Shown here: positions 1-5,243 of the stretch, piece after piece
Layout: every line of letters starts with the position of its first letter
How positions within the stretch are numbered: the first letter of the stretch is position 1
DNA from: a virus
Taxonomy: Duplodnaviria; Heunggongvirae; Uroviricota; Caudoviricetes
Length of the DNA: 5,243 nucleotides
Virus record (IMG/VR): IMGVR_UViG_2734482541_000012
Reading direction: 5' to 3' (one strand)
The notes under the pieces: model-generated
Told to the model about the DNA's origin: nothing
Database searches by the model: none
Seen by the model: only the letters and a program-made list of their open reading frames with translations
Made by a program: the position numbers and the translations under genes

Positions 1-675
1 CATCATGAGACGACACGCCTCACTCAGTCAGCCCAGGTGGTGCTCTGGGAAATCGATCTGACAGAGGTCGGTGGAGAACGTTATTTTTTCTGTAATGAGC
101 AGAACGAAAAAGGTGAGCCGGTCACCTGGCAGGGGCGACAGTATCAGCCGTATCCCATTCAGGGGAGTGGTTTTGAACTGAATGGCAAAGGCACCAGTAC
201 GCGCCCCACGCTGACGGTTTCTAACCTGTACGGTATGGTCACCGGAATGGCGGAAGATCTGCAGAGTCTGGTCGGCGGAACGGTGGTCCGGCGTAAGGTT
301 TACGCCCGTTTTCTGGATGCGGTGAACTTCGTCAACGGAAACAGTGACGCCGATCCGGAGCAGGAGGTGATCAGCCGCTGGCGCATTGAGCAGTGCAGCG
401 AACTGAGCGCGGTGAGTGCCTCTTTTGTACTGTCCACGCCGACGGAAACAGATGGCGCTGTTTTTCCGGGACGTATCATGCTGGCCAACACCTGCACCTG
501 GACCTATCGCGGCGATGAGTGCGGTTATCACGGTCCGGCGGTCGCGGATGAATATGACCAGCCAACGTCCGATATCACGAAGGATAAATGCAGCAAATGC
601 CTGAGTGGCTGTAAGTTTCGCAATAACGTCGGCAACTTTGGCGGCTTCCTTTCCATTAACAAACTTTCGCAGTAA
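1..675 (+). CDS. L: Tail tip protein L (lambda gpL-like), 5'-partial; start codon lies upstream of the window
   Basis: Frame 1 is open from base 1 to TAA at 673-675. Translation (HHETTRLTQSAQVVLWEIDLTEVGGERYFFCNEQNEKGEPVTWQGRQYQPYPIQGSGFELNGKG...KCSKCLSGCKFRNNVGNFGGFLSINKLSQ) closely matches lambda gpL as I recall it. The GTG at 37 picked by the ORF track is internal; there is no in-frame stop upstream, so the gene continues 5' of the window. Cys codons at 493, 520, 589, 598 and 610. Confidence 0.9.
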   Translation, partial: HHETTRLTQSAQVVLWEIDLTEVGGERYFFCNEQNEKGEPVTWQGRQYQPYPIQGSGFELNGKGTSTRPTLTVSNLYGMVTGMAEDLQSLVGGTVVRRKVYARFLDAVNFVNGNSDADPEQEVISRWRIEQCSELSAVSASFVLSTPTETDGAVFPGRIMLANTCTWTYRGDECGYHGPAVADEYDQPTSDITKDKCSKCLSGCKFRNNVGNFGGFLSINKLSQ

Positions 676-679
676 TCCC

Positions 680-1694
680 ATGACAGAGACAGAATCAGCG
701 ATTCTGGCGCACGCCCGGCGATGTGCGCCAGCGGAGTCGTGCGGCTTCGTGGTGAGAACGCCGGAGGGGGAAAGATATTTTCCCTGCGTGAATATTTCCG
801 GTGAGCCGGAGGATTATTTCCGGATGGCTCCGGAGGACTGGCTGCAGGCAGAAATGCAGGGTGAGATTGTGGCGCTGGTCCACAGCCACCCCGGTGGTCT
901 GCCCTGGCTGAGTGAGGCTGACCGGCGGCTGCAGGTGCAGAGTGATTTGCCGTGGTTGCTGGTCTGCCGGGGGGCGATTCATAAGTTCCGCTGTGTGCCG
1001 CATCTCACCGGGCGGCGCTTTGAGCACGGGGTGACGGACTGTTACACGCTGTTCCGGGATGCTTATCATCTGGCGGGGATTGAGATGCCGAATTTTCATC
1101 GCGGGGATGACTGGTGGCGTCACGGTCAGAATCTCTATCTGGATAATCTGGAGGCCACAGGGCTGTATCAGGTGCCGTTGTCATCAGCACAACCGGGCGA
1201 TGTGCTGCTGTGCTGTTTTGGTTCATCGGTGCCGAATCATGCCGCCATTTACTGTGGTGACGGCGAGCTGCTGCACCATATTCCNNNNNNNNNNNNNNNN
1301 NNNNNNNNNNNNNNNNNNNNNNNNNNNNNNNNNNNNNNNNNNNNNNNNNNNTGAGATGCCGGATTTTCATCGCGGGGATGACTGGTGGCGTCACGGTCAG
1401 AATCTCTATCTGGATAATCTGGAGGCCACAGGGCTGTATCAGGTGCCGTTGTCAGCGGCGCAGCCGGGCGATGTGCTGCTGTGCTGTTTTGGTTCATCGG
1501 TGCCGAATCATGCCGCCATTTACTGTGGTGACGGCGAGCTGCTGCACCATATTCCTGAACAACTGAGCAAACGAGAGAGGTATACCGACAAATGGCAGCG
1601 ACGCACACACTCCCTCTGGCGTCACCGGGCATGGCACGCATCTGCCTTTACGGGGATTTGCAACGATTTGGCCGCCGCATCGACCTTCGTGTGA
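680..1694 (+). CDS. K: Tail assembly protein K (lambda gpK-like; JAB/MPN metallopeptidase N-terminal domain plus NlpC/P60 C-terminal domain); interrupted by an N-gap with duplicated flanks, so the true length is probably ~248 codons
   Basis: ATG at 680-682, 4 nt after the L stop. Translation MTETESAILAHARRCAPAESCGFVV...ALVHSHPGGLPWLSEADRR contains a JAMM motif H-S-H-x7-S-xx-D (nt 881-922) and an upstream E-x-C-G element. A papain-like Cys sits in GVTDCYTLFRDAYH (Cys codon 1040-1042) with downstream NHAAIYCGDGELLHH. The ORF enters the N-run at 1285 in frame 2 and resumes after the duplicated segment in frame 0, ending at TGA 1692-1694. Joining 680..1284 to 1556..1694 gives one continuous ~248-aa protein. 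Confidence 0.85.
1081..1284 (+). repeat. Direct repeat copy 1 (204 nt), immediately upstream of the N-gap, inside K
   Basis: Aligns base for base with 1352..1555 at an offset of 271 nt. Five mismatches, at copy-1 positions 1091, 1184, 1186, 1189 and 1192. Confidence 0.95.
1285..1351. other. Run of 67 N (assembly or scaffold gap, or masked sequence) inside K
   Basis: Directly visible as unbroken N characters; flanked by the duplicated 204-nt segments. Confidence 0.99.
1352..1555 (+). repeat. Direct repeat copy 2 (204 nt), immediately downstream of the N-gap, inside K
   Basis: Near-identical to 1081..1284. Differences give N to D (aat/gat) and SSAQ to SAAQ (tcatcagcacaa versus tcagcggcgcag) in the encoded peptide. 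Confidence 0.95.
1574..1580 (+). promoter_or_regulatory. Shine-Dalgarno-like AGAGAGG for I (internal to K)
   Basis: Purine-rich element 11 nt upstream of the I ATG at 1592. It sits inside the K coding sequence, consistent with overlapping-gene translation initiation. Confidence 0.4.
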
Positions 1695-2263
1695 AAACGG
1701 GTGCCGAAGCCATCCGGGCGATGGCCACACAGCTCCCTGCGTTTCGTCAGAAGCTGAGCGACGGCTGGTATCAGGTGCGTATTGCCGGGCAGGATGTTAG
1801 CACGTCCGGATTAACGGCACAGTTACATGAGGCTCTGCCTGACGGCGCTGTGATTCATATTGTTCCCAGAGTCGCCGGGGCCAAGTCAGGTGGTGTATTC
1901 CAGATTGTCCTGGGAGCAGCCGCCATTGCCGGATCATTCTTTACCGCCGGAGCCACCCTTGCAGCATGGGGGGCTGCCATTGGTGCCGGTGGTATGACCG
2001 GCATTCTGTTTTCTCTCGGTGCCAGTATGGTGCTCGGCGGTGTGGCTCAGATGCTGGCACCGAAAGCCAGAACTCCCCGCACACAGACAACGGATAACGG
2101 TAAGCAGAACACCTATTTCTCCTCACTGGATAACATGGTTGCCCAGGGCAATGTTATGCCTGTTCTGTATGGTGAAATGCGCGTGGGGTCACGTGTGGTA
2201 TCTCAGGAGATCAGCACGGCAGACGAAGGGGACGGTGGTCAGGTTGTGGTGATTGGTCGCTGA
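1592..2263 (+). CDS. I: Tail assembly protein I (lambda gpI-like)
   Basis: Complete 223-aa ORF, ATG 1592-1594 to TGA 2261-2263. Translation MAATHTLPLASPGMARICLYGDLQRFGRRIDLRVKTGAEAIRAMATQLPAFRQKLSDGWYQVRIAG... matches lambda gpI as I recall it, including the same length. A purine-rich Shine-Dalgarno-like AGAGAGG lies at 1574-1580. The gene overlaps the 3' end of K by 103 nt in a different frame. Confidence 0.9.
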   Translation: MAATHTLPLASPGMARICLYGDLQRFGRRIDLRVKTGAEAIRAMATQLPAFRQKLSDGWYQVRIAGQDVSTSGLTAQLHEALPDGAVIHIVPRVAGAKSGGVFQIVLGAAAIAGSFFTAGATLAAWGAAIGAGGMTGILFSLGASMVLGGVAQMLAPKARTPRTQTTDNGKQNTYFSSLDNMVAQGNVMPVLYGEMRVGSRVVSQEISTADEGDGGQVVVIGR

Positions 2264-2285
2264 TGCAAAATGTTTTATGTGAAAT

Positions 2286-2310
2286 CGCCTCCGGGCGGTT
2301 TTATCGTTTA
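2286..2310 (+). terminator. Weak hairpin followed by a T-rich tract in the I-J intergenic region (possible attenuator or RNA structure; not a convincing intrinsic terminator)
   Basis: CGCC (2286-2289) can pair with GGCG (2294-2297) around a TCCG loop, followed by TTTTATCGTTTA. The stem is only 4 bp, so stability is doubtful. Confidence 0.2.
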
Positions 2311-2311
2311 T

Positions 2312-2315
2312 GGAG
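2312..2315 (+). promoter_or_regulatory. Shine-Dalgarno-like GGAG for J
   Basis: GGAG lies 8 nt upstream of the J ATG at 2324. Confidence 0.55.
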
Positions 2316-2323
2316 CATGACGA

Positions 2324-5243
2324 ATGGGTAAAGGCAGCAGTAAGGGGCATACCCCGCGCGAAGCGAAGGACAACCTGAAGTCCACGCAGCTGCTGAGTGT
2401 GATCGATGCCATCAGCGAAGGGCCGGTTGAAGGTCCGGTGGATGGATTAAAAAGCGTGCTGCTGAACAGTACGCCGGTGCTGGACAGTGAGGGGAATACC
2501 AACATCTCCGGCGTCACGGTGGTGTTCCGGGCAGGTGAGCAGGAGCAGTCACCGCCGGAGGGATTTGAATCCTCCGGCTCCGAGACGGTGCTGGGTACGG
2601 AAGTGAAATATGACACGCCGATCACCCGGACCATCACGTCGGCAAACATTGACCGACTGCGTTTTACCTTCGGTGTACAGGCACTGGTGGAAACCACCTC
2701 AAAGGGTGACCGGAATCCGTCGGAAGTCCGCCTGCTGGTTCAGATACAGCGTAACGGTGGCTGGGTGACGGAAAAAGACATCACCATTAAGGGCAAAACC
2801 ACCTCGCAGTATCTGGCCTCGGTGGTGGTGGATAACCTGCCGCCGCGCCCGTTTAATATCCGGATGCGCAGAATGACGCCGGACAGCACCACNNNNNNNN
2901 NNNNNNNNNNNNNNNNNNNNNNNNNNGTCATACACCGAAATCATCGATGTGAAACAGTGCTACCCGAACACGGCACTGGTCGGCGTACAGGTGGATTCGG
3001 AGCAGTTCGGCAGCCAGCAGGTGAGCCGTAATTATCATCTTCGCGGGCGCATTCTGCAGGTGCCGTCGAACTATAATCCGCAGACGCGGCAATACAGCGG
3101 TATCTGGGACGGAACGTTAAAACCGGCATACAGCAACAACATGGCCTGGTGTCTGTGGGATATGCTGACCCATCCGCGCTATGGCATGGGGAAACGTCTT
3201 GGTGCGGCAGATGTGGATAAATGGGCGCTGTATGTCATCGGCCAGTACTGTGACCAGTCGGTGCCGGACGGCTTTGGCAGCACGGAGCCGCGCATCACCT
3301 GTAATGCCTGGCTGACCACACAGCGCAAGGCGTGGGATGTGCTCAGTGATTTCTGCTCGGCGATGCGCTGTATGCCGGTATGGAACGGGCAGACGCTGAC
3401 GTTCGTGCAGGACCGACAGTCGGATAAGGTGTGGGCCTATAACCGCAGTAATGTGGTGATGCCGGATGATGGCGCGCCGTTCCGCTACAGTTTCAGCGCC
3501 CTGAAAGACCGCCATAATGCCGTTGAGGTGAACTGGATTGACCCGGATAACGGCTGGGAGACGGCGACAGAGCTTGTGGAGGATACGCAGGCCATTGTCC
3601 GTTACGGTCGTAACGTCACGAAGATGGATGCCTTTGGCTGTACCAGCCGGGGGCAGGCACACCGCGCCGGGCTGTGGCTGATTAAAACGGAACTGCTGGA
3701 GACGCAGACCGTGGATTTCAGCGTGGGTGCTGAAGGGCTTCGTCATGTACCGGGCGATGTCATTGAAATCTGCGATGATGACTATGCCGGTATCCGCACC
3801 GGCGGGCGCGTGCTGGCGGTGAACAGCCAGACCCGGACGCTGACGCTCGACCGTGAAATCACGCTGCCATCCTCCGGCACCACGCTGATAAGCCTGGTTG
3901 ACGGGCAGGGGAATCCGGTCAGCGTGGAGGTCCAGTCCGTCACCGACGGCGTGAAGGTAAAAGTGAGCCGTGTTCCTGACGGTGTTGCTGAATACAGCGT
4001 GTGGGGGCTGAAGCTGCCGACGCTGCACCAGCGATTGTTCCGCTGCGTGAGTATCCGTGAGAACGACGACGGCACGTATGCCATCACCGCCGTGCAGCAT
4101 GTGCCGGAAAAAGAAGCCATCGTGGATAACGGGGCGCACTTTGACGGCGACCAGAGCGGCACGGTGAATGGTGTCACGCCGCCAGCGGTGCAGCACCTGA
4201 CTGCCGAAGTCACCGCAGACAGCGGGGAATATCAGGTGCTGGCGCGCTGGGACACGCCGAAGGTGGTGAAGGGCGTGAGCTTCCTGCTCCGTCTGACCGT
4301 AACAGCGGATGACGGCAGTGAGCGGCTGGTCAGCACGGCCCGGACGACGGAAACCACTTACCGCTTCACACAACTGGCGCTGGGGAACTACAGGCTGACA
4401 GTCCGGGCAGTAAATGCGTGGGGGCAGCAGGGCGATCCGGCGTCGGTATCGTTCCGGATTGCCGCACCGGCAGCGCTGTCGCGGATTGAGCTGACGCCGG
4501 GCTATTTTCAGATAACCGCCACGCCGCATCTTGCGGTTTATGATCCGACGGTACAGTTTGAGTTCTGGTTCTCGGAAAAGCGGATTGCGGATATCAGGCA
4601 GGTTGAAACCACAGCACGCTATCTTGGCACGGCGCTGTACTGGATAGCCGCCAGTATCAATATCAAACCGGGCCATGATTATTACTTTTATATCCGCAGT
4701 GTGAACACCGTTGGCAAATCGGCATTCGTGGAGGCTGTTGGTCAGCCGAGTGATGATGCATCCGGTTATCTGGATTTTTTCAAAGGCGAGATAGGGAAAA
4801 CCCATCTGGCTCAGGAGCTGTGGACGCAGATTGATAACGGTCAGCTTGCGCCTGACCTGGCTGAAATCAGGACGTCCATTACGGATGTCAGCAATGAAAT
4901 CACGCAGACCGTCAATAAGAAACTGGAAGACCAGAGTGCGGCAATTCAGCAGATACAGAAGGTTCAGGTTGATACAAATAATAACCTGAACAGCATGTGG
5001 GCTGTGAAGCTGCAGCAGATGCAGGACGGACGCCTTTATATCGCGGGTATTGGTGCCGGTATTGAGAACACCCCTGACGGCATGCAGAGTCAGGTGCTGC
5101 TGGCGGCGGACAGGATTGCGATGGTTAATCCTGCGAATGGCAACACAAAACCGATGTTTGTTGGTCAGGGCGATCAGATATTCATGAACGACGTGTTCCT
5201 GAAACGCCTGACGGCCCCCACCATTACCAGCGGTGGAAATCCA
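2324..5243 (+). CDS. J: Central tail fibre / host specificity protein J (lambda gpJ-like), 3'-partial; contains an internal N-gap at 2893..2926
   Basis: ATG 2324-2326 preceded by GGAG at 2312-2315. N-terminus [75 protein letters not shown]... matches lambda gpJ as I recall it. After the gap the frame changes from 2 to 0 and then reads without a stop to the last base (...[21 protein letters not shown]), which I checked codon by codon. The C-terminal receptor-binding part lies beyond the window. Confidence 0.93.
2893..2926. other. Run of 34 N (assembly gap or masked sequence) inside J
   Basis: Directly visible. The J reading frame is frame 2 before the run and frame 0 after it, so the N count is a placeholder, not the true length. 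Confidence 0.99.

Follow-up and report, generated by a model that had tools for sequence, protein, structure and literature searches.

Among the errors described in genome assemblies are 'duplicated overlapping contigs' (Kelley and Salzberg, 2010, PMC2864568) and heterotype false duplications, in which false allelic copies are separated by an assembly gap (Ko et al., 2022, PMC9516828). The locus analyzed here shares with this class that the facing ends of neighboring contigs align with high but imperfect identity, that a gap lies between the copies, that the copies carry real allelic differences, and that a gene model is corrupted, which in this case has left gene K split and frameshifted. The locus is part of the tail-tip module of a lambda-like phage or prophage, with the gene order L-K-I-J, and occupies a window of 5,243 nt (IMG/VR record IMGVR_UViG_2734482541_000012), by which we mean the whole stretch of DNA that was analyzed.

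The tail-tip module and its repeated K segment

The window consists of three assembly pieces: a left piece (contig A, 1-1284), a middle piece (contig B, 1352-2892) and a right piece (2927-5243), and all of its genes are on the plus strand. Gene L (1-675) lies on contig A and has its 5' end cut by the window start; its product matches Pfam family Phage_tail_L (E = 3.5e-101), and the RefSeq annotation under the gene L match is 'phage minor tail protein L'. Gene K is present in two parts, of which the first (680-1284; 605 nt, with an ATG at 680) is on contig A and encodes the Prok-JAB domain and the first part of an NlpC/P60 domain, and the second (1352-1694) is on contig B and ends with the stop codon TGA at 1692-1694. 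Gene I (1592-2263; Pfam Lambda_tail_I, tail assembly) encodes a protein of 223 aa when read from the ATG at 1592, and gene J (2324-5243; tip attachment), whose product contains the Pfam domains FNIII-A_GpJ, Phage-tail_3, Ig_J, Ig_J_second and Phage_Tail_Tip, is broken by a second run of Ns and cut by the window end. Judging from the succession of a Prok-JAB/MPN and an NlpC/P60 domain and from the gene order L-K-I-J, which is the same in the related loci L001, L002, L177 and L178, K is a lambda gpK-type tail tip assembly protein.

Gene I occurs in two annotated forms. The form beginning at the ATG at 1592 overlaps K by 103 nt and is the one found in the public protein collection; the alternative start, a GTG at 1691, yields a protein of 190 aa whose gene has a 4-nt overlap with the K stop, and this is the form of RefSeq relatives. 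A separate observation concerns L178 (GCA_013942225.1, AAUYHQ010000006.1), where, at 957-4330, the Mu-type genes com and mom (Zn_ribbon_Com, Mom) are immediately followed by a tape-measure gene that is shorter than in L177 (797 vs 853 aa), and then by the same L-K-I-J module; this arrangement looks like an unusual module junction.

Among complete E. coli genomes the best matches to the window have 97-98% identity, and among phages about 96.5%. Because the exact 223-aa gpI protein is recorded in 605 blocks of the public collection, yet complete E. coli genomes reach an identity of at most about 98% (97.2-97.5% at best for 1352-5243), the host lineage appears to be common among drafts and absent from finished E. 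coli genomes, and could be Shigella or another close relative.

The first run of Ns (67 N, 1285-1351) is directly adjoined on both sides by the same segment of K: copy 1 (1081-1284, plus strand) is the suffix of contig A, and copy 2 (1352-1555, plus strand) is the prefix of contig B. A preliminary description of this DNA had noted a near-identical 204-nt duplication with five mismatches around an N gap, and both its coordinates and its mismatches were exact on recheck: within the window, the copies match at 199 of 204 positions (97.5%). The next best repeat in the window is a 25-nt pair with 76% identity, such that the 204-nt pair is the sole substantial repeat and chance can be excluded as its source. 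The repeated stretch corresponds to K residues 135-202, within the NlpC/P60 domain. From copy 1 to copy 2, an A>G change (1091/1362) replaces Asn by Asp (N138D) and a T>G change (1184/1455) replaces Ser by Ala (S169A), as had been read earlier (N to D; SSAQ to SAAQ), and the other three changes, A>G at 1186, 1189 and 1192, are all synonymous. Over the five sites, copy 1 thus has the allele A/T-A-A-A (Asn138, Ser169) and copy 2 the allele G/G-G-G-G (Asp138, Ala169).

Read literally, this arrangement would be a real partial tandem duplication in K, with both 204-nt copies on one molecule and real sequence between them, produced by unequal or illegitimate recombination between different K alleles and leaving K disrupted, as in a decaying prophage. 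Formally, a 271-nt period with unknown bases hidden under the Ns would agree with the sequence as written, and short tandem repeats are where short-read assemblers break. However, the start-to-start distance of 271 nt is not a multiple of 3 and throws the second copy out of the K frame, with the other tail genes intact. Moreover, contig B begins exactly in the K register with no junction sequence to its left, and a real duplication would require the assembler to have lost the junction exactly at the repeat edge. We regard such a duplication as extremely unlikely, and give equally little credence to its more specific version, in which co-resident lambdoid prophages recombined unequally and the draft assembly contains the resulting hybrid K with a partial NlpC/P60 duplication.

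Two other candidates were tried and rejected. An insertion element under the Ns was dismissed since transposition does not account for a 'target duplication' that is 204 nt long and contains allelic differences, and a k-mer size of k = 93, which would account for the end of contig A (1284 = 1192 + 92), was dropped because the start of contig B breaks the same rule.

Single-copy K genes in related loci

We searched IMG/VR, the GTDB species genomes and JGI/ENA metagenomes for the repeated segment with a degenerate 200-nt exact pattern in which the five variable sites were written as R or K. The pattern matched 60 loci (33 in IMG/VR, one GTDB genome contig and 26 metagenome contigs), and a 50-nt core pattern led to a further 114 loci being fetched, for a total of 174 pattern-matched loci. 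None of the 176 related loci that carry the segment has a second copy of it within the fetched DNA, and with the 200-nt pattern we found no IMG/VR, GTDB or JGI/ENA record that holds both copies or the runs of Ns. In all 58 of the 58 loci with flanks, the segment is preceded by GG(G/A)ATTGAG and directly followed by TGAACAACTGAG, and the relatives run straight from ...CATATTCC to TGAACAACTGAGC..., with nothing between. The structure seen in the window is thus absent from its relatives and does not keep the K frame, and the earlier judgment that a tandem duplication inside the NlpC/P60 domain is much less likely is borne out both by the out-of-frame 271-nt period and by the lack of a second copy in any of these 176 loci.

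The length of K in relatives points the same way. In every gene inspected (from two RefSeq E. coli genomes and two NCBI drafts), K comprises 247 codons plus a stop, and RefSeq annotates the 744-bp E. coli gene as encoding a 247-aa 'C40 family peptidase'. With the window collapsed, in either of the two possible ways, K has the same size (744 bp; 247 aa plus stop), and in its product Pfam recognizes Prok-JAB at residues 4-98 (E = 3.9e-14) and NLPC_P60 at residues 111-224 (E = 2.5e-12), in line with the proposal of the preliminary description that the true K is a single ORF of about 248 codons.

Among the loci with an exact 200-nt match was a contig (L036; JAEWTL010000010.1, 19,905 nt) from a metagenome-assembled genome labeled 'Bacillota bacterium', which bears an Escherichia-type lambdoid tail module and whose presence in that bin is probably due to mis-binning or contamination. 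Two further contigs, L005 (IMGVR_UViG_2751185964_000009) and L015 (IMGVR_UViG_2751185967_000011), begin as whole contigs at the equivalent of window position 1085, and assemblies therefore seem to break repeatedly at this point in K, 4 nt from the equivalent of the contig B start.

Two K alleles and the lineages of their flanks

Both copies exactly match natural haplotypes. Written over the five variable sites, the most frequent haplotype among the 60 exact-pattern loci is GGGGG (40 loci), which equals copy 2, followed by GTAAA (11 loci), ATAAA (6 loci), which equals copy 1, AGGGG (2 loci) and GGGAG (1 locus); the ATAAA and GGGGG loci each carry the segment as a single copy. The view that the window holds two slightly different K alleles is therefore upheld, with 6 and 40 public loci representing the two. 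In the pattern-matched loci the four clustered sites are nearly always TAAA or GGGG, with GGAG as the other common form. Given the haplotype counts among the 60 loci, the four clustered changes constitute a linked natural polymorphism and not scattered errors, and the differences between the copies would, on this evidence from sequence comparison, be genuine variants between two widespread haplotypes as opposed to random errors.

These alleles are also abundant in finished genomes: as judged by allele-specific 51-mers, 1,966 of 5,426 complete E. coli genomes contain the TAAA form and 2,329 the GGGG form. At least nine complete E. coli chromosomes, counted as those present in both top-60 lists of 51-mer matches, carry both alleles at separate loci, with distances of 61 kb to 3.8 Mb between them; they include NZ_AP018784.2 (at 2,816,845 and 2,877,738), NZ_CP023844.1, NZ_CP033096.1 and NZ_CP027544.1. 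Similarly, IMG isolate 2547132417 has two separate prophage regions, one of which bears a segment identical to copy 2 and the other a segment of the TAAA type. Because L-K segments occur at a median of three and at up to 15 places per E. coli genome, a sample containing both alleles is the normal situation.

Each side of the gap is linked to a lineage of its own. Contig A agrees with the IMG/VR contig L018 at 99.4% over 25-1284 and without a single mismatch over 600-1284, and the 5' part of K is accordingly of the L018-type haplotype; compared with contig B, L018 departs at the five sites and again from 1636 on, and its identity over 1352-2892 is 95.1%. The right side, by contrast, follows L177 (NCBI GCA_014387165.1), which we reached via the exact 223-aa gpI protein and which is 100% identical over 2927-5243 and 99.6% identical over 1352-2892, placing the 3' part of K in the L177/L049-type haplotype. 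Over 1-1284, L177 is 97.4% identical to the window, with 25 mismatches over 680-1284, and 18 of the K differences fall within 680-1066, the first at 727 and the last at 1066. The other GGGGG-type loci L049, L059 and L060 have the same linkage pattern as L177, and each lineage (L018 or L177) is only 95-97% identical to the side opposite its own. The only differences from L177 over 1352-5243 are four substitutions in J (2707, 2711, 2722 and 2728), which leave the J protein identical to that of L177, and positions 1373 and 1375, which lie 22-24 nt into contig B and at which the window agrees with L018 and not with L177.

In the interval that is covered doubly, the two contigs thus carry different haplotypes, each agreeing with its own outer flank, which indicates two templates and not the duplication of one template. 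This also weighs against a real tandem duplication: the copies are not derived from one another (all five differences are haplotype differences) but represent two pre-existing haplotypes with different flank lineages. We scanned IMG/VR for loci that combine contig-A-type sequence at 950-1070 with contig-B-type sequence at 1630-1665 and obtained a single match, L179, which is unlike contig B downstream. Since the flanks are linked in this way and the only hybrid match diverges downstream, we favor a chimeric scaffold, in which L and the 5' part of K probably come from one prophage and the 3' part of K, I and J from another.

It is alternatively possible, though on balance doubtful, that the duplication is an artifact but all three contigs belong to one mosaic prophage, whose K is L018-like in its 5' part and L177-like in its 3' part, and that reads from elsewhere, either a second prophage or a co-cultured strain, brought the other allele into one contig end. 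The gene order after merging would in that case be correct, and only the allele in 1081-1284 would be uncertain. Recombinant haplotypes within the segment do exist (GTAAA in 11 loci and AGGGG in 2), the L018-type bases of contig B at 1373 and 1375 are what would be expected from a nearby crossover or a mixed consensus, and the scaffolder did join the two contigs. Against this, each copy stays in perfect linkage with the flank beside it for hundreds of bases, and we found no public locus with both flanks, L179 in IMG/VR being the one that departs from contig B downstream; a single mosaic prophage is hence less likely than a chimeric scaffold.

Contig ends from one locus would overlap by 204 nt, and contig ends from two prophages would not be adjacent at all. 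The preliminary description held that two alleles of the same K region had been scaffolded end to end instead of being merged. This reading is supported, with the refinement that contig A appears to belong to an L018-like lineage and the contigs to its right to an L177-like one, which does not look like a pair of alleles of one locus awaiting a simple merger. If the scaffold joins two prophages, as is probable, merging the copies would produce a hybrid K.

Gap lengths, repair and comparison with known systems

The lengths of the runs of Ns are demonstrably not literal. The second gap (34 N, 2893-2926) lies inside J, has no flanking duplication and stands for 30 real bases: in L002, L019 and L177, exactly 30 nt separate its flanks, and the 30 nt in L177 (7302-7331) are AGACCAGCTGCAGAACAAAACGCTCTGGTC. 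As written, the 34 Ns frameshift J, and because they replace 30 nt of the relatives and break the gene, the lengths of the N runs are unreliable; the first gap (1285-1351), likewise, is a scaffold gap and not 67 real bases. The product of about 620 bp that the preliminary description had expected from PCR across K if the duplication were real is consequently not to be taken to the base.

The two gaps differ in the size of their errors. The stated distance of the first (+67) is 271 nt from the overlap (-204), and that of the second is off by only 4 nt. This weighs against the artifact reading, as a scaffolder that estimates distances well would not be expected to make the error of the first. 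The nearness of the second gap to the truth (34 vs 30) is a point in favor of a real duplication, as it implies that the scaffolder's distances were not wildly wrong everywhere. It has also to be considered that the runs of Ns might be masked foreign sequence, such as a sequencing adapter removed at submission, through which the join was made. The argument for this idea is purely numerical: 34 and 67 (33 + 34) coincide with the usual Illumina adapter read-through lengths, and both depart from the customary gap lengths, for example 10 or 100. Masking would leave unexplained why the same 204 nt, with two alleles, are at the joined ends, so that the two-prophage explanation would still be needed, and we consider it very unlikely.

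With the simplest repair, in which 1285-1555 (271 nt) are deleted and the 34 Ns are replaced with the 30 nt of L177, both anomalies of the window vanish and all four tail genes become normal. The repaired window has 4,968 nt, with an intact K of 247 aa and a J that is open for 972 codons and whose protein is identical to J of L177; in phage mEp460_4F5 the equivalent span likewise measures 4,968 nt. Coordinates shift by 271 nt after 1284 and by 275 nt after 2926, so the earlier warning that the K model and all downstream coordinates are unreliable was well placed.

We are therefore highly confident that the duplication is false and, as far as can be told from sequence, would result from scaffolding, end to end, overlapping contigs that carry two K alleles. 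The facing contig ends align at 199 of 204 positions, and the gap between the copies has an untrustworthy length (67 N, next to another run in which 34 N stand for 30 nt). As for the order of events within the assembler and scaffolder, we infer that the sample contained at least two lambda-like prophages or phage variants with near-identical L-K-I-J modules, and that these tail modules would have caused the short-read assembly to fragment into 1-1284, 1352-2892 and 2927-5243. The last 204 nt of contig A and the first 204 nt of contig B would then be the same stretch of K in the alleles of different prophages. Because the sequence downstream is nearly the same in the two prophages, read pairs could link the contig ending in the K of one to the contig starting in the K of the other, and because the overlap is 97.5% and not 100% identical, it would have escaped merging. 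The contigs would have been placed one after the other, the gap written between them having an estimated or residual size, and no DNA molecule would carry a 271-nt repeat unit.

As deposited, the window is misleading: K looks split and frameshifted and J looks frameshifted, and automatic annotation would be led to report pseudogenes, or a peptidase domain that is 'duplicated', although the lambdoid tail module is normal and intact. Because it probably mixes two prophages, the scaffold is unsuited to serve as a single phage haplotype for typing, for inferring host range from J or for recombination analysis, and the region should be split or re-assembled and not simply merged. This is an ordinary assembly artifact in a well-known gene module, of practical value only and implying no new biology.

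Like lambda K, the K of the window lies between L and I-J and has the two-domain architecture, and once collapsed it has the 247 aa of its RefSeq relatives; in DNA sequence it is 96-99% identical to numerous E. coli prophages and phages, among them mEp460, phage 21 and phi458. After removal of the artifact there is no biological difference, the two alleles in the window being distinguished only by N138D and S169A. With respect to the assembly errors described in PMC2864568 and PMC9516828, the difference is in the source of the copies: those cases involve the two haplotypes of a diploid genome, whereas the copies here would be paralogous prophage copies or co-existing phage variants. Because the sample is a haploid bacterium or phage, the join, unlike those in the diploid cases, may connect two loci and not two alleles of one.

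What the first reader, a model, noticed from the sequence alone, without database searches (positions are those of the whole stretch)
680..2263. K-I gene pair: JAB/MPN plus NlpC/P60 double peptidase overlapping a possible ubiquitin-like partner
K carries an intact JAMM zinc-peptidase motif (HSHPGGLPWLSEAD, HxHx7SxxD, nt 881-922, with an upstream E-x-C-G element) followed by a papain-like NlpC/P60 domain (Cys in DCYTLF, His residues in NHAAIYCGDGELLHH). The overlapping downstream gene I encodes a small protein whose N-terminal ~90 residues (ICLYGDLQRFGRRIDLRVKTGAEAIRAM...VIHIVPRVAGAKSGG) are a candidate beta-grasp ubiquitin-like domain ending near a GG, followed by a Gly/Ala-rich hydrophobic tail. 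Comparative-genomics literature, as I recall it, proposes that this lambda K/I arrangement is a prokaryotic ubiquitin-like/deubiquitinase-like pair, but the substrate and the role of either peptidase activity in tail-tip assembly remain poorly defined. Both catalytic motifs are intact here, so both activities are likely under selection.
Basis: partly seen in the sequence, partly recalled or inferred. Interest (0 to 1): 0.45.

Follow-up and report, generated by a model that had tools for sequence, protein, structure and literature searches.

The report
Lambda-type tail genes K and I
This is the well-known K-I tail-tip assembly gene pair of a lambda-like E. coli prophage (a two-peptidase enzyme next to a plug protein that carries a ubiquitin-like cap); the idea that K trims the cap off I was published in 2006, and gene K is broken here by an assembly gap.

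Summary

The window is about 96% identical to phage 21 and lambda-like phages and reads L-K-I-J.

A 67-N gap (1285-1351) lies between two copies of a 204-nt segment that are 199/204 identical. The offset of 271 nt breaks the frame. This is a scaffolding artefact; collapsing it restores the usual 247-aa K.

The catalytic residues of both K peptidases are invariant in homologues only 27-41% identical. In I, the conserved C-terminal glycine of the beta-grasp is G96, in the motif P-x-x-x-G-[A/S], not the GG at 100-101.

Recent cryo-EM and mass-spectrometry work shows only the C-terminal part of I in virions. It also shows removal of the N-terminal domain in the F-pyocin homologue. The protease is still unidentified.

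Verdict: real, correctly read, already known, low interest.

The parts
1..675 (+). 3' part of tail-tip gene L (its start lies upstream of the window)
   Evidence: Pfam Phage_tail_L E 3.5e-101; annotated as the lambda L homologue in phage 21
680..1284 (+). K, first piece: codons 1-201, holding the whole JAB domain (aa 4-98, nt 689-973) and most of the NlpC/P60 domain (from aa 111, nt 1010)
734..736 (+). JAMM general-base Glu (E19 of E-S-C-G)
   Evidence: E in 50/50 aligned homologues at 27-41% identity
881..922 (+). JAMM zinc motif H68-S-H70-x7-S78-x2-D81
   Evidence: H70, S78 and D81 invariant in all 52 sequences, H68 in 51 with one gap
1040..1042 (+). NlpC/P60 catalytic Cys121 (DCYTLF)
   Evidence: invariant in 52/52
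1238..1276 (+). NlpC/P60 His187 and His199 (copy 1; the same codons recur at 1509-1547 in the duplicate)
   Evidence: H187 52/52, H199 51/52
1285..1351 (.). Run of 67 N: scaffold gap inside K
1352..1555 (+). Second copy of nt 1081-1284 (199/204 identical; a different K allele): the overlapping end of a second contig, not a real duplication
   Evidence: 80/80 related viral loci carry K as one uninterrupted 738-741-nt match
1556..1694 (+). K, last piece (codons 202-247 and stop); the NlpC/P60 domain ends near nt 1622
1592..2263 (+). Gene I (223 aa), overlapping K by 103 nt in the -1 frame
   Evidence: 98% identical to lambda gpI of PDB 8IYK
1631..1882 (+). MoaD/ThiS-like beta-grasp (Ubl) domain of I, aa 14-97, ending in P92-R-V-A-G96-A97
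1889..2056 (+). GG (aa 100-101) followed by two Gly/Ala-rich hydrophobic helices (aa 100-129 and 136-155)
   Evidence: helices H1 and H2 of gpI in PMC11101478
2066..2260 (+). C-terminal plug domain of I (aa 159-223). In lambda virions it forms the trimer that closes the tail-tip lumen and holds the C-terminus of gpH
   Evidence: PMC11101478 and PMC10721106; PDB 8IYK and 9E7M
2324..5243 (+). 5' part of central tail fibre gene J, interrupted by N-run 2893-2926 (34 N where lambda has 30 nt, which shifts the frame)

Best explanation
The region is the K-I pair of the tail-tip module (L-K-I-J) of a lambdoid E. coli prophage, read from a draft assembly in which two overlapping contig ends were joined by Ns inside K.

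I has three parts: a MoaD/ThiS-type ubiquitin-like cap (aa 14-97), two hydrophobic helices, and a C-terminal plug domain. A trimer of the plug domain seals the tail tip in the virion. K is a non-virion assembly enzyme with a minimal JAMM zinc peptidase and an NlpC/P60 cysteine peptidase.

Most likely mechanism (inferred, not shown): the JAB domain of K recognises the beta-grasp of I as a deubiquitinase or desampylase recognises its modifier. It then cuts the chain just after the invariant G96-[A/S]97, or within the next few residues up to G101. This releases the cap once the C-terminal part of I is lodged in the J/L cone, so that the tip can go on to bind tape measure and tube.

Shown here: domain identities, folds, conservation of catalytic residues, and synteny. 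[quoted passage not shown] Inferred: that K is the protease, that the JAB domain rather than the NlpC/P60 domain makes the cut, and the exact site.

I rate the identity of the genes and domains at about 0.97. The confidence value below refers to the mechanism.

For: Selection on catalysis: E19, H68, H70, S78, D81, C121 and H187 are unchanged in every one of 51 distinct homologues of 27-41% identity that aligns there, and H199 in 50 of 51. Linkage: K lies upstream of I in 72/72 viral loci that have upstream DNA, immediately upstream in 71 of them, and in 11/13 bacterial loci. Conserved P-x-x-x-G-[AS] at the end of the Ubl.

Virion data: gpI is resolved only from residue 101, 134 or 135 onward, and gpK was not detected. 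The single gpI peptide in the virion mass spectrometry covers 9.87% of the protein. Only the C-terminal tryptic peptide 202-223 fits that figure.

F-pyocin: the N-terminal region of PA0640 is absent from mature particles and present in stalled precursors, and deleting PA0639 (the gpK homologue) gives tubes without tips. The PA0639 homologue in L158 has intact JAMM and Cys/His motifs. The hypothesis was published by Iyer et al. 2006.
Against: No experiment links K to the cleavage. The F-pyocin preprint reports that PA0640 expressed alone in E. coli loses its N-terminal region to unknown host proteases, so K may not be needed. Missing cryo-EM density and a single MS peptide are also compatible with an attached but flexible domain. 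Two I homologues with a beta-grasp have no K within 3 kb upstream (L163, L168). The role of the second peptidase domain is unexplained.
Confidence: 0.45

Rival explanations
1. The N-terminal domain of I is removed, but by host proteases or by the NlpC/P60 domain of K rather than by the JAB domain. The beta-grasp is simply an unstable, disposable solubility cap for the hydrophobic helices.
For: Recombinant PA0640 alone in E. coli loses its N-terminal region to unknown host proteases. The NlpC/P60 triad is as strictly conserved as the JAMM motif.
Against: This does not explain why a JAMM peptidase, whose known partners are MoaD/SAMP/ubiquitin-type beta-grasps, is conserved next to such a domain down to 27% identity.
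Confidence: 0.2
2. The beta-grasp of I stays attached in the virion and is merely disordered. K's peptidases act on something else, for example the unexplained gpH to gpH* cleavage, or another tip protein.
For: Cryo-EM cannot distinguish absent from flexible. The protease for gpH is unknown.
Against: In the F-pyocin, peptides of the N-terminal region are seen in stalled precursors but not in mature particles. In lambda virions only the C-terminal peptide of gpI was detected, although the Ubl domain offers several ordinary tryptic peptides.
Confidence: 0.15
3. K's JAB domain is a counter-defence deconjugase that strips host Bil-type ubiquitin-like modifiers from the central tail fibre J.
Against: K is required for tail-tip formation in systems tested without any Bil system (lambda genetics, established knowledge). 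The tight linkage to I's own beta-grasp points to a substrate within the module. The two roles are not mutually exclusive.
Confidence: 0.1
4. K's NlpC/P60 domain is a peptidoglycan DL-endopeptidase used to cross the cell wall at infection.
For: The best NlpC/P60 fold matches are cell-wall endopeptidases (CwlO, MepS, LytE) and tail-associated hydrolases of diffocin and phi812. The lambda wall-cleaving enzyme is unidentified.
Against: gpK and PA0639 are not detected in virions or pyocin particles by mass spectrometry or cryo-EM. K is made in the cytoplasm, and its N-terminus (MTETESAILAHARR) does not look like a signal peptide, though I ran no predictor.
Confidence: 0.07

Closest known systems
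Bacteriophage lambda gpK / gpI (tail tip assembly proteins K and I; PDB 8IYK, 8XCG, 9E7M for gpI)
   Same: Same gene order L-K-I-J and the same 103-nt K/I overlap. I is 98% identical to lambda gpI. Collapsed K differs from common E. coli prophage alleles at 7-10 residues.
   Different: K is interrupted here by an N gap with a duplicated flank. The lambda RefSeq record lacks one base at position 14266 and annotates K as 199 aa without the JAMM Glu, whereas this window and phage 21 encode the full 247 aa.
TAPI/TAPK Ubl-JAB pair as defined by Iyer, Burroughs and Aravind 2006 (PMC1779556)
   Same: Exactly the architecture described: a ThiS/MoaD-like Ubl with a conserved C-terminal Gly, a Gly-rich linker and a C-terminal domain, next to a JAB + NlpC/P60 protein.
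   Different: The paper stated that I is not in the mature tail. Later cryo-EM shows that its C-terminal part is.
F-type pyocin PA0639 / PA0640 (P. aeruginosa)
   Same: Homologous pair. The PA0640 plug trimer is seen only from residue 127, its N-terminal domain is removed during maturation, and PA0639 is needed for the tip. The PA0639 homologue carries the same JAMM and Cys/His motifs.
   Different: The two genes are separated by about 55 nt instead of overlapping. PA0640 gives only an E 1.2e-17 match to I in the search against solved structures.
Archaeal and bacterial JAMM-modifier pairs (PfJAMM1 and its SAMP modifier, HvJAMM1 desampylase, Mec+/CysO)
   Same: A minimal JAMM domain paired with a MoaD/ThiS-type beta-grasp that ends in a small-residue tail. 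PfJAMM1 is K's best fold match and SAMP1/MoaD proteins are I's.
   Different: No E1-like activating enzyme and no conjugation step. The Ubl is made already fused to its target, so only a peptide-bond cut is needed. K scores far below the NCBIfam desampylase cut-off (29 versus 130 bits).

Membership tests
JAB/MPN+ (JAMM) metallopeptidase, Pfam Prok-JAB PF14464 | Profile match above the curated threshold | tested here: met
   52.9 bits versus cut-off 25, aa 4-98
JAB/MPN+ (JAMM) metallopeptidase, Pfam Prok-JAB PF14464 | Complete motif E-x(n)-H-[ST]-H-x7-S-x2-D | tested here: met
   E19, H68-S-H70, S78, D81; invariant in distant homologues
JAB/MPN+ (JAMM) metallopeptidase, Pfam Prok-JAB PF14464 | MPN fold | tested here: met
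JAB/MPN+ (JAMM) metallopeptidase, Pfam Prok-JAB PF14464 | Zn-dependent peptidase or isopeptidase activity | not testable with these tools
   No biochemical report found
NlpC/P60 (C40) papain-like peptidase, Pfam PF00877 | Profile match above the threshold, with a Cys-His-His triad at the canonical spacing | tested here: met
NlpC/P60 (C40) papain-like peptidase, Pfam PF00877 | Peptidoglycan endopeptidase activity | not testable with these tools
   Below the cut-off of NCBIfam TIGR02219, phage cell wall peptidase (23.7 versus 81.9 bits); K is absent from virions
Lambda_tail_I (PF06805) / TAPI ubiquitin-like domain | Profile match above the threshold | tested here: met
   95.1 bits versus cut-off 23.8, aa 14-97
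Lambda_tail_I (PF06805) / TAPI ubiquitin-like domain | Beta-grasp fold of the ThiS/MoaD type | tested here: met
Lambda_tail_I (PF06805) / TAPI ubiquitin-like domain | Conserved Gly at the C-terminal end of the beta-grasp | tested here: met
   G96 in 66/68 sequences, within P-x-x-x-G-[AS]; the GG at 100-101 is less conserved (29/68 and 59/68)
Ubiquitin-like conjugation system (modifier + E1/E2 + DUB) | An E1-like adenylating enzyme encoded with the modifier | tested here: not met
   The window holds only L, K, I and J; no E1/E2 in the module. The pair works like a modifier-DUB pair only for the cleavage step and is not a conjugation system.
Ubiquitin-like conjugation system (modifier + E1/E2 + DUB) | A free C-terminal Gly produced by processing, followed by conjugation | not testable with these tools
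   Cleavage is inferred only; there is no evidence of conjugation

The most novel reading that the evidence does not exclude
K is a dedicated two-headed maturase of the siphophage tail tip. Its JAB domain removes the MoaD-like cap of I at the invariant G96-[A/S]97 as an assembly checkpoint. This would be a virus-encoded, E1-free modifier-DUB pair. Its NlpC/P60 domain makes a second cut in a tail protein, and the still-unassigned gpH to gpH* cleavage in the glycine-rich region is the obvious candidate. The first half is a 2006 hypothesis that remains untested. The second half is my own speculation with no direct support.
Probability: 0.12. Interest if true: 0.6.

Novelty: already known. Interest (0 to 1): 0.18.

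Why it matters
The function of lambda gpK is one of the few remaining gaps in the lambda tail assembly pathway. The K-I pair is also cited as a prokaryotic or viral antecedent of ubiquitin-DUB recognition. Structural work from 2023-2026 shows a truncated I in particles and names no protease, so the 2006 prediction can now be tested directly. That opportunity comes from the literature, not from this window. The window adds an ordinary, gap-damaged copy of a gene pair present in thousands of E. coli genomes.

Three points may be useful. The conserved candidate cleavage motif is P-x-x-x-G-[AS], not the GG. The MoaD-like fold argues against the published suggestion that the N-terminus of gpI is the wall-cleaving enzyme. 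And the F-pyocin K homologue keeps an intact JAMM site.

Tried and rejected
1. Real tandem duplication inside K: rejected. 80/80 related viral loci carry K as one uninterrupted match. Database K variants with in-frame internal repeats (P0271-P0275, P0285) are each a single-sequence cluster, with the repeat at a different place in each, as expected from mis-assembly of paralogous prophages. Here the copies flank an N-run, differ at 5 sites and are offset by 271 nt.

2. Programmed -1 frameshift producing a K-I fusion from the 103-nt overlap: rejected. There is no X XXY YYZ heptamer in the K frame of the overlap. The 28 database proteins that match both K and I join them at many different points, and those in the listed searches are clusters of one to three sequences. 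Distant homologues overlap by only 4-20 nt or not at all.

3. P0163, a 2783-aa protein with 23 matches to I residues 10-63: a repetitive, satellite-like translation with no meaningful Pfam domain. Treated as a false positive.

4. A profile scan of viral contigs with the diverse I alignment failed because no block was conserved enough. Two single-protein scans found nothing.

I used P0277 (7 substitutions, none catalytic) instead.

6. NCBIfam gave only sub-threshold hits (desampylase; phage NlpC/P60), so I claim no membership of those equivalog families.

7. The terminator scan did not recover the hairpin between I and J that the phage 21 record annotates.

Full report
WHAT IS IN THE WINDOW. 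The 5243-nt window is about 96% identical over 98% of its length to phage 21, mEp460 and many lambda-like E. coli phages; 113 phage records cover at least 80% of it. In the phage 21 and lambda records the matching stretch is annotated L, K, I, J. Pfam agrees. Phage_tail_L matches nt 37-675 (E 3.5e-101). Prok-JAB plus NLPC_P60 match K. Lambda_tail_I matches I. FNIII-A_GpJ matches the start of J. The finding therefore concerns the tail-tip assembly genes K and I of a lambdoid prophage.

CHECK OF THE OBSERVATION. All quoted peptides are at the quoted coordinates. The JAMM motif HSHPGGLPWLSEAD is at nt 881-922, ESCG at 734-745, DCYTLF at 1037-1054 and NHAAIYCGDGELLHH at 1235-1279. I is at 1592-2263, 223 aa, with GG at residues 100-101.

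A run of 67 N (1285-1351) is flanked by two copies of a 204-nt segment (1081-1284 and 1352-1555). The copies are 199/204 identical and offset by 271 nt, which shifts the frame. Removing one copy and the Ns gives a 744-nt ORF of 247 aa.

In 80 of 80 related viral loci K is a single uninterrupted match of 738-741 nt. The phage records are 275 nt shorter than the window over the matched span, which equals 271 + 4. The 4 extra bases come from a second N-run in J (2893-2926), where 34 N stand in for 30 nt of lambda.

Three of the five differences between the copies fall in the codon that gives Ser or Ala at residue 169, and common prophage alleles carry either residue there. The simplest reading is that two contig ends, from different prophage copies or alleles, were scaffolded with Ns instead of being merged. 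Database K proteins with in-frame internal repeats (P0271-P0275, P0285) are each a single-sequence cluster with the repeat at a different place, which is the same kind of artefact.

CONSERVATION AND LINKAGE. A divergent I homologue (P0237) used as bait retrieved 75 viral loci. In all 72 with upstream DNA, a K homologue covering both domains lies upstream of I, and in 71 it is immediately upstream.

The 51 distinct K homologues are 27-41% identical to the window's K. At every aligned position they keep E19, H68, H70, S78, D81, D120, C121 and H187. H199 is kept in all but one of the 51. Some carry H-x-H-x9-S-x2-D instead of x7.

In I (68 sequences, median 38% identity) the invariant feature at the end of the beta-grasp is P92 (68/68), G96 (66/68) and A/S97 (64/68). 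G100 is present in only 29/68 and G101 in 59/68. From my own knowledge of MoaD, its C-terminus reads P-P-V-T-G-G, so G96-A97 would occupy the place of the modifier's terminal di-glycine.

WHAT IS KNOWN. The JAMM motif of lambda K was listed in 2003 with function unknown (PMC300881). Iyer, Burroughs and Aravind (2006, PMC1779556) described the ThiS/MoaD-like domain of tail assembly protein I, its linkage to K (JAB + NlpC/P60) and to J. They proposed that the JAB domain releases the Ubl by cutting at its C-terminal glycine. Hor et al. speculated that such DUB domains might instead counter the Bil defence system, which conjugates a Ubl to the central tail fibre.

Cryo-EM of lambda shows a trimer of gpI plugging the tip lumen and holding the C-terminus of gpH. 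It is resolved only from residue 101, 134 or 135 onward. gpK is absent from virions (PMC11101478, PMC10721106, PMC12617516).

The virion mass-spectrometry table of PMC10721106 lists one gpI peptide covering 9.87% of the protein. Only the C-terminal tryptic peptide 202-223 has the required 22 residues. None of the ordinary tryptic peptides of the Ubl domain was reported, while gpL, which has the same copy number, gave eight. This is weak but points the same way.

A 2026 preprint on the F-type pyocin (10.64898/2026.02.24.707460) reports three things. [quoted passage not shown] Deleting PA0639 (the gpK homologue) gives tubes without tips. The cleavage mechanism is unknown. The preprint also reports that PA0640 expressed alone in E. 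coli loses its N-terminus to host proteases. I fetched the Pseudomonas locus and found that the PA0639 homologue has E-C-C-G, HSHPDAPATPSMAD, DCW and NHAGIY...LLHH, so both active sites are intact.

HOW IT MOST LIKELY WORKS. Shown: the domains, the folds, selection on both catalytic centres, the tight K-I linkage, and the truncated form of I in particles. Inferred: K's JAB domain binds I's beta-grasp and cuts just after G96-[A/S]97, or within a few residues, once I's C-terminal part is in the J/L cone. This removes a cap that otherwise blocks the next assembly step. I put this at about 0.45.

The main rivals are as follows:
- Removal by host proteases or by the NlpC/P60 domain (0.2).
- No removal, with other substrates for K such as gpH (0.15).
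- A counter-defence deconjugase (0.1; not exclusive of the main model).
- A wall hydrolase role for the NlpC/P60 domain (0.07; disfavoured because K is not in particles).

MEMBERSHIP AND NOVELTY. K meets the sequence, motif and fold criteria of the JAB/MPN+ and NlpC/P60 families. I meets those of Lambda_tail_I and the ThiS/MoaD beta-grasp. Enzymatic activity is untested. The pair is not a ubiquitin-like conjugation system: no E1 or E2 is present, and the Ubl is made already fused to its partner. It resembles a modifier-DUB pair only in the predicted cleavage step.

Everything in the finding is already in the literature, and the locus is a common prophage module, so the novelty class is 'already known'. 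Interest is low (0.18). The open biochemical question is real and now easy to test, but this window contributes nothing specific to it.

Noticed in passing
window 1081-1555: A 67-N gap flanked by a 204-nt near-identical duplicate (5 mismatches) inside K. It is a scaffolding artefact joining two contig ends that carry different K alleles, and it shifts the frame by 271 nt.
   Followed up: yes
window 2893-2926: A second N-run (34 N) inside J replaces 30 nt of lambda sequence, so J is also frame-shifted as written. There is no flanking duplicate here.
   Followed up: yes
L002 (lambda NC_001416) locus 1133-1290, record position about 14266: The lambda reference lacks one base (GGAGGC-TATTTCC) relative to this window and phage 21. 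RefSeq K therefore starts at 14276 (199 aa, named C40 family peptidase) and lacks the first 48 residues, including the JAMM Glu. Many database entries of 199 aa with only PF00877 follow this annotation.
   Followed up: partly
window 1592-1633: Divergent I homologues begin at the residue aligned with M14 of this I, and one large database cluster (P0013, 5268 member sequences) is 210 aa long, the length expected for a start at M14. The true start of I may be the ATG at 1631, which would shorten the K/I overlap from 103 to 64 nt.
   Followed up: partly
database proteins P0271-P0275 and P0285; K-I chimeras such as P0286, P0304, P0017: Public E. coli assemblies contain many one-off K proteins with internal in-frame repeats, and K-I chimeras with many different junctions. 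These are most likely mis-assemblies, indel errors or decayed prophages. PHROG 28576 is built from such K-I fusions.
   Followed up: yes
window 957-959 (K residue 93): This K has Leu where the six closest database relatives have Trp (LPWLLVC versus LPWWLVC). The position varies in distant homologues, so the change is probably harmless.
   Followed up: partly
L163 and L168 (Achromobacter; Holophagaceae MAG): I homologues with a beta-grasp but no K homologue within 3 kb upstream. In L168 the gene follows a tape-measure-like ORF and the end-of-Ubl motif is V-A-A-G-G instead of G-[AS]-K.
   Followed up: no
L166 (Symbiopectobacterium MAG) 2004-2993: An L-K fusion ORF with a truncated JAB N-terminus and Tyr in place of the NlpC/P60 His (PNYAGVY). 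It looks like a decaying prophage in a symbiont genome.
   Followed up: no
window 2264-2323: The I-J intergenic region contains a short GC hairpin followed by TTTT (cgcctccgggcggtttt). Phage 21 annotates a terminator at the equivalent place, but the simple terminator scan did not call it.
   Followed up: partly
P0163: A 2783-aa repetitive protein gives 23 weak matches to I residues 10-63. It is a satellite-like translation and a false positive.
   Followed up: yes

Follow-up and report, generated by a model that had tools for sequence, protein, structure and literature searches.

Gene J of a lambdoid phage carries a probable exchangeable cassette for the helical shaft and the top of the beta-prism

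The tail and tail-fibre genes of lambdoid phages display a modular mosaicism that arises by homologous recombination at conserved linker sequences, and J, which encodes the tip attachment or central tail fibre protein, is a well-known mosaic gene. The closest described product is gpJ of phage lambda, for which cryo-EM has revealed the alpha-helical shaft (AHS), which is a three-helix bundle that clamps three strings of FNIII domains under the closed tail tube (PMC11101478). When LamB is bound, the AHS turns over by ~180 degrees, with residues 841-861 changing into beta-strands atop the central straight fibre (CSF); the FNIII domains then separate and the tube opens (PMC11101478). The definitions of the AHS, the CSF and the receptor-binding domain (RBD), and the domain naming used here, are those of PMC11101478, PMC10999833, and PMC13455828. 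The central fibre of the F-type pyocins (F7, PMC12874032; F2, PMC13455828) shares the layout of J, namely a hub, a pair of FNIII domains, a shaft that is a trimeric coiled coil, and a beta-prism. Its shaft refolds on target binding, with the first part of the coil proposed to act as a non-switching 'spine' (PMC12874032; PMC13455828), and the authors of the F7 study describe lambda as being without the same extensive switch (PMC12874032).

The DNA considered here, referred to as the window, is a stretch of 5,243 nt from the IMG/VR record IMGVR_UViG_2734482541_000012. Its gene J lies on the plus strand at 2324-5243, where the open reading frame and its translation give residues 1-972 of 1165, since the gene is truncated by the window end; the frame is also broken by a 34-N mask at 2893-2926. 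The full-length gene was taken from a 100%-identical IMG/VR locus (L013), in which 193 further residues past the window end continue to a C-terminal domain of the phi458 type. Thus, with the window ending at residue 972, the receptor-binding domain is outside it, as had been foreseen. The Pfam domains found in J are Phage-tail_3, Ig_J, Ig_J_second, and Phage_Tail_Tip, and its best PDB matches are the lambda gpJ structures (8IYK, E=2e-120). FNIII-1 (Ig_J, PF24421, E=6e-42) occupies 4155-4469 and FNIII-2 (Ig_J_second, PF24489, E=2e-38) occupies 4479-4781, both on the plus strand; the helical segment starts at ~4758-4788, directly after the end of Ig_J_second at 4781, and is followed by the Phage_Tail_Tip beta-prism (PF09327, 4941-5231, E=4e-26) and then, in the complete gene of L013, by the receptor-binding domain at the C-terminus. 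No Rfam families were detected in the window, and its promoter-like and terminator-like sites occur at chance level. A weak hairpin with a T-run at 4760-4785 overlaps the motif GYLDFFKG. An antisense ORF of 562 codons (3117-4805) has only a sub-threshold Pfam match and was regarded as a side effect of high GC3.

When J is compared with its lambda counterpart, identity is 95-97% up to ~4787, drops sharply over 4788-5174, and returns to near-identity from 5175. The divergent block, defined by codon alignment and dS, comprises J residues 821-949 (lambda 821-921) on the plus strand, has 129 codons versus 101 in lambda, and is 47% identical to it in amino acids. The dS values are 0.15, 0.14, and 0.22 for three upstream segments, 2.13 for the block, and 0.29 downstream, i.e., about 0.13-0.29 in the flanks and saturated within the block, and this difference points to an old allele that was swapped in and not to local fast evolution. 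Within the block dN is 0.42 and dN/dS is ~0.2, which indicates purifying selection. A maximum-chi-square breakpoint falls at 4794 and the downstream breakpoint at 5175. The two edges coincide with junction blocks on the plus strand that the codon alignment with lambda marks as likely crossover sites: upstream GYLDFFKG (4764-4787), of which 18 nt (4770-4787) are identical to lambda, and downstream a stretch of 23 residues (5175-5243), of which 65/69 nt are identical to lambda and all are identical to phi458. The original prediction had proposed an exchanged segment at 4780-5120 between conserved J flanks; a divergent block bounded by both of the motifs it named is indeed present, and so is the conservation of the flanks. 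Our main reading, to which we assign a probability of about 0.85, is that 4788-5174 is an old allele of an exchangeable lambdoid J cassette that encodes the shaft and the top of the prism and is moved by homologous recombination. The crossovers would occur in the nearly invariant flanks, GYLDFFKG on the upstream side and a stretch of 24 residues on the downstream side.

Judged from its position against the lambda gpJ cryo-EM structures, this cassette corresponds to most of the AHS together with the CSF beta-prism over its initial ~60 residues. The putative AHS assignment of the helical part is mainly positional, as this part is flanked by strongly homologous domains; matched alone against lambda gpJ chains it gives a marginal result (E=0.01-0.05), with 12 identities among 41 aligned residues. 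An AlphaFold2 monomer of residues 715-972, built with a 30-sequence alignment, has a mean pLDDT of 47 and was for this reason used for secondary structure only. At this low confidence, the model predicts a shaft helix 1 at 4758-4835 (plus strand, residues ~811-836), which by positional homology would be the lambda upper helix 809-840, a break at NGQL (4836-4847), and a shaft helix 2 at 4848-4997 (plus strand, residues ~841-890, pLDDT 59-70), whose last ~21 residues align with lambda 841-861. Both helices sit between beta-rich segments, and the latter portion of the cassette (4998-5174, plus strand) is attributed to the upper CSF by PF09327 and by alignment with lambda. In the core of the block (4860-5040), Q accounts for 14.8% of the residues (6.2% in J), N for 9.8% (4.7% in J), and K for 6.6% (3.4% in J); I is over-represented as well, P is absent, and G is almost absent. 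Over 47 residues at 4854-4994 the hydrophobic periodicity is 3.5-3.6 residues, with a strength equalled by only 0.9% of shuffles (p~0.009), and the strongest heptad signal among all 28-mers of J is found there. All of this agrees with the earlier description of a Q/K/N-rich, heptad-like peptide between beta-rich neighbours, and the peptides then quoted are in the J frame at the places given for them: GYLDFFKG at 4764-4787, ITDVS...MQDG at ~4878-5030, and the 21-residue downstream motif at 5181-5243.

The codon alignment leaves 28 gap codons relative to lambda, equal to four heptads, whose position on the plus strand is approximately 4833-4925 with a placement that depends on the alignment; from anchor to anchor, the shaft measures 83 residues in the window and 55 in lambda. 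If fully helical, the extra 28 residues would make the shaft roughly 4 nm longer. Their origin as a recognisable duplication is unsupported, given that an internal repeat test on the window shaft returned no significant repeat. By analogy with lambda, the window shaft may clamp, flip, and refold as the AHS does, only in a shaft 28 residues longer; the trimeric bundle that holds FNIII-2 and its refolding are carried over to this allele from lambda, and a functional effect of the additional residues is purely something that we infer. None of the solved structures has a shaft of the long type.

In position, the helical segment matches the lambda AHS (~809-861) and CSF (8IYK, 8XCI, 8XCJ; PMC11101478), as it lies directly between FNIII-2 and the PF09327 beta-prism. 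The flanks are almost the same as in lambda, the helical heptad-like character is found in the window too, and the C-terminal ~21 shaft residues can be aligned along with the start of the prism, MWAVK...YxAGIG. Differences from lambda include, in addition to the longer shaft, an amino-acid identity that is only 29% for the helical portion and 58% for the prism portion, DNA that has no match and is unalignable over the helix, and a Gly/Pro-containing break, NGQLAP, that lambda lacks. The J genes of phages 21, phi458, 1H12, ev099, and vB_EcoS-640R1 belong to the same cassette class, with 97-100% nucleotide identity and no difference of substance in the cassette; in the rest of J they diverge from the window by ~3-6%, and some of them have another type of receptor-binding domain. 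Compared with the F-type pyocins, whose coil of 163 residues is about double the length and switches as a whole, the window shaft has ~80 residues and the predicted NGQL break, so that a long uninterrupted coiled coil of the F7 type (about 160 residues) was rejected for it; in sequence, the F2 pyocin fibre resembles it only marginally (E=7e-4). Relaxed matches to the pattern SxSxxMxxLxS number 3 in the window against 0.92 expected, which falls short of significance (p=0.066), two of them adjacent, in opposite orientation, and located just before the prism; in the same scan lambda had no match, and the extra-long allele was not enriched.

The resemblance to the modular mosaicism of lambdoid phages extends to the sharp identity breakpoints, the conserved junctions, the free reassortment, and the junctions near domain boundaries, whereas the unit involved here is a structural element smaller than a gene, located in mid-J, and not the receptor-binding tip on which the emphasis usually falls. 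The cassette appears to assort independently of both the hub-forming N-terminal part and the receptor-binding domain. With regard to the former, Stx2_EH2201 is ~75% identical to the window upstream of ~4092 and ~96% identical after it, with the switch just 5' of FNIII-1, VT1-Sakai switches identity at ~4452, and the IMG/VR loci L086 and L089 have hub regions that are 76% identical and cassettes that are 96-99.7% identical. With regard to the latter, the 76 IMG/VR cassette loci with a complete distal J include three receptor-binding-domain types, in 34, 31, and 6 loci, and short shafts of the lambda type are joined to the same three types (in P0120/P0113, P0092/P0097/P0106, and P0105). Junctions at or within the conserved flank motifs were also encountered: P0106 has upstream residues of the window type (QPSDDAS) joined to a lambda-type shaft right after GYLDFFKG, P0028 has a natural junction within NEITQTV, and P0012 and P0092 have junctions of this kind as well. 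These come from a protein homologue search that returned almost exclusively short, incomplete pieces of J situated where contigs end, and they are examples of junctions and not a clean census. The junctions seem to lie near protein domain boundaries, a match based on three examples. The window has no Chi sites, and hence there is no link to Chi-stimulated exchange.

As for the distribution of the cassette, the window carries a common, ordinary version, and an identical sequence is already present in published phages such as phi458. The best matches of the segment are phi458 (100%) and the 1H12 type (99.7%), and those of the whole gene are 640R1 (97.7%) and ev099 (97.4%). Window-type cassettes at >=90% identity, i.e., at least that value, occur in 65 phage records, the Stx-phage type, 60-80% identical to the window cassette, in 96, and the lambda type at >=90% in 85, all of these being counts of records and not of independent lineages. 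An extra-long shaft type is found in PhiR40_1. The lambdoid phages of E. coli thus include shafts of three lengths, 55, 83, and 156 residues, and the extra-long allele has a significant 29-residue repeat.

The compositional argument of the original prediction has a different outcome. The core at 4860-5040 is AT-rich as described, with a GC of 0.47 compared with 0.606 for J upstream of 4500, a value in the bottom 1% among J's 181-nt windows, and the GC and codon-usage profile of J is not uniform. The shift, however, does not begin at the segment: GC3 falls from ~0.74 to ~0.55-0.62 at ~4500, at the 5' edge of FNIII-2 and ~290 nt upstream of the cassette, and it stays low through the window end, with the upstream flank (4500-4787, GC 0.497) as AT-rich as the cassette (0.517). 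A GC3 step at J residues ~700-750 is present in 10/10 other J genes examined, lambda's included. In addition, the GC2 of the core is 0.20-0.30 while GC3 holds at ~0.60, which means that its extra AT-richness stems from amino-acid composition; the core peptide written with the codon usage of upstream J would have a GC of 0.517, accounting for ~0.09 of the 0.13 drop. Low GC therefore characterises the distal third of J in its entirety, in all the alleles examined, with a Q/N/K/I-rich helix added to it, and it is not evidence for exchange. For the same reasons, a horizontally acquired compositional island was rejected, and the shift does not serve as the sign of a mosaic junction that it was suggested to be. 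A recent import from a lower-GC phage lineage, with the compositional boundary as the mosaic junction, could invoke the GC3 of the cassette, 0.61 where 0.74 is expected from upstream-J codon usage (z=-3.6), but we regard it as quite improbable: the step lies where identity to lambda is 94-97%, and the close relatives of the cassette are all lambdoid phages of E. coli, Shigella, or Salmonella. The separate search suggested earlier did return different best hits for the segment and for the whole gene; no foreign lineage appeared among the hits to the segment and its flanks, all of which belong to one enterobacterial lambdoid pool.

Two other accounts deny the exchange altogether. Divergence in situ from an ancestor resembling lambda, driven by fast positive selection along with a 28-codon insertion, is conceivable for a surface-exposed fibre critical for infection, where diversifying selection is plausible, and the high dN of the block could be read in its favor. 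It is nonetheless very improbable, considering that the rise in dS has edges sharp to a few codons, that cassettes 96-100% identical occur in J genes with upstream parts only ~75% identical, and that both cassette types are paired with the same receptor-binding domains. An assembly artefact, in which two prophage copies of J were joined in a scaffold with N-runs, has a precedent in a chimeric scaffold join further upstream in the window, in gene K, and most E. coli genomes have several copies of J, at a median of 3 places each. This account can practically be dismissed, because 2927-5243 contains no Ns and recurs in collinear order and at 100% identity in a pair of independent IMG/VR contigs (L012 and L013, the cassette included), and the isolated phage phi458 matches 4724-5243 at 100% identity. 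A last alternative accepts the exchange and considers the differences in shaft length and sequence neutral, carried along with linked receptor-binding domains. This is possible, although we lean against it: short- and long-shaft phages infect the same species, and phage 434, whose receptor is different from that of lambda, has a lambda-type shaft at 98%. On the other side, the independent assortment of the cassette and the receptor-binding domain means that it is not simply hitch-hiking, the purifying selection noted above applies to the block, and the length gap of exactly four heptads, together with a longest class built of 29-residue repeats, suggests register-preserving constraints.

With the exchangeable cassette as the preferred reading, the polymorphic block would be the helical shaft, which in lambda is the conformational switch that opens the tail, and not the receptor-binding tip. 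The finding is modest in itself, as published phage genomes already contain this very allele; for annotation purposes, it indicates that low GC is a family-wide feature of J's distal third and no evidence of recent import. The series of shafts of 55, 83, and 156 residues with invariant junctions offers a ready-made isogenic test of a role for shaft length or refolding capacity in the triggering of ejection by non-contractile tails. We also put forward, as a speculative and rather doubtful proposal, that the shaft cassette is a length-variable, register-preserving 'spring' module, with natural versions in ~28-29-residue steps placed in J proteins that are almost the same in other respects. The length of the shaft would then set the reach of the fibre and the amount of helix converted to beta-prism on tail firing, and the 83 residues of the window would be placed between the small switch of lambda and the full switch of the 163-residue F-type pyocin coil. 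If this proposal were true, phages would tune triggering separately from receptor choice by means of reassortment.

In the window lie tail-tip genes of a lambda-like prophage, the end of L being followed by K, I, and J, the last of which starts at 2324 and is cut off after 972 codons. On the plus strand J holds the Pfam domains Phage-tail_3, Ig_J (FNIII-1, 4155–4469), Ig_J_second (FNIII-2, 4479–4781), and Phage_Tail_Tip (4941–5231), and among solved structures it is matched best by chains of lambda gpJ (8IYK and related entries; E = 2e-120). Two IMG/VR contigs, L012 and L013, match 2927–5243 at 100% identity, the complete J of L013 having 1165 residues, and of 5426 complete E. coli genomes, 4657 contain sequence at about 97% identity, the median number of places in a genome being three.

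The identity of this J to lambda, followed by a sliding plot against eleven phage J genes and by codon alignment, is 95–97% up to 4787, after which the DNA is essentially unalignable until near-identity returns at 5175. The block thus delimited (4788–5174, J residues 821–949) has 129 codons versus 101 in lambda (residues 821–921), a difference of 28. The original prediction of a mosaic junction, possibly around an exchanged segment, is therefore correct, and the two motifs that it took for conserved flanks are the actual block borders: GYLDFFKG shares 18 identical nucleotides with lambda (4770–4787), and the downstream motif (5175–5243) 65 of 69. The peptides that it quoted lie in the J frame where stated. 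A separate search of the segment, made with the block of either phage, agrees with exchange: the window block finds 65 records at at least 90% identity and 96 records of Stx-phage type at 60–80%, and the lambda block finds 85 phage records at at least 90% and matches the window-type phages over the prism part only, at 68%.

Comparison with other J loci shows the block to be an allele that is exchanged by recombination, has defined junctions, and assorts independently of the hubs and receptor-binding domains. Going downstream, the identity of Stx2_EH2201 to the window rises from ∼75% to 96% at ∼4092 and that of VT1-Sakai from 73% to 94% at ∼4452, and the IMG/VR loci L086 and L089 have a hub only 76% identical, yet a cassette identical at 96–99.7%. 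Among the 76 IMG/VR loci with this cassette and a complete distal J end, three types of receptor-binding domain occur with it, in 34, 31, and 6 loci, and protein fragments with the short lambda-type shaft carry those three types too. Natural junctions among the database proteins fall inside GYLDFFKG (P0106), inside NEITQTV within the shaft (P0028), and in the prism part (P0012, P0092); the conserved flanks may serve as crossover sites. The upstream junctions at ∼4092, ∼4452, and 4788/4794 are near Pfam borders (FNIII-1 start, 4155; FNIII-1/FNIII-2, 4469/4479; FNIII-2 end, 4781), three cases that do no more than hint at a preference of J recombination for domain boundaries. Gene I (1592–2263) is bimodal among the 80 IMG/VR loci with this J (L012–L091), being either ∼92–100% or ∼77–83% identical to the window, pointing to a further module boundary between I and J.

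Other origins of the block were weighed against exchange. Divergence in situ, or rapid local evolution, is ruled out by the contrast in dS relative to lambda, which is 0.15, 0.14, and 0.22 in three upstream segments, 2.13 in the block, and 0.29 downstream, and which indicates an old allele between young flanks. An assembly artefact at the junction is out as well, since independent identical contigs and an isolated phage have the same sequence. Regarding composition, the core at 4860–5040 is AT-rich as predicted, its GC of 0.47 (versus 0.606 in J upstream of 4500) being in the lowest 1% of J windows, but the shift is not located there: GC3 drops from ∼0.74 to ∼0.55–0.62 already at ∼4500, where the second FNIII domain has its 5′ edge, without recovering before the window ends. 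Within the core, GC at codon position 2 sinks to 0.20–0.30 because of amino-acid composition, and the GC expected for its peptide under upstream-J codon usage is 0.517, so that the residues of the protein account for roughly two-thirds of the drop. The GC3 step at J residues ∼700–750 is also present in lambda and nine other J genes, GC falling from 0.63 to 0.50–0.54 in lambda, phi458, and phage 21. In L001–L011 it begins at the FNIII-1/FNIII-2 boundary (residues ∼730 onward) and persists or deepens to the J end, some receptor-binding domains going down to a GC3 of 0.35–0.5; this codon shift in the distal third is common to all J alleles examined. With the step located elsewhere and universal among J alleles, a foreign import marked by composition is rejected.

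Features on the other strand or in RNA are likewise rejected, there being no Rfam matches, promoter and terminator matches at chance level, and an antisense ORF without a family. This ORF (3117–4805, minus strand, 562 codons), with its ATG at 4805 within the region of the finding, exactly covers the GC-rich part of J, has a sub-threshold Pfam match only, and most probably just reflects the high GC3 of the coding strand. A weak hairpin (ATCCGG..CTGGAT then TTTTTC, 4760–4785) overlaps the conserved GYLDFF junction codons, and terminator-like sites in the region number 2 versus 0.8 expected, a chance frequency.

The block is helical and heptad-like. In its core Q, N, K, and I are abundant and P is absent, and the core contains the strongest 3.5-residue hydrophobic periodicity of J (p ∼ 0.009 versus shuffles); a low-confidence AlphaFold2 monomer (mean pLDDT 47) has helices at 4758–4835 and 4848–4997 with strand-rich regions on either side. 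In lambda, cryo-EM orders gpJ from the hub domains to the beta-prism central straight fibre (CSF) and receptor-binding domain (PMC11101478; domain limits also in PMC10999833 and PMC13455828). Upon LamB binding, the alpha-helical shaft (AHS) flips by ∼180 degrees, its upper helix (809–840) shortens, and residues 841–861 become beta-strands atop the CSF; after this refolding the FNIII strings part, the tube opens, and the FNIII domains, at first 29.7 nm from the fibre tip, come to lie 13.2 nm from it (PMC11101478). The shaft is a trimeric clamp that refolds at receptor binding, as shown for lambda only. By position, the cassette corresponds to the AHS from residue 821 plus the first ∼60 CSF residues. 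At the amino-acid level its helical part is 29% and its prism part 58% identical to lambda. Because a search with just the helical part gives no more than marginal matches to lambda gpJ (E = 0.01–0.05) and the long-type shaft is absent from solved structures, the AHS assignment is based on where the segment lies, on its helicity, and on the strong homology of its flanks. The 28 additional residues fall between the positions that correspond to ∼835 and ∼839 of lambda, ahead of the residues that refold in that phage, and by analogy the window allele would act as the same trimeric refolding clamp with a shaft ∼4 nm longer (28 residues × 0.15 nm).

Between the FFKGxI and DGxxYxAG anchors, shafts measure 55 residues in the lambda type, 83 in the window type, and 156 in an extra-long type (P0091; phage PhiR40_1). 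A 29-residue internal repeat is significant in the extra-long class, and the window shaft shows no significant internal repeat of its own. The extra-long shaft (PhiR40_1, PV340560.1 35873–36304) consists of three or four such repeats, NSLTQLVAKKNEDQTLAIAQVSQKVDRV and similar, and PhiR40_1 is an isolated, plaque-forming phage. Its length approaches that of the coiled coil which F-type pyocins have at the same position, with 163 residues, and which switches fold by converting wholly to beta-prism; a switch of this extent is not shown by lambda, according to the pyocin authors (PMC12874032). The window shaft had no significant enrichment of the pyocin sequence pattern, and it is a serious possibility that the difference in shaft length is a neutral polymorphism.

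Some observations concern smaller tracts and the records themselves. Positions 4980–5070 share 28–29 of 30 nt with L009 (PhiR12_2_star), which is 60–75% identical in the rest of J; this small tract, located where the beta-prism begins, resembles gene conversion. GenBank MW057783.1, "Campylobacter phage CJLB-4", is 100% identical to lambda over the lambda shaft cassette and, at 48,361 bp, about as long as the lambda genome; it may be lambda contamination or mislabelling. In gene K, a 204-nt direct repeat (1081–1284 and 1352–1555, 98% identical) flanks a 67-N run (1285–1351). Versus the unbroken relative L013, 695–1284 is 95.8% and 1352–2892 is 99.6% identical, both parts overlapping one 204-nt stretch of L013, so 1081–1555 looks like a scaffold join of two different prophage copies, with the K duplication artificial and the window chimeric upstream of 1352. 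In J, a 34-N run (2893–2926) takes the place of 30 nt present in L013, the identical contig; it alters the length and shifts the frame, so that ORF lists break J there. The protein matches P0001–P0120 are mostly partial J fragments from contigs of 300–900 nt, some standing for thousands of member sequences; distal J evidently breaks short-read E. coli assemblies, which fits several near-identical prophage copies per genome.

The mosaicism of J has long been known, this exchange is an ordinary case of it, and phages already sequenced have the window allele. The wider interest lies in one point, namely that what is exchanged here is the conformational-switch shaft, of which a natural series of lengths exists.
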